A stretch of 64,000 bases of DNA from assembly GCA_963844245.1 (NCBI GenBank), contig CAWJNJ010000012.1, positions 12,339 through 76,338 of the forward strand. Reading direction: 5' to 3'. Positions 1 through 64,000 of this stretch are shown piece after piece; the stretch's first letter is position 1; every line of letters begins with the position of its first letter. The notes under the pieces are model-generated. The model ran no database searches. It had not been told where the DNA came from and worked only from the letters and a program-made list of their open reading frames with translations. A program made the position numbers and the translations under genes. The stretch is from an uncultured Acidobacteriota bacterium. Its GTDB lineage: Bacteria; Acidobacteriota; Vicinamibacteria; Vicinamibacterales; 2-12-FULL-66-21.

Positions 1-805
1 AACTTGATTGCGTTTGCGAGCAGGTGCCAGGCAATTTGACGAAGACGGTCGGATCGCCGCGGACGGCGACGCCGGCTCGGCAGCGAGACTTTGATCTTCA
101 CGTCTTTCGCCGTCGCCGCCGGCGTCGCCGCCTGCACCGCCTGCCGCGCGCCAACGTCGAGCACCGCGGGACGCATCTCCAGGTGCAGGCGGCCGGTCAG
201 CGCTTTCGAAACATCCAGCAGGTCGCCGGTCAGCTGGGCCTGCAGGCGCACGTTGCGTTCGATCGACTCGAACCCGCGCGCTGCGTCGCCGCGTCGAGCT
301 TGCCGGTCCGAATCAGGTGGACCCAGCCGAGGACCGCGTTGAGCGGCGTCCGCAGTTCGTGCGAGATCGTCGCGAGGAATTCGTCCTTCATGCCGGTTGC
401 GCGGCCTCGCTGTCCTGCGCGCGGTCTGCGCTCATGCGCGCGCCTCCCGTTCGCGCCGCGCGCGCCGGAGCTCCGCGACGAGCGCGGTCAGCAGCAGCCC
501 ATGGACGAGGAACAGCGCCAGGTGCATCTCCGCCGCGCGTGATCGGTGCGGAGCCGTGGCGCGCGCCGAGAACGCGCCAGCACCGTGACGGCGACGAGCG
601 CGGCCCGGTGCCGGCGAACCAGTGCGGTCGCCAGCACCGGCGATACCCAGCAGGATGAAGAAGGCTGCCGTCGTCGATGACCGCACCGGCGGCCGCGGTC
701 GAGCGAGGAACGACGACGAGCGACAAGACCACCGCGATGACGCGAACCGCACCGGACCGCGGCAAGGTCGGGGAACGGATACTCCGTCGTGCCGCGCGCC
801 GGCAT
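1..805 (-). CDS. Sensor histidine kinase (hydrophobic N-terminus + HisKA); frameshifted, runs off the window edge
   Basis: Manual minus-strand translation near 400-90 gives [30 protein letters not shown]...[20 protein letters not shown] (H-box). Probable ATG at 805 overlaps the upstream TGA. Not captured in the ORF track. Confidence 0.8.
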
Positions 806-1515
806 CAAGAGTTCGTCGACTTCGGCCGCTGCATGCTGACGTCGGCCGTCCGCTGCTCGGGGCCGGCGGCCACTGCCTCGGCTGCGATCGGCCTCCGATC
901 GCGCGATCCGGCGCGAAGCGTGCGTGACGCCGAGCACGTGGTCGATGAGTCCGTATTCCTTGGCCCTCGTGGCGTCGAGATAGAAGTCGGTGCGCTTGGT
1001 ATCCCGGATGATTTGACGCAGGGGCTTGCCGGAGCGGGCGGCCATGATGCGGTAAATCTGGCTCTGCATCTGCTTGAGGCGGTCGAGATGCTGCGCCGCG
1101 GCGGTGGTGGACTGCCAGCCCGCCCATTTCGCCGGCTCGTGGATCATGATCCAGGAGTGCGGAAAGCAGAGTCGCTTCCCTGGGCTCGCGGCCTGAAGCA
1201 CGATGGAGCCCATCGAGTAGGCCATCCCCTGGACGACGATCGTGACTTCGATGCCGGTCGAAACGATCTGCTGAATGGCGTCATGCATGGCCAGCCCGTC
1301 GGTGACGTTGCCACCTGCGGTGTTGATGTAGAGCTTGATCGGTCCTGGACTGTCGTTGGCCAGCTCCCGGATGCGTTCGATCGAGGACGCGCGCTTGTCC
1401 TTCTCGATATCGCCGATGAGATAGACGTCGCGAAGGCGCTCCGCCGCTCCTTCTTCAGGGCCGCTTTCACCGCATCGATCAGTTCGCCTACGAGCCTGTC
1501 GCTGAACTCCGCCAT
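805..1515 (-). CDS. clpP: ClpP-family peptidase (S14), frameshifted
   Basis: PIKLYINTAGGNVTDGLAMHD, GMAYSMGS (Ser), IMIHEP (His), TDFYLDATRAKEYGLID. The N-terminus MAEFSDRL (1515) is in another frame; the 3' end is inferred across a frameshift. Confidence 0.8.
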
Positions 1516-1599
1516 ACGTCAAAGGATGCTCGCATTCCGCGTGCCGTGCGAGCTGACGAGGTGCGATGTCGGGAACGAATCGCGAAATACATCTAAACC

Positions 1600-1796
1600 A
1601 GAACGTCCCAGCTCTCGTCCAATTGCACGATCTCGGACAGGGGACCCCGATCGCGTCAAGGTTTCGGCCTGTTCGAATCTGGGACGGCACCGGTCGCTGC
1701 CGGGCATCGAAACCGCCAGCAGGATCGGGCGACACGGGCTAAGTTATTGAATTCAAAGGGCTGTCAGACGCACTGGTTCGTGGCACCCTGTTTGGT
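1600..1796 (+). promoter_or_regulatory. Putative sigma54 promoter with IHF-like site and enhancer-like motifs
   Basis: TGGCAC-CCTGT-TTGG at 1781-1795 (-12 element is GG, not GC). TAAGTTATTGAAT at 1740-1752 is one mismatch from the IHF consensus. Upstream imperfect palindrome TGTTCGAATCTGGGAC and a TCGGACA half-site. The downstream operon encodes a sigma54 activator. Confidence 0.5.
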
Positions 1797-1852
1797 TAAT
1801 CTGGTTTGACCGGGTGTATCCCGCTCCCCGGATTCAAGTCAGAGGCAGCTAC

Positions 1853-3129
1853 ATGGTCGATATTGCGCGTCCCGCAACCGTGCGAAGAAGAAGCGGATCC
1901 GCCGCATCCTCATCGGCGACGGCGGCTGGTCGTCGTGATCGCGCGGCATCACATTCGGCGTGTCCCAGCTGAAGCCCGCCGCGCCCAGTGTGGATCGCGC
2001 GGCCGTCTGGGTCGACACGGTCAAGCGCGGCCCGATGCTCCGCCAGGTGCGCGGCTCCGGCACGCTGGTGCCCGAAGACATCCGCTGGATCACCACGCAG
2101 ACCCAGGGCCGCGTCGAGCGGATCATGTCTCCGCCCCGGCGCGCAGGTCAGCCACGGCACCGTCATCCTCGAGCTGTGCAACCCGCGAGCTCAGCAGGCG
2201 GTGCAGGACGCCCAGCTCGCGCACCAGTCGGCGCAGGCGGCGCTATCGAAAACCGCAAGGCGGAGCTCGAGCGCAACCTCCTCAGCAGGAGGCCGAGCTC
2301 GCCAGCATCGAGACGCAGCTACAACAACGCGAAGCTCGAACCTCGAGGCGCAGGAGGAGCTCTTCAAAGAGAGCCTCGTCTCGCAGCTGCCAGGTCAAGC
2401 AGAAACGGTCGCGACGGCGGACCTGAAGAACCGGCTGGCGATCGCGCAGCGACAGCTCGAGAACGCGAAGACGGGATCAAGTCGCAGCTCGCGCCGCAGG
2501 AAGCGGAAGTCGACCAGCGCAGCGCCCAGTATCGAGCTTCGGCGTGCGCCAGCTCGACGACCTGAAGGTCAAGGCGGGCATGGCGGGCGTGCTGTCAGCA
2601 GGTCCCGGTCGAAGTCGGCCAGCAGGTCGGTCCCGGCACCAACCTCGCGCGCGTCGCCAACCCGACGCAAGCTGAAGGCGGAGGTGCGGATCGCGGAGAC
2701 GCAGACCAAGGACATCCGCATCGGCCAGATCGCCGAAGTCGACACCCGCAACGGAATCGTCAAGGGCAAGCGTCATCACGCATCGACCCGGCCGTCGACC
2801 GGCGGCACGGTCGGCGTCGACATCATCGCTCGACGGCGAGCTGCCGCCGGGCGCGCGGCCTGACCTGAGCGTCGACGGCACGATCACGGCTCGAGCGGCT
2901 CGACAACGTCATCTATGTCGGCCGCCCGGCGTTCGGCCAGGAGAACAGCACCGTGATGCTGTTCAAGCTGGATGGCGAACGGCGAGGCGCACCGCGATGC
3001 AGGTCAAGCTCGGACGCACGCTCGGTCAACGCGATCGAAGTCATGGAAGGGCTGCAGCCTGGCGACCAGGTGATCCTGTCCGACATGTCAGCGCACGATG
3101 CATACGATCGGGTACGATTAAACGGGTGA
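1853..3129 (+). CDS. Efflux periplasmic adaptor (HlyD/MFP family), multiple frameshifts
   Basis: MVDIARP start; VDTVKRGPMLRQVRGSGTLVPEDIRWI; LKAEVRIAETQTKDIRIGQ; ends GLQPGDQVILSDMS. Precedes an ABC ATPase. Confidence 0.8.
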
Positions 3130-3213
3130 ACGTCCAGCTCAGCATCCGCTTCCAGAGCAGCAAACGGAGCGGCGCAGCTGACGACTGGAGCTGGACGCTA
3201 ACAAGGAGCGACG

Positions 3214-3984
3214 ATGAACACGTCCGGGCAGACGCTGATCCACCTCGACGGCGTCACGAAGGTGTTCTTCACCGACGAAGTCGAGACGCACGCCCTCGCC
3301 GGCATCCACCTCGAGATCAAGAGCGGCGAGTACATCGCCATCGCCGGGCCGTCGGGCTGCGGCAAGTCGACGCTGCTCTCGATCCTCGGGCTGCTCGACT
3401 CGCCGACCGAAGGCAAATACGTCCTGAACGGCAAGTCGGTCGCCGACCTGCCGCTCTCCGAGCGCGCGCGCGTCCGCAACCGCGAGATCGGGTTCATCTT
3501 CCAGAGCTTCAACCTGATCGGCGACCTCAACGTCTACGAGAACGTCGAGCTGCCGCTCACCTACCGCGGCATGAAGTCGGCCGAGCGCAAGGAGCGCGTG
3601 ATGGCGGCGCTCGAGAAGGTCGGCATGGCGCACCGCGCCAAGCACCTGCCCAGCCAGCTCTCGGGCGGTCAGCAGCAGCGCGTCGCGGTCGCCCGCGCCG
3701 TCGCCGGCTCCCCCTCGATCCTGCTCGCCGACGAGCCGACCGGAAACCTCGACTCGAAGAACGGCGAGGCCGTCATGGAGCTGCTCCGCGAGCTGCACCG
3801 CGAAGGCGCGACGATCTGCATGGTCACGCACGATCCGCGCTACGCGCGCCACGCCGACCGCTCGATCCACCTCTTCGACGGCCGCGTCGTCGAGGAAGAC
3901 GGCAGCAAGCGGGCGCGAGAAGGAGCTCGAGGAGAGCGGCTTCCACATCGAGCACTAGTTGGCAGCTGGCAGGTTCGAAGTTGA
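3214..3984 (+). CDS. ABC transporter ATP-binding protein (MacB/LolD-like)
   Basis: [39 protein letters not shown]. The C-terminal tail is probably frameshifted. Confidence 0.93.
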
Positions 3985-4049
3985 CAGTGCGGCGCGACTG
4001 CGAGCGGTCGCGCCGCCTTCCGCACTGCCAACCGCAGCTGCACACTGAC

Positions 4050-6537
4050 ATGCACGATCTCAAATACGCCGTCCGGATGCTCGTCAAGAGCCCCGGCATT
4101 CAGCCTCGTCGCGATCCTCTCGCTGGCGCTCGGCATCGGCGCGAACACGGCGATCTTCAGCCTGATCAACGCCGTACTGCTGCGGCCGCTGCCGGTCGCA
4201 GGATCCGCAGCTCGCTGGTGTCGGTCTCGACGACCGATCAGCGCAACCCGGGCAACCTCCCGCTGTCGCATCTGAACTTCAAGGATCTGCGCGCGCAGAA
4301 CGCAGGTGTTCACCGACATGGCGTCGTTCTCCTTCAATCAGGTGAACTACAGCACGGGCAGCGAATCCGAGCAGATCCCGGTCCAGATCGTCACGTCCAA
4401 TTTTTTCTCGCTGCTCGGCGCGCGAACCGGCGCTCGGGCCGCGGGTTCCTGCGCCGAAGAAGACGAGCAGGCCGACGCCCGTCGCCGTCGTCAGCCACGG
4501 ATTCTGGGAGCGCAGCCTCGGCAGCGACCCCGGCGTGGTCGGGACGACGGTGACGCTCAATCGGACGCCGTACACGGTGATCGGCGTCGCCCCGCAAGGA
4601 CTTCACCGGCGTGCTTGCTCGGCGGCGGCCCGTCGGCCTGGATACCGATGTCCGCGCACGCGTCGTCCAGCCGAACTTCGACTGGTACGAGCACGCGGCG
4701 CGGCCTGTTCCTGTTCAGCGTCGGACGGCTGAAGCCGGGCGTGCACGCCGGAACAGGCCGCGCGCCAACCTGCGAGACCGTATTCGGGAACTCGAGCAAG
4801 CGTTCCCCGTCGACAACAAGGGACGGAGCGCCACGGCAGTGCCACTACTCGAGGCGCGACTGAACCCCAACGGCCAGGGCGGCGCACCGCTCGTCCAGCA
4901 TCTCGATGATCCTGATGATCGTCGTCGGCATCGTCCTGCTGATCGCCTGCGCCAACATCGCGAACCTGCTGCTCGCGCGCGCCTCGAAGCGGCGCCGCGA
5001 GGTCGCGATCCGGCTGGCGCTCGGCGCCGGCGCGCTCGCGGCTGGTGCGGCAGCTGATGACCGAGAGCCTGCTGCTCTCGATCCTCGGCGGCATCGCTCG
5101 GCATGCTCCTGGCGTCGTGGACGCTCAGCGCGATCATCGCCGCCGAGCTGCCGCTGCCCTTCCCCGTCGATGCGACGGCGTTGGCGCTCGACGGCCGCGT
5201 GCTCGCCTTCACCGCCGCGCCTCGCGCTGCTGACCGGCCTCCTCTTCGGCCTGGCGCCGGCGCTGCAGGCGTCGAAACCTGACGTCGTGCCCGGTGCTGA
5301 AGAACGAGCTGGTGCCGGTCGGCACCGGCCACCGCGGCTTCGCGCGCGCTGCTTCAGCCTGCGCCAGGTGCTCGTCGTGGCACAGGTGGCGCTCTCGCTG
5401 ATCTGCGCTGATCGCGGCCGGCCTCTTCCTGCGCGAGCTGCGCAGACTCGCAAGCGGATCGACACGGGATTCGAGACGCGCGGCGTGCTGGTCATGAACT
5501 TCAACCTGCTGCGCGAGGGCTACACGCCCGAGCGCGGCCAGCTCTTCTACGACCAGATCGTCGAGCGCGTCGCCGGCCTGCCGGGCGTCCAGCGCGCGGC
5601 CATCGCGCAGAGCGCCGCCGCTCGCTGGCGGATTCCTGCGCAGCGTGTTCCCGGAGGGAGCCGACACGACCACGACAGGAGCGCATCCTCGTCCAGGTGA
5701 ACACGGTCGAGCACCGGGTATCTCGAGACGATCGGGATTCCGCTGCGTCCGCGGCCGAGACTTCACACGAGGCGACACCGCCGGCGCGCCCAAGGTCGTC
5801 GTCGTCAACCAGACGATGGCGGAACAGTTCTGGAAGGGTGAGGAAGCCGATCGGCAAGCGCTTCAAGTTCTTCGGCGACGAGGACTACACGACAGTGATC
5901 GGTGTGGCCAGGGACAGCGAAGTACAACGGCGTGGCGGAGGACCCGAGACCTTCATCTACCAGCCGCTGGCGCAGAACTACACCCCGCAGGCAACGCTGC
6001 ACGTCCGCGCCCGCGGCGACGCGGCGTCGCTCGCCGGTGCGGTCCGCGGCGCCAGCGTGCAGGAAGCTCGATCCGTCGCTGTCGGTGTTCAACGTCCGCA
6101 CGCTGGAGGAGCAGGTCGCTGACTCGCTCGCGCCGCTGCGCATGAACGTCATGATGCTGGCGACGTTCGGCGCCCTGGCGCTGCTGCTGGCCTCGATCGG
6201 CCTCTACGGCGTCGCCAGCTACTCGGTGGCGCAGCGCACCCGCGAGATCGGCGTCCGCATGGCGCTCGGCGCGCAGCCGGGCTCGGTCCTGCGTCTCGTG
6301 CTCGGCCAGGGCCTGATCCTGGTCGGCGTCGGACTGGGTGATCGGCGTGGGTGCTCGCGCTCGATGCTGGCGTCGTACGATCTCCCGCGGACCTGCTGCC
6401 GAACGTCAGCGCGCGCGATCCGCTGCACGTTCGTCGCCACGTCGGCGGCTGCTCGGCGCGGTGGCGCTGCTGGCCAGCTACATCCCGGCGCGTCGCGCGA
6501 CGCGCATCGATCCGCTGATCGCGCTGAGAACGACTAA
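4050..6537 (+). CDS. ADOP-type duplicated ABC permease (MacB_PCD/FtsX x2), heavily frameshifted
   Basis: [16 protein letters not shown]; [32 protein letters not shown]; [25 protein letters not shown]; [15 protein letters not shown], spread over several frames. Confidence 0.88.
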
Positions 6538-7958
6538 TGCTGATTACCGACCATCTGAGAGACCGCTCCGCCCACGAAGGTGACCAGCCTGCCCGGCGCA
6601 CCGCGGATCCGCGCGTACTCATCGCCGACGACCAGTCGGACGTGCTCGAGGCGCTGCGGCTCCTGCTCAAGGGCGAAGGCTTCCAGATGGAGACGGCGTC
6701 ATCGCCGGCGGGTGTGCTCGCCGCCGTGGAAGCGCGCGAGTTCGATGTCGCGCTGATCGACTTGAACTACACGCGCGACACGACGTCTGGCGAAGAAGGC
6801 CTCAACCTGCTGTCGCGGATCCAGGCGATCGACCCGACCCTGCCGGTGGTCGTCATGACCGCGTGGGGCAGCGTGGAAGTCGCCGTCGAAGCCATGCGCC
6901 GCGGCGCCAGAGACTTCATTCAAAAGCCCTGGGACAACGCCCGCCTGCTGGCGATCGTCCGGACCCAGATCGAACTCAGCCAGGCACTGCGGAAAGGCCA
7001 GCGGCTCGAAGCGGAGAACTCGATCCTGCGTGGCGAGGGCATGCCAAGCATCGTCGCGGAATCGCCCGCGATGCAGAACGTGCTGCAGGTCGTCTCGCGC
7101 GTCGGTCCGTCGGATGCGAACGTCCTGGTGCTCGGCGAGAACGGTACCGGCAAGGGCGTGATTGCGCGGGCGCTGCATGCAGTGTCGAGCCGCGCCTCGC
7201 GGCCGATGGTGGTCGTGAATTCCGGCGGTGTGTCGGAAGGCGTCTTCGAGAGCGAGCTGTTCGGTCACGTTCGCGGCGCGTTCACGGACGCGAAGGCCGA
7301 TCGGGTCGGACGTTTCGAACTGGCCGACCAGGCAACGCTGTTTCTCGACGAGATCGCCAACGTCCCCATGAGCCAGCAGGCGAAGCTGCTGCGCGTCATC
7401 GAGACCGGTGAGTTCGAGCGGCTCGGGTCCTCGCGCACCAGGCGCGTGAACGTCCGGATCATCTCGGCCACCAACGCGGACCTGAACGACGAAGTCGCCG
7501 CCGGCCGGTTCCGGCAGGATCTTCTCTTCCGGCTCAACACGATCGAGATCCGCATTCCCTCGCTCCGGGATCGCCGCGAGGATACGCCGTTGCTCGCGCA
7601 GCACTTCCTTCGGCAGCACGCGCAGCGCTACCGCAAGCGGTTGACCGGCTTCGAGAGCGGCGCCATGCAGATGCTGCTCGAGCATTCGTGGCCCGGCAAC
7701 GTTCGCGAGCTGGATCACGCGATCGAGCGCGCGGTGCTGATGGCGCAGGGCCCGCTCGTCAAGTCGGGCGACCTCGGCTTGCGCGCGACCGGGCAAGCGG
7801 CGGCAGGCCGGCTGGAAGACATGTCGCTCGAGGACGTGGAGTGCTTCCTGATCAAGAAGGCGATGACGCGCTACGACGGCAACGTCAGCCAGGCCGCCAA
7901 GGCGTTGGGCTTGAGCCGCAGTGCGTTGTATCGACGGCTTCAGCGATACGGGCTCTAA
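6537..7958 (+). CDS. Sigma54-dependent response regulator (NtrC family)
   Basis: Receiver domain (VLIADD, LIDLNY, FIQKPW), GENGTGK, ESELFGHVRGAFTDA, WPGNVREL, Fis-type HTH. Confidence 0.95.
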   Translation: MLITDHLRDRSAHEGDQPARRTADPRVLIADDQSDVLEALRLLLKGEGFQMETASSPAGVLAAVEAREFDVALIDLNYTRDTTSGEEGLNLLSRIQAIDPTLPVVVMTAWGSVEVAVEAMRRGARDFIQKPWDNARLLAIVRTQIELSQALRKGQRLEAENSILRGEGMPSIVAESPAMQNVLQVVSRVGPSDANVLVLGENGTGKGVIARALHAVSSRASRPMVVVNSGGVSEGVFESELFGHVRGAFTDAKADRVGRFELADQATLFLDEIANVPMSQQAKLLRVIETGEFERLGSSRTRRVNVRIISATNADLNDEVAAGRFRQDLLFRLNTIEIRIPSLRDRREDTPLLAQHFLRQHAQRYRKRLTGFESGAMQMLLEHSWPGNVRELDHAIERAVLMAQGPLVKSGDLGLRATGQAAAGRLEDMSLEDVECFLIKKAMTRYDGNVSQAAKALGLSRSALYRRLQRYGL

Positions 7959-7983
7959 CGGCGCAGTCAACTTTCATTCAGTT

Positions 7984-8008
7984 GCGGTGGGGCCCCACCC
8001 CGCACCGC
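7984..8008. repeat. GC-rich intergenic palindrome (REP-like hairpin)
   Basis: GCGGTGGGGCCCCACCCCGCACCGC between the regulator and the kinase. Confidence 0.4.
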
Positions 8009-8056
8009 CTGCCAGCACTCGCTCTCGCTCGTGCCGCTTCCGATTACACTTTCGAT

Positions 8057-9436
8057 GTGACTCCGCGCGATCCCTGGCTTCGGCACGACCGGCGCATCCT
8101 GTTGATGGCGTTGGCCTCGGCACTGCCCGGCGCGGCCATTTCCCTCATCTTCCTCTGGACCGGTGACTACACACCCAAGGTCCAGTGGACCCTCACCGTC
8201 CTGATCGTCACGTTCTGCCTGGGTTTCGCGTTCGCACTGCGCGAACGCGTCGTCCTGCCCCTCCAGACCCTTTCGAATCTGCTGGCCGCGCTTGGCGAGG
8301 GAGACTTCTCGATTCGCGCCCGCGGCGCGCGCGGCGGTGATCCGCTCGGCGAAGTGATGATCGAGGTCAACGCGCTCGTCGAGACGCTGCGCCATCAACG
8401 GCTCGACGCGCTCGAGGCGACGACGCTGCTGCGCAAGGTGATGGCGGAGATCGACGTCGCCGTCTTCACGTTCGACGAGAGCGCCGAGTTGAAGTTCGTC
8501 AACCGCGCCGGCGCGCGGCTGCTCGGCCAGGTGGCGGAACGTCTGCTCGGGCGGAATGCGATGGAGATCGGGCTCGATCAGTATCTCCTCGGCGAGGCGC
8601 CTCGGGTCATCAACACAGGCTTCCCCGGCGGTGTCGGCCGCTGGGAGGTGCGTCGCAGCCAGTTCCGGCAGGGTGGACGGCCCCACGAACTGCTGGTGCT
8701 CTCGGACCTGAGTCGTCCGCTGCGCGAGGAAGAACGGCAGGCCTTCCAGCGCCTGATCCGCGTTATCGGCCACGAGATGAACAACTCGCTCGCGCCGATC
8801 AAGTCGATTGCGGGGAGCCTCTCGGCGATCATCGATCGCGATCCGCCACCGTTCGACTGGCGCGAAGACGTGACCCGCGGCCTGGCGGTCATCGCTTCGC
8901 GGTCTGAATCCCTCAGCCGCTTCATGAGCGCGTATGCGCGGCTCGCGAAGCTGCCACCACCGAAGCTCGCGCCAGTGGACGTCGGGTCTTTTGTGGACCG
9001 CGTCGTGACGCTCGAGAAAGCGCACCAGATCCGGGTCCAGCGCGGGCCGGCGCTCACCATCCGCGCCGACGGCGACCAGTTGGAGCAGCTGTTGATCAAC
9101 CTGATTCGCAACGGTGTCGACGCGGTGCGTGAGACTGGGGGCGGAGTCACGGTAGGTTGGGACCGGCTGCCCGGCTCGTCGCCGCCGTTCATGGAGTTGT
9201 GGGTCGAGGATGAAGGGCCGGGGCTGTCGAATACCGGCAACCTGTTTGTGCCGTTCTTCACCACGAAGCCTGGCGGTTCGGGGATCGGCCTCGTCCTGAG
9301 CCGGCAGATCGCCGAAGCGCACGGCGGCAGCCTGCTGCTGGGAAATCGATTCGATCGCGTCGGCTGCCGCGCCACCCTGCGCGTGCCGCTGCAGACGGTC
9401 GCGGAGGTAAGGGCCGAGGAGCAGGCGACAGCCTGA
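8057..9436 (+). CDS. Sensor histidine kinase (2 TM, HAMP, PAS-like, HATPase; NtrY-like)
   Basis: GHEMNNSLAPIKS, QLLINLIRNG, EDEGPG, FFTTKPGGSGIGL. GTG 8057 is the likely start; the upstream part of the ORF overlaps the regulator. Confidence 0.92.
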   Translation: MTPRDPWLRHDRRILLMALASALPGAAISLIFLWTGDYTPKVQWTLTVLIVTFCLGFAFALRERVVLPLQTLSNLLAALGEGDFSIRARGARGGDPLGEVMIEVNALVETLRHQRLDALEATTLLRKVMAEIDVAVFTFDESAELKFVNRAGARLLGQVAERLLGRNAMEIGLDQYLLGEAPRVINTGFPGGVGRWEVRRSQFRQGGRPHELLVLSDLSRPLREEERQAFQRLIRVIGHEMNNSLAPIKSIAGSLSAIIDRDPPPFDWREDVTRGLAVIASRSESLSRFMSAYARLAKLPPPKLAPVDVGSFVDRVVTLEKAHQIRVQRGPALTIRADGDQLEQLLINLIRNGVDAVRETGGGVTVGWDRLPGSSPPFMELWVEDEGPGLSNTGNLFVPFFTTKPGGSGIGLVLSRQIAEAHGGSLLLGNRFDRVGCRATLRVPLQTVAEVRAEEQATA

Positions 9437-9454
9437 TCCCCGGCCTGGCTTGAC

Positions 9455-10279
9455 TTAGTGCTTGTGGGCGTCCTCTTCGAAGTTCGCCCAGAACACGTGT
9501 GTGATCACGCGGTTGCCGTTCCCCAGATCACGTTCGAAGACCTGGACCCGGTTGTTTGCATTGGACCGGATCAAGCGTCCCCACTCCGCCGCCTCGGGCG
9601 TTGCGGGGCGGCCGCCACCGCCGCCACCACCACCGCCAGGCTTACCCCCGGAATCACTGTGTGCATAGATCGCGATGAGTTGATCGAAGTCATGCTGATT
9701 CGGATGCTCGTTCGAGAGATCGTTCGAGTCGGCACCGCCCGCTCCTCCGTCCGGATCATTCGTGTAGTCCATGCAGGAGCCCAGGTTGGTGTTATTGAAT
9801 CGCTCGTCCTGGTGATCCAGCCCGAAGTCGTGCGCGATCTCCTGGCAAGTGACCAAGCGGCGCCACGCGGGGGTATTGTAAGTGGCGGTCTGGAAATATG
9901 TGTCGTTCAGCTTCGTCACCGCCTGGCTGATATGGCTACCGCCGGAGATCCAAATCTGCGCGATCCCGAGCCACCCATTCTCTCCATATGCGGCGTTGCA
10001 GGCCTCAATACGTCCCGCGGTCGGCTCGCAGACAGCGGGATCAGCGCCACCATTGGTTTTCGCCAGATCGAGAACGGCCGATACATTCCAGTCTGAGATC
10101 GCCTCCGTGAGGTAGCCATCCCACTGGCTGTCGACGTTATCGCCAACCTGCAGCGATAACACGGCGGTCGATTTCGCCCAGTGATATTTGAGCCAGTTGT
10201 GATTAGCGGACGTCTCGGCGGCGAGCGCGATGGCGAAGGCTGCAGCAAGAACGGTGTATCTGCTGAATCGATCGTGCAT
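9455..10279 (-). CDS. Secreted metzincin/matrixin-like protein with variant zinc motif
   Basis: Signal peptide (…ETSA-NH); CQEIAHDFGLDHQD; Met-turn-like SCMDY; Gly linker. Confidence 0.7.
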   Translation of the reverse strand: MHDRFSRYTVLAAAFAIALAAETSANHNWLKYHWAKSTAVLSLQVGDNVDSQWDGYLTEAISDWNVSAVLDLAKTNGGADPAVCEPTAGRIEACNAAYGENGWLGIAQIWISGGSHISQAVTKLNDTYFQTATYNTPAWRRLVTCQEIAHDFGLDHQDERFNNTNLGSCMDYTNDPDGGAGGADSNDLSNEHPNQHDFDQLIAIYAHSDSGGKPGGGGGGGGGRPATPEAAEWGRLIRSNANNRVQVFERDLGNGNRVITHVFWANFEEDAHKH

Positions 10280-10440
10280 GTAATTCCCCTTGTTAGCCCG
10301 GTGTCGAGCGGTGGGCCATTCTGCAAACCCGTAAACCCTTTGTCAATCTGCATTTGAGGCTGAGGTGAAAGAAGAGTGTCCCAAATGATCAAAGTGTCGC
10401 TTGGGGGGCACATTTCGGGCTTCTGCTATCCTCGGGAACC

Positions 10441-11604
10441 GTGATTTCTTCCGTCTCGCTCTGGACTCGCGCGTTCGATTCGCCGCCGGACTGGCAGGCC
10501 TTTGCGACCGCTTTCATCCCGTCCCTGTTGATCGCGTGGCTGGCATCACTGCTGATCCGGCGCCTCGGCCAGCGCGTCCTCCACTCGATCGTGGGCGACA
10601 CCATCGCGCACAGCAGTCCGCTCGTCCGCGGCCCCCTTCGGCTGATCGCCTGGATTGCCTTCGTCCTCACGCTGGCGATCGTCATGGTGCCGGCCCTCGA
10701 GCTCGTGGGTCTGCAGCCGCGCACCGGCATCAGGCTGCGGACGCTGGTGACCTGGGGGTTCGGATCGGGCTTACGGATCCTGCTGCTCGGCGCCGTCGCT
10801 TACGCGTCCATCCGCGCCGTGACGCTGCTGGTCGCGCGGTTCGAGCACGAGATCAACCGCGGCACCAGCCTCGACGCCCTCGAACGAGCCAAGCGCGGGC
10901 GGACGCTCGGCTCCATGATCCGCAATGTCGCCTGCGTGCTGATCGGCGGTATCGCGACCCTCATGATCCTGAAGGAGCTCGGCGCCGACATCGGTCCGGT
11001 CCTCGCCGGCGCCGGCATCGTCGGGCTCGCGGTCGGGTTCGGCGCCCAGACGCTGGTCCGCGACATCATCAGCGGGTTCTTTCTGATTCTCGAGGACCAG
11101 GTCCGCGTCGGCGACGTCGCGGCGATCAACGGCCAGAGCGGCTTTGTCGAGGCGATCAATCTCAGGACGATCGTGCTGCGCGACTTCGAAGGAACGGTGC
11201 ACACCATTCCCAACGGCGGCATCACGACCCTGGCCAACCGCAGCAAGGACTATTCGTTCTACGTCATCGACCTCGCGATCCCCTACTGGGAAGATCCCGA
11301 GCGCATCACCGCGTTGGTGCAGGAAGTGGGGACGGAGCTTCGGAAGGACGATCAGTTCGGCCCCTTGATCCTGGAGCCAGTCGAGGTCGTCGGCGTGGAC
11401 GGGTTCGGCGATTGGGCGGTCACGCTGAAGCTCCGGGTCAAGACGATGCCGCTCAAGCAGTGGGACGTCGGGCGCGAGCTGAGAAAGCGGATCCTGAAGA
11501 CGCTTGGCGAGCACGGCATCGAACACCCGTTCCCGGCGCCGGCGAACGTCACCAGCCAGCTGGAAGCGAGACGGGCGCGGGCGGTCGGACCGGAAGGTCA
11601 GTAG
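10441..11604 (+). CDS. MscS-family mechanosensitive channel
   Basis: [36 protein letters not shown]; TIPNGGI. Confidence 0.93.
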
Positions 11605-12482
11605 CCGGACGGTCCGGCACTCGCCGGCTTCTGTCCGCGCGATTCCTGGACGATCTTCACGCCGGCGCTGGCGCCGACTCGGCTCGCGCCTGCCGCCACC
11701 ATCGCCTTCAACCCTTCGAGGTCGCGCACGCCGCCGGCCGCCTTGACGCCCATGTCGTCGCCGACGACGCGGCGCATCAGCGCCACGTCCGCAGCCGTCG
11801 CGCCGCCAGGGCCAAAGCCGGTCGAGGTCTTCACGAAGTCGGCGCCGGCCGCCTTCGAGAGCGTGCAGGCGGTGATCTTCTCTTCGTCGGTCAGGAGCGC
11901 CGCCTCGATGATCACCTTGCTGAGCACGCCGCACTGACGGCACGGCTCGGTCACTGCCTCGATGTCTCGTTCGACGGTGCGGAGATCGCCGGACTTCAGC
12001 GCTCCGACGTTGATGACCATGTCGATCTCGGTAGCGCCGTCGAAAATGGCGCGCCGGGTTTCGAAGTTCTTGACGTCGGCGGTCGTTGCGCCAAGCGGGA
12101 AGCCGACCACCGAACAGACGCCAACGCCGGTGCCGCGCAGCTTTGCCGCCGCGGTCGCCACCCATGCCGGATTGACACAGACCGTCGCAAAGCCGAACTC
12201 CGCGGCTTCGCGGCACAGCTTCTCCACTTCTTCGCGGGTGGCGTCAGCCTTGAGCAGCGTGTGGTCGATCACGCCCGACACCCCCGCCGTCCCGGCGCCG
12301 GTCGCGTGCAGGCCGAGCCTCGTGGCGCCGGCATCGATCATCGAGCGCAGCCGGTCCGGGCAGCAGTCGGCGCGCACCGCATGGCAGCTGCAGGGACCGG
12401 CGGTCGTCGCGGTCCGCTGCGCGGCGACGACTTCTTCGGTGATGATCTCGACGAGCCGCTGAAGATCCTGTGGGTTCAACAC
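11598..12482 (-). CDS. deoC: Deoxyribose-phosphate aldolase with ~70-aa N-terminal extension
   Basis: [52 protein letters not shown]. Confidence 0.96.
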
Positions 12483-12483
12483 G

Positions 12484-13128
12484 CTACTCTGGATTCTGTT
12501 CGAGACGACGCACCTTGAGCAAGCGCCGGATGTAGCGCGCCTCGCGCATCGCCGTGCCCATCCATGTATCGACGATGCGGAGGGCGGCGTCGTTACCCGG
12601 CAGCAATGTCGAGCCCAGCGTCATGACGTTGCAGCCGTTGTGCTCACGCGAGTAGCGCGCGATGGTCTCATCGGTGCACATCGCGGCGCGGATCCCGTTG
12701 ATCTTGTTGGCCGCGATCGCAGACCCAATGCCCGCGCCGTCGATGACGATGCCGGCGTCTGCCTCACCGCGGGCTACCGTGCGGGCGACGAGCGCTGCAA
12801 TGTCGGGATAGTCCACCGCCTCGGTCGTCGCCGTGCCCAGATCCAGTACCGCGACACCCTTGCTTCTCAGATGCTGCAGGATCGCATTCTTCATCGCGAT
12901 CCCGGTGTGGTCGTTGCCGATCGCCACGCGCCGGATGTCAGCCGCCGGCGCCAGATCATCGGGCAGCGCACCGTCGAAGGATCCAGCCTGGATGACCGTA
13001 ATCTTGCGCTCCGCAAGGGTGTCCTTCGCGAGCGGCGTGACGTGGCCCCCTTTGGCGAGCTCCACCGTGGCGCCACGATCGAGCGTGCGCGCATCGCTCT
13101 CGGTAATGATGTCGAATTTCTTCATCAC
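12484..13128 (-). CDS. rpiB: RpiB/LacA/LacB sugar-phosphate isomerase with N-terminal extra domain
   Basis: [47 protein letters not shown]. Confidence 0.9.
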
Positions 13129-13641
13129 CTATTCCTGCAGGACGGCAATGTGCGGCAGGTTGCGATACTTCTCCGCGTAGTCGAGCCCGTATCCGACGAC
13201 GAAGCGATCCTCGATGGTGAAGCCGATATAGTCCACCGGCACTTCGACCTTGCGGCGCGACGGTTTGCTCAGAAGACAGGCCGTGCGGAGGCTCCTCGGA
13301 GCGCGGCTGCGGAGGATCTCCTGCAGGTATTTCAACGTCAAGCCGGTATCGACAATGTCTTCGACGACGATGACGTGGCGATTCTCAAGGCTGGTGTCGA
13401 GGTCCTTCTGGAAGCGAACCTCGCCCGACGACTTCGTGCCCGAGCCGTAACTCGACACCGCGATGAAATCCATCGACACCCGGGTGCTCATGTTCCGGAC
13501 CAGGTCGGACATGAAGACAAATCCACCCTTGAGGACGCAGACCATGTGAATCTCTTCGCCGTCGGGATAATCGCGCTCGATCTCCTGCGCCATTTCCTTC
13601 ACGCGTGCCTGGATCGTCGCGGCGTCGAGCAGGATGTTCAC
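13129..13641 (-). CDS. hpt: Hypoxanthine phosphoribosyltransferase
   Basis: CVLKGGFVFMSDL, SSYG, VIVVEDIVDTGLT, FVVGYGLDYAEKYRNLP. Confidence 0.96.
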   Translation of the reverse strand: MNILLDAATIQARVKEMAQEIERDYPDGEEIHMVCVLKGGFVFMSDLVRNMSTRVSMDFIAVSSYGSGTKSSGEVRFQKDLDTSLENRHVIVVEDIVDTGLTLKYLQEILRSRAPRSLRTACLLSKPSRRKVEVPVDYIGFTIEDRFVVGYGLDYAEKYRNLPHIAVLQE

Positions 13642-15029
13642 TTCTTCACCGCCGCTCGTACCTGTTTCGCGATCTCGTTGGCCTCGCGGATGACGTCCGC
13701 CTCGTTCAACGTCAGCATCTTCCGGTCACGCATCAGTACCTTCCCATTCACGATCGAAGTCCGGACATCCTCACCTCGCGCGACGTAGACGAGATGGGAG
13801 ATCGGATCGTACATCGGCGTCTGGCGCGCGCCGTCGATCGCGACGACGATCAGGTCGGCACGCTTGCCCGCTTCGAGCGAGCCGACGCGGTCCGCCATGC
13901 CGAGCGCGCGGGCGCCTTCGATCGTCGCCATCGCGAGCGCGTCCTTCGCCGGCAGGGCGCGCGGGTCCCGCGTCGCATGCTTCTGCAGCAGGGCGGCCTG
14001 CCGCATCGCTTCGAACATGTCGAGATCGTTGTTGCTGGCGGCGCCGTCGGTGCCGAGGCCAACATTCACCGACGCCGTCCGCATCGCCGGAACTTTGGCC
14101 GTCCCGCTCGCCAGCTTCATGTTGCTCTCGGGATTGTGCGCCACCCCGACCTTGCGCTTTGCCAGGATCTCGATGTCGGCCTCGTCGAGCCACACCGCGT
14201 GCGCGGCCAGCGTCCGCGGACCCCAGAAGTTGAGCGACTCGAGATACCGGGTCGGCGACATCTTGTGCTGCTTCTGGGAGTTCTGCATTTCGTCGGACGT
14301 CTCGGCGAGATGGATGATCACCGGGGCCTGGTACTTGTCGGCCAGCGCGCGCGCGCTCTTCAAGGTGGCGGCGTCGTTGGTGTACATCGCGTGCGGGGCG
14401 ACGGCGGGCGTGATCAGTTCGTCGCCGGCGAACTCCTTCAGGAAGGCCTCCGTCCGGGCGAGCCCCTCCGCCGCTGTCTTCGCATCCGCCACCGGGAACT
14501 GGATGATGGTCTGACCGAGCACGCCGCGCATCCCGGCCTCGCGCGTCACGCGCCCGATCTCCTCCTCGAAGTAATACATGTCCGCATAGGTGGTCGTCCC
14601 CGACTGGATCATCTCCAGGGCGGCCAGCCGCGTCCCGGCCCGGACGAACGCCGGCGTCACGGTTTTCGCTTCGGCCGGGAAGATGTAGCTCTGGAGCCAC
14701 TCCATGAGGGCGAGGTCGTCCGCCAGCCCGCGATAGAGGACCATCGGCGCGTGCCCATGGGTGTTGATCAGGCCGGGCATGACGATCTGCCCCTCGGCAT
14801 CGATCGTCTCTTTGGCCGAGTAGGTTGACGCGATGGATTCTGCGGTATCGACAGCCAGGATCTGATTGCCGCGGATCGCCACCGCCCCGCGCGGCAACAC
14901 CCGCCCCGCCGCATCCATCGTCACTACGATGGCGTTATAGACGATCAGGTCGACCTGCTGGGGCTGGGCCGCTGTCGAGGCCACTACCGCAACGGCTGCC
15001 AGCAGGGTCGCCGCAATTCGTCTCCGCAT
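13638..15029 (-). CDS. Amidohydrolase (MTA/SAH deaminase-like) with signal peptide
   Basis: PGLINTHGH, APHAMYT, IHLAET, AAHAVW, HNPESNMKLASG, LGTDGAASNNDLDMF. N-terminus MRRRIAATLLAAVAVVASTAA. Confidence 0.88.
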   Translation of the reverse strand: MRRRIAATLLAAVAVVASTAAQPQQVDLIVYNAIVVTMDAAGRVLPRGAVAIRGNQILAVDTAESIASTYSAKETIDAEGQIVMPGLINTHGHAPMVLYRGLADDLALMEWLQSYIFPAEAKTVTPAFVRAGTRLAALEMIQSGTTTYADMYYFEEEIGRVTREAGMRGVLGQTIIQFPVADAKTAAEGLARTEAFLKEFAGDELITPAVAPHAMYTNDAATLKSARALADKYQAPVIIHLAETSDEMQNSQKQHKMSPTRYLESLNFWGPRTLAAHAVWLDEADIEILAKRKVGVAHNPESNMKLASGTAKVPAMRTASVNVGLGTDGAASNNDLDMFEAMRQAALLQKHATRDPRALPAKDALAMATIEGARALGMADRVGSLEAGKRADLIVVAIDGARQTPMYDPISHLVYVARGEDVRTSIVNGKVLMRDRKMLTLNEADVIREANEIAKQVRAAVKK

Positions 15030-15058
15030 AAGCTCGTAGATTCTACTCTGCCCGCTCG

Positions 15059-15082
15059 GTAGGCCCGACCTTCAGGTCGGGC
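15059..15082 (+). repeat. GTAG-type REP-like palindrome
   Basis: GTAG-GCCCGACC-TTCA-GGTCGGGC in the divergent intergenic region. Confidence 0.6.
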
Positions 15083-15147
15083 GGACCCGCTTCAGCGACT
15101 TACCCGATGTCGCCTCAGCGCCCGGCCCTTTCTTGTATAGTTCTGCC

Positions 15148-15771
15148 GTGCCCGTCCACATCGTTCCGCATCCCCTCGTACACGACGCGCTCGCGATTCT
15201 CCGCGCTACCGACACGCCGCCTGAACTGTTCCGGCGGATGGCCGTCCGCATCAGCCTGCTGCTGGCGGCTGAAGCGACGCGGGATCTCCCGGCGGCGGCG
15301 GTGACGGTAGCGACGCCGCTCGGCCCGGCGGCGGGCACGCGGGTCAACGGCGATGTCGTCGTCGTGCCGGTACTTCGCGCCGGTCTGGGTATGCTGGATG
15401 CGATCCTGGAGCTGATTCCGACGGCCCGCGTCGGCCATATCGGCCTGCAGCGCGACGAGTTGACCGCCGTCGCCTCGCGTTACTACTCGAAGCTGCCGCA
15501 GGACATGTCGAGGTCCTTCGTCCTGATGATCGACCCGATGCTGGCGACCGGCGGGAGTGCCGTGGCGGCGCTCGATATGTTGCAGGAGGCCGGCGCGAAG
15601 AATGTCCGGATGATCTGCATCGTGTCCGCGCCGGAAGGGATCGCGCTCGTGGAGCAGCATCATCCAGACGTGCATATCTATACGCCGGTCATCGACCACG
15701 GCCTGAACGACCACAAGTTCATCGTCCCTGGCCTGGGCGATTTTGGAGATCGACTCTATGGCACCCACTAA
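15148..15771 (+). CDS. upp: Uracil phosphoribosyltransferase
   Basis: VPVLRAGLGM, GHIGLQRDE, DPMLATGGSA, FIVPGLGDFGDRLYGT. Confidence 0.96.
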   Translation: MPVHIVPHPLVHDALAILRATDTPPELFRRMAVRISLLLAAEATRDLPAAAVTVATPLGPAAGTRVNGDVVVVPVLRAGLGMLDAILELIPTARVGHIGLQRDELTAVASRYYSKLPQDMSRSFVLMIDPMLATGGSAVAALDMLQEAGAKNVRMICIVSAPEGIALVEQHHPDVHIYTPVIDHGLNDHKFIVPGLGDFGDRLYGTH

Positions 15772-16610
15772 GCCGAAGCCGGAGCGCACTGTCGAACGGC
15801 GTGCCGTTCCACGTGAAGCGGACGAGAAGTGGCGCACGTCCCTCACCTGCATCGAGCCGAACAAGATCCTCGTCCGCGGCTATCCGCTCGACGAGATGAT
15901 GGGCCGGCTCACGTTCGGCGAATCGATCTACCTGCTGCTCATGGGTGAAGTGCCGTCGCCGTCGATCGGCAGCTTGATGGAAGCCGTGCTGGTGTCGTTC
16001 ATCGATCACGGCGCGACGCCGCCCTCGACCCTGGCGGCGCGAAACACGGCCACGACCGGCGCGGCGCTGCGGGCCTGCGTGGCGTCGGGGATCCTCGGCT
16101 TCGGCAAGTACCACGGCGGCGACATCGAGTCCTGCATGCACTTCCTCGACTCCGGGCTCTCGCGGGTCCGTAAGGGTGCGACCTATCACGACGCCGCCGC
16201 CACCATCGTCGAGAGGTGCCTCGCACACGGGGAGGCGATCCCGGGGTTCGGGCACCGGTTTCACACCCGCGATCCACGCGCGGCGCGGCTATTCCAGATG
16301 GCGCTGGAGCTCGAGGCCGAAGGCGAGCACGTGCAGATGATCCGGGCCGTGGAAATGGTGATCGGTCGAACGCGCCAAGACCGGTAAGCCGATGCCAGTC
16401 AACATCGATGGTGCCATTGCGGCGGTGTGCGGCGACATCGGGATCCCCCCGGCGGTCGCCAACGCGCTGTTCGTCATCTCGCGCGTGCCCGGGATTGCCG
16501 CGCATGCGCGCGAAGAGATCGAACGCAACACGCCAATGCGCCAGATCGACCCGAAGGATCATCTCTACGATGGTCCGTCACAGCGGCGCCTGCCCGAGCG
16601 GCGCAAGTAG
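15758..16610 (+). CDS. Citryl-CoA lyase / citrate synthase-like protein; one frameshift near 16380
   Basis: WRTSL..ILVRGYPLDEMMG, DHGATPPS, HGG, PGFGHRFHTRDPR, continuing in another frame as PVNIDGAIAA..SRVPGIAAHAREE. Confidence 0.82.
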
Positions 16611-16620
16611 CTGAGCGCCG

Positions 16621-18537
16621 TCATCCGTCTCCGACAGTCACTTCCAGGCCGACTGCGCGCATCAATGCGAGCGCGTTGCTCCGCGTCACAGGACCGGGTT
16701 TGATTCGGTAGTCGAAGGTGATGGCGTCCGCCTCGAAGCTGTCATCGAAGTGGATGTTCGATGCGAGCAGGTCCGGTTCGTCCGCTATAGCAGTGAGTGC
16801 CAGGTCATGCGTCGTGATCATCCCAATGGCGCCCCTGCCGAGAAGGCTGCGCAGAACGCCACCGGCACCGATCAACCGGTCGTGAGAATTGGTGCCGTGG
16901 AAGATCTCGTCTAACAGAAACAGGAGCGGCACGGGACCGTTCGCGATATCGGCCAACCTACGGATGCGCGAGATCTCCGCGTAAAAGCGCGAGCGGCCTT
17001 CAAGAAGCGAATCCTGTATTCGGAGCGTCGCACCAATCGCCAGCGGCGAGAGCCGAAGTGATCGGGCACGTACCGGCGCACCCGCGAGCGCCAGAACGGC
17101 GTTGATGCCGACCGTCCGGAGCAGGGTGCTCTTCCCCGACATGTTCGAGCCGCTGACGACGAGGAGTCTCGTCTGGTCGGAGAGGTGGACGTCGTTGCGC
17201 ACCACGACGGCACGCGGCAGCAGCGGATGCCCGAGCTGCATGCCCTCGAACACGGCGTTCTTCTGCGGCCCCGGATTCGTCCCGACCAGCTCCGGGAAGG
17301 GATCTTCCGGGTGCTCGAAGTGATAACACCCGATTGAACTGAGCGCCTCGAACTGCGCGATCGTTTCAACCCACAAGCGAACATCGCGGCCGTGGACGCG
17401 GCGCCAACGCTCGACGGCGAGCGCGAGGTGGGGGCGGACCAGGACGAGCAGCCCCCCGACACAGATCGCTGCTCCGACAATCCAGACCTGACCGGAGTAG
17501 GCGCCGAGCAAAAACAGACCGAGCGGAACCGCGGCTGCGTTCTCCTGCGAATCATTCAGTTCCGAGAGGCGATTCAGACGCTGGATGATGCGTGACGCGG
17601 GTTGACCGCCACTCACCAATCCAGATTGCAGCTGCACGAGGCGCGTGCTCTTGAACCGAGCGCCCTCCAAGTGTTCCAGCAGCTCGCCGAGCACGCCCAG
17701 TTCCAGGGCGCGATGACCCAGAACGTCCGCGACGAAACCCGCGGTGGTGCCGGGCTCCGAGGTGGACAACATCGCATCCAAATCGGATCTGAAGCGGCGC
17801 ATCGCCAGCACATGCAGGACCACCACGGCTGTGAGCGGCCACCACACGCCGGTGACGGTGAAATAGAGGATGGCCGCCAGGATGGCCGCCGTGAACAACC
17901 AGACGGCCACGCTGACGGTTTGCCGCGGCGGCGTTGGCGACTCGGCCCAATCGAGCAGACGGTCGGTCCGGACGCTCACGCGGACGTCGATGCCGGAGAT
18001 CGCCAGTCGCTCGCGGAGGTCCAGTTCGGAGGCGAGCTCCTGGACCGCCACCTGCCGCGCCTCGATCTCCGGCGGATCGGCCGCAGTGGTCAGCCACCCA
18101 GCCAGCATGGCCTCGCCGGTACGCGTTCGGGCCAGCGACAAGAGTTCGAACAATGAACCCGGACCGAACAGATCCAGGTCATTCGCATACACGTGGCCAT
18201 CGTCGCGAAAGCGTTCCCCGGGGTCGCCAGTCCCTGCCCATCGGTCGTCCAGTCGTGCGATGCCTCGCTCGTAGAAGGCAATACGCCTGACCGACACCTC
18301 ACTGGCACGCAGAATGCGCGCGTGCCGCCACACCAGGTAGGCGAAGATGAAGGCCGGGGCCACGAGCCACCACGCACTGACAGTGGCCTGCCAGACCATC
18401 ACGGCGACGACGACGCCACTCACAAACGTCGCTAGCCTGCCGTAGGCGATTCGCGCTTCAGCGGCGGTTGAGATCTCAAAGGCGGCACGGCCAGCTTCCA
18501 GGCGGGCTTGGTACTCCTGTGCGGGGCGGCGAAGCAT
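16621..18537 (-). CDS. Membrane-anchored MutS-related ATPase (domain V only)
   Basis: N-terminal TM helices; SGSNMSGKSTLLR, SRFYAE, FLLDEIFHGTNS, ITTHD. No mismatch-binding domain recognised. Confidence 0.88.
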   Translation of the reverse strand: MLRRPAQEYQARLEAGRAAFEISTAAEARIAYGRLATFVSGVVVAVMVWQATVSAWWLVAPAFIFAYLVWRHARILRASEVSVRRIAFYERGIARLDDRWAGTGDPGERFRDDGHVYANDLDLFGPGSLFELLSLARTRTGEAMLAGWLTTAADPPEIEARQVAVQELASELDLRERLAISGIDVRVSVRTDRLLDWAESPTPPRQTVSVAVWLFTAAILAAILYFTVTGVWWPLTAVVVLHVLAMRRFRSDLDAMLSTSEPGTTAGFVADVLGHRALELGVLGELLEHLEGARFKSTRLVQLQSGLVSGGQPASRIIQRLNRLSELNDSQENAAAVPLGLFLLGAYSGQVWIVGAAICVGGLLVLVRPHLALAVERWRRVHGRDVRLWVETIAQFEALSSIGCYHFEHPEDPFPELVGTNPGPQKNAVFEGMQLGHPLLPRAVVVRNDVHLSDQTRLLVVSGSNMSGKSTLLRTVGINAVLALAGAPVRARSLRLSPLAIGATLRIQDSLLEGRSRFYAEISRIRRLADIANGPVPLLFLLDEIFHGTNSHDRLIGAGGVLRSLLGRGAIGMITTHDLALTAIADEPDLLASNIHFDDSFEADAITFDYRIKPGPVTRSNALALMRAVGLEVTVGDG

Positions 18538-18714
18538 GGGCTATTGTGGCGCAAGGCTCGCCAGTCGGGCGGATTCAACTGCGGGACTGATAGGGATCGG
18601 GCCCTGGCCGCCCAATGAGCCCTGGGGAATCGATAATCCTGTGTGGGGCGGCGAAGCATGGGCCATTGTGGCGCAAGGCTCGCCAGTCGGGCGGATTCAA
18701 CCGCGGGACCGATA
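18515..18714. repeat. Direct repeat, two ~78-bp near-identical copies
   Basis: TCCTGTG(C/T)GGGGCGGCGAAGCATGGGC(T/C)ATTGTGGCGCAAGGCTCGCCAGTCGGGCGGATTCAAC(T/C)GCGGGAC(T/C)GATA at ~18515-18592 and ~18637-18714. Confidence 0.9.
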
Positions 18715-18745
18715 TAGTCCTCCATGAAGCCCAGCCGCCGAGCCC

Positions 18746-19390
18746 TCAGCGCCGGTCCATCACGGCCGCCTGAACTCTTGCAATCATCTCCTTCAACTGC
18801 GGATCGATCGTTCCCTTGAAGACTTCGTCCGCACCTTTGAGCAGCGGCCTCGCCGATTGGCCCGACACTTCGAAGATGGCACCGTAGTGGATCTGATATC
18901 GCCCGGGCTCCTTGCCTGGAGTCTCACGCAGGAACAAGAGAAACTCGGCGCCATCGTTGATTGCTTCACGGTTGTAATCTGTTCCGCGGACCTGGACGCC
19001 GACCAACACCACGTCGCCGCCATAGACCGTCAGGATGAGCGGCGTCCCCTGGCCAGGCCGCCCTTTTGCCACCATGGCAAAAGCGCCCGCAATCACTCTC
19101 GGCGCACGAATCTCGTAGTCGGTGAGGATGTGATCCCCTCCCGGTGCAACATAGCTCTTGAGTTTCGAGAGTCTAGCCACCAACACGACAGTCGCTTCTC
19201 GAGACACTGTCGCGATTTCCGTCGGCCAATAATCTCCGGGAGGTGCCGGTTGGTTCAATGGCACGCCGGGGTTCTCCATCGACTGCTTCCGGGCCTGGTC
19301 GAGCAGGGCGCTTTGTGTGCCCGTGACAGTTGCCCCATCCACAAGGGGTGCGACGATGAGCGGCCAAAGGAATTTCATCGCGTAGGACAT
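18746..19390 (-). CDS. Hypothetical, probably exported protein
   Basis: 214-aa ORF with protein-like composition and a hydrophobic N-terminus; no family recognised. Confidence 0.55.
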   Translation of the reverse strand: MSYAMKFLWPLIVAPLVDGATVTGTQSALLDQARKQSMENPGVPLNQPAPPGDYWPTEIATVSREATVVLVARLSKLKSYVAPGGDHILTDYEIRAPRVIAGAFAMVAKGRPGQGTPLILTVYGGDVVLVGVQVRGTDYNREAINDGAEFLLFLRETPGKEPGRYQIHYGAIFEVSGQSARPLLKGADEVFKGTIDPQLKEMIARVQAAVMDRR

Positions 19391-19470
19391 TCACCAATCT
19401 ATAGGGAAGGCTGGCTGAGAGTTTTTCCACCTATCCTACCGCCCCTGACAACCGTGCTTGCGCGCGACGT

Positions 19471-20142
19471 CTATCGGTCCTGCCGCTTCAGCACCAGCAT
19501 GCAAAACGACCGAAACCACTCGACCGCGCTCAACAGCCATCTGGGCACCCCGAGATCGACGAGCTTCTGTCGGATCCGTTGACGAAACGCATCGTTGGTG
19601 AGGTAGTCGGGCGGGCGTCGTAGCTGCCGGCATGCCTGATCAATCAGGTCGCCGGGCTCGGGAAGGCGCCGTGCAAATGCGAGCTCGCGGCGAAAGCATA
19701 CCTTCTCGATTCGCTCGCGGAGTTCGGCTGTGTATGCGAAGCCTTTGGCCTCCAGACGAGCATGCGTGCTTTCGTGAACGAGGATCGACGCGATCTCAGC
19801 TGGGGATGTACCTACCTTGCGCACGTGAGTCTCCTCGAGAATGACGAGGCGCTCTTGTCGACGCCAGGATCCTAGCCCGCCTGCCGTCGCAAAGACGAAG
19901 ACACCGTTTGCGTATCGGCCAATATCGCGGAAGGCTTCGCCGCTGTGGTCTTGGACAAGGGCGAGTGCGGCTGTGATCCTTCCGAATACTTCCGCGTTTG
20001 GCTCGTCGCGGCACAGAGCGACGCGGAACGCCCAGGATCTCGCGGCACTCGGCGCGCCGGAACATCCACTCCACGACCCAAGCAGATGCCGACTTCTTGT
20101 TCGAATCCCTACACCCTGGGACTCTTCCAGCCGCAGCATCAC
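19471..20142 (-). CDS. Hypothetical protein with HExxH motif; start uncertain, likely frameshift near 20025
   Basis: ASILVHESTHARL followed by E..CFRRE. Confidence 0.5.
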   Translation of the reverse strand: MMLRLEESQGVGIRTRSRHLLGSWSGCSGAPSAARSWAFRVALCRDEPNAEVFGRITAALALVQDHSGEAFRDIGRYANGVFVFATAGGLGSWRRQERLVILEETHVRKVGTSPAEIASILVHESTHARLEAKGFAYTAELRERIEKVCFRRELAFARRLPEPGDLIDQACRQLRRPPDYLTNDAFRQRIRQKLVDLGVPRWLLSAVEWFRSFCMLVLKRQDR

Positions 20143-20432
20143 CGGACCGAGGACGAGAGGTGTAGGGCTGATGGTCTTCGACAGCGGCTGGCATCAGGGC
20201 AAGAAGCGAGCAAGCCTGATGCCCTGCAATTCTGTGGATTCTCGGTCGTTTTGACGCTACGCCACGTCAATGCTGAGCGGCGCATTACAAAGTTGGTGTT
20301 AGAAGGTCAGACTCATCGAGCACGCACCGAGGGTCGGCCTGCGCCGCTAATGATTGCAGCGACTCACCAAGCGGAGATCGCCAAGTGAGGTAGGTAACCC
20401 CCTCGATGCCCGTAGCGCGGCCGTGGACTCCA

Positions 20433-20789
20433 TCACCAGTCCGACAAGCGCGACCCGTCAGTGGCGTGTCCCATAGCGCCGCTCTTTACGTCACTGATCG
20501 CCGTCGTACTTGCGGCCGGAATCAGGCGCCACGTCTGTGAGGATTTGGTGAACGGGTCCTCTGGCACGCTCCTTAGATACTTCCGTTCAACCAGCGCCGC
20601 CAGAGAGGGCGGCTCAACGCCATTCTCGCGCCGGAAGGCGTCGATCGCGTCGCGCATCCTGAAAAGATGCGAACTCAGCGTTGCCTCGCGAGTCCGGGCC
20701 CATGCCCGCTGGTAGTGGCTCACTCCAGACACAATGGTCCAGATCAGAAGGGTGCCGGCGATAACAATCCACATCTTGCGGCGCGTCAT
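20433..20789 (-). CDS. Type II secretion pseudopilin G-like protein
   Basis: TM segment then REATLSSHLFRMRDAIDAF..PPSLAALVERKYLRSVPEDPFT. No G|FTLIE prepilin site. Confidence 0.7.
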   Translation of the reverse strand: MTRRKMWIVIAGTLLIWTIVSGVSHYQRAWARTREATLSSHLFRMRDAIDAFRRENGVEPPSLAALVERKYLRSVPEDPFTKSSQTWRLIPAASTTAISDVKSGAMGHATDGSRLSDW

Positions 20790-20876
20790 GCGTTTCTGAC
20801 GACGATGCCAGCTCCGAGGTTGGAGAAACGTACGGTCTCCGAGCCAACGCTCCGGCCCGTGCGGTAAGCTCCCCAA

Positions 20877-20922
20877 GAGTTGGGTTTGGAAGTTGGGAGT
20901 TGGGAGTTGGGAGTTGGAGTTG
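20877..20922. repeat. Heptamer tandem repeat (GGGAGTT)n
   Basis: GAGTTGGGTTTGGAAGTTGGGAGTTGGGAGTTGGGAGTTGGAGTTG. Confidence 0.85.
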
Positions 20923-20952
20923 ACCGCTGTCCCGTGAGTCTGCGGGTCTGAT

Positions 20953-22113
20953 GTGGCGGATCGTCGCGATCGGCGCCGCGTGGACGGCGCGTGGTGGCTG
21001 CTCATCGGCGCCTTCATCGCCGGGGCAATTCCCGGCGGCTGGCTGACGATCGTCGCCGTGGTCGCCGTCATCATCCTGCCGCTGTTGGTGCTGGTGCAAC
21101 GGTTCCGCGGTGCCTACCCATCGGCGTGGACGCGGCTGTTCGTCTTCCGGCCGTTCTGGTACGCCCAGCTGGCTGCACCGCTGGTCGCGATCGGCGCCCT
21201 CGCTTGGCTTCCTCATCGGACTGCCGTTCGGGATGGGCCTCGTCGCCGCGCGCTGGACCGTCGTTGTCGTCGGCAGCCTCTTCGTCGTCGGCGCGGTCGC
21301 CGGCTACATCGGTTCGCGACTGCTGCGCGTCAAGTCGCTCGAGGCGCACTTCCCTCACCTGCCTGATGGATTGATCGGACTCCGCATCGTCCAGGTCTCC
21401 GACCTGCATGTGGGTCCGCACACGTCGACCCGATTTCTCGCGCGGGTCTCGAAGGCGGTGACGGCTGCGGCGCCGGACCTCCTCGTCATCACCGGCGACC
21501 AGGTCGACGACTACGCGGAGGATGTCTCTCACTTCGCCGCTGCGTTCACCGGCCTGCGCGCGCCGCTCGGTGTGTTTGCGGTCGCGGGCAATCACGACGT
21601 CTACGCTGGATGGGCGGAGGTCCACCGTGGCATGAACGCCGATGGGCATTCGGGTTCTCGTCAACGAGGCCGTGCAGTTGTCGTATCGGTGGTGTGCCGT
21701 TCTGGCTGGGAGGCACAGGGGATCCTGCAGGCGTCGGCGGACCGCTTGGTCCGGATCGCTCCGTCGCACCAGACGTCCCCCGAACGCTCAGCGGCATCCC
21801 CGCGGGTGCGTTCACGATCGTCCTCGCCCACAACCCGGCACTGTGGCCGAGCCTCGCCGAACGCGGTGTTCACCTGACGCTGAGTGGCCACACGCACTAC
21901 GGTCAGCTCTCCATCCCTCGAATCGGATGGAGCCTCGCGTCACTGTTCCTGGAGCACGCGATGGACTGGCACGCCCGCGATCGGTCGCTGCTCTACATCA
22001 ACCCCGGCACCAACTACTGGGGCCTGCCGCTCCGCCTTGGCGCGCTGCCAGAGGTAACGATCATCACACTGGCGCGCGCCGGCACTGAAAGGCCCGAGAT
22101 ACGGTCGGCATAG
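20953..22113 (+). CDS. Membrane metallophosphoesterase (YkuE-like), two frameshifts
   Basis: QVSDLHVG, ITGDQVD, GNHD, LAHNP, LSGHTHYGQ, PLRLGALPE across three frames. Confidence 0.85.
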
Positions 22114-22144
22114 GAACACTGACTGGTCGTTTGAAGTCAGGGTT

Positions 22145-23062
22145 GTGCGGCGGTACAATCTCGCCCGGAGGGATAGCCATGAGGACGCGTCGCTGCTGTT
22201 TCTGACCGCCCTATCGTGCACGGCCTGGTTGCCGCTCGCCAGCCCGCTCGTCGCGCAAACCCAACCGACAGCCGCATCGGTGCCGCTGCCGAACCAGCCG
22301 GATTCGTTCAGATTCGCCGTCCTCGGAAATTCCGGCACCGGCGAGCAGGCCCAGTACGAGCTTGCCGACCAGATGGCCGCGCTCCGCGAGCGTTTCAAAT
22401 ACGACGCCGTCATTCTTCTGGGCGACAACATTCAAGGCAACGAGCGGCCGCAGGATTTCGTGAAGAAGTTCGAGGCGCCTTACAAACGGCTCCTGGACGG
22501 GGGCGTGACGTTCCACGCGGCACTCGGGAACGAAGATTCGCCAGAACAGCGCTACTACAGGAACTTCAGCATGAAGGGAAACCTGTATTACACGTTCGAG
22601 CCGCGGCCGGACGTGCAGTTCATCGCCTTCCAGAGTACGTATGTCGACAAGGACCAGATCCAGTGGCTTGAGGCGACGTTAAAGAGTTCGAAGAGTGCGT
22701 GGAAGATCGTTTACCTGCACCACCCGCTCTACTCATCCGGCCGCCGGCACGGCTCCGACTCGAGGCTGCGCGCGGAGCTCGAGCCGCTCTTTATCAAATA
22801 CAACGTCAGCGTCGTCTTCAGCGCGCACGACAACATTTACGAGCGAACCAAGCCGCAGAGCGGCATCACCTACTTCGTCGTCGGTTCCGGCGGGAAGGTC
22901 CAGCAGGGGGACATCGACCGCAACAGCGGACTGACCGCGAGCGGGTTCGACACGGACCTGGCATTTCTGGCCGCGGAGATCATCGGCGATCAGATGCACT
23001 TCAACACGATCTCCCGGACTGGAGAGGTGGTCGACTCGGGAGCGCTCTCGCGGCGCAAATAG
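22145..23062 (+). CDS. Secreted calcineurin-like metallophosphoesterase
   Basis: FRFAVLGNSG, LLGDNI, ALGNED, LHHPLYSSG, FSAHDNIYER, VVGSGG. Start uncertain (possibly ATG 22179 with a frameshift). Confidence 0.82.
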   Translation: MRRYNLARRDSHEDASLLFLTALSCTAWLPLASPLVAQTQPTAASVPLPNQPDSFRFAVLGNSGTGEQAQYELADQMAALRERFKYDAVILLGDNIQGNERPQDFVKKFEAPYKRLLDGGVTFHAALGNEDSPEQRYYRNFSMKGNLYYTFEPRPDVQFIAFQSTYVDKDQIQWLEATLKSSKSAWKIVYLHHPLYSSGRRHGSDSRLRAELEPLFIKYNVSVVFSAHDNIYERTKPQSGITYFVVGSGGKVQQGDIDRNSGLTASGFDTDLAFLAAEIIGDQMHFNTISRTGEVVDSGALSRRK

Positions 23063-23114
23063 AGGCAACGGCCGCTCATTTGACGAGGTGGATCGACAGG
23101 CGTAGTGTGAGTTA

Positions 23115-23248
23115 GACGCCTAAGACGCTCGATAGAGCGTCGCGGGGGACCCAAAGGGCGCGATGTCGCGCCCAGGGGCGAATGGTCGCAGGACCTAGAG
23201 GACTTCCAACCTCGAGCCCGTCAGCTAACCCCGTCGGCACTTGGAGGT
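23115..23248 (+). ncRNA. Cyclic di-AMP riboswitch (ydaO/yuaA class)
   Basis: Ordered hallmark blocks: hairpin GACGCTC-GATA-GAGCGTC; CGGGGGACCCA (23143-23153); GGGGCGAAT (23175-23183); CTTCCAA (23203-23209); GAGCCCGTCAGCTAACCCCGTCGGC; TTGGAGG (23241-23247). Confidence 0.85.
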
Positions 23249-23253
23249 TCGTC

Positions 23254-25189
23254 GTGTCTGTTGACTCGCCTGTTCAGGCGGCGATCGTGATCGCCGTACC
23301 CTTCGTTCTCCTCCTGCTCGTCATCACCGTGCTCTCGATTCATCGCATCGGTCCCAATGAAGTGGGGCTGGTGATCCGCCGCTGGGGATCCCGGCGAGCG
23401 GAGGGTGGTCCTATCGCCTTTCATGGCGAAGCCGGGTATCAAGCGGATCTGCTGATGCCAGGCATCGCCGTGCGCATCTGGCCGATGAACCGTGTCGAAA
23501 AACACCCGTGGGTGCAGATTCCAACCGGCGAGGTTGGCCTCGTCATCGCACAGGCCGGTGCGCCGTTACCCATGGGATGGAAGTCCGGCGTCTACAAGCC
23601 GGTGTTCGGACAGTTCACCGACGTGCGCACCTTCGTCGCCGAGGGCGGACAGCAAGGTGTGCAAAGGCCGGTGCTCCCTCCAGGAGCGATTCTGCCCCTG
23701 CATCCGGTTGCATTTCTGGTGCTCTCGAAGAGCCGCAGTTTTGGCCTGCCGGTCAACGCCGAATACCGCGCCCGCTTCGGGCCCGCGCTCTTTGGACTCG
23801 AAGCCGACGAACTCACGTTGAGGGTGATCGCGCCGGTCACCGACCATGAGAACGGTATCAACAAGATCACCGATGTCGTCGGCATCGTCGAGGTCCTCGA
23901 AGGCGAGCCATTGCCCTCGGGCGACATCGCGTGCCGGATGGGCCGCTTCGATGACGTCCGCGAGATGGAGCTCGCCGGCCGCAGCGACGCGGAGATCGCC
24001 GACGTGTTGATTGGCAATCAGAACGAGCGGCACAACAACTACCAGGACTACCAGAAGTTCCTCGAAAGCGGCGGCCGCATCGGCCTGCAGCACGATCCCC
24101 TGCTCTACGGATCCTATGCACTCAATCCGTACCTCGTTCGTGTTCAGACCGTTCCGATGCTGGTCGTCCGGCAGGGAGAAGTCGCCGTCATCAAGGCCGC
24201 GGTTGGCCAGCCGTCGGAAGACACGTCGGGCGACGAATTCAAATTTGGCTCGATCGTACGGCCAGGGCACCGCGGCATCTGGGAGGAACCACTCCGCACC
24301 GGCAAATACGCGATCAACCCCAGGATCTACCAGGCCGAGATGGTGCCCACCGCGATACTCACGCTCAACTGGGCCGAAGCCGCGTCGCAGGCGCACAACC
24401 TGGACAAGCATCTGAAACAGATCGTGGCCAAGTCCAAGGAAGGTTTCATCTTCAACATCGACTTGCAGGTCCAGATCCATGTCTCCGACAAGCTCGCCCC
24501 CAAGGTGATCTCGATGGTCGGGACGATGCAGAATCTCGTCAACGAAGTGCTGCAGGCGGTGGTCGGTAACTATTTTCGCGACACGCTGCAGGGGATGGCA
24601 GCGGTGCAGTTCATCGAGAACCGCGCCGCCGTGCAGACGCAGGCGCAGAACTACATCGCGGATCAGATCCGGCGCTACAACGTCGAGACCCGCGGCGTGT
24701 ATATCCAGGACGTCGTCCTGCCCGAGGAAATTGTCCGCGTCCTGACCCAGCGCGAGATCGCGAACCAGGAGAAAGCGACATTCCTGGCACAACGAGAAGC
24801 GCAACTGACGCGCATCGACATGGAAAAGCAAGGCGGGCTCGCCGATCGGCAGCGGGACCTCGCCGGTTCCGAGGTCGACATCATCATCAGGGAGAATCGC
24901 GCCCGCGCGCGAAAGGCAGAAGCGGACGGCGAAGCCACCTACATCGAGCAGACCGGCCGTGCGAGAGGCGCGGAAATCGAAGCCGTCGGCCTGGCCCGCG
25001 CGAATGGGTTTCAAGGCCCAGGCGGAGGCGCTTGGATCCGAGGCCACCGGGACGATCAACGTCGTGTCTGAACTGGTGAAGAGCCAGACCCGCTTCGTGC
25101 CCGACATCCTGGTGACAGGGAGCGGTGGTGACGCCACGTCGGCGGGCATCATGGGGTTCCTGCGCGAGTTCCAACGACAGGGGGCGTGA
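23254..25189 (+). CDS. Large SPFH/Band 7/flotillin-like protein; frameshift near 25010
   Basis: N-terminal TM, IGPNEVGLV, repeated GxQ..L.PG units, SKEGFIFNIDLQVQIHV, VYIQDVVLPEE, coiled-coil C-terminus. GGAGG lies 6 nt before GTG 23254. Confidence 0.85.
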
Positions 25190-25214
25190 AGGCTGAGGAA
25201 ATTCTTCGAAAAGT

Positions 25215-25289
25215 TGGTGGGCGCTAATGGATTCGAACCATTGACCCCCGCCGTGTGAAGGCGATGCTCTACCACTGAGCCAAGCGCCC
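25215..25289 (-). tRNA. tRNA-Val (anticodon CAC)
   Basis: Reverse complement GGGCGCTTGGCTCAGTGGTAGAGCATCGCCTT-CAC-ACGGCGGGGGTCAATGGTTCGAATCCATTAGCGCCCACCA: 75 nt, cloverleaf, encoded CCA. Confidence 0.97.
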
Positions 25290-25353
25290 AACTCGTGAAG
25301 AACTCTTAGTTTAGCGCACGGCCTCGCTCACAGGCAAACTTCCGCCTTCGGCG

Positions 25354-25414
25354 AACTTCCAACTACCAATCTCCAACTTCCAATTGGCTTTTGGAAGTTG
25401 GAGGTTGGAAGTTG
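25354..25414. repeat. Inverted heptamer repeat hairpin, possible terminator
   Basis: AACTTCCAACTACCAATCTCCAACTTCCAA...TTGGAAGTTGGAGGTTGGAAGTTG right after the stop of 25416..25964. Confidence 0.65.
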
Positions 25415-25415
25415 T

Positions 25416-25964
25416 TTAGGTCCCCTTGGGCTTGGCGTGCGCGAGCAGGAGCCCCAGGATGCGCGCGTACTCGGTGTCGGCATCGCTGTAGGCCTTGAGG
25501 TAGAGCTCGTCGCTCAGCTTCGCTTTTCTCGAGCCTTCGAACACGTGCGTCTTGTTGTCCCGCTCCCACGAGTCCGGCGGCACGTCGCGTTTCGGCTTCG
25601 CGGCAAAGCCGTCGCCACTCACGTCGCTGGCGACGAGGCGGGATCCCGCGACCGAGCCCCCCATCAGGTCCATGTACAACTCTTTGTATTCCTTCTTCTC
25701 GAGGCGGTAGACGCCGATGTCGGGCGTCAGGAACTTCCCCGATACGACCAGGAGCTGGGCACCGGGAACGTAAATGGCCGCAACGAATCCGCCGCCGGTC
25801 GGATCCGGTGCGGCAAAGCTTTCGAGTTTGGCAGCGTCGAGGAGCTGAGTGAGCTGCCTTGCGAGGGGGCCCGACTTCGACTCCTGGGCGGCAGCGAGTG
25901 TGGGATATGCGATCGCGGCCGCGCACATGACGGCAGCGGCGGCAGACGAGAAGTTCTTGAACAT
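25416..25964 (-). CDS. Hypothetical secreted protein
   Basis: Signal peptide ending LAAA-QES; 182 aa; GAGGT RBS-like site upstream. Confidence 0.7.
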   Translation of the reverse strand: MFKNFSSAAAAVMCAAAIAYPTLAAAQESKSGPLARQLTQLLDAAKLESFAAPDPTGGGFVAAIYVPGAQLLVVSGKFLTPDIGVYRLEKKEYKELYMDLMGGSVAGSRLVASDVSGDGFAAKPKRDVPPDSWERDNKTHVFEGSRKAKLSDELYLKAYSDADTEYARILGLLLAHAKPKGT

Positions 25965-26053
25965 CGGTGGACCTCAGCTGAACCTGTGAGGTCCGGGTTG
26001 TACCACGCCTCCCCCGGGGCGTCAATCAGGGGTTCGGCCCGAGAGCGGCGTGA

Positions 26054-26506
26054 TCAGCCGATAAAGAGCGCGTCGTCTTCCTCGCTGTGACGGCCCGGAC
26101 GGCCGGCGCGGAAGCTGCCGAAACCGCGGAGTGCGGAAAGGCCGGCCTTGAGCGCGGCGACAACCGCGATGCCCTCGCGCGCGGGCGTGACGATGGCGTG
26201 CTGAACCAGCGTCGAGGTTTCGTCGACGCGCCGGGTCAGATCGGTCACCAGCCTGTCGACCTTCTCGGCCTGTGCGGTGGCCAGGGTGACGGTCTTCGAC
26301 GCCTCTTCGGCAATCTCGTTCGCCTTGGCGAGCAGCGGCTTGACGTCACGATGGACGGAGGCCAGGACGTCCTGCGCCTGCTTGGCGACGGCCTGCGCCT
26401 CCTTCGCGATCCGGAGCACCGCGATGATCGCGCCCACCTGGATCAGCGCCATCACGAGCGTCGCGACCGCGATGATCCCGAGGAAGACGCCCGACCACTC
26501 GCTCAC
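26054..26506 (-). CDS. DUF948-like membrane coiled-coil protein
   Basis: One TM followed by heptad helices; coupled to the YtxH gene. Confidence 0.65.
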   Translation of the reverse strand: MSEWSGVFLGIIAVATLVMALIQVGAIIAVLRIAKEAQAVAKQAQDVLASVHRDVKPLLAKANEIAEEASKTVTLATAQAEKVDRLVTDLTRRVDETSTLVQHAIVTPAREGIAVVAALKAGLSALRGFGSFRAGRPGRHSEEDDALFIG

Positions 26507-26814
26507 AGCGCGTCCCCGCCGGTCGGGCCCGGCGCCGGCGGCGTGACACCGGCGGTCTTGGCCTGCTGGTAGGCTGCGCGTCCACGCTCGATGGCCTGGA
26601 CGACGGTGCCACGCTGGTGTTCGACGAACTCGCGGCCCTGGCGCGCCGCTTCGGACGCCTTATCCGCACCCTCGCGCGCCTTCTCGGCCAGTTTCCGCCG
26701 CATCTCGTCACCCGTCGCCGGCGCCATCAGCAGCGCGACCGCCGCACCGGCACACGCGCCAAGGACGAACGACATGATGATGGAGCCCGCCGCGCCGCTG
26801 TCGTTTCTAGCCAT
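26503..26814 (-). CDS. YtxH domain protein
   Basis: FVLGACAGAAVALLMAPATGDEMRRKL. Confidence 0.85.
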   Translation of the reverse strand: MARNDSGAAGSIIMSFVLGACAGAAVALLMAPATGDEMRRKLAEKAREGADKASEAARQGREFVEHQRGTVVQAIERGRAAYQQAKTAGVTPPAPGPTGGDAL

Positions 26815-26847
26815 TCGAGCCTCGCAAAATAAAGTCCAAACCTGGAT

Positions 26848-27888
26848 TTACCAGATGCTGACCCGAACGTTCAGATACTTTTTCGGGTCTTTCTTGATCT
26901 CCGCGATGAGCGAGCGCAGCTCATTCGCAGCGCCGTTCATATTGTCATACAACTGCTTGTCCTTCATCAGCATGCCCGCGGTCCCCTGGCCGGCCTCAAT
27001 CGACGCCACCAGCTTGTCCATTCGCGTGGTAATGCCGTCGAGCCGGTCGTAGATCGCCGTCTCGTTCAGGAGCTTTCCCGCCGTGCCCTGCCCGCTGTTG
27101 ATCTTGCCGGAGATCTGTTCGAAATTCCCTGCCGTCTGCGTCAGCGACTTTGCCATCGCGTCGTCGTGCAGCAACTTGCCGAGGCTGCCCTCGCCGGCGC
27201 GGATCCGCTTGGTCATCTCGTTGAGATTGGTGAGCGCCGCGTTGAACTGCTGGTAGGCCGCGTCGCTCTTCAACAGCTTGCCCGCGGTGCCTTCGCCGCG
27301 ATTGATGCCGGCGATGACGCTCTCGGTAGACGTGAGCAGCGCCGTGAATTCACGGTACGCGGCATCATCGGTCATCAGCTTGCCGATGGTGCCTTTGCCG
27401 GCGCGGATGTCCTGGATCAGCTTCGTCGCTTCCTCGACACCGGCGGTGACCGGGGCCGCCATGTCGGCGATGCCGGAAGCGGCGCGCGTGCTCGGGATGA
27501 AGTCGCCATCCTTCAACGGACGGCCTTCGCCCGACGGCGAGATCGCAATCAGCGGCTCGCCGAGCAGGCTGAGCGCACCGATGGAGGCGCGCGAGTGCTC
27601 GGTGATCCGCTCCTGCATCGACTCGTTCACTTCGAAGACGACTTCGACGTTCGTGCCGACGAACTGGATGTCGGTCACCTTGCCGACGTCCACGCCCGCC
27701 ACCCGAACGACGGCGCCGGTTTTGAGCCCGGCGATGTCGGTGAAGTTGGTCTTCAGCGCGTAGCGCTCCCAGACGAAACCGCCCTGCCCGCCGACGGCCA
27801 GGATCAGCATGGTGGCGAGCCCCAGGGCCGCGACGACGAGGATCCCGATCTTCAATTGCGACCAGGCGAGTGAATGCGTTCGGGCCAT
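26848..27888 (-). CDS. mlaD: MlaD/MCE family protein
   Basis: LKIGILV TM, GLKTGAVVRVAGVDVGKV, repeated G.GT.GKL, DPKKYLNVRVSIW. Confidence 0.88.
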   Translation of the reverse strand: MARTHSLAWSQLKIGILVVAALGLATMLILAVGGQGGFVWERYALKTNFTDIAGLKTGAVVRVAGVDVGKVTDIQFVGTNVEVVFEVNESMQERITEHSRASIGALSLLGEPLIAISPSGEGRPLKDGDFIPSTRAASGIADMAAPVTAGVEEATKLIQDIRAGKGTIGKLMTDDAAYREFTALLTSTESVIAGINRGEGTAGKLLKSDAAYQQFNAALTNLNEMTKRIRAGEGSLGKLLHDDAMAKSLTQTAGNFEQISGKINSGQGTAGKLLNETAIYDRLDGITTRMDKLVASIEAGQGTAGMLMKDKQLYDNMNGAANELRSLIAEIKKDPKKYLNVRVSIW

Positions 27889-27901
27889 CTGTCTAAAACC
27901 T

Positions 27902-28756
27902 CTACGAGAGAAATGCCTCGATGTACTTATCGCGCTTCTGAACCGCGCGCAGCTCGCTCGCGTTGCCTTCGAACGCGATCCTGCCTTCACGCAGCATGAT
28001 GAATTCGGCCTCGTCGGCCTTCGATGCCGGGGCGCGCTCGAAGCGCACACCGTCCGGCCCGTCCGGCAGCGCCATGTGCTCGGCAACGAAGAACGCGTCG
28101 CGGAGCTGGTGCGTTACGACGATGGAGCTGACCTGTTCCAGGTCCCGCAGCTTGATGATCTCCTCGTCGATCGTGATCGAGGTGATCGGATCGAGCCCGG
28201 TGGTCGGCTCGTCATACAGCAGGATCCGCGGCTTGGCGGCCATCGCGCGCGCGATCGCGACACGCCGCCGCTGCCCGCCGGACAGTTCCGACGGCTTGCG
28301 ATCGATGAACTCCGCCAGCCGGACGAAGCCGAGCACCTCTTCGACCCGCTGGTTCGCCTGCGCCCAGGAGACCTTCTGCTCCAGCAGCTTGTAGCCGACG
28401 TTCTCACGAACGGTCAGCGAGTCGAAGAGCGCGCCTTCCTGGAACACCATGCCGAGGTCGCCGCGGACCGCCATCATCTGGTCCTCGGACATGTTATCGA
28501 CCCGTTCGCCATTGACGAAGATGTGTCCGCCGTCGGGCTTCAGCAGCCCGAGAATCAGGCGCAGGATCGTCGACTTCCCCGCGCCGCTCGCGCCGAGGAA
28601 GATCTTGGTGTGGCCGGTCTTCAACGTGAAGCTGATCTCGTCGAGAATCACCTTTTCGTCGAAAGCCAGCGTCACCTTGTCGAAGACGACAATCGGCCCG
28701 CCGTGGCCGAGGGCCTCTTCGAGGAGCGCCGAGCGAGGTTCGCGGTCAACAGCCAT
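27902..28756 (-). CDS. mlaF: MlaF-like ABC ATPase
   Basis: GASGAGKST, FQEGALFDSLTV, LSGGQRRR, LYDEPTTGLDP. Confidence 0.9.
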   Translation of the reverse strand: MAVDREPRSALLEEALGHGGPIVVFDKVTLAFDEKVILDEISFTLKTGHTKIFLGASGAGKSTILRLILGLLKPDGGHIFVNGERVDNMSEDQMMAVRGDLGMVFQEGALFDSLTVRENVGYKLLEQKVSWAQANQRVEEVLGFVRLAEFIDRKPSELSGGQRRRVAIARAMAAKPRILLYDEPTTGLDPITSITIDEEIIKLRDLEQVSSIVVTHQLRDAFFVAEHMALPDGPDGVRFERAPASKADEAEFIMLREGRIAFEGNASELRAVQKRDKYIEAFLS

Positions 28757-29517
28757 CAATACATCAGGAAGATGAGTGCCTTGGTGACGAGAAAATTCAC
28801 CACCAGGACGGCAACGGAGCTGGCGACGACGGCATTGGTGGTCGCGCGGCCGACGCCCTGGGTGCCGCCCGAGGTGCGCAGCCCGACGTGGCAGCCGATC
28901 GTGACGATCGCGAAACCCAGGAAGAAGGGTTTGATCAATCCCATCCAGACGTCCTGGATATACAAGCCGCCGACCACCGAGTTCCAGTAGACGCCCGACG
29001 CGACCTTCAACTGCGTGTAGGTGATGATCCACGCACCGAGCAGGCCGACCCCAACGGAAATGCAGGTGAGCAGCGGCACCATCAGCACGCCGGCCAGGAT
29101 CCGCGGCAGCACGAGCTTTCGAACCGGGTCGGTGCCGAGCGCACGGAGCGCCGCGATCTGGTCCGTCACCACCATCGAGCCGAGTTCCGCCGCGATGCCG
29201 GACCCGACGCGGCCGGCGACCATCAGCGCCGTCAGCACGGGGCCCAGTTCCTTCACCATCGACGCACTGACCAGGCGGCCGACCATCGAGCGCGCGCCGA
29301 ACAGGTCGAGCGTCATGCCCGACTGCAGCGCGAGCACCATCCCGGTGAACAACCCGGTCAGGATGACGACCGTCAGCGAGCCGATACCGATGATGTTCAG
29401 CTGTTCGATGATGTCGCGGTAGTAGAAGGGCCGGGTGACGAGCGACCGTGCCGCCCTGCCGACCATCCGCGCGTACTCCTGGACCTCGAGGAGCGCAGCC
29501 TTGATCCAGTCGTTCAT
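28756..29517 (-). CDS. mlaE: MlaE permease
   Basis: KELGPVLTALMVAGRVGSGIAAELGSMVVTDQIAAL; GVGRATTNAVV. Confidence 0.93.
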   Translation of the reverse strand: MNDWIKAALLEVQEYARMVGRAARSLVTRPFYYRDIIEQLNIIGIGSLTVVILTGLFTGMVLALQSGMTLDLFGARSMVGRLVSASMVKELGPVLTALMVAGRVGSGIAAELGSMVVTDQIAALRALGTDPVRKLVLPRILAGVLMVPLLTCISVGVGLLGAWIITYTQLKVASGVYWNSVVGGLYIQDVWMGLIKPFFLGFAIVTIGCHVGLRTSGGTQGVGRATTNAVVASSVAVLVVNFLVTKALIFLMY

Positions 29518-31528
29518 CAGTTCCGGCTCCCGGCCAGCCCGAGATCCTTCGACCGGAGCTGCTTCACCTTGTCGCGTAGCTTGGCGGCTTTCTCGAACTC
29601 GAGGTTGGCCGCCGCCGCTTTCATCTGCGCCTGCAGCATCGTGATGTGCGCTTCGAGTTCGCCATGCGTCCGGAACATATCGTCATCGTCTTTCGCCACG
29701 GTGACGTAATCGCGCTCGTAAACGCTGCTCATGATCTCATCGATGCTCTTGACGATGGACGTCGGCGTGATGCCGTTTTCGACGTTGTAGGCCTGCTGGA
29801 TCTTCCGGCGCCGTTCGGTCTCGTTGAGGGCGAACTTCATCGAATCCGTCACCCGGTCCGCATACATCAAGGCGCGGCCGTTCACGTTACGCGCCGCGCG
29901 GCCCACGGTCTGGATCAACGAGCCGCCCGACCGGAGGAAGCCTTCCTTGTCGGCATCGAGGATGGCGACGAGCGAGACCTCCGGAAGATCCAAACCCTCA
30001 CGCAGCAGGTTTATTCCCACCGAGGACGTCGAACTCGCCGCGCCGCAGGTCGCGCAGGATCTGGATCCGCTCCAGCGTGTCGATGTCGGAGTGCAGGTAG
30101 CGGACCTTCACCCCGAGTTCCTGGTAGTACCTGGGTCAGATCCTCCGCCATGCGCTTGGTCAGCACCGTCACCAGCACGCGCTCACCGCGGCCCGTGCGC
30201 TCGCGAATCTCGCCGAGGAGGTCGTCGACCTGGCCCTTGACCGGACGGATGTCGATCACCGGATCGAGCAGGCCGGTCGGCCGGATGATCTGCTCGACGA
30301 CGGCGCCGCCCGAATGCTGGAGCTCATACGGTCCCGGCGTCGCCGAGACGAAGAGCTGCTGGCCGACGCGCGCTTCCCACTCCTCGAAGTTCAGCGGCCG
30401 GTTGTCCATCGCGGACGGCAGCCGGAACCCATAGGCGACCAGGACCTCTTTGCGGGACCGGTCCCCGAAGTACATCCCGCGAACCTGCGGCACGGTCTGG
30501 TGGCTTTCGTCCACCACCGTCAAGGCGTCAGCCGGCAGGTAATCGAGCAGCGTCGGCGGCGGCAGTCCGGGCGCGCGGCCGGTCAGATGCCGCGCGTAAT
30601 TCTCGATGCCGTGGCAGTACCCGATCTCCTTGATCATCTCGAGGTCGAACATCGTCCGCTGATGGAGCCGGTGCGCTTCGAGGACCTTGCCTTCAGACTC
30701 CAGCTTCGACCGATACCACTCGAGCTCGGCCTTGATGGTTTCAACCGCGGCCTTGGTACGGTCCCTCGATGTCACGAAGTGGGTCTTCGGGTAGATCGCG
30801 ACCTTGTCGTGACGCTTCTGCGTCTTGCCGGTGAGCGGGTCGAACGACACCAGCTCGTCGACTTCGTCGCCGAACAGTTCGATCCGGATCGCGGTGTCTT
30901 CATACGACGGGACGACTTCGATGATGTCGCCGCGAACGCGGAAGACGCCGCGCTTGAACTCGTGGTCGTTGCGCTCGTACTGGATCTCGACCAGCTTGCG
31001 CAGGATCTGCTCGCGGTCGATCTTCTGGCCCCGCTCGAGCGGCAGCATCATCCCGTAGTACGCCTCGGGTGAGCCGAGGCCGTAGATACATGAGACGCTC
31101 GAAACGATGATGACGTCTCGACGTTCGAACAGCGAGCGGGTCGCCGACAGCCGCATGCGATCGATCTCTTCGTTGATCGTCGCTTCCTTCTCGATGTACG
31201 AGTCGGTGGTCGGAACGTAGGCTTCGGGCTGGTAGTAGTCGTAATAGCTGACGAAATACTCGACCGCGTTCTCGGGAAAGAACCGCTTGAACTCCAGATA
31301 GAGCTGGGCGGCGAGCGTCTTGTTGTGCGCCATCACCAGCGTCGGCCGGTTGACGCGGGCGATGCACTGCGCCACGGTGAAGGTCTTGCCGGATCCGGTG
31401 ACGCCAAGCAGGACCTGCGCCTTGTCGCCACGGTTCAACCCGTCGACGAGTTCGTCGATGGCACGCGCCTGGTCGCCGCGCAGCTCGAAGTCTGTAACCA
31501 GCTTGAACTGGTCGTACTTGGATGACAT
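29517..31528 (-). CDS. uvrB: Excinuclease ABC subunit B; frameshifts near 30020-30135
   Basis: [46 protein letters not shown]-terminal UVR domain FEKAAKLRD. Confidence 0.96.
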
Positions 31529-31623
31529 CGTGTGTTGGGGTGGTACAGAGCGCCGTTTCACCCTGACGGCAGTCTCCGATCGTACCACATGGGTCGTATC
31601 CGGAACGACCCGGACCGGGCGCA

Positions 31624-32533
31624 TCAGGAGGGTTTGTAAGGGGCGTAGTAGCCGGCCCGCGTACAGAATCTTGACGTTCTTCAGCTCAGGCTTGTTCACC
31701 AGCCGGACCTTCACGTCCCGCCACTGGCCGTCCATCTTCGTGTTGCTGGAAATGTAGCCAAGGCTGTAGCGGCCGGCAATCTCGCGCAGGATCTTGTCGT
31801 ACATCTTGTCCAGCTCGTCGACGGACGTCGGAAAGAATGCCTGGCCGCCGGTCGTGGTCGCGAAGCGGTCGAGGATCTGCTGCTGCTCGCCGCGCCCGCT
31901 CCCCTGGTGTTGCAGGTAACCGATCGAATAGACGGTCACGTCAGACGCCTTGAGCAGGTCGAGCAACTCCGACTGGCGGATCGCGCTGCGAGTATCCCCG
32001 CCGTCGGTGTAAAGCACGAGGATCTTGTCCCCGGTTTGCTGCGAGGCCCCGTTGAGGTAGACGCCGAGCGCGTCATAGAGCGCGGTATAGCCGTCCGGTT
32101 TGCGGGAACGAATGCGCTCGATCAGGCGGGGAAAATCGTCCGGGCCGAAACGGGCGACGCGGACCTCTGTATCGAAATCCGCGACCGTGACGTCGGTGAT
32201 GTTCTCGACCCGGTTCAGGAACTTGATCGCCGCGGTCCGGACATCGGCGATGTCCTTGATCATGCTGCCGCTGTTATCGATCATGAACCCGAGGTGCAGG
32301 GGCGGGGCGCTGACCGGCTCACCGCCCGCGAAGAACTGGAGTGTCTGCCGCGTCCCCTGCTCCACGATCTCGAAGTCCTCGGCCTTCAGGCCCAGGATCG
32401 GCACGCCCTGCTTGTCGGTGACGACGACACCGAAATGCACGAGGTCGACTCTGGCGCGGAACGGCTGCTGGCCGCGAGCCACGAGGCCGGCCGCACCGAG
32501 CAGAATCACCAGGCATGCCACCGTCCGACGCAT
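31624..32533 (-). CDS. Acidobacterial VWA domain protein; frameshift at the C-terminus
   Basis: Signal peptide, [13 protein letters not shown] (MIDAS), TALYDAL, TDGGD, YSLGY. True end [11 protein letters not shown] is in another frame. Confidence 0.88.
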
Positions 32534-32551
32534 AAGGGTCTCCCGCAACGC

Positions 32552-34961
32552 TCAGAACACTTTGAAGGCCGAGACACGAATCACGTGCGTGCCGCGCCCA
32601 CCATCAGCATTCACTCCTCTGAACCCGTAGCCCCACTCCACTGACGCGAGCAAACCAAACGGCGCGGGGGTTTCGAGCGCTGCCCCGACACCGGTGTAGT
32701 TCCGATAGCCGGTGCCGAAACCGCGATCCCGCACGTACGCGGTGTCGACGAACCCGTCCAGCCTGGCAAACGTCGTGATCGGCCACGCCACCGCGCCGCG
32801 AAGAACGGCGCCGCGGTCATACCGGATGAGCGCCGCTGGATACCCGCGCAACCGGTTGTCGAACGTCCCGAACGAATACCGGCTGAAGCGGTCGAGGCCG
32901 GTCCCTGCCATCACGGCGCCCTCGATCCGCGCGATCGCCGCGGACGTCAGCGGCATCGAGCGCGAGAGGCTGGCCCCGTAGCGCTGCAGCGTGGCGTGCG
33001 AGGGATCGTAGTCGCCGTCGCGCCCCCACGGCGCCCACCCCGTTCGCCGGGCCGGGTTCCACCAGATCGATCCAGCCCACCCGGAGCGCTGAGCGTCGAT
33101 CGCCAGCCTCGCCCCGTGCAGCACCTGGTCCGCCGGGACCGCGAAGTCATCCGCCGTCTCCGGTGCCGCCTCGAGGCGAGTGTAGTCCAGTTCGTATCCC
33201 AGCCGGATCGAGACGCGCGGGGTCAGCGGACGCAGCAGCCACGCGGAAACGTGAGCCGGCCGCTGCCGGATGTTCTCGTCGTAGATTTCGGCGCCGGCGC
33301 GGAAGGATCGGTCGTTGTACGACGTGGCAATGCCGAAGGCACGCCCGGCGAGCTGCCAGCGGCTGCCGGCGACCGACGGCGTCGAGAAGGCGGCTTGCAA
33401 ATAGCTGCCACCGAAGAATGCATTGAGCTGCGTGCCGCTGCCGAACAGGTCGAAATTGACGTAGCTCAAGCCCGCGAACGGCAACGGCACGCTGATATTC
33501 GGATCCACAATCACACCGGCCGCGAGCGTTCGCACACTGGCGGCTCGCGCCGCCAGCTCCGGGACGATCGTGATCGGCGTCTCGCCGGTGGTGGCTTTCG
33601 GCGCATCACGCTTCAAGTAGCGGTATCCGTCGGCCGTGTCACGCAGCATCACCGACGATGACGCGTACGCGGACTGTAAGCGCAGGGCGAAGTTCGCGGG
33701 ATTCACCTCGTGGCCGGTGATCCGAAGCAGACGATGGATCGGGGTGCGGTGGCCGGGGCCCTCGTAAATCTGGCGGACGTCTGATTGTTCGAGCAGCCAG
33801 ACGCCAGGCGCGGTTTCGCGAAAGTCGTCCACCTGCTCGGACGACACGATCGCACCGCGCAAACGGGTTTGTGCGGCGGCGACGCGCACCATCGCGAAGC
33901 TGTCCATCGCGATCCAGGCGCGGCCTGTGAACAGCGACGCGTTCCGATCGATCGGCGTGAAGGCGACGATGTAGCAGCGGACGCCCTGGCGCGTCTCCTC
34001 GCCATCCAGCTGATAGCGATAGAGGTCTGAGAGCGTGATCGCGAGCGGCGGCGAGACGACCCGTTCGGGTTCGATGATCGGGAGCCGCGGCACACCGCTG
34101 CCGCGAAACTCGATCCCGTTGACGCGAATCGTTCGCTGCTCCAGCTCGGTCCGGTCTGGTGCCGTGTAGATGACGGTGTCGGACGCGATCGTCACCGGCG
34201 CCGGAAAGCCGGGTGCCTCGAAGGTCAGCGTCATCGCGCCGCTCGAGATCGTGTGCGTGACCCGCGCCGCCTGCCGCCGCGCCACGGCCTGGTGCCGCGC
34301 GATGATCTCGTCCACGGTCAGCTGTCGCGCCCCGCGCACTTCGACGTCCTCGCTGTATCCCTCGGCCGGTGCGGTGGCGGCCTTCGCCGCCTGCGCCAGC
34401 AGATCGCGCGCCTCCAGCACATCGGCCGGCGCATGCATCACCCAGATGTCCGTGCCACCGCGGCGAGTCGCCTCGAGGGCCGCGCGGACGTCCGTGCCCG
34501 GCAGAAGCGCCCAGAACGGGCGGCCAGTCACGACCGGCGTCGCCCCCACCAGGACGTCCACGTAGCCGGCGAGATCCGCGAGGAAGGGGGCTCTCGAGAC
34601 GTCCATCGCGATGATCACGTCCGGCCCCAGGGCGGCTCGGAGTTCGGTGAGCCGGAGCTTCGACCGATATATCTGGTTAGGGTCAGTAGGCGCGGGGGGG
34701 AGGACAAACAGGGCCGGCCGCCCGCCGCGGCGGCGGACCAGCTCCATACCCGCCCGCAAGGCTTCGGTCGGGGCATCCTGCTCGCGTAACAAAATGGTAA
34801 TTCCCCCAGCGTCCTCGGGAAGGAGAAGCGCTTGGCCGGGGGCGATCGTAACCCCCAGACAGGCGCCGCACGCAGGGCCCTGGGCTGCCACGCGACCGGT
34901 CAGAAGCAGACCGACGGTCAGCAGCAGGGTCGCGGCATGTGCATATAATGAGCGTTCGGTC
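32552..34961 (-). CDS. Putative outer-membrane protein (signal peptide, beta-rich C-terminus)
   Basis: Signal peptide, alternating beta-strands in the C-terminal half, terminal Phe (…SAFKVF). Confidence 0.6.
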
Positions 34962-35010
34962 ATGATCACGGGGCGGTATGTGGGCAATGCCCACGAGGGG
35001 TTCCTCTGAC

Positions 35011-36441
35011 GTGCGCATCGTTGGCATCTGTCAGGACGAACTCGTCATTCGCACGCTCGACGACGTATTGAGGCCCAGCTTCGAGCTGGACTTCCTTGTC
35101 GAAAGCCGTCCGCTCGCGCGACGGCTGCATGACGCGGGGCTCGACGTCAAAGTCGGCGACCCGCGAAGGGTCGACACCTACCTCAAGGCCGGTATCTCCC
35201 CCACCACCTGCTTTCTCGTCGAAGACAACGGCAAGCGCAGCATCAAGAAGGTCCTCGCCGCCATCCGCGATGCGGGCGGCACACTCACTTACATCATCCA
35301 TACCGGCGCCGCCGTCACCCCTCGGAATTCCGATGCGTTGAAAGCGGACTTCCCGGATGCGGCGGACATGGACCTCTCCGAGCTCATCCGCCCGACGCTG
35401 GTGACCGAGTTGAGCCGGTCGATGACACGCGCGCGTGTCCAGCAGTACCAGCGCTACTTCGCCGACGCGGACCGGGTGCTGATCCTGCTTCACAACGACC
35501 CCGACCCCGACGCGCTGGCCAGCGGCCTGGCGCTGCGCAACCTGCTGCGCCGCACCAAGACAACGGCGATCATCGGCGCCATGCAGGGCGTGACTCGTCC
35601 CGAGAATCTGCGGATGGCGAACATGCTCGACATCCACGTCGAGCCGATCACGCCGGCATCGTTCCAGGAATTCGATCGCATCGCGACTGTCGACGTCCAG
35701 CCGCACTATTTCGGCGGGCTTCTGCTGCGGGCGGATCTCGTGATCGACCACCATCCCGAGCAGCCGGGCTACATCGCGGTCTTCAAGGATATTCGCGCCG
35801 ACTATGGCTCGACGTCGACGATTCTCACCGAGCACCTGCGCTCAGTCGACGTCAACATTTCGGAGCGGACCGCGACCGCCATGCTCTACGCGATCAAGTC
35901 CGACACGCTGTTCTTCGCGCGTCACACCAATCGCGACGACCTCGAGGCCTTCACGTTCCTCTACCCGCTGGCCGACGCCGCGCTCATCCGCAAGATGGAG
36001 GGGGCGGAAATCACGCTCGACCGTCTCAATTACGTGACCCGCGCCAGCCAGGGTGGCGAGATGCGTGAGCAGGTCTTCACGGCATTCATCGGCGAGGCGC
36101 CGCGCGAAGATTTCATTCCCTACACCGCCGACTTCTTCCTGCAGCTCGAAGACGTCAAGTGGACCATCATCGCCGGCATCGTCGGCAACTGCCTGATCGT
36201 CAGCGTGCGGAACCTGGGCTACTCGCGGAACGCCGGTGAGTTCGTGAAACGCTGGTTTGCCGACATCGGCAGCGCCGGCGGCCACCGCGCGATGGCGAAG
36301 GCGGTTGTTCCGATCGACAAGTTCCGCCAGAAGTTCGGCGACCTCGAGGGCCGGGCGATGACGACGAAGATCGCCGACATGGCCGAGCAGTTCCTCAAGG
36401 AAGCGGCGCCGGACAAGAAGAAAGAGCCTGTCGCTCGCTAA
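35011..36441 (+). CDS. DHH/DHHA1 phosphoesterase with N-terminal TrkA_N/RCK-like domain
   Basis: HNDPDPDALAS, TVD, VIDHH, YGSTSTI, AIKSDT, SAGGHRAMA. N-terminus has a Rossmann-like ..VKVGDP.. segment. Confidence 0.85.
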   Translation: MRIVGICQDELVIRTLDDVLRPSFELDFLVESRPLARRLHDAGLDVKVGDPRRVDTYLKAGISPTTCFLVEDNGKRSIKKVLAAIRDAGGTLTYIIHTGAAVTPRNSDALKADFPDAADMDLSELIRPTLVTELSRSMTRARVQQYQRYFADADRVLILLHNDPDPDALASGLALRNLLRRTKTTAIIGAMQGVTRPENLRMANMLDIHVEPITPASFQEFDRIATVDVQPHYFGGLLLRADLVIDHHPEQPGYIAVFKDIRADYGSTSTILTEHLRSVDVNISERTATAMLYAIKSDTLFFARHTNRDDLEAFTFLYPLADAALIRKMEGAEITLDRLNYVTRASQGGEMREQVFTAFIGEAPREDFIPYTADFFLQLEDVKWTIIAGIVGNCLIVSVRNLGYSRNAGEFVKRWFADIGSAGGHRAMAKAVVPIDKFRQKFGDLEGRAMTTKIADMAEQFLKEAAPDKKKEPVAR

Positions 36442-37652
36442 CGCGCTCGCTCTGCTCCATATTCCCTTTTCCCTTTTCCCTCTTCCATGTTGTTGCCGAG
36501 CGCTTGATCGAGATCGGCAATCAGGTCGTCCGCGTCTTCCATCCCCACCGACAACCTCGCCATCGAATGCGTCACCCCGGCGCGCTGCAGCTCCTCTTCC
36601 GAATGGCCCCACTGTGAGGTAAGGACGGGCAGGCTGCAGAGGCTTTCGACACCGCCGAGCGACGCGGCGCGCTGAAAGATGGAGAGCCGATCGAAGAAGC
36701 GGGCGGCGGCGTCGTAGCCGCCGTGGATGTCGATGCACAGCATGCCGCCGAACCCTTTCATCTGGCGGCGGGCGATCTCGTGATCGGGGTGCTGCGGCAA
36801 CCCGGGATAGTAAACGGTCTTGACGCGCTTGTCGGTTGAGAGCCACTGTGCGACCGACATGGCGGTGGCGTTGTGGCGTTCCATCCTGACCGCGAGCGTC
36901 TTCAAGCCTCGACCCAGGGCATACGCCGCGTACGGGTCCAGGATCGCACCCAGCATGCGGCGTGCCTTCTGCACCGGCTCGAGCAGACCGGCTGGCCCGG
37001 CCAGGACACCGGCGGTCACATCACTGTGGCCGTTCAGATACTTGGTCGCGCTGTGCATGACGAGGTCGACGCCGAGCGCGATCGGCTGCTGATTGATGGG
37101 GCTCGCGAACGTGTTGTCGATCACCGAGATCACGCCTCGACTCCGGCAGGCGTTGGCGACGGCGGCGATATCGACGCACCGCAGGGTCGGGTTGATCGGC
37201 GACTCGAACCAGACGAGACGCGTCGCATCCGAGATGACGGACTCGGGCCTGGCGAGTTCCTCGATGGTGGCGAAGCGGGCACGGATTCCGAACTTCGACA
37301 AGAGGTCCGCGATCAGGTGCAGCGTGCCTCCATAGATCGCCGAGCTGCAGACAATCTCGTCCCCGGCCTTCAGCAATCCGATCAAGGCGGTTGTCGTCGC
37401 GGCCTGCCCGCTCGCAAAGAGCATCGCGGTTTCGGCGAGCTCCAGCTTCGCAATCTTCTGCTCGACCGTCGTGAGCGTGGGATTGCCATACCGGGTGTAG
37501 AGATACTTCTTCGAGCGCCCCTCGTTGTAGTCCCGCACTTCCTCCGCACTGTTGAACACGAAGGTCGTGGTCTCGTAGATGGGCGTGGTGAGCGGCTCGG
37601 CGTCCTTCAAGACACCTGTGGCGCGTTGCACGAGCTGGGTCGCGATCTTCAT
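36438..37652 (-). CDS. PLP-dependent trans-sulfuration enzyme (Cys/Met metabolism family)
   Basis: YTRYGNPT, ESPINPT, DNTFASP, HSATKYLNGHSD, ASLGGVESL, RLSVGMED. Confidence 0.92.
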   Translation of the reverse strand: MKIATQLVQRATGVLKDAEPLTTPIYETTTFVFNSAEEVRDYNEGRSKKYLYTRYGNPTLTTVEQKIAKLELAETAMLFASGQAATTTALIGLLKAGDEIVCSSAIYGGTLHLIADLLSKFGIRARFATIEELARPESVISDATRLVWFESPINPTLRCVDIAAVANACRSRGVISVIDNTFASPINQQPIALGVDLVMHSATKYLNGHSDVTAGVLAGPAGLLEPVQKARRMLGAILDPYAAYALGRGLKTLAVRMERHNATAMSVAQWLSTDKRVKTVYYPGLPQHPDHEIARRQMKGFGGMLCIDIHGGYDAAARFFDRLSIFQRAASLGGVESLCSLPVLTSQWGHSEEELQRAGVTHSMARLSVGMEDADDLIADLDQALGNNMEEGKGKREYGAERAR

Positions 37653-37661
37653 GGGGGAAGC

Positions 37662-39123
37662 CTACAGCTGGGAAGGGGCGGTCTGACCGCCATTGACGCG
37701 TTGGACCGGTTCGGCCGGTTCCGCACCGGCGCCTACGACCGGTTCGATGAACTGCCGGTAGGCGTCTTCGTAACCGCGGTCGACGAGTTCGGCGACAGTC
37801 TGACGCCGGTCGGAACGCTCGTCGTAAACGCCGCGAAAGTCGAGCGGCGCGAGCGGGTTGTGCAGCGGGCGGACCAGGAAAATCGACGCGAATCGCCCTG
37901 TGAACTGCTCGAGGGCATCACGCAGGGATGCGGTCTCAAACGCGCCCAGCTGTTCACCGGCGCGGCCACGAAGGTCGGTGCGCCCGGAACTCAGCTCGTG
38001 GGCCCGGCCCTGGGACGGCGAGGCCGAGACGAGAATCACCTGTTCCGCCCCGGCGGCCGCCGCCTCTTCGATCAGACGCGCGAGCCCCTCCGGCCGATCG
38101 CACAGCCGATGCGCTTCGCCGCGCCACGGCCCCTCGGACGAGAAGCGGACCAGGTGCGGCTCCGTCGCAAGCGGCACGGCGAGCGCCCCTTCGAGACAGT
38201 CGAGCGCATGTTCCCTGGCGACGCCCGACAGATCGAACGCCTCAATCCCGCGGGTGCCGGGTTCCGAGGCCGCGCGCGAGAAGAACCGGCTGCGATGCGC
38301 GGTGCCGAGCAGAGCGAAGACGACATCGCGCCGGGCGTCCATGTCATGCGCCGTGACGAGCACTTCGCGAAAGCCAGGCTGGCCCAGGTTCTCGGTCAGC
38401 AGCTCGACGTACTTGCGCGCCAGTTCCAGGCGCGCCGGCGCCGCCAGCGGCGCGGCACCGCGAATCAGGTTCCACAGTTCAGCCGTGCAGCGGGCGACGA
38501 GACGTTCCGAGGAGAGCGGCGCGCCGAGGAGACGCCACAGGAGGCTGCGCCTCGATCGTCGCCTCGTCGGGTCGCGGACGTAGGACGCGATCAGGGCGGC
38601 CGCCAAAATCGCTGCGGCGGCAAGCATCGCGAAGAGCACCAGGCGCGGGATGATCGTCGGGAGTGCGGCAGGCGCAAAGAGTGTGTCGATCCAGCCCGTA
38701 AACCAGGTCGTGAGTTTGGTCCCCGCGGTCTCAAGGCCAAGCAGGGTCACGAGCAGTCCCGACGAGTCCGACCAGGACCGCGGCCGCCAGGAGTGCGAGC
38801 GGCAGCAACAGCACCAGCCCGGCGACCAGCAGCGCGTAGCCCGCGTACTGCAGCGGCCGGCGCCATCCATAGAAGCCGGCGGCCGACCGGTCCTTCCACA
38901 CGCCGGCAGCTTCCCAGAGCCTGGCACCGCCATCGATCGCGGCAAAGAGCGCCGACGCCGCGCCGACGCCGCGGCCCCCCACCATGTCGATCTTGATGCC
39001 GGCTTCGTGGAGCGCGCGAAGCACGCCCGCATGGTAGGCGCCCGCCGTGCCGGTACCGGTAAAGAGGAGTGCCGTGCGGAGGCGCGTCGAGTACGCTCGA
39101 TCCGGTGACTCCGGCGTGATCAC
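37662..39123 (-). CDS. Patatin-like protein with degenerate catalytic motifs; frameshift near 38760
   Basis: ALLFTGTGTAGAYHAGVLRALHEAGIKIDMVGGRGVGA; internal TM hairpin. Confidence 0.72.
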
Positions 39124-39599
39124 GCCTTTGTGCCGTCCTCGTCGTGCAGCGTCACCAGCTTCACGATCTCGAATTGTCGCGTGCCATTGGGGGTGGTCAC
39201 GGTCACATCGTCACCCTCCTCCTTGTTCACCAGGGCGCGGCCGATCGGTGAAGCCGTCGAGATCATGCCCTGTTCGGGCGCCGCATCCTCCGGCATCACG
39301 AGCTGATAGACGATCGTCTGCCCCTGCTCATCCTTCAATGTCACCGTGGATCCGAACCCGACCCGATCGTGCGGGATCTTGTCCAGATTCATCAGTGAAA
39401 TCTCGCTGACGCGCTTCTGCAGCATGCTGATGCGCGATTCGACGAGGCGCTGCCGCTCTTTGGCCGCCTGGTACTCGGCATTCTCCCGGAGGTCGCCCAT
39501 CTCCCGGGCGCGCAGAATTTCGCGCGGCAACTCGGTTTTGAGCTCCTTGTCGAGCTGATGAATCTCGTCTTCGAACTTCTTCAGGATCCGGGCTTTCAT
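39120..39599 (-). CDS. greA: Transcription elongation factor GreA
   Basis: GDLRENAEYQAAKE, VGFGSTV, ISTASPIGRAL. Confidence 0.93.
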   Translation of the reverse strand: MKARILKKFEDEIHQLDKELKTELPREILRAREMGDLRENAEYQAAKERQRLVESRISMLQKRVSEISLMNLDKIPHDRVGFGSTVTLKDEQGQTIVYQLVMPEDAAPEQGMISTASPIGRALVNKEEGDDVTVTTPNGTRQFEIVKLVTLHDEDGTKA

Positions 39600-39626
39600 T
39601 TGACGAGATGGTAACACTTACGCGCG

Positions 39627-39713
39627 AACTGACGCAGAGGGTGCGGGAACTGACGCTGAGGGTGCGGTGACCTGACGCTGAGGGTGCGGGCACCTTCGCT
39701 GAGGGTGCGGTGG
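39627..39713. repeat. Four tandem 21-22 bp repeats
   Basis: Core CGC(A/T)GAGGGTGCGG, units starting at ~39627, 39648, 39670 and 39692. Confidence 0.85.
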
Positions 39714-39771
39714 CATTGCGTGGAGGTGGTGAGTGCCGCCTGCGGGAGCCTCTCCCGATACAATCGATGCC

Positions 39772-40576
39772 GTGGAACATATCAGCAGCCGGCAGAACCC
39801 GCTCGTCAAGCGGCTGCGGGATCTGGCGCGCGAGCGGGGGGACGGCGACGAGGTGCTGCTCGATGGTCCGCACCTGGTTCAGGAAGCGCTTGATGCCGGC
39901 CTCGAACTACAAGTCGCGGCGTTCGCCGCGGACGCGGCCCTCGGGACGGCTGGCACCGTTGGCGGCCGCGTGCGCAGCGCGCGGCGCACGCGTCGTCACC
40001 GCACCCGATAGCGTGCTGCTGATGATGAGCCCGGTGAAGCAGCCCGCCGGCGTCGTAGCAATGGCGCGACTGAAGAGCTCGTCGCTGCAGGCCGCCATCG
40101 CGGCCGGCACACCGCCACTGCTCCTGCTGCTCGATCACGTCCAGGATCCTGGGAACGTCGGTGCGATCATCCGGGCCGCTGAAGCGTGTGGCGCAACTGC
40201 CGTGATCACGGGCCCCGGTACGGCCGATCCGTTTGGATGGAAGGCACTCCGCGGCAGCATGGGTAGCGCGTTTCGCCTGCCGGTCGCGTCCACGCGCGAC
40301 CTCGGCGAGGCGATGCTGGCAGCGCGGGCGGCGGGCTTGCGCCTCTTCGCGACGGTCCCTCGCGGTGGCACCGCACTCGCGGAAGCCGTCCTCTCGCAAC
40401 CGAGCGCGATACTTCTTGGCGGCGAGGGGCCGGGGCTGCCCGACGAACTGGTGACGACGGCCGACGAGATGCTGACGATCCCGATGCAGCCGCCGGTCGA
40501 GTCGCTCAACGTCGCGATCGCGGCGGCCCTCATCCTCTACGAAGCATCACGCCAGAGGCTCAATGTCACTCTTTGA
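39772..40576 (+). CDS. TrmH/SpoU RNA methyltransferase; frameshift near 39940
   Basis: HISSRQNPLVK; LDHVQDPGNVGAIIRAAEA; GGEGPGL; IPM..VESLNVA. Confidence 0.9.
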
Positions 40577-41888
40577 TGACGACGATCTGCCGCCGCGTCC
40601 TGGAGCGACCGATCATCCGGACGCGCCGGACCGTCCGCTCGCGGAGCGGATGCGGCCGCGCACACTCGACGAATTCGTCGGGCAACAGTCCCTCGTCGCA
40701 CCCGGACGGCCCCTCCGCCGCGCCATCGAACAGGACCGGCTGCAGTCGATCATTCTCTGGGGGCCGCCCGGCACCGGCAAGACGACGCTCGCGCGCTTGA
40801 TCGCCACCGCGACGCAGGCGCACTTCATCGCCTTCAGCGCCGTGCTCTCGGGCATCAAGGAAATCCGCGCCGTGATGGCGGAAGCCGAGGAGGCGCGCCG
40901 CCGGACCGGACGGCGCACGATCCTCTTCATCGACGAAATTCACCGGTTCAACAAGGCGCAGCAGGACGCCTTCCTGCCGCGCGTCGAAGCCGGCGACATC
41001 GTGCTGATCGGCGCCACCACCGAGAACCCGTCGTTCGAGGTGAACTCGGCACTGCTGTCACGCTCGAAGGTGCACGTGCTCAAGGCGCTCGGCCTGCCCG
41101 AGATCACCGCGATCCTGCGGCGGGCGATCGAGGATCAGGAGCGCGGGCTCGGGTCGCTGAACCTGTCGGCCGACGATGAGGCGCTCAGCGCGATTGCGAA
41201 GTACGCCAATGGCGACGCCCGCGTCGCACTCAACTTCCTGGAGACAGCCGTGACGTCGGCCGGCGAATCGCGCCGCATCGACACGGCGCTCGTCGCTGAC
41301 CTCGCCCAGAACCGCGCCCTGCTCTACGACAAGTCAGGCGAAGAGCACTACAACCTCGTCTCCGCGCTCCACAAATCGATTCGCAACAGCGATCCCGATG
41401 CCGCGGTCTACTGGCTGGCGCGGATGCTCGAAGCCGGCGAAGATCCGCTCTACGTCGCGCGCCGGCTGGTGCGCTTCGCATCCGAAGATATCGGGACCGC
41501 GGATCCACAGGCGCTGACGATCGCGGTCGCCGCCAAGGACGCCGTCCACTTCCTCGGGATGCCCGAAGGCAACACCGCTCTCGCACAGGCCGCGATCTAC
41601 ATGGCGGTGGCGTCGAAGAGCAACGCCGTCTACAAGGCGTACCTCTCAGCGGCAGAGGCCGCCGCCTCGGAGGTCGCCGAGCCGGTGCCGCTGCACCTGC
41701 GCAACGCGCCGACGAAATTGATGAAGGGGCTGGACTACGGCAAGGATTACCGCTACGCCCACGACGAAGCCGACGGCGTCGCGCGTGGCATGGAGTGCCT
41801 GCCGCCCGCACAGGCCGGGCGGCGATTCTACGAACCGACTGAGCGTGGGAATGGAGGCGCGCATCAAGCAGCGCCTCGCCGAGATTAG
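40563..41888 (+). CDS. rarA: Replication-associated recombination protein A (RarA/MgsA)
   Basis: PLAERMRP, WGPPGTGKTT, FIDEIHRFNKAQQD, GATTENPSF, SALHKSIRNSD, ASEDIG. Confidence 0.95.
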   Translation: MSLFDDDDLPPRPGATDHPDAPDRPLAERMRPRTLDEFVGQQSLVAPGRPLRRAIEQDRLQSIILWGPPGTGKTTLARLIATATQAHFIAFSAVLSGIKEIRAVMAEAEEARRRTGRRTILFIDEIHRFNKAQQDAFLPRVEAGDIVLIGATTENPSFEVNSALLSRSKVHVLKALGLPEITAILRRAIEDQERGLGSLNLSADDEALSAIAKYANGDARVALNFLETAVTSAGESRRIDTALVADLAQNRALLYDKSGEEHYNLVSALHKSIRNSDPDAAVYWLARMLEAGEDPLYVARRLVRFASEDIGTADPQALTIAVAAKDAVHFLGMPEGNTALAQAAIYMAVASKSNAVYKAYLSAAEAAASEVAEPVPLHLRNAPTKLMKGLDYGKDYRYAHDEADGVARGMECLPPAQAGRRFYEPTERGNGGAHQAAPRRD

Positions 41889-42752
41889 AAAGACACCTTC
41901 CTGAACATTTCCTGCCGCAGCGGCAGGATGAACGAGAAGCGGTAGTCACCCTGCATCCGGCCAACCGGAATACCGACGAGATCCCCTTCGCCGTTCAGGA
42001 CGCCGCCGCCCGATACACCGGGATGACCATCGGTCAGGCAGGTGACCAGCCGGTTCGGCGTCTTCTGCCCGACGTAGCCGGTGGATACGATGATCCCCTT
42101 CGAGTAGTCGTTGCCCAGGCGGAAGATCGGATCGGCGAAGTTGAAGCCGAAGGCGAGATCGGTGTTGAGTGCCGGCAGGTCGAGCTTTTCCTTGACGCGC
42201 ACGATCGCCCAGTCCCCCGGATCCACTTCGACCTTGGCGTCGCCGACGTCGATCACCCGGGCGTTGAGGAGCTTGCCCTGGTAGGCGATCTTCACGGACG
42301 TAATCTTCCGGGGATCCGCGACCCCTTCCTGTCCGAGCGCCACCACGCCGTGCTTGACGGTGATGAAGTAGCCGTTGCCGAGGTAACCGGCGGTGCCATA
42401 GCTGCTGGCGCCGCGATCGTCGTAGGAATAGAGCTCGACAAAACTCTCACGCCGGTCGCGCAACAGGTTGAGTGGCAGCAGGCCCATCTCGTCGGTCAGC
42501 TGCCGCTTCACGTCGTCGACGATGGCGGCGCGGTCGGCGTTGAGCGCCTCCGGGTCGTCAGCCGAACCAGTGGTGCCGGTCGGCACCGCCATCTGCGTTC
42601 GGCGGATGTCGCTCAGCTCAGCGCGCAGCGCGGCAAACTGGGCATTGTGTTCGGCTCCCTGGCGAGCACCGAGGTAATTGCCAAGTCCAAAAAAGAGGAG
42701 GGCAAACGAAAGCGCAACGACAACTACGGGGACGGCTCTGCGAGTAGACATG
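41885..42752 (-). CDS. Trypsin-like serine protease with N-terminal TM
   Basis: ITVKHGV (His), GDWAIV (Asp), PGVSGGGV (Ser). Confidence 0.78.
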
Positions 42753-43004
42753 GGTACAACTCCAAGTTCGGCAACCGGAATTGCTCCACATCGAGGAACG
42801 ACAATCCGGCTTTGCGGACCACGAAGGCCGCCTTTATCGCTTGGACATGCGTCCCGAAAAATTCCGGAACGCAGGACTTGCTGGGATGACCACAGGGTAA
42901 GACGGAGGGACGAGCGAGTCAAGCGTAAAGCACACGAAAAGGCAAGGATTTTACTGAAGAGCTCAGACTGACCGCGGCCGGTGCAGGCGGGTGAGATTGA
43001 AGAT

Positions 43005-43544
43005 TCAGCTCGCCGCCATCTTGCCCGCGAGCTTTCGAACCGTCGTGATGTTTCGGGTGGTGATCGCCACGCCCAGCGCCTTCCCCAGTTTCGGCCCCTG
43101 GATCGTCGAATCGCTGAAGCGCTTGTTGCAGCGCCAGTACAACTCGCGTCCGTGGATTGCGAGCGTATCGACCTCGTTGGACATGGCTTCGACGGCGCTG
43201 ACCGACGCAGCCGTGGGCGCAGTTTTCAACAACCCCACGTAGAGCGTCACATCGGGCCCGTCCGCGAGCTTCTCGCGGTCCACGTATTTGACGATGTCGG
43301 CCAGCTCTGATGCGGAGCGGATCATCGTAATAACTTCGTAGCCAAGATCCTTCTTCAGGGTCTTCTCGATCAGCGCTTCCGCTTGCGCCGTGGCTTTCTT
43401 CGAGTCGAAGAGCACATTGCCGCTGGCAATGAAGCTCGACACGTTGGCGAGCCCGGCCGATTCGAACAGGGCACAGAGGCGATCCATCTTGACGACGTGA
43501 CCGCCGACGTTGATGGCACGAAGGAAGGCAACAAGGCGAGGCAT
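43005..43544 (-). CDS. DUF1697 family protein
   Basis: VAFLRAINVGG, SFIASGNVLF, TTRN..TVRKL. Confidence 0.88.
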   Translation of the reverse strand: MPRLVAFLRAINVGGHVVKMDRLCALFESAGLANVSSFIASGNVLFDSKKATAQAEALIEKTLKKDLGYEVITMIRSASELADIVKYVDREKLADGPDVTLYVGLLKTAPTAASVSAVEAMSNEVDTLAIHGRELYWRCNKRFSDSTIQGPKLGKALGVAITTRNITTVRKLAGKMAAS

Positions 43545-43566
43545 GTGATTGGCGGGATAATACCGT

Positions 43567-44241
43567 ATGGCCGACCGTCACTATCGCGCCGGCGACGCTG
43601 TCGAGGATGTCTGCCGGGCGTGCAAGACCGACCGGATGCACACCGTGATTGCCGCGGATCCCTCCGGGCACCCGCTCCGCGTCGTCTGCGGCTTCTGCGG
43701 CAGTGAGCACAACTTCAGGGGTGGCCCCAGGGTAGAAGTCGGTGACCGCGCCGCCACGCGCGCCGGTTCCACCGAGGCAGCGTCGGCGCGCGCCCGGCCA
43801 ACCCGTGAGCCCTTCCCCATCGTCAGCGAACGCGAAAGGATTGCGCCTCCCATGACCGATCTCTCAGGCACGGATCTCGAGATGGTGCTGCGGCGGATCA
43901 TCCGCGAAGAAGCCGGCATCAGCGCCGTGCCGCCGGCGGAGAAATGGCGCGGCGGCACGCTGGCGCTGCGACCGGGCAATCCCGCGCTTCAGGAGAAAAC
44001 GATCCCGATCGAGACGTTCTTCAACAAGATCGTGATGCTGCGGAACCGGCTGAGGACGCTGGAACAGCAGGTCAACGCCACGGAGCTGCCACCGGATGTG
44101 AAGATCAAGCTGCAGGGTTACATCAGCGGCTGCTACGGCTCGCTCACCAGCTTCAACGTGCTGTTCGCTGACGAGAATGACCAATTCAAGAGCACGGAAG
44201 GCCACAGCGGAAACACAGCGGACACACAGACGGAAATATAG
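43567..44241 (+). CDS. Hypothetical protein with N-terminal zinc ribbon
   Basis: CRAC…CGFCGSEH; C-terminal helical domain IPIETFFNKIVMLR…YGSLTSFNVLF. Confidence 0.7.
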   Translation: MADRHYRAGDAVEDVCRACKTDRMHTVIAADPSGHPLRVVCGFCGSEHNFRGGPRVEVGDRAATRAGSTEAASARARPTREPFPIVSERERIAPPMTDLSGTDLEMVLRRIIREEAGISAVPPAEKWRGGTLALRPGNPALQEKTIPIETFFNKIVMLRNRLRTLEQQVNATELPPDVKIKLQGYISGCYGSLTSFNVLFADENDQFKSTEGHSGNTADTQTEI

Positions 44242-44262
44242 GCAACTCCAGAGACCGGACCC

Positions 44263-44827
44263 ATGACTCAAACGATGATCCTCGCCATGCGTGCGGAGTT
44301 CCTGCGCTACAAGGCGCTTGGCGAGAAGGCGATGGCGCAGCTGGGCGGCGAGAAACTCTCGGCTCCGCCACCGGGCGGTGGCAATTCGATTGCGGTCATC
44401 TGCTGGCACCTGTCCGGCAACCTGCGGTCGCGGTTCACCGACTTTCTGACGACCGACGGTGAAAAGCCGTGGCGTCACCGCGATGAAGAATTCGAATCGC
44501 GGAAGGTGACTGCCTCTCGAACTGACGGCAAAGTGGGAGCAAGGCTGGGACGTTCTACTTGGCACGCTTGCCACGCTCGATGACGCGCACCTGGAGGCCA
44601 CTGTCACGATTCGCGGCCAGGCTCTTGTCGTGCGGGAGGCGTTGCTGCGAGCGCTCGCCCACGTCAGCTACCACGTCGGGCAAATCGTCTATGCGGCCAA
44701 GGCCATCCGCGGCGACGACTGGCAGTCTCTCAGCATTCCTGTCGGCCAGTCGGACCAATACAACCAGAAACCCGTACTCGACCGGCCACCAAGCCACAGA
44801 AGAAACACAGAAGAAACACAGCGGTAG
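44263..44827 (+). CDS. DUF1572/DinB-like protein; frameshift near 44515
   Basis: NSIAVICWHLSGNLRSRFTDFLTTDGEKPWRHRDEEF; HVSYHVGQIVY; SIPVGQS. Confidence 0.85.
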
Positions 44828-44880
44828 TGTTCAACAGCCTGCTGTCTGTGATGTCCGTGTGTTCCGTGAGATCCGTGTAA

Positions 44881-46678
44881 TTAGATGCGCTGGAAGTTCT
44901 TCTCCACTTCGCGCCTGGTGATCCGCAACACCACCGGACGTCCGTGGGGGCACACCGACGAGTACGCCGTGCGGCGCAGTTCCTCGAGGATGTAGCGCAT
45001 CTTCTCGAGCGTCAGCGGATAGTTCGCCTTCACCGCGGCGTGGCAGGCCATGAGTGCCGCGATCTTCCGCAGCGCGTCCTCGACGCGGGATCCCTTGTCG
45101 AAGCCCTCGAGATCTTCGGCGAGGGCGCGGACGGTGGCCTCACATTCAGACGGCGCCAGGATCAGCTGGCACGGCGGAGAGGTGCAGGCTATCCCCGCCG
45201 AACTCCTCGATCTCTATCCCGAAGCGCTCGAGCGTGGGACGGTGCTGCGCCAGCGCCTGGCGCTGGGCGGCGGTGAGCTCGATGATGATCGGCGTGAGCA
45301 GACGCTGACTCTCCAGCCGTCCGCTGGTGAGCTTCTCCATCACCTGTTCGAACAGCACCCGTTCATGCGCGACGTGCTGGTCGATGATCGCGATCCCCTC
45401 ATCATCCACGGCCAGGATAAAGGTGTCGCGAAACTGGCCGAGCGGAACCATCGGACGGATATCGAGCGGCTGACCGCCCGGCATCGTGGTGACCGGTGCA
45501 CCGGCCGATTCGGGCACCGGCTGCCCGCTCACCGACCCGGCGGTTCCAAAGAACGGCACGTCGCGTCCGGCCGAGATCGTGTCCTGTTGCGCCCAGCGAT
45601 TGCCGACGATGGCGCCCGCGAGCACGCCTGGGATCGACATGTTCTGCGGCTCGCCCGGACGCGGCGCAAACGGTGTGAACTCCAGTTCGGTCGCACGGCC
45701 CTGGCCGAGCGCTTCGCCAAGACCGCGGCGGAGCACCTCGTGCACCAGTGACTGCTCGAGAAATCGGACCTCTGCCTTGGTCGGGTGGACGTTGACGTCG
45801 ACACGATCCGGCGGAATGTCGATGAAGAGGTGCACCTCCGGGCTGCGCTCCTTGATGGTGGCGACGCTGTAGGCCTCCGAGATCGCGTGCTGGATGGTGC
45901 GGTCCTTGACGATGCGGCGGTTGACGAAGACGTTTTGCGGACCACGGACCGGGCCCTGGTCGCCAAGCGCAGCGATGAATCCGTGGATCTTGATGCCGGC
46001 GGCTTCCTTGCGGATCTCGACGAGGTCCGGACGTTCACCGAACAGCTGAAAGAACCGCTCGCCAAGGCCCGCGGCCGGCGGACACTCGAGGAGCTTGCGC
46101 GAGCCGCTGGTCAAGGCGAAGCCGACGGTCGGATAGCCAAGCGCCATCTGCGTCACCAGCCGTGAAATCTGGGTCGATTCCGCGGTGTCGGACTTCAGAA
46201 ACTTCCGCCGCGCCGGCAGGTTGTAGAAGAGTTCGGCGACCTCGATGCTCGTGCCCTCAGGCGCGCCAATCTCGCGGACGGCCGCGACGGCCCCGCCGTG
46301 GACCTTCACCTCCGTGCCGGTGGACTCGCCGCGCAACCGTGTCCGGAGTGTGAAGTGCGAGACCGAGGCGATGCTCGGCAGCGCCTCGCCGCGGAACCCG
46401 AGGGTCCTGATCGCTTCGAGATCGTCTGCCGTCGCGATCTTGCTCGTCGCATGCCGTTCGATTGCGAGCCGGGCATCATCCGGCTCCATCCCGTCGCCAT
46501 CGTCCTCGACCCGCAGCAGCTTCTTGCCCCCGAGCTCGATGGTGATCGAGATGCGGCGAGCATTCGCGTCGAGCGAATTCTCGAGCAGTTCCTTGACGAC
46601 CGACGCCGGACGCTCGACGACCTCGCCGGCGGCAATCTGGTTGGCGAGGTGAAGGGGTAGCTTGTGGATTCTGGGCAT
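44881..46678 (-). CDS. mutL: DNA mismatch repair protein MutL; frameshift near 45170
   Basis: NQIAAGEVVERPASVVKEL, HATSKI, GFRGEAL, DVNVHPTK, DQHVAHER. ACHAAVK and CPHGRP lie in the shifted frame. Confidence 0.96.
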
Positions 46679-46704
46679 CAGTGTGGGAGTCGCCTGCCTT
46701 GATC

Positions 46705-46748
46705 GTAGCGCACCGGCGTCAGTCGGCAGCCCTGAAGGGCTGCGCTAC
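46705..46748 (-). repeat. GTAG-type REP-like palindrome
   Basis: Minus strand reads GTAGC-GCAGCCC-TTCA-GGGCTGC (46726-46748); partial inverted copy GTAGCGCA at 46705. Confidence 0.6.
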
Positions 46749-46896
46749 ACGTGCGGCCAGAGCCCCCCGATGACGCCTGCGGCACACTCGACGACACAAC
46801 GGCTCGACGACTCAACGATCAGAATTTTGGAGAATCTAGTCGTGTTCGTCGTGTCGTCGTGTCGTCGTGAGCCGCCGAAGGCTTACCGTGGGTCCT

Positions 46897-49800
46897 TCAC
46901 TTGGCGTCGAGAACCCGTCCAGCGTTGAGGCTGTCGTAATTCAGGATCGTGTTGAACACCATGAAGTAGCTGCCGATGGTTTCGCCGCGCCAGATCGGGT
47001 TGTTGGCAAAGAGCACGACGTGACCCTTGCCGACCGGCACGTCGACGACGACCGGCCGCTGCGCGATATCGGCACCGCCACTGAGCAGACCCCGACACGA
47101 GGAGCGTGTTCTGGGCATCGAACCGGACCGCGACGCGCGGGCGGAACTCGGGTGGAATCAGGCCGGCCGGATTTCGCTTCAACTGTTCCGCGGTGGGGAG
47201 CGCGTACTGCCATGGCTGCACGGTGACGGGTGCCGGCAGCGGTGTCAGGTTCGAGCCTTCGAGTGCGGCGCGGCCCTGGACGACATCGGGATCATCCGGT
47301 GTGCCGCGGCCAGTCGCACGGTTGGCACCGCCGCCGCCACGGCCGGCGCCCGCCGCGCCCGCACCTGCAGCACCGGCACCGCCGCCACGCCCGCCACCGG
47401 CGCCGATGTTGACGCTGAACGAATCGCCGCTGTCGCTGTACATCGCCAGGTTGTCAGGGATGCCGTAGACGATCGGGCTGGTGGTATCCACCAGCTTCGT
47501 GCGCAGCAGCGATCCGACGACCCGCGTGGCGGTCCCGGGGGCGTTGGCGGTCACACCGTAGGTGAGGTTGTTGGTGATCGCAAACTCGGCCGAGCTGTTG
47601 GAGCCGAGGAACACGCCACCCGCTTCGATGAAGGCACGCAGGTGAATGAGCCCCTCGAGTCCCATCCCGATCCTGGTGTCGTCAGTCTGCGCCCACGTCC
47701 CGATGTTCGGCGTCTCGGGCGTGTTCTTGTACGGAATTGGGCTCTTCCACATCGGTGTGCCGGTCACGACCTGCTGGCTGCCGCCCGGGCCAAAGACGAT
47801 GACGTCGTACTTCGCCCGCAGATCCGGGGTGTTCTTCACCGTCTGCGGATCGATGTAGTCATACGGGATCCCATAGACGTCGAAGGCCTGCCGCCACCAG
47901 CCCTCGGTCTGCGTGCTGCCCCACCCATGCAGGAGGGCGACGCGGGCGGCGCGGGCCGGGTGCGCCTTCACCGTCGGCGCGGCCGCGAGGGCGTGGGCCT
48001 TGAGGCCCAGCTCGGTGGTGACCTTGTCGAGGTCTGCCTGCGGCACACCCTTGATGATGAACGAGCCACGTGCGAACTTCTGACCGGCCGATTCAAACGG
48101 TTCCTCGGCCAGCTGGATGTCGGCATCCTTCAGGCGATACCGCAGGGTAACCAACGCGTTGTCGGCGTTGTGGTTGATGGCGAACACACTGCCCTGGCCG
48201 GCGACCCCACTCAACGCCTTGACCTCACCGGTGACGCGTTCGACCGCGACGTCCAGCACCTTCGGATCCACTACTCGCACCGCCTGGACCGCGAAGGCTT
48301 CCGGGAACGTCCAGCCCGTATCGTCGTAGGGCCGCGCCTGCGGTTCGTTGGGGGCCCAGGTACCTGATAGTCGAGCAGCGCGTCGGCGATGCGCGAATAG
48401 GGTTGATCCATGCGGACGATGAAACTGCCGGCCGGGAACTCGCGCGTCACGGGGGTTGGTTTCGCCGTGGCGGCCGGCGCTTCTGGTGCTTCCGCCTGGA
48501 CCGGATTTCCGGCCGTGGCATCGCCGGCACCCGCGCCACGTCCATCGACCGCATCACCCGTGGGTGCGCCGCCGCGGCCACCCCGTCCACGGCCACCGGT
48601 GGCCGGACGGCCAGGCATCGAAACGCTGAACGCCGCCGGCGCTTTTGAAATCTCGACCGCCTGCTTCTGGAGGACGCGCAGCAGTTCGGCCTGCGCGCCT
48701 GGACGCGGATCGTTAGCCGGAAACACGTAAGCGGCCGGGCCTTCAACCTTGGCCTTGAGGATCGAGCGCTTGCTCTTGTCGTAGAAATTGCGGAGAAAGT
48801 AGACGCGATTGGTAGCGAAGTAGTTGAGCGAGATCAGCAGCCCGGTCTGCTGGTAGTTGTTGTTGTTGCGCAGGGACCACCGCACCCGCGAAATCGGCGG
48901 GTTCTGGCGAAACCAGGTGCGCGACGTCTCCGCCGCCGACAGCGTCCGCTCCTCGGTGTCGGCGCTGCCGCTGTTGCCGAACGTCTCATACAAGCGGCTG
49001 ATGCCGTTGTGCGTCGCGGCGATGAACATCAGGTAGCCGGGTGACCAGGTATCGAAGGATCCCCAGGCGAACACACCCGGCATTCCCATCCTCGTCATCT
49101 CGTTCACGTTGTTCCAGCCGATGAGATGCCACTCGTTGGTGAGGATCGGATCCAGCCACGCGTTGTAGGGACCGTTGCCGATGGTGTTGTCGTAGAGGAA
49201 CGACCCGGACTCGTGCAGGTCGTGCAGGACCTGGGCCTTCCAGCCCACATACGTGTTCAGGACGTTCTGCGTCAGCTTCAGCGTCAGCGCCATCGCGTCA
49301 CGATTGTTGTCGTGCGCCACGTACTGGCCCCAGTAGATCGGGCTCACCGGCGTCAGGTTCGGATACTTCTTCCGCCAGTTGTAGGCATCGACGACGCGGT
49401 CGCGACCATCGGGCTCGACCACGGGCGTGATCAGCGTGATGACATGCTCGCGGATGTTGCGGACGTAAGCGCTGTCGTCGACGGCGAGCCGGTAGGCCAG
49501 CTCCATCAGCGCCGTCGGTGCGCCCCCTTCTGTCGAGTGGATCGCCCCGGTGATGCAGTACACCGGCGCGGCGCGCTTCGCGATCACATCCGCGGCCGCA
49601 TCGTCCATCTTCAGCGTCCGGGGGTCGGCGAGCTTCGCCAGGTCCGCGGTGTTCTCGTCGAGCCGGGCCAGCAGCGCCTCGGAGGCGACTGCCACGGCGA
49701 GCATCTCGCGTCCGCCTTCAGAGGTGCCGATCGTGTAGACCTTCACGCGGGGCGACGATTTCGCCAGCAGCCGCATGTAGTCGTAGACCTCCTTGGAGTA

Positions 49801-50109
49801 CGGCAGCTTCCCTTCGGCGCCGGCGATATCGCCGAGCGTCGCGGCCGGTGTCGGTACCGTCTTCGACGCCGGCATGTAGTCGACGAGCGGCGACAGGAAG
49901 AACGTCTCGGTCGTGTGTTTCTTGATCCCCGCCGTGTAGGCCTCGTCGATGGGCTGATTCGGATCGCGCCCTGGCTTGGCGCTCACCATGTCCGCCTCGC
50001 TCAGCGTCCGGCCGCGTGGCTGGGAGCGGTTCTGCCCGTGGAGTGGCGCGATCGCCAGCAACGTAATGACAAGGAGAGCGAGTCTTTTGACAAGGGTCTG
50101 AGTAGTCAT
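46897..50109 (-). CDS. Secreted M14 zinc carboxypeptidase-family protein; frameshifts near 48360 and 47095
   Basis: Signal peptide; GAIHSTE, HDNNRD, HDLHE; Gly/Arg-rich linkers; ends RVLDAK*. Confidence 0.85.
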
Positions 50110-50242
50110 CTATGGACGGGATTGTACGCGGAGTTCAGCGGTATTTGGCGCGGTGGCAGCGATACACTCCGCCCGACGTGCAACTTTTTCCACTCGCCCG
50201 GGTTTGTAGAGCAGTGACCGCTGGCGGGGCCGCAAACCGGCA

Positions 50243-50776
50243 ATGACTGATATCGCCAGGTTCGAGGCGTTCGTCCGCGAATACCAGGACATGGTATTTG
50301 CGACGGCCGTGCGGCTGCTCGGCCGAGAGAGCGACGCCGAAGACATTGCGCAGACCGTGTTCCTGCGCGCGTTCGAACGGCGCGACGACGTGGTTGAGAG
50401 TCCTGCGGCGCCGGGCTGGCTGAAGACCGTGACGACGAACCTGTGCTTGAACCATCTGTCGAGGCATCGCTCACGGTGGCGCCTCTTCAGCGAAATGGAC
50501 CCGGTGCGCGAAATGCCACGGCTCGAAGCTCGGATCGCGTTAATGGCGTCGGCGCCGGAGGAAATGGAGCGAGCAGAGGCGCAGGACCGGCTGGAACGTG
50601 CACTGCGCCGGCTGCCCGACCACCAGCGCGTGCCGCTCGTGCTCTACCACTTCGACGATATGAGTTACCAGGCGATTGCCGAGGCCCTGCGGGTTTCGCT
50701 CGCCAAGGTGAAAAGCGACATCCACCGGGGCCGTGAGGCCCTCAAGCAGGAGCTGAGCGTTCATGGATCCCGCTGA
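50243..50776 (+). CDS. ECF sigma-70 factor
   Basis: DAEDIAQTVFLRAF, WLKTVTTNLCLN, SYQAIAEAL..VKSDIHRGR. Confidence 0.93.
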   Translation: MTDIARFEAFVREYQDMVFATAVRLLGRESDAEDIAQTVFLRAFERRDDVVESPAAPGWLKTVTTNLCLNHLSRHRSRWRLFSEMDPVREMPRLEARIALMASAPEEMERAEAQDRLERALRRLPDHQRVPLVLYHFDDMSYQAIAEALRVSLAKVKSDIHRGREALKQELSVHGSR

Positions 50777-51185
50777 CTCCACTGAGCTCGAGCGCCTCCT
50801 CGATCGCGAGTTGAAGGGGCTGCCGGCGCCGCAGGCGCCGCGGACGCTGCTGCCGCGCGTCATGGAGGCCGCCGCCCGGGGCCAGGTGCCGGCGGCGCCG
50901 GCCACCGGATGGTCGACGTGGTCACCGGCATGGCAGGCGGCGAGCATCGCGGTCCTGCTGCTGATGGTCGCCACGGTGTCATGGCTCTTTTCGGCGCCTC
51001 CGGCGCAGGTGGTTGAAAGCACGCGGACGGCTGGAGAAATCGCGGCGGTCATGCGGGTGTTCTGGGATGTCCTGCTGCAGCCGGTCGCCACCTACATCTT
51101 CGTGCTCGGGTTATCGCTGGCGCTCGCGTGCGCGGCGGCCTGGGCGGCACTCGAACTGGCCCTGGGAGGGGCGTCACATCAATGA
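50763..51185 (+). CDS. Putative membrane anti-sigma factor
   Basis: Overlaps the sigma gene; ELKGLPAPQAPRTLLPRVM followed by two TM helices. Confidence 0.65.
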   Translation: MDPADSTELERLLDRELKGLPAPQAPRTLLPRVMEAAARGQVPAAPATGWSTWSPAWQAASIAVLLLMVATVSWLFSAPPAQVVESTRTAGEIAAVMRVFWDVLLQPVATYIFVLGLSLALACAAAWAALELALGGASHQ

Positions 51186-52810
51186 GAACTATCCGCCTCT
51201 ACACCGCACTGGCGCTCGCCCTCTGGGTTGGCCCCCTCCTCGGCACGCCGGTCTCAGCGCAGACCACGCCTGAGACACGGCCGACGCCGTCCACCTCGCA
51301 GCCGGCGCCGAAAGCACCTCCGCAGGCGGCTCCCCCGATCGAACGAGAGACACCCGCGGAGCCAGATTTCGATGAGAGGCCGAGCCGCTACTACCGTCCC
51401 ATCGTGCGCGTGGCCCAGGACTACACGCTGGCGGCGGGCGACCGGGTCTGGGAAATCCAGAGTGTCTTTGGCGATGTCGTGATCGAGGGGCGCGTCGAGC
51501 AGGACGTCGTGGTGGTGATGGGCTCGATCCGTCTCGCCCCGAGCGCGGTGGTCGACGGCTCGGTCGTCGTGATCGGCGGAAGCGCCACGATCGACGAGAA
51601 CGCGGTAGTCCGCGACGACCTCGTGGTCGTCGGCGGCACGCTGCGGGCAGCGCCGACCTTCTCCCCCGGCGGCCAGCACATCGTCATCGGCAGTCCCTGG
51701 ATGGGCGAGACGCTGCAGGGACTCGTCCCGTGGATTACCAGCGGGCTGCTCTGGGGCCGGCTGATCGTGCCGGACATCGACTGGATCTGGGCCTTCGTTG
51801 GCGTCTTCTTCCTGATCTACCTCGCCCTCAACACGGTGTTCGACCGGCCGGTGGGCGGCAGCGCCGACGTCATGGTGAAGCGTCCGCTCAGTGCCTTCAT
51901 GGTGGGGTTGCTCGTCCTGCTGCTGACGGGGCCCGCGCTGGCCATTATCGCGGCCTCGGTGATCGGTCTCGTGGTCGTGCCGTTCATCATCTGCGCGGTC
52001 GTCGTCGCGGGCCTGGTCGGCAAGGCGGGCGTGGCGCGCGCGATAGGACGGAGCGTCCTGCGCTCCGACACACCGGACGCCCGAATCCAGGCAACCGTCG
52101 CGTTCATCATCGGCTTCGTCCTGCTGACGCTCGCCTACATGGTGCCGCTGCTCGGGGTACTCACGTGGGCGTTGACCACCGTGCTCGGACTCGGCGCCGC
52201 GACGATGACGTTCCGGTCGCTGCTGCGCCGGGAACGGCCGGCGCCGCCGCCGCAGATTCCATTGCCGCCGCTCGCGCCCGCGACCGCACCGTCAGTCGCC
52301 GCAGCGGCCGTGGCCGTCGGACCGTCGGGGGACTTTGCGTCCGCGTCTGCAGACGTGCCGCCCCCGCCGGCGCTCCCACTGGAGACCGCACCCCAGTCGA
52401 CCGTCTATACAGAGGGTCTCGCGAAGTATCCGCGGGCATCGTTTCTCGACCGACTGGCCGCGTTCGCGCTCGACTGCCTCCTGGTGGCGATCGCGAATGC
52501 CATTCTCGACATGGACCGCCACGAAGGCTTCTTCTTCTTCCTGCTGTTCACCTATCACGTCGCGTTCTGGTCCTGGCGAGGCACGACGCTCGGCGGGATC
52601 ATATGCAGTCTGCGCGTGATCAGAACCCACGGCGCGGAGTTGCGCCCATCGGACGCCATCGTCCGCGGCCTCTCGAGCATGTTCTCTGTCGCCGCCCTTG
52701 GGATTGGTTGCCTGTGGATGCTCCAGGATCCGGAGCGGCAGATGTGGCACGACAAGATCGCCGGTACCCTCGTGGTGAAGGTGCCAAGGGACTTGGTGCT
52801 GCCGCAATGA
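51182..52810 (+). CDS. Membrane protein: signal peptide, bactofilin-like beta-helix repeats, TM bundle, C-terminal RDD domain
   Basis: GDVVIEGRVEQDVVVVMGS..VVDGSVVVIGG..VRDDLVVVGG; ASFLDRLAAFALD; WHDKIAGTLVV. Confidence 0.8.
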   Translation: MRTIRLYTALALALWVGPLLGTPVSAQTTPETRPTPSTSQPAPKAPPQAAPPIERETPAEPDFDERPSRYYRPIVRVAQDYTLAAGDRVWEIQSVFGDVVIEGRVEQDVVVVMGSIRLAPSAVVDGSVVVIGGSATIDENAVVRDDLVVVGGTLRAAPTFSPGGQHIVIGSPWMGETLQGLVPWITSGLLWGRLIVPDIDWIWAFVGVFFLIYLALNTVFDRPVGGSADVMVKRPLSAFMVGLLVLLLTGPALAIIAASVIGLVVVPFIICAVVVAGLVGKAGVARAIGRSVLRSDTPDARIQATVAFIIGFVLLTLAYMVPLLGVLTWALTTVLGLGAATMTFRSLLRRERPAPPPQIPLPPLAPATAPSVAAAAVAVGPSGDFASASADVPPPPALPLETAPQSTVYTEGLAKYPRASFLDRLAAFALDCLLVAIANAILDMDRHEGFFFFLLFTYHVAFWSWRGTTLGGIICSLRVIRTHGAELRPSDAIVRGLSSMFSVAALGIGCLWMLQDPERQMWHDKIAGTLVVKVPRDLVLPQ

Positions 52811-52853
52811 CAGGGAAAGAGGGAAAATGGAAACTTCAGCGACTTCGCAGTCT

Positions 52854-53315
52854 TCACGCTTTTCCCTTTTCCATGTTCCGTGCCTCGGCTTCATCTAACC
52901 AGCCTCGATGAAGCTCCTCGGCCGGTACATTGGAGAGATACGGCTTGATATCCAGGATCGGCGTGCCGTCGAGCATGTCGATGCCGTGGACGCGTAGTCT
53001 CGGTCCGTCGCGTCCGATCAATCGCACCACCGTGAGGCCGATCGGATTCGGGCGCTGCGGCGAGCGCGTGGCAAAGACGCCGTGGGGACGATCATCCGAC
53101 GGTGGGTACGCAATCAGGTCGGGGCCCTTCGACTGGTGGAAGACCCAGATGACAATCAGGTGCGAGAAGCCATCGATGTCGGCGAGGCCGGCTTCAAGGT
53201 CCGCGCGGATGTCGAGAACACCCTCCGCGTCGTGCTGTGCGCCCGCGCCCTTCGGAACGTCGGCCGTGTCGGTGTAGGGACTACGGACCACGCCAATCGG
53301 TTCGAACGTGATCAC
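52854..53315 (-). CDS. tsaA: tRNA m6t6A37 methyltransferase TrmO/TsaA
   Basis: PIGVVRSP, GVFATRSPQRPNPIGL, DGTPILDIKPY. Confidence 0.92.
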   Translation of the reverse strand: MITFEPIGVVRSPYTDTADVPKGAGAQHDAEGVLDIRADLEAGLADIDGFSHLIVIWVFHQSKGPDLIAYPPSDDRPHGVFATRSPQRPNPIGLTVVRLIGRDGPRLRVHGIDMLDGTPILDIKPYLSNVPAEELHRGWLDEAEARNMEKGKA

Positions 53316-54278
53316 AGCCAGCGTCTGTTTCGGAAGTAGCCGAGCATCCCGGCCCAAAGCAACACCATCAGCCCAAAGATCCACCAGAACTGCGCCCCGT
53401 TGCCGCCCGGCAGTTCCGGCAGCGTCCACGTTCATCCCCCACAGCCCGGCGATCACGCCGAGCGGCATGAAGATCGTCGAGATGATGGTCAGGACCTTCA
53501 TGACGCCATTGAGCTGATTGGAGACTTGCGAGAGGTGCGCGTCGAGCAGGCTGGTAACCCGGTCCTGGAAGAACATCGCCTCGTCCACCAGCCGGACGAG
53601 ATGGTCGTGAACATCGCGGAAGCGATAGGACATCGACTCCGAGATCAGCGGGAATTCCCGGCGCGCCAGCCGCGCCACCGCGTCCCGCTGTGGCAGGACG
53701 ACGCGGCGAAGGGAGGAGACATCCCCTTTGAAGTCGAGGATCTGCTTGGCCAGCCGGGCGTCGGGCCGCTCGAAAATCTCCTCTTCGAGCTTGTCCAGAC
53801 GTTCACTAAGACGATCGACCTCCGGACGGTAGTGATCGACCATCGCGTCGACGATGCGGTGCAGCAGCGCCGCGGGCCCCTCGCCAAGTGCGCGGTGGTT
53901 GCGCGCGCACACACCCCGAATCTCGGTGACCGTGCGCGAGATGCCGGGGTGGACCGTCACCAGGAACTGTTCGCCGAGAAAGAAATCGACGTCCTGGGTC
54001 TTGAAGCAGTGTTCCGATTCTCGGAAGTCGATGCCGTGCAGGATCAGGTAGAGATAGTCGCCGTAGGATTCGACCTTGGGATGATGAATCTCGCTCAGCG
54101 CATCCTCCACCGCCAGTTCGTGGAAGTGGAACACGTCGGTGAGGATCCGGACCTCGTCAGCGTCGGGCGCGCTCAGATCGACCCACACCCAGACGCCGCT
54201 GCCCGGCTGAAGCCACGCCGGGTCCAGCCGTTCGACGCACGCCGTGGATCCCACCTCGTTGCGGTAGATCGTAATCAA
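53312..54278 (-). CDS. corA: CorA Mg/Co transporter; frameshift near 53420
   Basis: WVDL, FHELAVED, MKVLTIISTIFMPL, WGMN. The last TM helix and RWL* are in the shifted frame. Confidence 0.92.
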
Positions 54279-54344
54279 CGACAGCGATTCTAGCGCATCG
54301 TCCCGTCGGACCCTGCGGCGGCTGCCGCCCGCGCCTACAGCCTG

Positions 54345-55224
54345 TCAGCGGCGAATCTTGGCCAGGTCCACCGGTGAGTAACGCGGATTGCTGTAATTCG
54401 CGCTGGTCTGAAACGACAGGCGCTGACCGTAGGCGCCAACGCTCCTGTTACTTGCCACGTCGTCCATCTCTTTCCAGGAGTAAGTCTCCGTCATCTTCGA
54501 GGGCAGCCACAGGTCCAGTTCCGCCGCCTTCGCGTAAACGACAGTGTTGACGACCGACTCGTTCGAAGAGGTCGCCCAGAGTTCAGTCTTGAGAATGGCA
54601 CCGGTCGCATTCTCGATCCAGAAGCGACCGGCAGCGGCGGCGTTGCCCTTGGTGCCGAGGACGAACGGTTTCGTGCCGTCGCCATTCTCCTTGAAGCCGA
54701 TCCGCGTCACCGCGATGCCGTTTAATTTCTCCTGCTTCTCGATCTTGAACGTCACCTTCGGCTGCATGTCGCGCGAGATGAAGTGCAGCGCAATCGAAGG
54801 ATCGTTCAGCTGCAGAATCAGGTCGAACAAGAAGCGGAAGTTCTGTTCGGCCGCGTGGGCCTGGGCCCGATTCCAGCTCTCCAGCGTAGGCGCCGTCAGC
54901 AGGTTGACGATGCGTGCTTCACGCTCACGCAGCCGGACGTTGTCGACCGAGAACAGGTCGCGCAGCCCCATCACGCGGCCATTGACGTTCACGCAGGACG
55001 ACATCGGAGGCGAACCGAATGGGCGTCTCCATCCGCCCTGCCACCAACCGCGTGAGGCTGTAGTTTTCTTCGACGGTCGCGCCGGAGACGCGGACGGCGT
55101 AGCTGGCGTGATAGTCGGCCGCGCGCGCGAGCAGGTCCGCGAGGGCCGGGTCCTGCGCGCTGGCTGGTTTCGCAAGCACCAAGGCGGCGGACATCAGGAC
55201 ACCGACTGTCAGGAATCGCATCAT
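54345..55224 (-). CDS. Hypothetical secreted protein; frameshift near 54990
   Basis: Signal peptide (…ASA-QD), LLARAADY; GRFWIENATGAILKTEL; LWLPSKMTETY. Confidence 0.65.
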
Positions 55225-55315
55225 GGTTCTGTCTCCGGAAACGCGAGCGGCGGACGGTTAGCAGCGGCTGGCATTATGACGCCTGGTTGGCCTGGGCCCC
55301 GGCCGGGTGGGAGCC

Positions 55316-56363
55316 CTATCGCGCTACAGGCGCGCGGATGGCCCAGCGGAGCTTCGCTGACGAGGCGCGCGGGTTCGCTCGAGTCTCGTCGCGGCTTGCG
55401 CGGATGACCTCGGTGTTGGTCGCGGAGTAGAGGCCCTCACGATGACCCGACTGGAAGGCCTTCTTCACGCGCCGATCCTCTCCGGAGTGAAACGTCAGGA
55501 TCGCGACACGGCCACCTGGCAGCAGGCATTCCGGCAGCGAGCGCAGCAACCAGTCGAGCGTGGCAAACTCATCGTTCACCGTAATCCGCAGCGCCTGGAA
55601 GGTGCGGCGGATCGAGGCCTTTTCGTCCTCCGGTCCAAGCCGCAGCGGGCCGAGGGCCGCACTCACGACACGGTGCAGCGCCCCCGTTGTTTCGAGGCTC
55701 TGCGCTTTCAGTGCGCCGGCAATCAGTTCCGCATGCGGTTCGTCGGCATTCTCTTGAAGAAGGCGCACGAGCTTGTCACACGTTGTCCGCGCGATGACCT
55801 CCGAAGCCGGGAGACCTCTGGACGGGTTCATCCGCATGTCCAGCGGACCGGATTCCTTGTAACCAAAACCACGATCCGGATTGTCGAGCTGCATCGACGA
55901 CACACCGAGGTCGGCCAGGATCACGTCCGCGCCCGGCAGGCCCTCGGCGGCAAGGACACGCGAGAGACCGGCAAAGTTACTGTGGTGCGCGGTGAAGGCG
56001 ATCGGGCCGAAACCAGCCTCGCGCAGGCGCGCTTCCGTTCGTGGCAACTCGATCGGGTCGACGTCGAGGCCAACCAGGCGTCCGCCAGGAAGGATCCGTT
56101 CGAGAATCGCGCGCGCGTGTCCGCCGCCGCCGAGTGTGGCATCGACCGCCGTGTCACCGCGCTGCGGCGACAGGGCATCCAGAACCTCGTCCACCATGAT
56201 CGGACGATGGGAGCCGGCCGGAGTCTTGCCGGCGGCGAGCACCTTCTCAACGTCCGCGCCATAGCGCACCGGATCGAGTTCCTTGTACTTCTCGTGAAAC
56301 CCGCGTGGGTTCTTGCCACGGTAGCGTGGACGGCGCCTGTGGCCCGGGTGAATCGTCGGTCAT
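55316..56363 (-). CDS. rsmH: 16S rRNA m4C1402 methyltransferase RsmH-like, extended N-terminus with a frameshift
   Basis: HRPIMVDEV, DATLGGGGHA, DLGVSSMQLD, PLDMRM, FQALRITVNDE, FHSGEDRRVK, NPRASSAKLR. Confidence 0.88.
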
Positions 56364-56365
56364 GC

Positions 56366-57535
56366 TCAGGCGAGCGCCTGCGCCAGGTCCGCGATCAGGT
56401 CCTCGACGGCTTCAATGCCGACGGAGTAGCGGATCAAGCCTTCGGGAATCCCCATCGCGGCGCGTTCTTCCGGCGAACACTCCACATGACTCGTCGTCGC
56501 CGGCGGACCGCCCACGGTCTCAACCGCGCCCAGGTTCGCCGCGCGGTGCATCAGCGTCAACTTCGGGAGGATCTGTTTGACCGCGTCGAGGCCGCCCTTC
56601 ACCGCGAAACTCAACATCCCGCCGTAGCCCCGCATCTGCTCGGCTGCGATGGCGTGCTGCGGGTGCGTTTCGAGTCCCGGATAGTTGACCTGCTCGACTC
56701 GGGGCTGCCGTTCGAGCCATCGGGCAATCGTCATTGCGCTCGCGTTCTGTCGTTCGATCCGCAGCTCGAGCGTCTTCATCCCGCGGAGCAGCAGGTAGGC
56801 GCTCATGGGATCGAGGCTCGCCCCGGTGATCTCGCGGTGGTGAAACACTTGCCGGACCAGCTCGCGCCGGCCGCACAGCGCACCGCCCAGCGCGTCGGCG
56901 TGCCCGCCCAGGTATTTGGTGGCGCTGTGGATCACGAGGTCGGCGCCCAGGGCCAGCGGATTCTGATTGATCGGCGTCGCGACGGTGTTGTCGACAACGA
57001 CGATCGCGCCGGCGCGGTGGGCGCTCTCGGCGAGCCGCCGAATCGGAGTCACCTTGAGGGTCGGGTTCGTCGGCGTCTCGAGATAGAGGAGCGAACAACC
57101 GGAAGCCATCGCGGTTTCGATCGCGTCCGCATCCGCGGTGTCACAGAGAGCAACGTCTACGCCCCAGCGAGGCAACGTATGGAGAAAGAGCTGGTTGGTG
57201 CCGCCGTACGTGTCTCTGACACTGACGACCCGGTCGGCGGGACGGAGGAGCGCGAACAACGTGTTGCTGATCGCCGCCATGCCGGTCGAGAAACTCGTCG
57301 CGTCGTCGGCGTGCTCGAGAGCGCGGATCTTCTGTTCGAATGCCGCGACGGTAGGATTGGTGTTACGGCCGTAGATGTGCCCCGGCGCGTGCCCGAGTGC
57401 CACCGCCTGCCAGCTTTCGACATCCGGATAGCCATGCGCGACGCCGAAGGAGACCGGCACGACCGTCGCGCCCGTGAGCAAGGAGTCGTCCTCGCCCGCC
57501 CAGACAGCCTCAGTGGCCTGTCGTAGTGATGTCAT
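56366..57535 (-). CDS. Cystathionine gamma-synthase family PLP enzyme
   Basis: YGRNTNPT, ETPTNPT, HSATKYLGGHAD, AANLGAVET, IRYSVGIE. Confidence 0.92.
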   Translation of the reverse strand: MTSLRQATEAVWAGEDDSLLTGATVVPVSFGVAHGYPDVESWQAVALGHAPGHIYGRNTNPTVAAFEQKIRALEHADDATSFSTGMAAISNTLFALLRPADRVVSVRDTYGGTNQLFLHTLPRWGVDVALCDTADADAIETAMASGCSLLYLETPTNPTLKVTPIRRLAESAHRAGAIVVVDNTVATPINQNPLALGADLVIHSATKYLGGHADALGGALCGRRELVRQVFHHREITGASLDPMSAYLLLRGMKTLELRIERQNASAMTIARWLERQPRVEQVNYPGLETHPQHAIAAEQMRGYGGMLSFAVKGGLDAVKQILPKLTLMHRAANLGAVETVGGPPATTSHVECSPEERAAMGIPEGLIRYSVGIEAVEDLIADLAQALA

Positions 57536-58050
57536 CTAGTCCCACTCCCTTTCACTGCCGCTGACCGAACTGCCGACGCGGTGTGCTCACGAACGAAAGC
57601 CCCGATCTCATCGATCGCGACCTGACCAGCGGCGTGACGTCACGCAGCAGGTGCCAGACGTGCACCATTCGTCATAGACCTTGAACGTGACCGCGACGCC
57701 GGCTGCCTCGCACGCGTCGCGAATTCACCGATCTGGTCGACGAGTACCTCGACCTGTCCGGCGTGGATCAGAAGCGGGGGCAATCCGGCCAGCTCGGCAT
57801 ACATGGGTGAGATGTCAGGGCTGCAGGCGTCCGCGCCAGCGAGGTAGTCCATCGCCGCGAGCCGGCAATGACGGTCACCGACGAAATCGAATGCCGCATT
57901 CGTGTCGAAGCTCGCGCCCGAGCAACTCACGTCGACCCAGGGAGAGATCGCAACCCCGCCGCGGGCAGCGGATCGCCGGCATCCCGCAGGCGAGCAGTGT
58001 GATGAGCACGAGGTTGCCACCTGCCGAATCGCCCGCGACCACGATGCGGT
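57532..58050 (-). pseudogene. C-terminal half of an alpha/beta hydrolase (HSL-like esterase)
   Basis: IVVAGDSAGGNL, ISPWVD, LPPLLIHAG, VHVWHL, AIDEIGAFVR. The N-terminal HGG-containing half is absent. Confidence 0.7.
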
Positions 58051-58234
58051 CGCGCAAATAGGTCTGAGCATCACCGAAGCGGCGTTATAGATCGACGGAC
58101 CGATCTCCTGCAGCATGAAGTCCAGCATGAGCGGCTTTCAGGTCACCGATCTCCTGGTCCAGTTCTGCGGCGAAATAGCGCCGCAAGGATGCGATCGCGC
58201 GCTTCTTCGACTCGTCGGCGAGTTCGATCTTCAT
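58045..58234 (-). CDS. DUF2164-like protein, truncated and fused to the esterase fragment
   Basis: MKIELADESKKRAIASLRRYFAAELDQEIGDLKAALMLDFMLQEIGPSIYN. Confidence 0.7.
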
Positions 58235-58253
58235 GGTGCGAATCCGCCCGAGA

Positions 58254-58445
58254 TCATCCGACCTTGCCGTCGCGATCGAGGTCGGTGCGGAGGTTCTCCT
58301 CGAGGCGAGTGATGACGGCCTGCAGCAATTCGCGGGTTTGCTTCAGCTCCAGCTCGAGCCGGGCGACGCGCTGTTTGAGCGTCGCGGTGGCGTCCCGCTG
58401 GTCGTTAATCGCATTGTGCTGGATCAGATCCCAGAACAGTCCCAT
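58254..58445 (-). CDS. Small coiled-coil hypothetical protein
   Basis: MGLFWDLIQ…LKQRVARLE…DLDRDGKVG; GAGAGGGA RBS-like site upstream. Confidence 0.7.
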   Translation of the reverse strand: MGLFWDLIQHNAINDQRDATATLKQRVARLELELKQTRELLQAVITRLEENLRTDLDRDGKVG

Positions 58446-58469
58446 CGCTTCCCTCTCAATCAGGCACGT

Positions 58470-58892
58470 TCAGACAAACGTGATCCACTGCCGCACGACG
58501 GCCTGGAGTGCCGCCGCGCGAGCCCGGACGTCGTCGACATCTCCGAAGTGGACGACGGCGCGGTCGTCGGCAAGCCAGATCAGCAACCCATCGGGATCCT
58601 CGATGCGGAGGGACGCCTCCTTGCGAACCCTGGCGCCGAGGTGGAGGATGAGCCCGATCCCGACCTTCGCGCGCAGGTGGGTGGTTGCAAAGTACTCATG
58701 AGTCCGAAAGCTTGGGACGTTCCACTTCACGCCTTCGGCGATCGAACGGTCAGCGCCGCGCATGACGTCACGGAGAACCTCGACGGCGGCTTTATGGGGA
58801 TGTTCCAGCGTCGCCATGAAGACGTCCACGGCGGACGAGGTATCGGCGGATGACTTTTTTGACTTCGACGAGCGGTCCTTGGACGATGCCAT
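58470..58892 (-). CDS. DUF1801 (YdhG-like) protein
   Basis: VDVFMATLEHP, EGVKWNVPSF, LILHLGA, IEDPDGLL.W. Confidence 0.85.
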   Translation of the reverse strand: MASSKDRSSKSKKSSADTSSAVDVFMATLEHPHKAAVEVLRDVMRGADRSIAEGVKWNVPSFRTHEYFATTHLRAKVGIGLILHLGARVRKEASLRIEDPDGLLIWLADDRAVVHFGDVDDVRARAAALQAVVRQWITFV

Positions 58893-58934
58893 GTGTTACT
58901 GGCATTCTGTACCAGGTTGCGCCGCAATGGCGCG

Positions 58935-61484
58935 TCAGGTCCGCAACGCCACCATCGGGTCGATGCGCGAGGCGCGGTGGGCTGGGATGAACGCGGCGAG
59001 GCCGCCGACGAGCGCCAGTGAGCCGACGGCGACCGTGTAGGCGACCGCGTCGAGCGGCTCCACGCCGAAGAGCAGGGTGCTCACGCTGCGGCCGGCCATG
59101 TAGGCGAGTGGAACGCCGGCCGCCGCACCGGCAAGGACCAGGAGCATCGCTTCTCGGATAACCAGCCATAACACGTTGCGGCGATCGGCGCCGAGCGCCA
59201 TGCGGACGCCCAGTTCTCGCACGCGCCGCGTGACGCCGTAGGAAATTGTCCCGTAAAGCCCGAGGCACGCGAGAAGCAACGCGATGCCCCCGAAGATCGC
59301 TGTGAGGTTGGCGACCAGGCGATCGCTCGTCAGGCCACGATTCAGACGTTCGTCGAGCGGGACGATGTCGAACAGCGGCAGGCTGGGCTCGGCTTCGGTG
59401 ATCGCGCGGCGCAGCGTGGTGATCAACTGCGACGGCGGCACCGACGCACGCACCTCGATATTGCTCAACACGTTGTCGGGCACCGCCGGGGTCAACCCGT
59501 AGACCATGTTGGGCACATCCCCGCGAATGCTGACGTATTTCGCGTCCTGCACGATACCGACGATCCTGAACGCGTCGGGACCGATCCCGTCGTCGTAGCT
59601 CCAGCGCTTGCCGAGGGCGCCCCCGTTCGGGAAAAACCGTTTGGCCATGGCCTGGTTGATGATCGTCGAGCGGGCGCCGGGGCTGCGGTCTTCCGGCGCG
59701 AATCCGCGCCCTTCGACGATGTTCAGGCCGACGGTCTCAAAATACTTGTCGGTGACGACCTCTTCGTTCGTCAGCAGAGTCTCTCCGGGCGCGGCAGTGT
59801 GGCCTTCCACCATAAAGCTGCTCGTCCGCTGCGATCCCCCGAGCGGTCCATTCATCGAAACGCTGGCGGAGACGACGCCGGGGATCGCCGTCATGCGGTC
59901 GAGGAGTCGCGCGTAGAGCGCCTGGCGCTCGTCGTTCGACAGTCCGAGGCTGCGCACGTCCATCCGCGCCACCAGGATCTGGTCGCGATCGTAGCCGACG
60001 TCCACGTGCAGCAGCGACCGCATGCTGCGGCCGAAGAGCGCCGCGAGGACGAGCAGCAGCAAGCAGAATGCAATCTGCGCCGCGACCAGCGACTTCCCCA
60101 CCAGCTGACCGCGACGGCCACCCTCACCGCCGACGCTCCGTCCCTCGCCCTTCATCGACTCGGCCAACGCGACGCGCGTGCCTCGAAGCGCCGGCCCGAT
60201 ACCCGCCGCGATACCGCTGAACGCGGTGATGCCCACCGAGAAGGCCAGCACGCGCCAGTCGAATCCCGCCTCGAGATCCACAACCGTCGCGCCGCGCGTG
60301 AACATCGTGACCAGCAGGTCGCGTCCCCACGCGGCGACCAGGAGGCCGAGAACGCCTCCCACCGACGCCAGCAGCAGCGTTTCCACCAGCAGCTGCCGGA
60401 CGACACGGGTGCGGCCGGCGCCGATCGACAACCGGATGGCGATCTCACGATCGCGAGCGCTCGCGCGGCTGATCAGCAGGCTGGCGACGTTCCCGCACGC
60501 AATGGCGAGCAGCACGCCCACCATGCCGAGCAGGACGATCAGCGGCGAGCTCGCTTCCTCGCGGAGGAAAGAGAGGCCGCGAGCGCCCGGTTCCATCGCG
60601 ACGCGCAGTGCCGCAATACGGCGAAGGTCGTCTTCGTCGGGATCGGTCGAGCCCGCTCGCGCATCACGTTGATACATTGCCGTCAGCGCGCCTTCTACCG
60701 CTGGCAGATCTGCCTGGTTCGGTACCCGCGCCACGACATCCAGCCATTCGATCCCCCGCTGTGGAGGCCAGGGCCTGCGTGGATCGGCGGTATCGTCGTT
60801 GCTGGCATTCGAGGCATAGCGCACGCTGGGCTGCATCATGAGCGGCAGCCAGATGTCAGGGTTGCGCGGCGCGAGGATGGCGCCGAAAAAGCTGGGTGCG
60901 GTCACGCCGACGATCGTCAGCGTGGCGCCGTTGATCGTGATCGTGCGACCCACCGCCTCAGGCGCACGCCGAAACTGCCGCGCCCAGAACGCATCGCTGA
61001 TCACCGCGACAGGATGACCGTTCAGCGTCACGTTGTCGGAGGGGGCCAGCAGGCGTCCCGCCTGCGGCTGCTGTCGCAGCACCTGGAAAAACTCCCCAGA
61101 GACAAGCTGCACCAGTGCGCGTTCGACAGGACCGCTGCTGCCGCTCGTGGCTGTGCGAACGTTCATGCTGGAGGGAAAGATGAACCCGGTGAGCTCCGCC
61201 TTGCCCTGGAGGTCCCTGCGCGCTTCCTCGAACTGGGGCCACGAGAAGCGCGGCTGCCGTTGGGCTGTACTTACCTTCTCGGCGACGACGAGCTGCTGCG
61301 GGTCCGGCACCGGCAGGTTGCGCAGGATCACGGCGTTGAGCACCGTGAACACCGACGCGGCGCCACCGATGCCGATCGCCAGCGAGCAGATCGCGACGAG
61401 CGAGAACAGCGGGCTCCGGGCGAGCATCCGCAGCGCGTAGCGCAGGTCGCGGACCAAGTCGTCGAGAAGTCGGAAGACAGTCAT
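58935..61484 (-). CDS. ADOP-type duplicated ABC permease
   Basis: [68 protein letters not shown]. Intact 849 aa. Confidence 0.93.
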   Translation of the reverse strand: MTVFRLLDDLVRDLRYALRMLARSPLFSLVAICSLAIGIGGAASVFTVLNAVILRNLPVPDPQQLVVAEKVSTAQRQPRFSWPQFEEARRDLQGKAELTGFIFPSSMNVRTATSGSSGPVERALVQLVSGEFFQVLRQQPQAGRLLAPSDNVTLNGHPVAVISDAFWARQFRRAPEAVGRTITINGATLTIVGVTAPSFFGAILAPRNPDIWLPLMMQPSVRYASNASNDDTADPRRPWPPQRGIEWLDVVARVPNQADLPAVEGALTAMYQRDARAGSTDPDEDDLRRIAALRVAMEPGARGLSFLREEASSPLIVLLGMVGVLLAIACGNVASLLISRASARDREIAIRLSIGAGRTRVVRQLLVETLLLASVGGVLGLLVAAWGRDLLVTMFTRGATVVDLEAGFDWRVLAFSVGITAFSGIAAGIGPALRGTRVALAESMKGEGRSVGGEGGRRGQLVGKSLVAAQIAFCLLLLVLAALFGRSMRSLLHVDVGYDRDQILVARMDVRSLGLSNDERQALYARLLDRMTAIPGVVSASVSMNGPLGGSQRTSSFMVEGHTAAPGETLLTNEEVVTDKYFETVGLNIVEGRGFAPEDRSPGARSTIINQAMAKRFFPNGGALGKRWSYDDGIGPDAFRIVGIVQDAKYVSIRGDVPNMVYGLTPAVPDNVLSNIEVRASVPPSQLITTLRRAITEAEPSLPLFDIVPLDERLNRGLTSDRLVANLTAIFGGIALLLACLGLYGTISYGVTRRVRELGVRMALGADRRNVLWLVIREAMLLVLAGAAAGVPLAYMAGRSVSTLLFGVEPLDAVAYTVAVGSLALVGGLAAFIPAHRASRIDPMVALRT

Positions 61485-61912
61485 TGCTGGCGTTCGTGCA
61501 ACTCCCGCTCCTGTGACCGGATGGCCGAAAACCGTGGCGAATGGCTCCCCCGGTGGTAGGTCGGTGTTCGTAGCCGGTCAGTGCGGTGTTCGGAACCTGA
61601 CGTTCCGGCACCGGCGACCAGTTCGAGATACTTGTCGCGAGGCTCACCGGTCCAGCCATTGATACCGTGTTTCGGCAGCCAGTAGACATGGACCCACAAC
61701 GCGCCGAGCAGCGGCAGGATTAGAAGCCCGTACGCCCAGAGCCGTCCGGCCGTGGCCGACAGCGCCAGAGTCACCGACAGCACGATCGCCACCTTCAGCA
61801 ATCGGCGCCCTCGCGACTTGTGTTCCTCGAACCGGCCGAACAGAATGCCCCCGATGGCGAAGATCGTCATCACGATGGCAACATCGAACCAGAGGCTGTC
61901 AGTGCGCCACAT
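61481..61912 (-). CDS. Hypothetical membrane protein
   Basis: TM helices; FGRFEEHK; WLPKHGINGWTGEP. Confidence 0.7.
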   Translation of the reverse strand: MWRTDSLWFDVAIVMTIFAIGGILFGRFEEHKSRGRRLLKVAIVLSVTLALSATAGRLWAYGLLILPLLGALWVHVYWLPKHGINGWTGEPRDKYLELVAGAGTSGSEHRTDRLRTPTYHRGSHSPRFSAIRSQERELHERQQ

Positions 61913-61977
61913 CGAGATCCACCTCCAGGCGCCGGCGCGCGCGCCGGATCGGAGTGTTCAGCGACGTACCGGCTCGG

Positions 61978-62379
61978 TCAGCACATCGGGCCGTCTTCCG
62001 CCCGCGCCTGGCGCTCGAAGTAGTTCCCCTCGTAGGCACCCTGGCCCTGCATCCACGCCCACGCGCTCGCAAGCAGATACGCGGGAATGAACGCCGGACC
62101 CCACACCTCGCACTGGCGAACATGGACCCGCTCGTGCGCGCGGGTCCAGTCGAGCGTCTCGAGATCGCGGCCGGCGACGATGTGCCCGAAGGTGATGGCA
62201 GCAGCGCCGCCGCGGAGCGGCACAGCGTGTTGCAGGAGCCAGTCGATAACGGGTCCATGAATCTCGAGAACGCCATCGACGGTCTGCATGCCGCTCCGCG
62301 AACCTACGGCCGCCGGGAGGAGAACGAGCCCGATCAAGGTGTTCGGGAACGCCCATAAGTACTTCAGCCCGCGCGTCAC
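61978..62379 (-). CDS. Hypothetical protein with HExxH motif
   Basis: YLWAFPNTLIGL, AITFGHIV, HERVHVRQ, NYFERQA. Confidence 0.7.
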   Translation of the reverse strand: MTRGLKYLWAFPNTLIGLVLLPAAVGSRSGMQTVDGVLEIHGPVIDWLLQHAVPLRGGAAAITFGHIVAGRDLETLDWTRAHERVHVRQCEVWGPAFIPAYLLASAWAWMQGQGAYEGNYFERQARAEDGPMC

Positions 62380-62429
62380 GGCGCTGGCCGGGGACCGGTC
62401 CGAACCGATGGCCGCGGCTCGCGAGGCGG

Positions 62430-63018
62430 TCACGAGTACTCGAAGGGACCGAACGCCGCGTATCGGCCCGAATGGTCGGTACTGCACGCCGCCCTGGACT
62501 CGGCCAGTCCTCGATGCCGCGAGGCGCCGCGTTTGACCACCAGGCCCTGCCGGGAGCACGACCTCCGGATGCACCTCGGCCTGCGTCACAGGATTGCGGA
62601 TCGCCTGGAGTTCGAGCTCGACGACATTCTCGATCCTCGCGCGCGAGGCGAGGCCGTCCATGCTCACGTCGAAGCGGGCGGGTTCCGGGCGGCGAGCTCA
62701 TACGTCTTGATGAAGAGGACCCACGGGCCGCCGAACTCGCCGCGCAGCAGGTGGTGAGGGCGGCACGTTGCTGGTCATCGGCGCGATCGTCGATGTAGCA
62801 CGCGGCGCGTCCCCCGCCTTCGTGGATCGCGGCAGGCCAATCGGCGAACAGCGCGACGCCGAGACCATCGAGATTCACGTCCGGCAGTCCCCTTCGTCGA
62901 TCACCCAGATCCACCCGCCTTCACAGTGACCGCGGCTCGGCCGCGCGTTGAAGTTGCAGGGGCATCCCCAGTCGCAGTTGCACGCAACCAGTGCGTTTCC
63001 GTTCAGCCGCCACGCCAT
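62430..63018 (-). CDS. DUF1326 family protein, frameshifted
   Basis: Manual translation MAWRLNGNALVACNCDWGCPCNFNARPSRGHCEGG; WPAAIHEGGG..YIDDRADDQQRAAL. Confidence 0.8.
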
Positions 63019-63084
63019 CGAACCTCCCGTTTGCATCTCCGGGAATACTGGGGCGACTCGCCGATGGAGTCAAGCGGATATACA

Positions 63085-63803
63085 ATGCGCGATGCGCCGA
63101 TGCGCACCGACTCTTCCTTGCCCTCCTGATCCTGGTGACTCGCGTGTCTGGTGGTGGATTGTCGTCATGGCCCGCGACATGTACGGGCCGATGACGGGGG
63201 CCAGCGCGTGGATGATGACGCCGCACTGGGACACACCTCACTTGCTGCTGCTGTGGGCGATGTGGGCGGTGATGATGATCGCGATGATGTTGCCGTCGGC
63301 CGCGCCGATGATCCTCCTGGCCGGCGATGCTCCCCCGCCCTTACCTGCTCGGCCTCGGGTACATCGTCGTCTGGGCGGCTTCAGTGTCGGCGCACGGCGC
63401 TCCAGTGGGGCCTCGGGCGGTTCCTCGTGCTCACGCCGATGATGGAGGCGTCCAGCCGCAGCGTGGGCGCCATCTTCCTGCTCGTTGCCGGCCTCTACCA
63501 GTGGACGCCGTTGAAGCAGGCCTGCCTGTGGCGTGCCAGTCGCCCGTGGCGTTCGTGATGCGGCACTGGCGAAGCGGGTCATTGGGTGCTTTCCGGATGG
63601 GGATGAAACATGGGACGTATTGCGTCGGCTGCTGCTGGGCGCTGATGCTGTTGCTCTTTGCGGGCGGGGTGATGAACCTGGGGGTGATTGCGGCGCTGAC
63701 GATATTCGTGGCGTTCGAGAAGCTGCTTCCTTTCGGGTGCAGAGCGCGCGGGTCAGCGGTGTTCTGCTCCTCGCCGCCGCGGCTGGATGTACTCGCCGGC
63801 TGA
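63085..63803 (+). CDS. DUF2182 predicted metal-binding membrane protein, frameshifted
   Basis: MWAVMMIAMMLPSAAP; YQWTPLKQACL; G.YCVGCCWALMLLLFAGGVMN. Confidence 0.82.
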
Positions 63804-63819
63804 CGTAGAATGACGCCCG

Positions 63820-64000
63820 ATGACAACACGATCGCCTTTCCTGCCGGCACTCGTGACCGCCGCCTCCCTCGCTTGCGTTGTCGCGGCGGTCGCGCAGACG
63901 CCGCCAGCGCGCTCGCTCTACGACCGCTACACGGAGCCGATTCCGATCTACAAGACCGGGCTCGGCACGTTCACGCGGCCGATGTCGTCGAAGAACAAGG
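63820..64000 (+). CDS. 5' end of a probable secreted protein, truncated by the window
   Basis: ATG 63820, hydrophobic signal-like stretch, then SLYDRYTEPIPIYKTGLGTFTRPMSS. Confidence 0.45.
   Translation, partial: MTTRSPFLPALVTAASLACVVAAVAQTPPARSLYDRYTEPIPIYKTGLGTFTRPMSSKNK

Follow-up and report, generated by a model that had tools for sequence, protein, structure and literature searches.

A c-di-AMP riboswitch in the 5′ leader of an SPFH/Band_7 gene of a Vicinamibacterales acidobacterium

The riboswitch leader and the gene behind it

The window analysed here, a stretch of 64,000 nucleotides of acidobacterial DNA, carries a gene for an SPFH/Band_7 membrane protein that is preceded by a structured RNA leader and followed by a convergent tRNA gene. 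The features of this locus are as follows:

23080..23108, + strand: possible sigma-70-type promoter, putative and read by eye (TTGACG 23080-23085, 17-nt spacer, TAGTGT 23103-23108)
23107..23251, + strand: c-di-AMP riboswitch aptamer, ydaO/yuaA class, 3′ pseudoknot strand included (RF00379, 64.1 bits)
23198..23213, + strand: last aptamer hairpin, with stem GAGG (23198-23201) pairing with CCUC (23210-23213) and loop ACUUCCAA (23202-23209) supplying the 5′ pseudoknot strand (from the structure annotation of the Rfam alignment)
23241..23248, + strand: 3′ strand of the pseudoknot, UUGGAGGU, containing the Shine-Dalgarno GGAGG (23243-23247) and forming an 8-bp helix with the loop
23254..25071, + strand: SPFH/Band_7 membrane protein gene as sequenced, with GTG start, 605 aa and an N-terminal hydrophobic helix (ORF and PF01145)
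25005, + strand: one extra base (T) relative to the orthologues, shifting the frame 22 codons ahead of the stop at 25071 (orthologue alignment)
25006..25189, + strand: C-terminus of the SPFH protein, encoded in the +1 frame (...GFKAQAEALGSE...GFLREFQRQGA) and aligning with orthologue C-termini, stop at 25187-25189
25215..25289, − strand: tRNA-Val, anticodon CAC, convergent with the SPFH gene (ARAGORN; Rfam tRNA, 69.3 bits)

Analysis of the 64-kb window with Infernal and Rfam 15 revealed a match to the c-di-AMP riboswitch family RF00379 at 23107-23251 of the + strand, which scored 64.1 bits against a gathering threshold of 38 and covered model positions 1-134 of 134 (E 1.5e-12 for the window searched). 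Between 22900 and 23500, no Rfam family other than RF00379 was matched, even at E ≤1. The conserved blocks of the aptamer are located at 23143-23153 (CGGGGGACCCA), 23175-23183 (GGGGCGAAT) and 23214-23229 (GAGCCCGTCAGCTAAC). Because the aptamer ends 2 nt upstream of the GTG at 23254, and the SPFH ORF lies on the same strand, it occupies the position of a sense 5′ leader. The initial annotation had recognised the ydaO/yuaA blocks in this order, and each motif was indeed found where it had been placed; together with a score well over the gathering threshold, this confirms its observation that the leader is a c-di-AMP riboswitch in front of an SPFH gene. The leader RNA is thus a genuine member of the known c-di-AMP riboswitch class and, judging from its conserved sequence, should bind that ligand. 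The RNA class and its mechanism are already known, and the new part is the target gene.

A consensus promoter scan yielded no promoter-like sites. The putative promoter listed above was read by eye, and a TTGAC plus TAnnnT box is present in the same columns of five aligned SPFH leaders (alignment A2). A transcript starting near 23115 would begin just inside the region matched by Rfam.

With regard to ligand synthesis, the genome encodes a DAC-domain cyclase (PF02457, 138.8 bits; contig C5 of G000) that corresponds to CdaA (TIGR00159, 239.3 bits against a cut-off of 188.8, with CdaA_N). The gene after CdaA carries YbbR domains (YbbR/CdaR), and the start of glmM is also present in the genome. 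The question raised by the initial annotation, whether this genome holds a diadenylate cyclase, is thereby answered in the affirmative.

The SPFH gene is monocistronic, since a tRNA-Val gene converges on it from downstream. The initial annotation had let the gene run to 25189, where its C-terminal coding part does end; however, this end is reached only across the frameshift, as the frame opened at 23254 stops at 25071. In the orthologues L030, L080 and L033 the corresponding region (...GLARAKGFEAQ...GFLREFQ/R...) is read in a single frame. Moreover, the extra letter at 25005 was absent from a DNA contig (483 nt, depth 3.94) assembled from run X3, another metagenome; this contig is about 98% identical and shows eight other differences over 24832-25173. 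Of the words of 23000-25300, at most a fraction of 0.18 was present in any one sequencing run, and the uncovered parts of the stretch are uninformative. Contigs from RNA libraries also fell on the gene (in X18 one of 153 nt over 23997-24149 with 2 differences, and others in X19), and these were set aside as evidence of expression, given that DNA carry-over or a relative could be their source.

Given this frameshift, the switch may in this strain govern a truncated or decaying gene. In the extreme case the SPFH gene would be a pseudogene here, with the riboswitch as an intact remnant that has no present function, and the extra base does replace the last ~61 residues with 22 unrelated ones. We regard such decay as quite unlikely, however, as the aptamer is undamaged (64.1 bits), the first ~583 residues are unbroken through the entire Band_7 domain and share 82-93% identity with the orthologues of this long SPFH protein, and the lesion is a single one whose in-frame counterpart occurs in the ~98% identical contig. 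The extra base could also be an assembly error, single-base insertions being a common kind.

The pseudoknot and the mode of regulation

The initial annotation had proposed that CTTCCAA (23203-23209) pairs with TTGGAGG (23241-23247) and that the latter is the Shine-Dalgarno for the start codon GTG (23254-23256), which follows 6 nt downstream. This pairing was borne out, and the helix even extends to 8 bp, between ACUUCCAA at 23202-23209 and UUGGAGGU at 23241-23248, with a duplex energy of −8.6 kcal/mol; only 2 of 500 shuffled tails equalled it. The gap between GGAGG and the GTG at 23254 is 6 nt as stated. As regards the occlusion that had been attributed to this pairing, the ribosome-binding site does lie inside the helix, but the helix is not an added element: it is the pseudoknot that belongs to the aptamer class itself. 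In a nested-structure ensemble, folded without pseudoknots, the Shine-Dalgarno is partly paired, with a mean unpaired probability of 0.37.

Comparison with related leaders revealed that the loop pairs with a purine-rich tail in 50 out of 50 unique sequences, the helix measuring 5 bp in 2 of them, 6 bp in 22, 7 bp in 21, 8 bp in 4 and 9 bp in 1. The distance from the 3′ strand of the pseudoknot to the start codon is 5–9 nt in most of these leaders, and the start codon lies much further downstream in the Kup leaders L004 and L012. In an alignment of 58 rows that was built without fitting to the pseudoknot (A4), 83.8% of the pseudoknot cells pair, and one of its pairs (22-59: AU 46, GC 5, GU 1, other 1) shows an A-U to G-C compensatory change. 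Because the tail is placed in two registers by the MAFFT and covariance-model alignments, this A4 pair count understates the pseudoknot. The last hairpin pairs in 100% of cells, with both-side changes at three of its four pairs. Over the whole structure 89.8% of cells pair, as compared to 84.5% in shuffles (none of 500 as high), and sliding the partner by one position lowers pairing to 60.3% (+1) or 51.0% (−1).

A search of 22950-23450 for terminator-like sites came back empty (shuffle mean 0.3), in agreement with the initial annotation, which had noted that no poly-U terminator follows. Its reading of the leader as a translational OFF switch draws support from the comparison above, since in each of the 50 unique leaders the 3′ pseudoknot strand doubles as the Shine-Dalgarno. 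Such a switch is the best reading of this locus, both its OFF direction and its translational level being deduced from sequence and predicted pairing. Alternatively, the riboswitch could be genuine while its main output lies at the RNA level: a block of translation by the bound ligand would then be at most an initial step, and the decisive effect would come from termination by Rho or from more rapid turnover of the untranslated message. A leader that lacks an intrinsic terminator leaves room for Rho or RNase routes, and the riboswitch of a more distant SPFH homologue, L230, ends ~190 nt upstream of the SPFH start, so that its tail cannot be the Shine-Dalgarno of that gene. Furthermore, terminator-like hairpins with U runs (read by eye) follow the aptamer in the Acidobacteriota leaders L140, L146, L147 and L149, which together with the L230 spacing indicates that the class works through different expression platforms within the phylum. 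However, the 3′ strand of the pseudoknot is a purine-rich element in every one of the unique leaders of the order, a conservation that is predicted by direct occlusion of the ribosome-binding site, and we therefore consider an RNA-level output unlikely.

The leaders of Bacillus subtilis kimA (ydaO) and ktrAB (yuaA) are the founding c-di-AMP riboswitches of RF00379 and act via transcription termination. The leader described here shares with them the aptamer class and the 5′ leader position, and Kup and KimA-like permeases are among the genes co-regulated here, but it differs in its predicted occlusion of the ribosome-binding site without a terminator and in its host, a diderm acidobacterium. 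A closer parallel in mechanism is the nlpC riboswitch of Corynebacterium glutamicum, for which c-di-AMP-dependent control of a reporter was shown and a pseudoknot was proposed that joins a CTCC element to the GGAG in the ribosome-binding site once the ligand is bound (PMC9960051). That mechanism, proposed rather than proven there, is the one we infer here, although its target is the cell-wall peptidase operon of an actinobacterium. The crystallised ydaO riboswitch (PDB 4QLM and 4QLN, a 108-nt sequence cited in PMC5393176) stems from a thermophilic Firmicute, unlike the acidobacterial leader, and yet contains the same conserved blocks. In the printed sequence of this Thermoanaerobacter RNA, as compared by eye, a loop CUCCUUC is complementary to a tail GAAGGAG, placed as are ACUUCCAA and UUGGAGGU here, and the paper describes the ydaO pseudoknot as stable, with many base pairs (PMC5393176).

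These comparisons also bear on the idea that the aptamer has come to recognise a different ligand, or that it switches the gene on instead of off. We found nothing specific in favour of this idea and regard it as highly improbable: the conserved blocks agree with both the Rfam consensus and the crystallised c-di-AMP-binding RNA, the Shine-Dalgarno lies within a helix of the folded aptamer and would thus be hidden by folding, and the co-regulated genes are potassium importers, as expected for c-di-AMP.

The whole is then probably best explained by a c-di-AMP riboswitch that acts on translation of a monocistronic SPFH gene. Specifically, when CdaA keeps c-di-AMP high, the aptamer would fold around its ligand and the loop of the last hairpin would form the pseudoknot with the 3′ tail. 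This would sequester the Shine-Dalgarno 6 nt from the GTG and keep the ribosome off, so that no SPFH protein is made. At low c-di-AMP, which in studied bacteria accompanies potassium shortage or a need for higher turgor, the pseudoknot would weaken and the SPFH gene would be translated. Since the same switch design also governs Kup and KimA-like importers in this order of Acidobacteriota, the SPFH scaffold would be expected to be co-expressed with potassium uptake.

Recurrence of the riboswitch among SPFH genes

A regulon survey of 41 related genomes yielded 25 riboswitches in total, which precede genes for Kup (6), KimA-like APC permeases (9), short SPFH proteins (7), long SPFH proteins (2) and an unnamed permease-like protein (1). 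At loci of the short SPFH family in Vicinamibacterales, the riboswitch motif was detected at 29 of 33; Rfam confirmed the riboswitch at 19 of the 20 loci tested, including three that were negative for the motif, and its only miss was a locus whose 5′ end lies off the contig. Taken together, the riboswitch is present at 32 out of 32 evaluable short SPFH loci of this order.

For the long SPFH family, to which the gene in our window belongs, the riboswitch was found upstream of four close orthologues and upstream of L230 (55.4 bits), a homologue of 59% identity from another Acidobacteriota genome. Two more long-SPFH homologues with the riboswitch come from two Planctomycetota genomes and align over 572-608 residues at 30-31% identity (E 6e-63 and 1e-76). 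However, the motif was absent at 72 of 76 long SPFH loci, and Rfam revealed the riboswitch at none of 16 distant long-SPFH loci and no riboswitch at 19 of 20 further ones. As most long-SPFH loci lack it, the link is not a trait of the whole family, and riboswitch control is confined to a few lineages. Related SPFH leaders do carry the same riboswitch, a point left for checking by the initial annotation, though within the long family only a few lineages do so.

No pairwise similarity was detected between the short and the long SPFH proteins (best E 0.72), which suggests that the two families were recruited separately. The strongest SPFH link in Vicinamibacterales is that of the short family, which the present genome seems to lack. 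No gene is conserved after short SPFH genes. In the 17000-31000 part of the window, leaving aside the riboswitch and SPFH region with its overlapping frames, no ORF matched those within ~1.5 kb of other SPFH loci, and the idea that the long SPFH gene has replaced the short one in place was dropped for want of common flanking ORFs.

Searches of the literature on ydaO/c-di-AMP riboswitches together with SPFH proteins or flotillins returned no link, with the proviso that published target lists may already name band 7 genes. Likewise, the titles and opening abstract lines of the listed papers on c-di-AMP and flotillins contained no riboswitch link. In the available text of a review (PMC7266159), the targets given for the class are potassium transporters, amino acid transporters and cell-wall or osmotic-shock genes, and no SPFH scaffold such as the target described here is among those listed. 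The same text notes that c-di-AMP riboswitches have provided functional clues for many of the proteins associated with them (PMC7266159).

The SPFH protein and its possible place in potassium homeostasis

The SPFH assignment of the initial annotation holds, with PF01145 (Band_7) at 66.8 bits (cut-off 23.6) over residues 304-517 and PF13421 (Band_7_1) at 24.3 bits (cut-off 24); its flotillin label finds no support. At E ≤0.1, Pfam returned only Band_7 and Band_7_1, no NCBIfam model matched the protein, and the Atlas clusters name it 'SPFH/Band 7' only. In a Foldseek search the best match was the prohibitin complex 8rrh (E 1.5e-9), after which came erlin, HflK/C and stomatin; flotillin complexes appeared only at ranks 27 and 47, and a flotillin of the FloT/FloA/YqiK type was rejected. 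Weak sequence matches were obtained to prohibitin (9urz, E 0.0024) and QmcA (8z5g, E 0.0055).

The AlphaFold2 model of orthologue L030 contains a helix at 6-30, an alpha/beta core and helices at 493-595, at a mean pLDDT of 58 overall and 70-88 in the core. With the SPFH cage formers (prohibitin, erlin, HflK/C, stomatin, QmcA) the protein has the Band_7 domain in common, and it may also share the succession of N-terminal helix, core and long helices that this low-confidence model predicts. It differs from them in its size of ~650 aa, ~270 additional residues separating its membrane helix from the core detected by Pfam. This N-terminal region matched no family and was modelled at low confidence (mean pLDDT 58).

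To our knowledge, few bacterial SPFH (band 7) proteins have an established function. As a switch the leader is ordinary, and the value of the present locus lies in its target. The association is a strong and repeated one, as it was found at all 32 evaluable short SPFH loci and with the unrelated long SPFH proteins in three lineages of two phyla, and wherever an SPFH gene carries this riboswitch, potassium importers occur beside it under the same switch. This might in turn indicate that SPFH scaffolds are effectors of the c-di-AMP potassium/turgor circuit in diderm soil bacteria, a proposal that we put forward tentatively. It builds on the two unrelated families of Vicinamibacterales and the distant homologues in Acidobacteriota and Planctomycetota, all under a switch that governs Kup, KimA-like and TrkH genes. 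The scaffolds would be made only at low c-di-AMP, and their cages may serve osmotic adjustment by acting either on the systems for potassium uptake or on the integrity of the membrane, in a manner comparable to the stomatin cages of animal cells, which act on channels and transporters.

If this proposal is true, bacterial SPFH proteins would gain a defined physiological role and a defined inducing condition. The predicted condition for their expression is low c-di-AMP, that is, potassium limitation or osmotic upshift, and the Kup, KimA-like and Trk systems become candidate partners. The documented reach of c-di-AMP signalling would likewise be extended in the Acidobacteriota, a phylum that is abundant in soil and little studied.

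Riboswitch, pseudoknot and ribosome-binding site

Scanned against Rfam 15, the whole window gave two matches at gathering level, namely one tRNA and one c-di-AMP riboswitch of the ydaO/yuaA class (RF00379), the latter covering the full model (positions 1–134 of 134) with 64.1 bits against a gathering cut-off of 38 (E 1.5e-12). The initial annotation had read this leader as a c-di-AMP riboswitch occluding the ribosome-binding site (RBS) of an SPFH/flotillin gene. The score bears out the class assignment, and each element listed in that annotation stands at its stated position:

23107–23251, +: RF00379 match (aptamer)
23143–23153, 23175–23183 and 23214–23229, +: conserved riboswitch blocks
23203–23209, +: CTTCCAA
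23241–23247, +: TTGGAGG
23254, +: GTG start codon, 6 nt 3′ of GGAGG

A more permissive Rfam scan of 22900–23500 yielded no other family, and no terminator-like site was found in 22950–23450, as the initial annotation had also claimed. The upstream neighbour at 22145–23062 (+) encodes a calcineurin-like metallophosphoesterase (PF00149, 50.9 bits), which was not found beside the other SPFH loci.

The proposed occluding pairing between CTTCCAA and TTGGAGG held, but under another name. According to the Rfam structure line, the last hairpin of the aptamer, whose stem is GAGG/CCUC, has ACUUCCAA (23202–23209) as its terminal loop, and UUGGAGGU (23241–23248) is part of the model's unpaired 3′ tail. 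The crystallised ydaO RNA of 108 nt, whose sequence appears in PMC5393176, shares this arrangement (loop CUCCUUC, 3′ tail GAAGGAG), and the paper calls its pseudoknot stable, with many base pairs. The occluding helix of the window is therefore the class's own pseudoknot.

Fifty-eight leaders that share the conserved block, 50 of them unique, were compared for this helix; in every one the loop pairs with a purine-rich tail. Among the unique leaders it measured 5 bp (n = 2), 6 bp (n = 22), 7 bp (n = 21), 8 bp (n = 4) or 9 bp (n = 1); the 8 bp of the window were reached by 2 of 500 shuffled tails. When the 58 leaders were aligned with a small covariance model that covers the hairpin and its flanks and contains no pseudoknot information, standard pairs occupied 83.8% of the pseudoknot cells. 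One pseudoknot pair switches from A-U in 46 rows to G-C in 5, alongside a single G-U and a single mismatch. Over the structure as a whole, 89.8% of cells were paired, versus 84.5% when columns were shuffled (none of 500 shuffles reaching 89.8%), and pairing fell to 60.3% and 51.0% when the partner was slid by +1 and –1, respectively. Because the leader tail falls into two registers in the alignment, these values underestimate the helix. The variant with G-C (loop CCG, tail CGG) was found ahead of Kup, a KimA-like permease and an unnamed permease-like gene.

For most leaders the 3′ strand of the pseudoknot is a GGAG/GGAA element 5–9 nt ahead of the start codon, so that the RBS is structurally part of the folded aptamer; the exceptions were two Kup leaders (L004 and L012), whose start codons lie much further downstream. 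The same mechanism has been proposed for the Corynebacterium glutamicum nlpC riboswitch (PMC9960051). A translational OFF switch is the best reading of the leader: ligand-bound folding would fix the pseudoknot, including the Shine-Dalgarno, which would be freed at low c-di-AMP. Pseudoknot/RBS geometry and the known behaviour of the class suggest that the SPFH gene would be repressed at high c-di-AMP. Rho or RNA decay may contribute a secondary or alternative effect, and an altered ligand or an altered direction of the switch has nothing in its favour.

The SPFH gene and c-di-AMP signalling in its genome

The frame from GTG 23254 ends at 25071 (605 aa). Pfam detected Band_7 at residues 304–517 (66.8 bits) and otherwise nothing of note, and NCBIfam yielded no match for the protein. 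For orthologue L030 (91% identical), AlphaFold2 used an alignment of 17 sequences and gave a model of low confidence (mean pLDDT 58, SPFH core 70–88), its fold running from an N-terminal helix through an alpha/beta core to long C-terminal helices. Foldseek matched this model best to prohibitin, erlin, HflK/C and stomatin complexes, with flotillin complexes ranking only 27th and 47th. The SPFH half of the initial label stands, and the flotillin half is not supported.

Compared with its orthologues, whose C-terminus is read through in one frame, the window carries a single extra T at 25005 that shifts the frame 22 codons ahead of the stop at 25071; in the window, the +1 frame encodes that C-terminus and extends to 25189. 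A DNA contig of another metagenome spanning 24832–25173 omits exactly this base (ca. 98% identical, depth 3.94, 8 other differences), indicating that an intact form of the gene exists in a near relative. Either a genuine mutation or an error of assembly would account for the extra T. Given the frameshift, this particular copy could, with low probability, be a decaying gene. Downstream lies one further feature:

25215–25289: tRNA-Val, convergent with the SPFH gene

Because of this convergent tRNA gene, the SPFH gene stands alone.

The window's genome (5.27 Mb, 18 contigs, 95.5% complete) contains a single DAC-domain gene, encoding the diadenylate cyclase CdaA (NCBIfam TIGR00159, 239.3 bits against a cut-off of 188.8), followed by a YbbR-domain (CdaR-like) gene and the start of glmM. 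At this locus (L001, G000:C5:617680-621030), the YbbR-domain ORF extends into the opening residues of glmM, perhaps through another frameshift or a fusion, and a RES-domain gene lies immediately upstream on the same strand. A second and stronger RF00379 riboswitch (76.9 bits; L002 1501–1649, –, corresponding to G000:C5:437995-438143) precedes a 449-codon membrane ORF (L002 121–1467, –) that has no Pfam or NCBIfam match. With a BLASTP E of 0.006 to a KimA-like protein, this ORF faintly looks like a distant APC permease, and Atlas clusters carry the name amino acid transporter at 0.98, a lead only. A divergent transporter of potassium or amino acids is one possible identity, and a frameshift may have shortened the ORF.

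Distribution of riboswitch-linked SPFH genes

RF00379 was present in 20 of 41 related genomes, with 25 matches in total.

Genes following the 25 riboswitches
KimA-like APC permeases: 9
Short (ca. 325 aa) SPFH gene: 7, one with an internal stop
Kup: 6
Long SPFH gene: 2 (the window and genome G006)
Unnamed permease-like gene: 1

Short and long SPFH proteins share no similarity (best pairwise E 0.72). The short gene occurred in 8 of the 41 genomes, all of the window's family, with the riboswitch at 7/7 evaluable loci. Both SPFH genes were never found together (long in 3 genomes, short in 8), a zero overlap that is not significant at such numbers. The window aptamer (23107–23251) is 86.1% identical to the short-SPFH leader of the same-genus genome G009 (L023 1501–1647), but shares only 64–74% identity with the leaders of the orthologous genes (L030, L032, L080, L033), which hints at leader exchange between regulon members.

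A scan of species genomes yielded 33 short-family loci, all from Acidobacteriota or Vicinamibacterales, with the riboswitch block at 29. Rfam recovered RF00379 at 19 of the 20 tested, including the three motif-negative loci, and the sole miss lacked the 5′ end of the gene; the riboswitch is therefore present at 32/32 evaluable loci. The long family has numerous members, at ca. 60% identity across many phyla (76 loci in one search, at least 511 relatives in another). The motif occurred at four close orthologues only (≥ 82% identity) and was absent from 72 of the 76 loci. Of 20 loci scanned with Rfam, 4 gave RF00379, none of them among the 16 distant loci. In a further 20 loci, one match (L230, 55.4 bits) preceded a homologue of 59% identity from a different Acidobacteriota genome. 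Its aptamer (330–500) ends ca. 190 nt ahead of the long SPFH start (ATG 693), and this is a different expression platform. A 63-codon ORF (487–678) starts at the pseudoknot tail of L230.

Sampling more widely, the riboswitch was detected in 21 of 151 Acidobacteriota genomes. One of 24 newly seen matches lay ahead of a Band_7 gene, in the window's order, the others preceding APC permeases (6), Kup (1) and various genes, among them those for NAD_binding_9 proteins, an M28 peptidase, a phosphate-selective porin and a solute-binding protein. GC-rich terminator-like hairpins with U runs follow the aptamers at four loci of other Acidobacteriota families (L140, L146, L147, L149), and the L146 and L147 aptamers lie ahead of TonB-dependent-receptor-like genes. 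In Planctomycetota, 13 of 121 sampled genomes carried the riboswitch (15 matches), ahead of long Band_7 proteins (2), APC permeases (6), TrkH (3) and others. Both Band_7 proteins are full-length homologues of the window's (30% identity over 608 residues, E 6e-63; 31% over 572, E 1e-76). At the Planctomycetota locus L255 (G280:C100:12453-14598), the riboswitch precedes a 627-residue open-ended protein whose only Pfam match is a C-terminal universal-stress-protein domain.

These matches indicate that SPFH genes were put under this riboswitch several times. The recruited genes belong to two protein families, come from two or more phyla, and in every case accompany potassium importers.

Novelty and significance

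The RNA class, its spread over many phyla and the RBS-in-pseudoknot mechanism are already known. The targets named in the consulted part of the review PMC7266159 are transporters of potassium and of amino acids, together with cell-wall or osmotic genes; SPFH genes do not figure there. Our literature search found no link between c-di-AMP riboswitches and SPFH/flotillin genes, though the founding papers and their supplements may list band 7 genes, and the listed papers on c-di-AMP and flotillin mentioned no riboswitch link in their titles or opening abstract lines. The SPFH target is the point of real interest, as it offers both an inducing condition and partners that can be tested for bacterial SPFH proteins.
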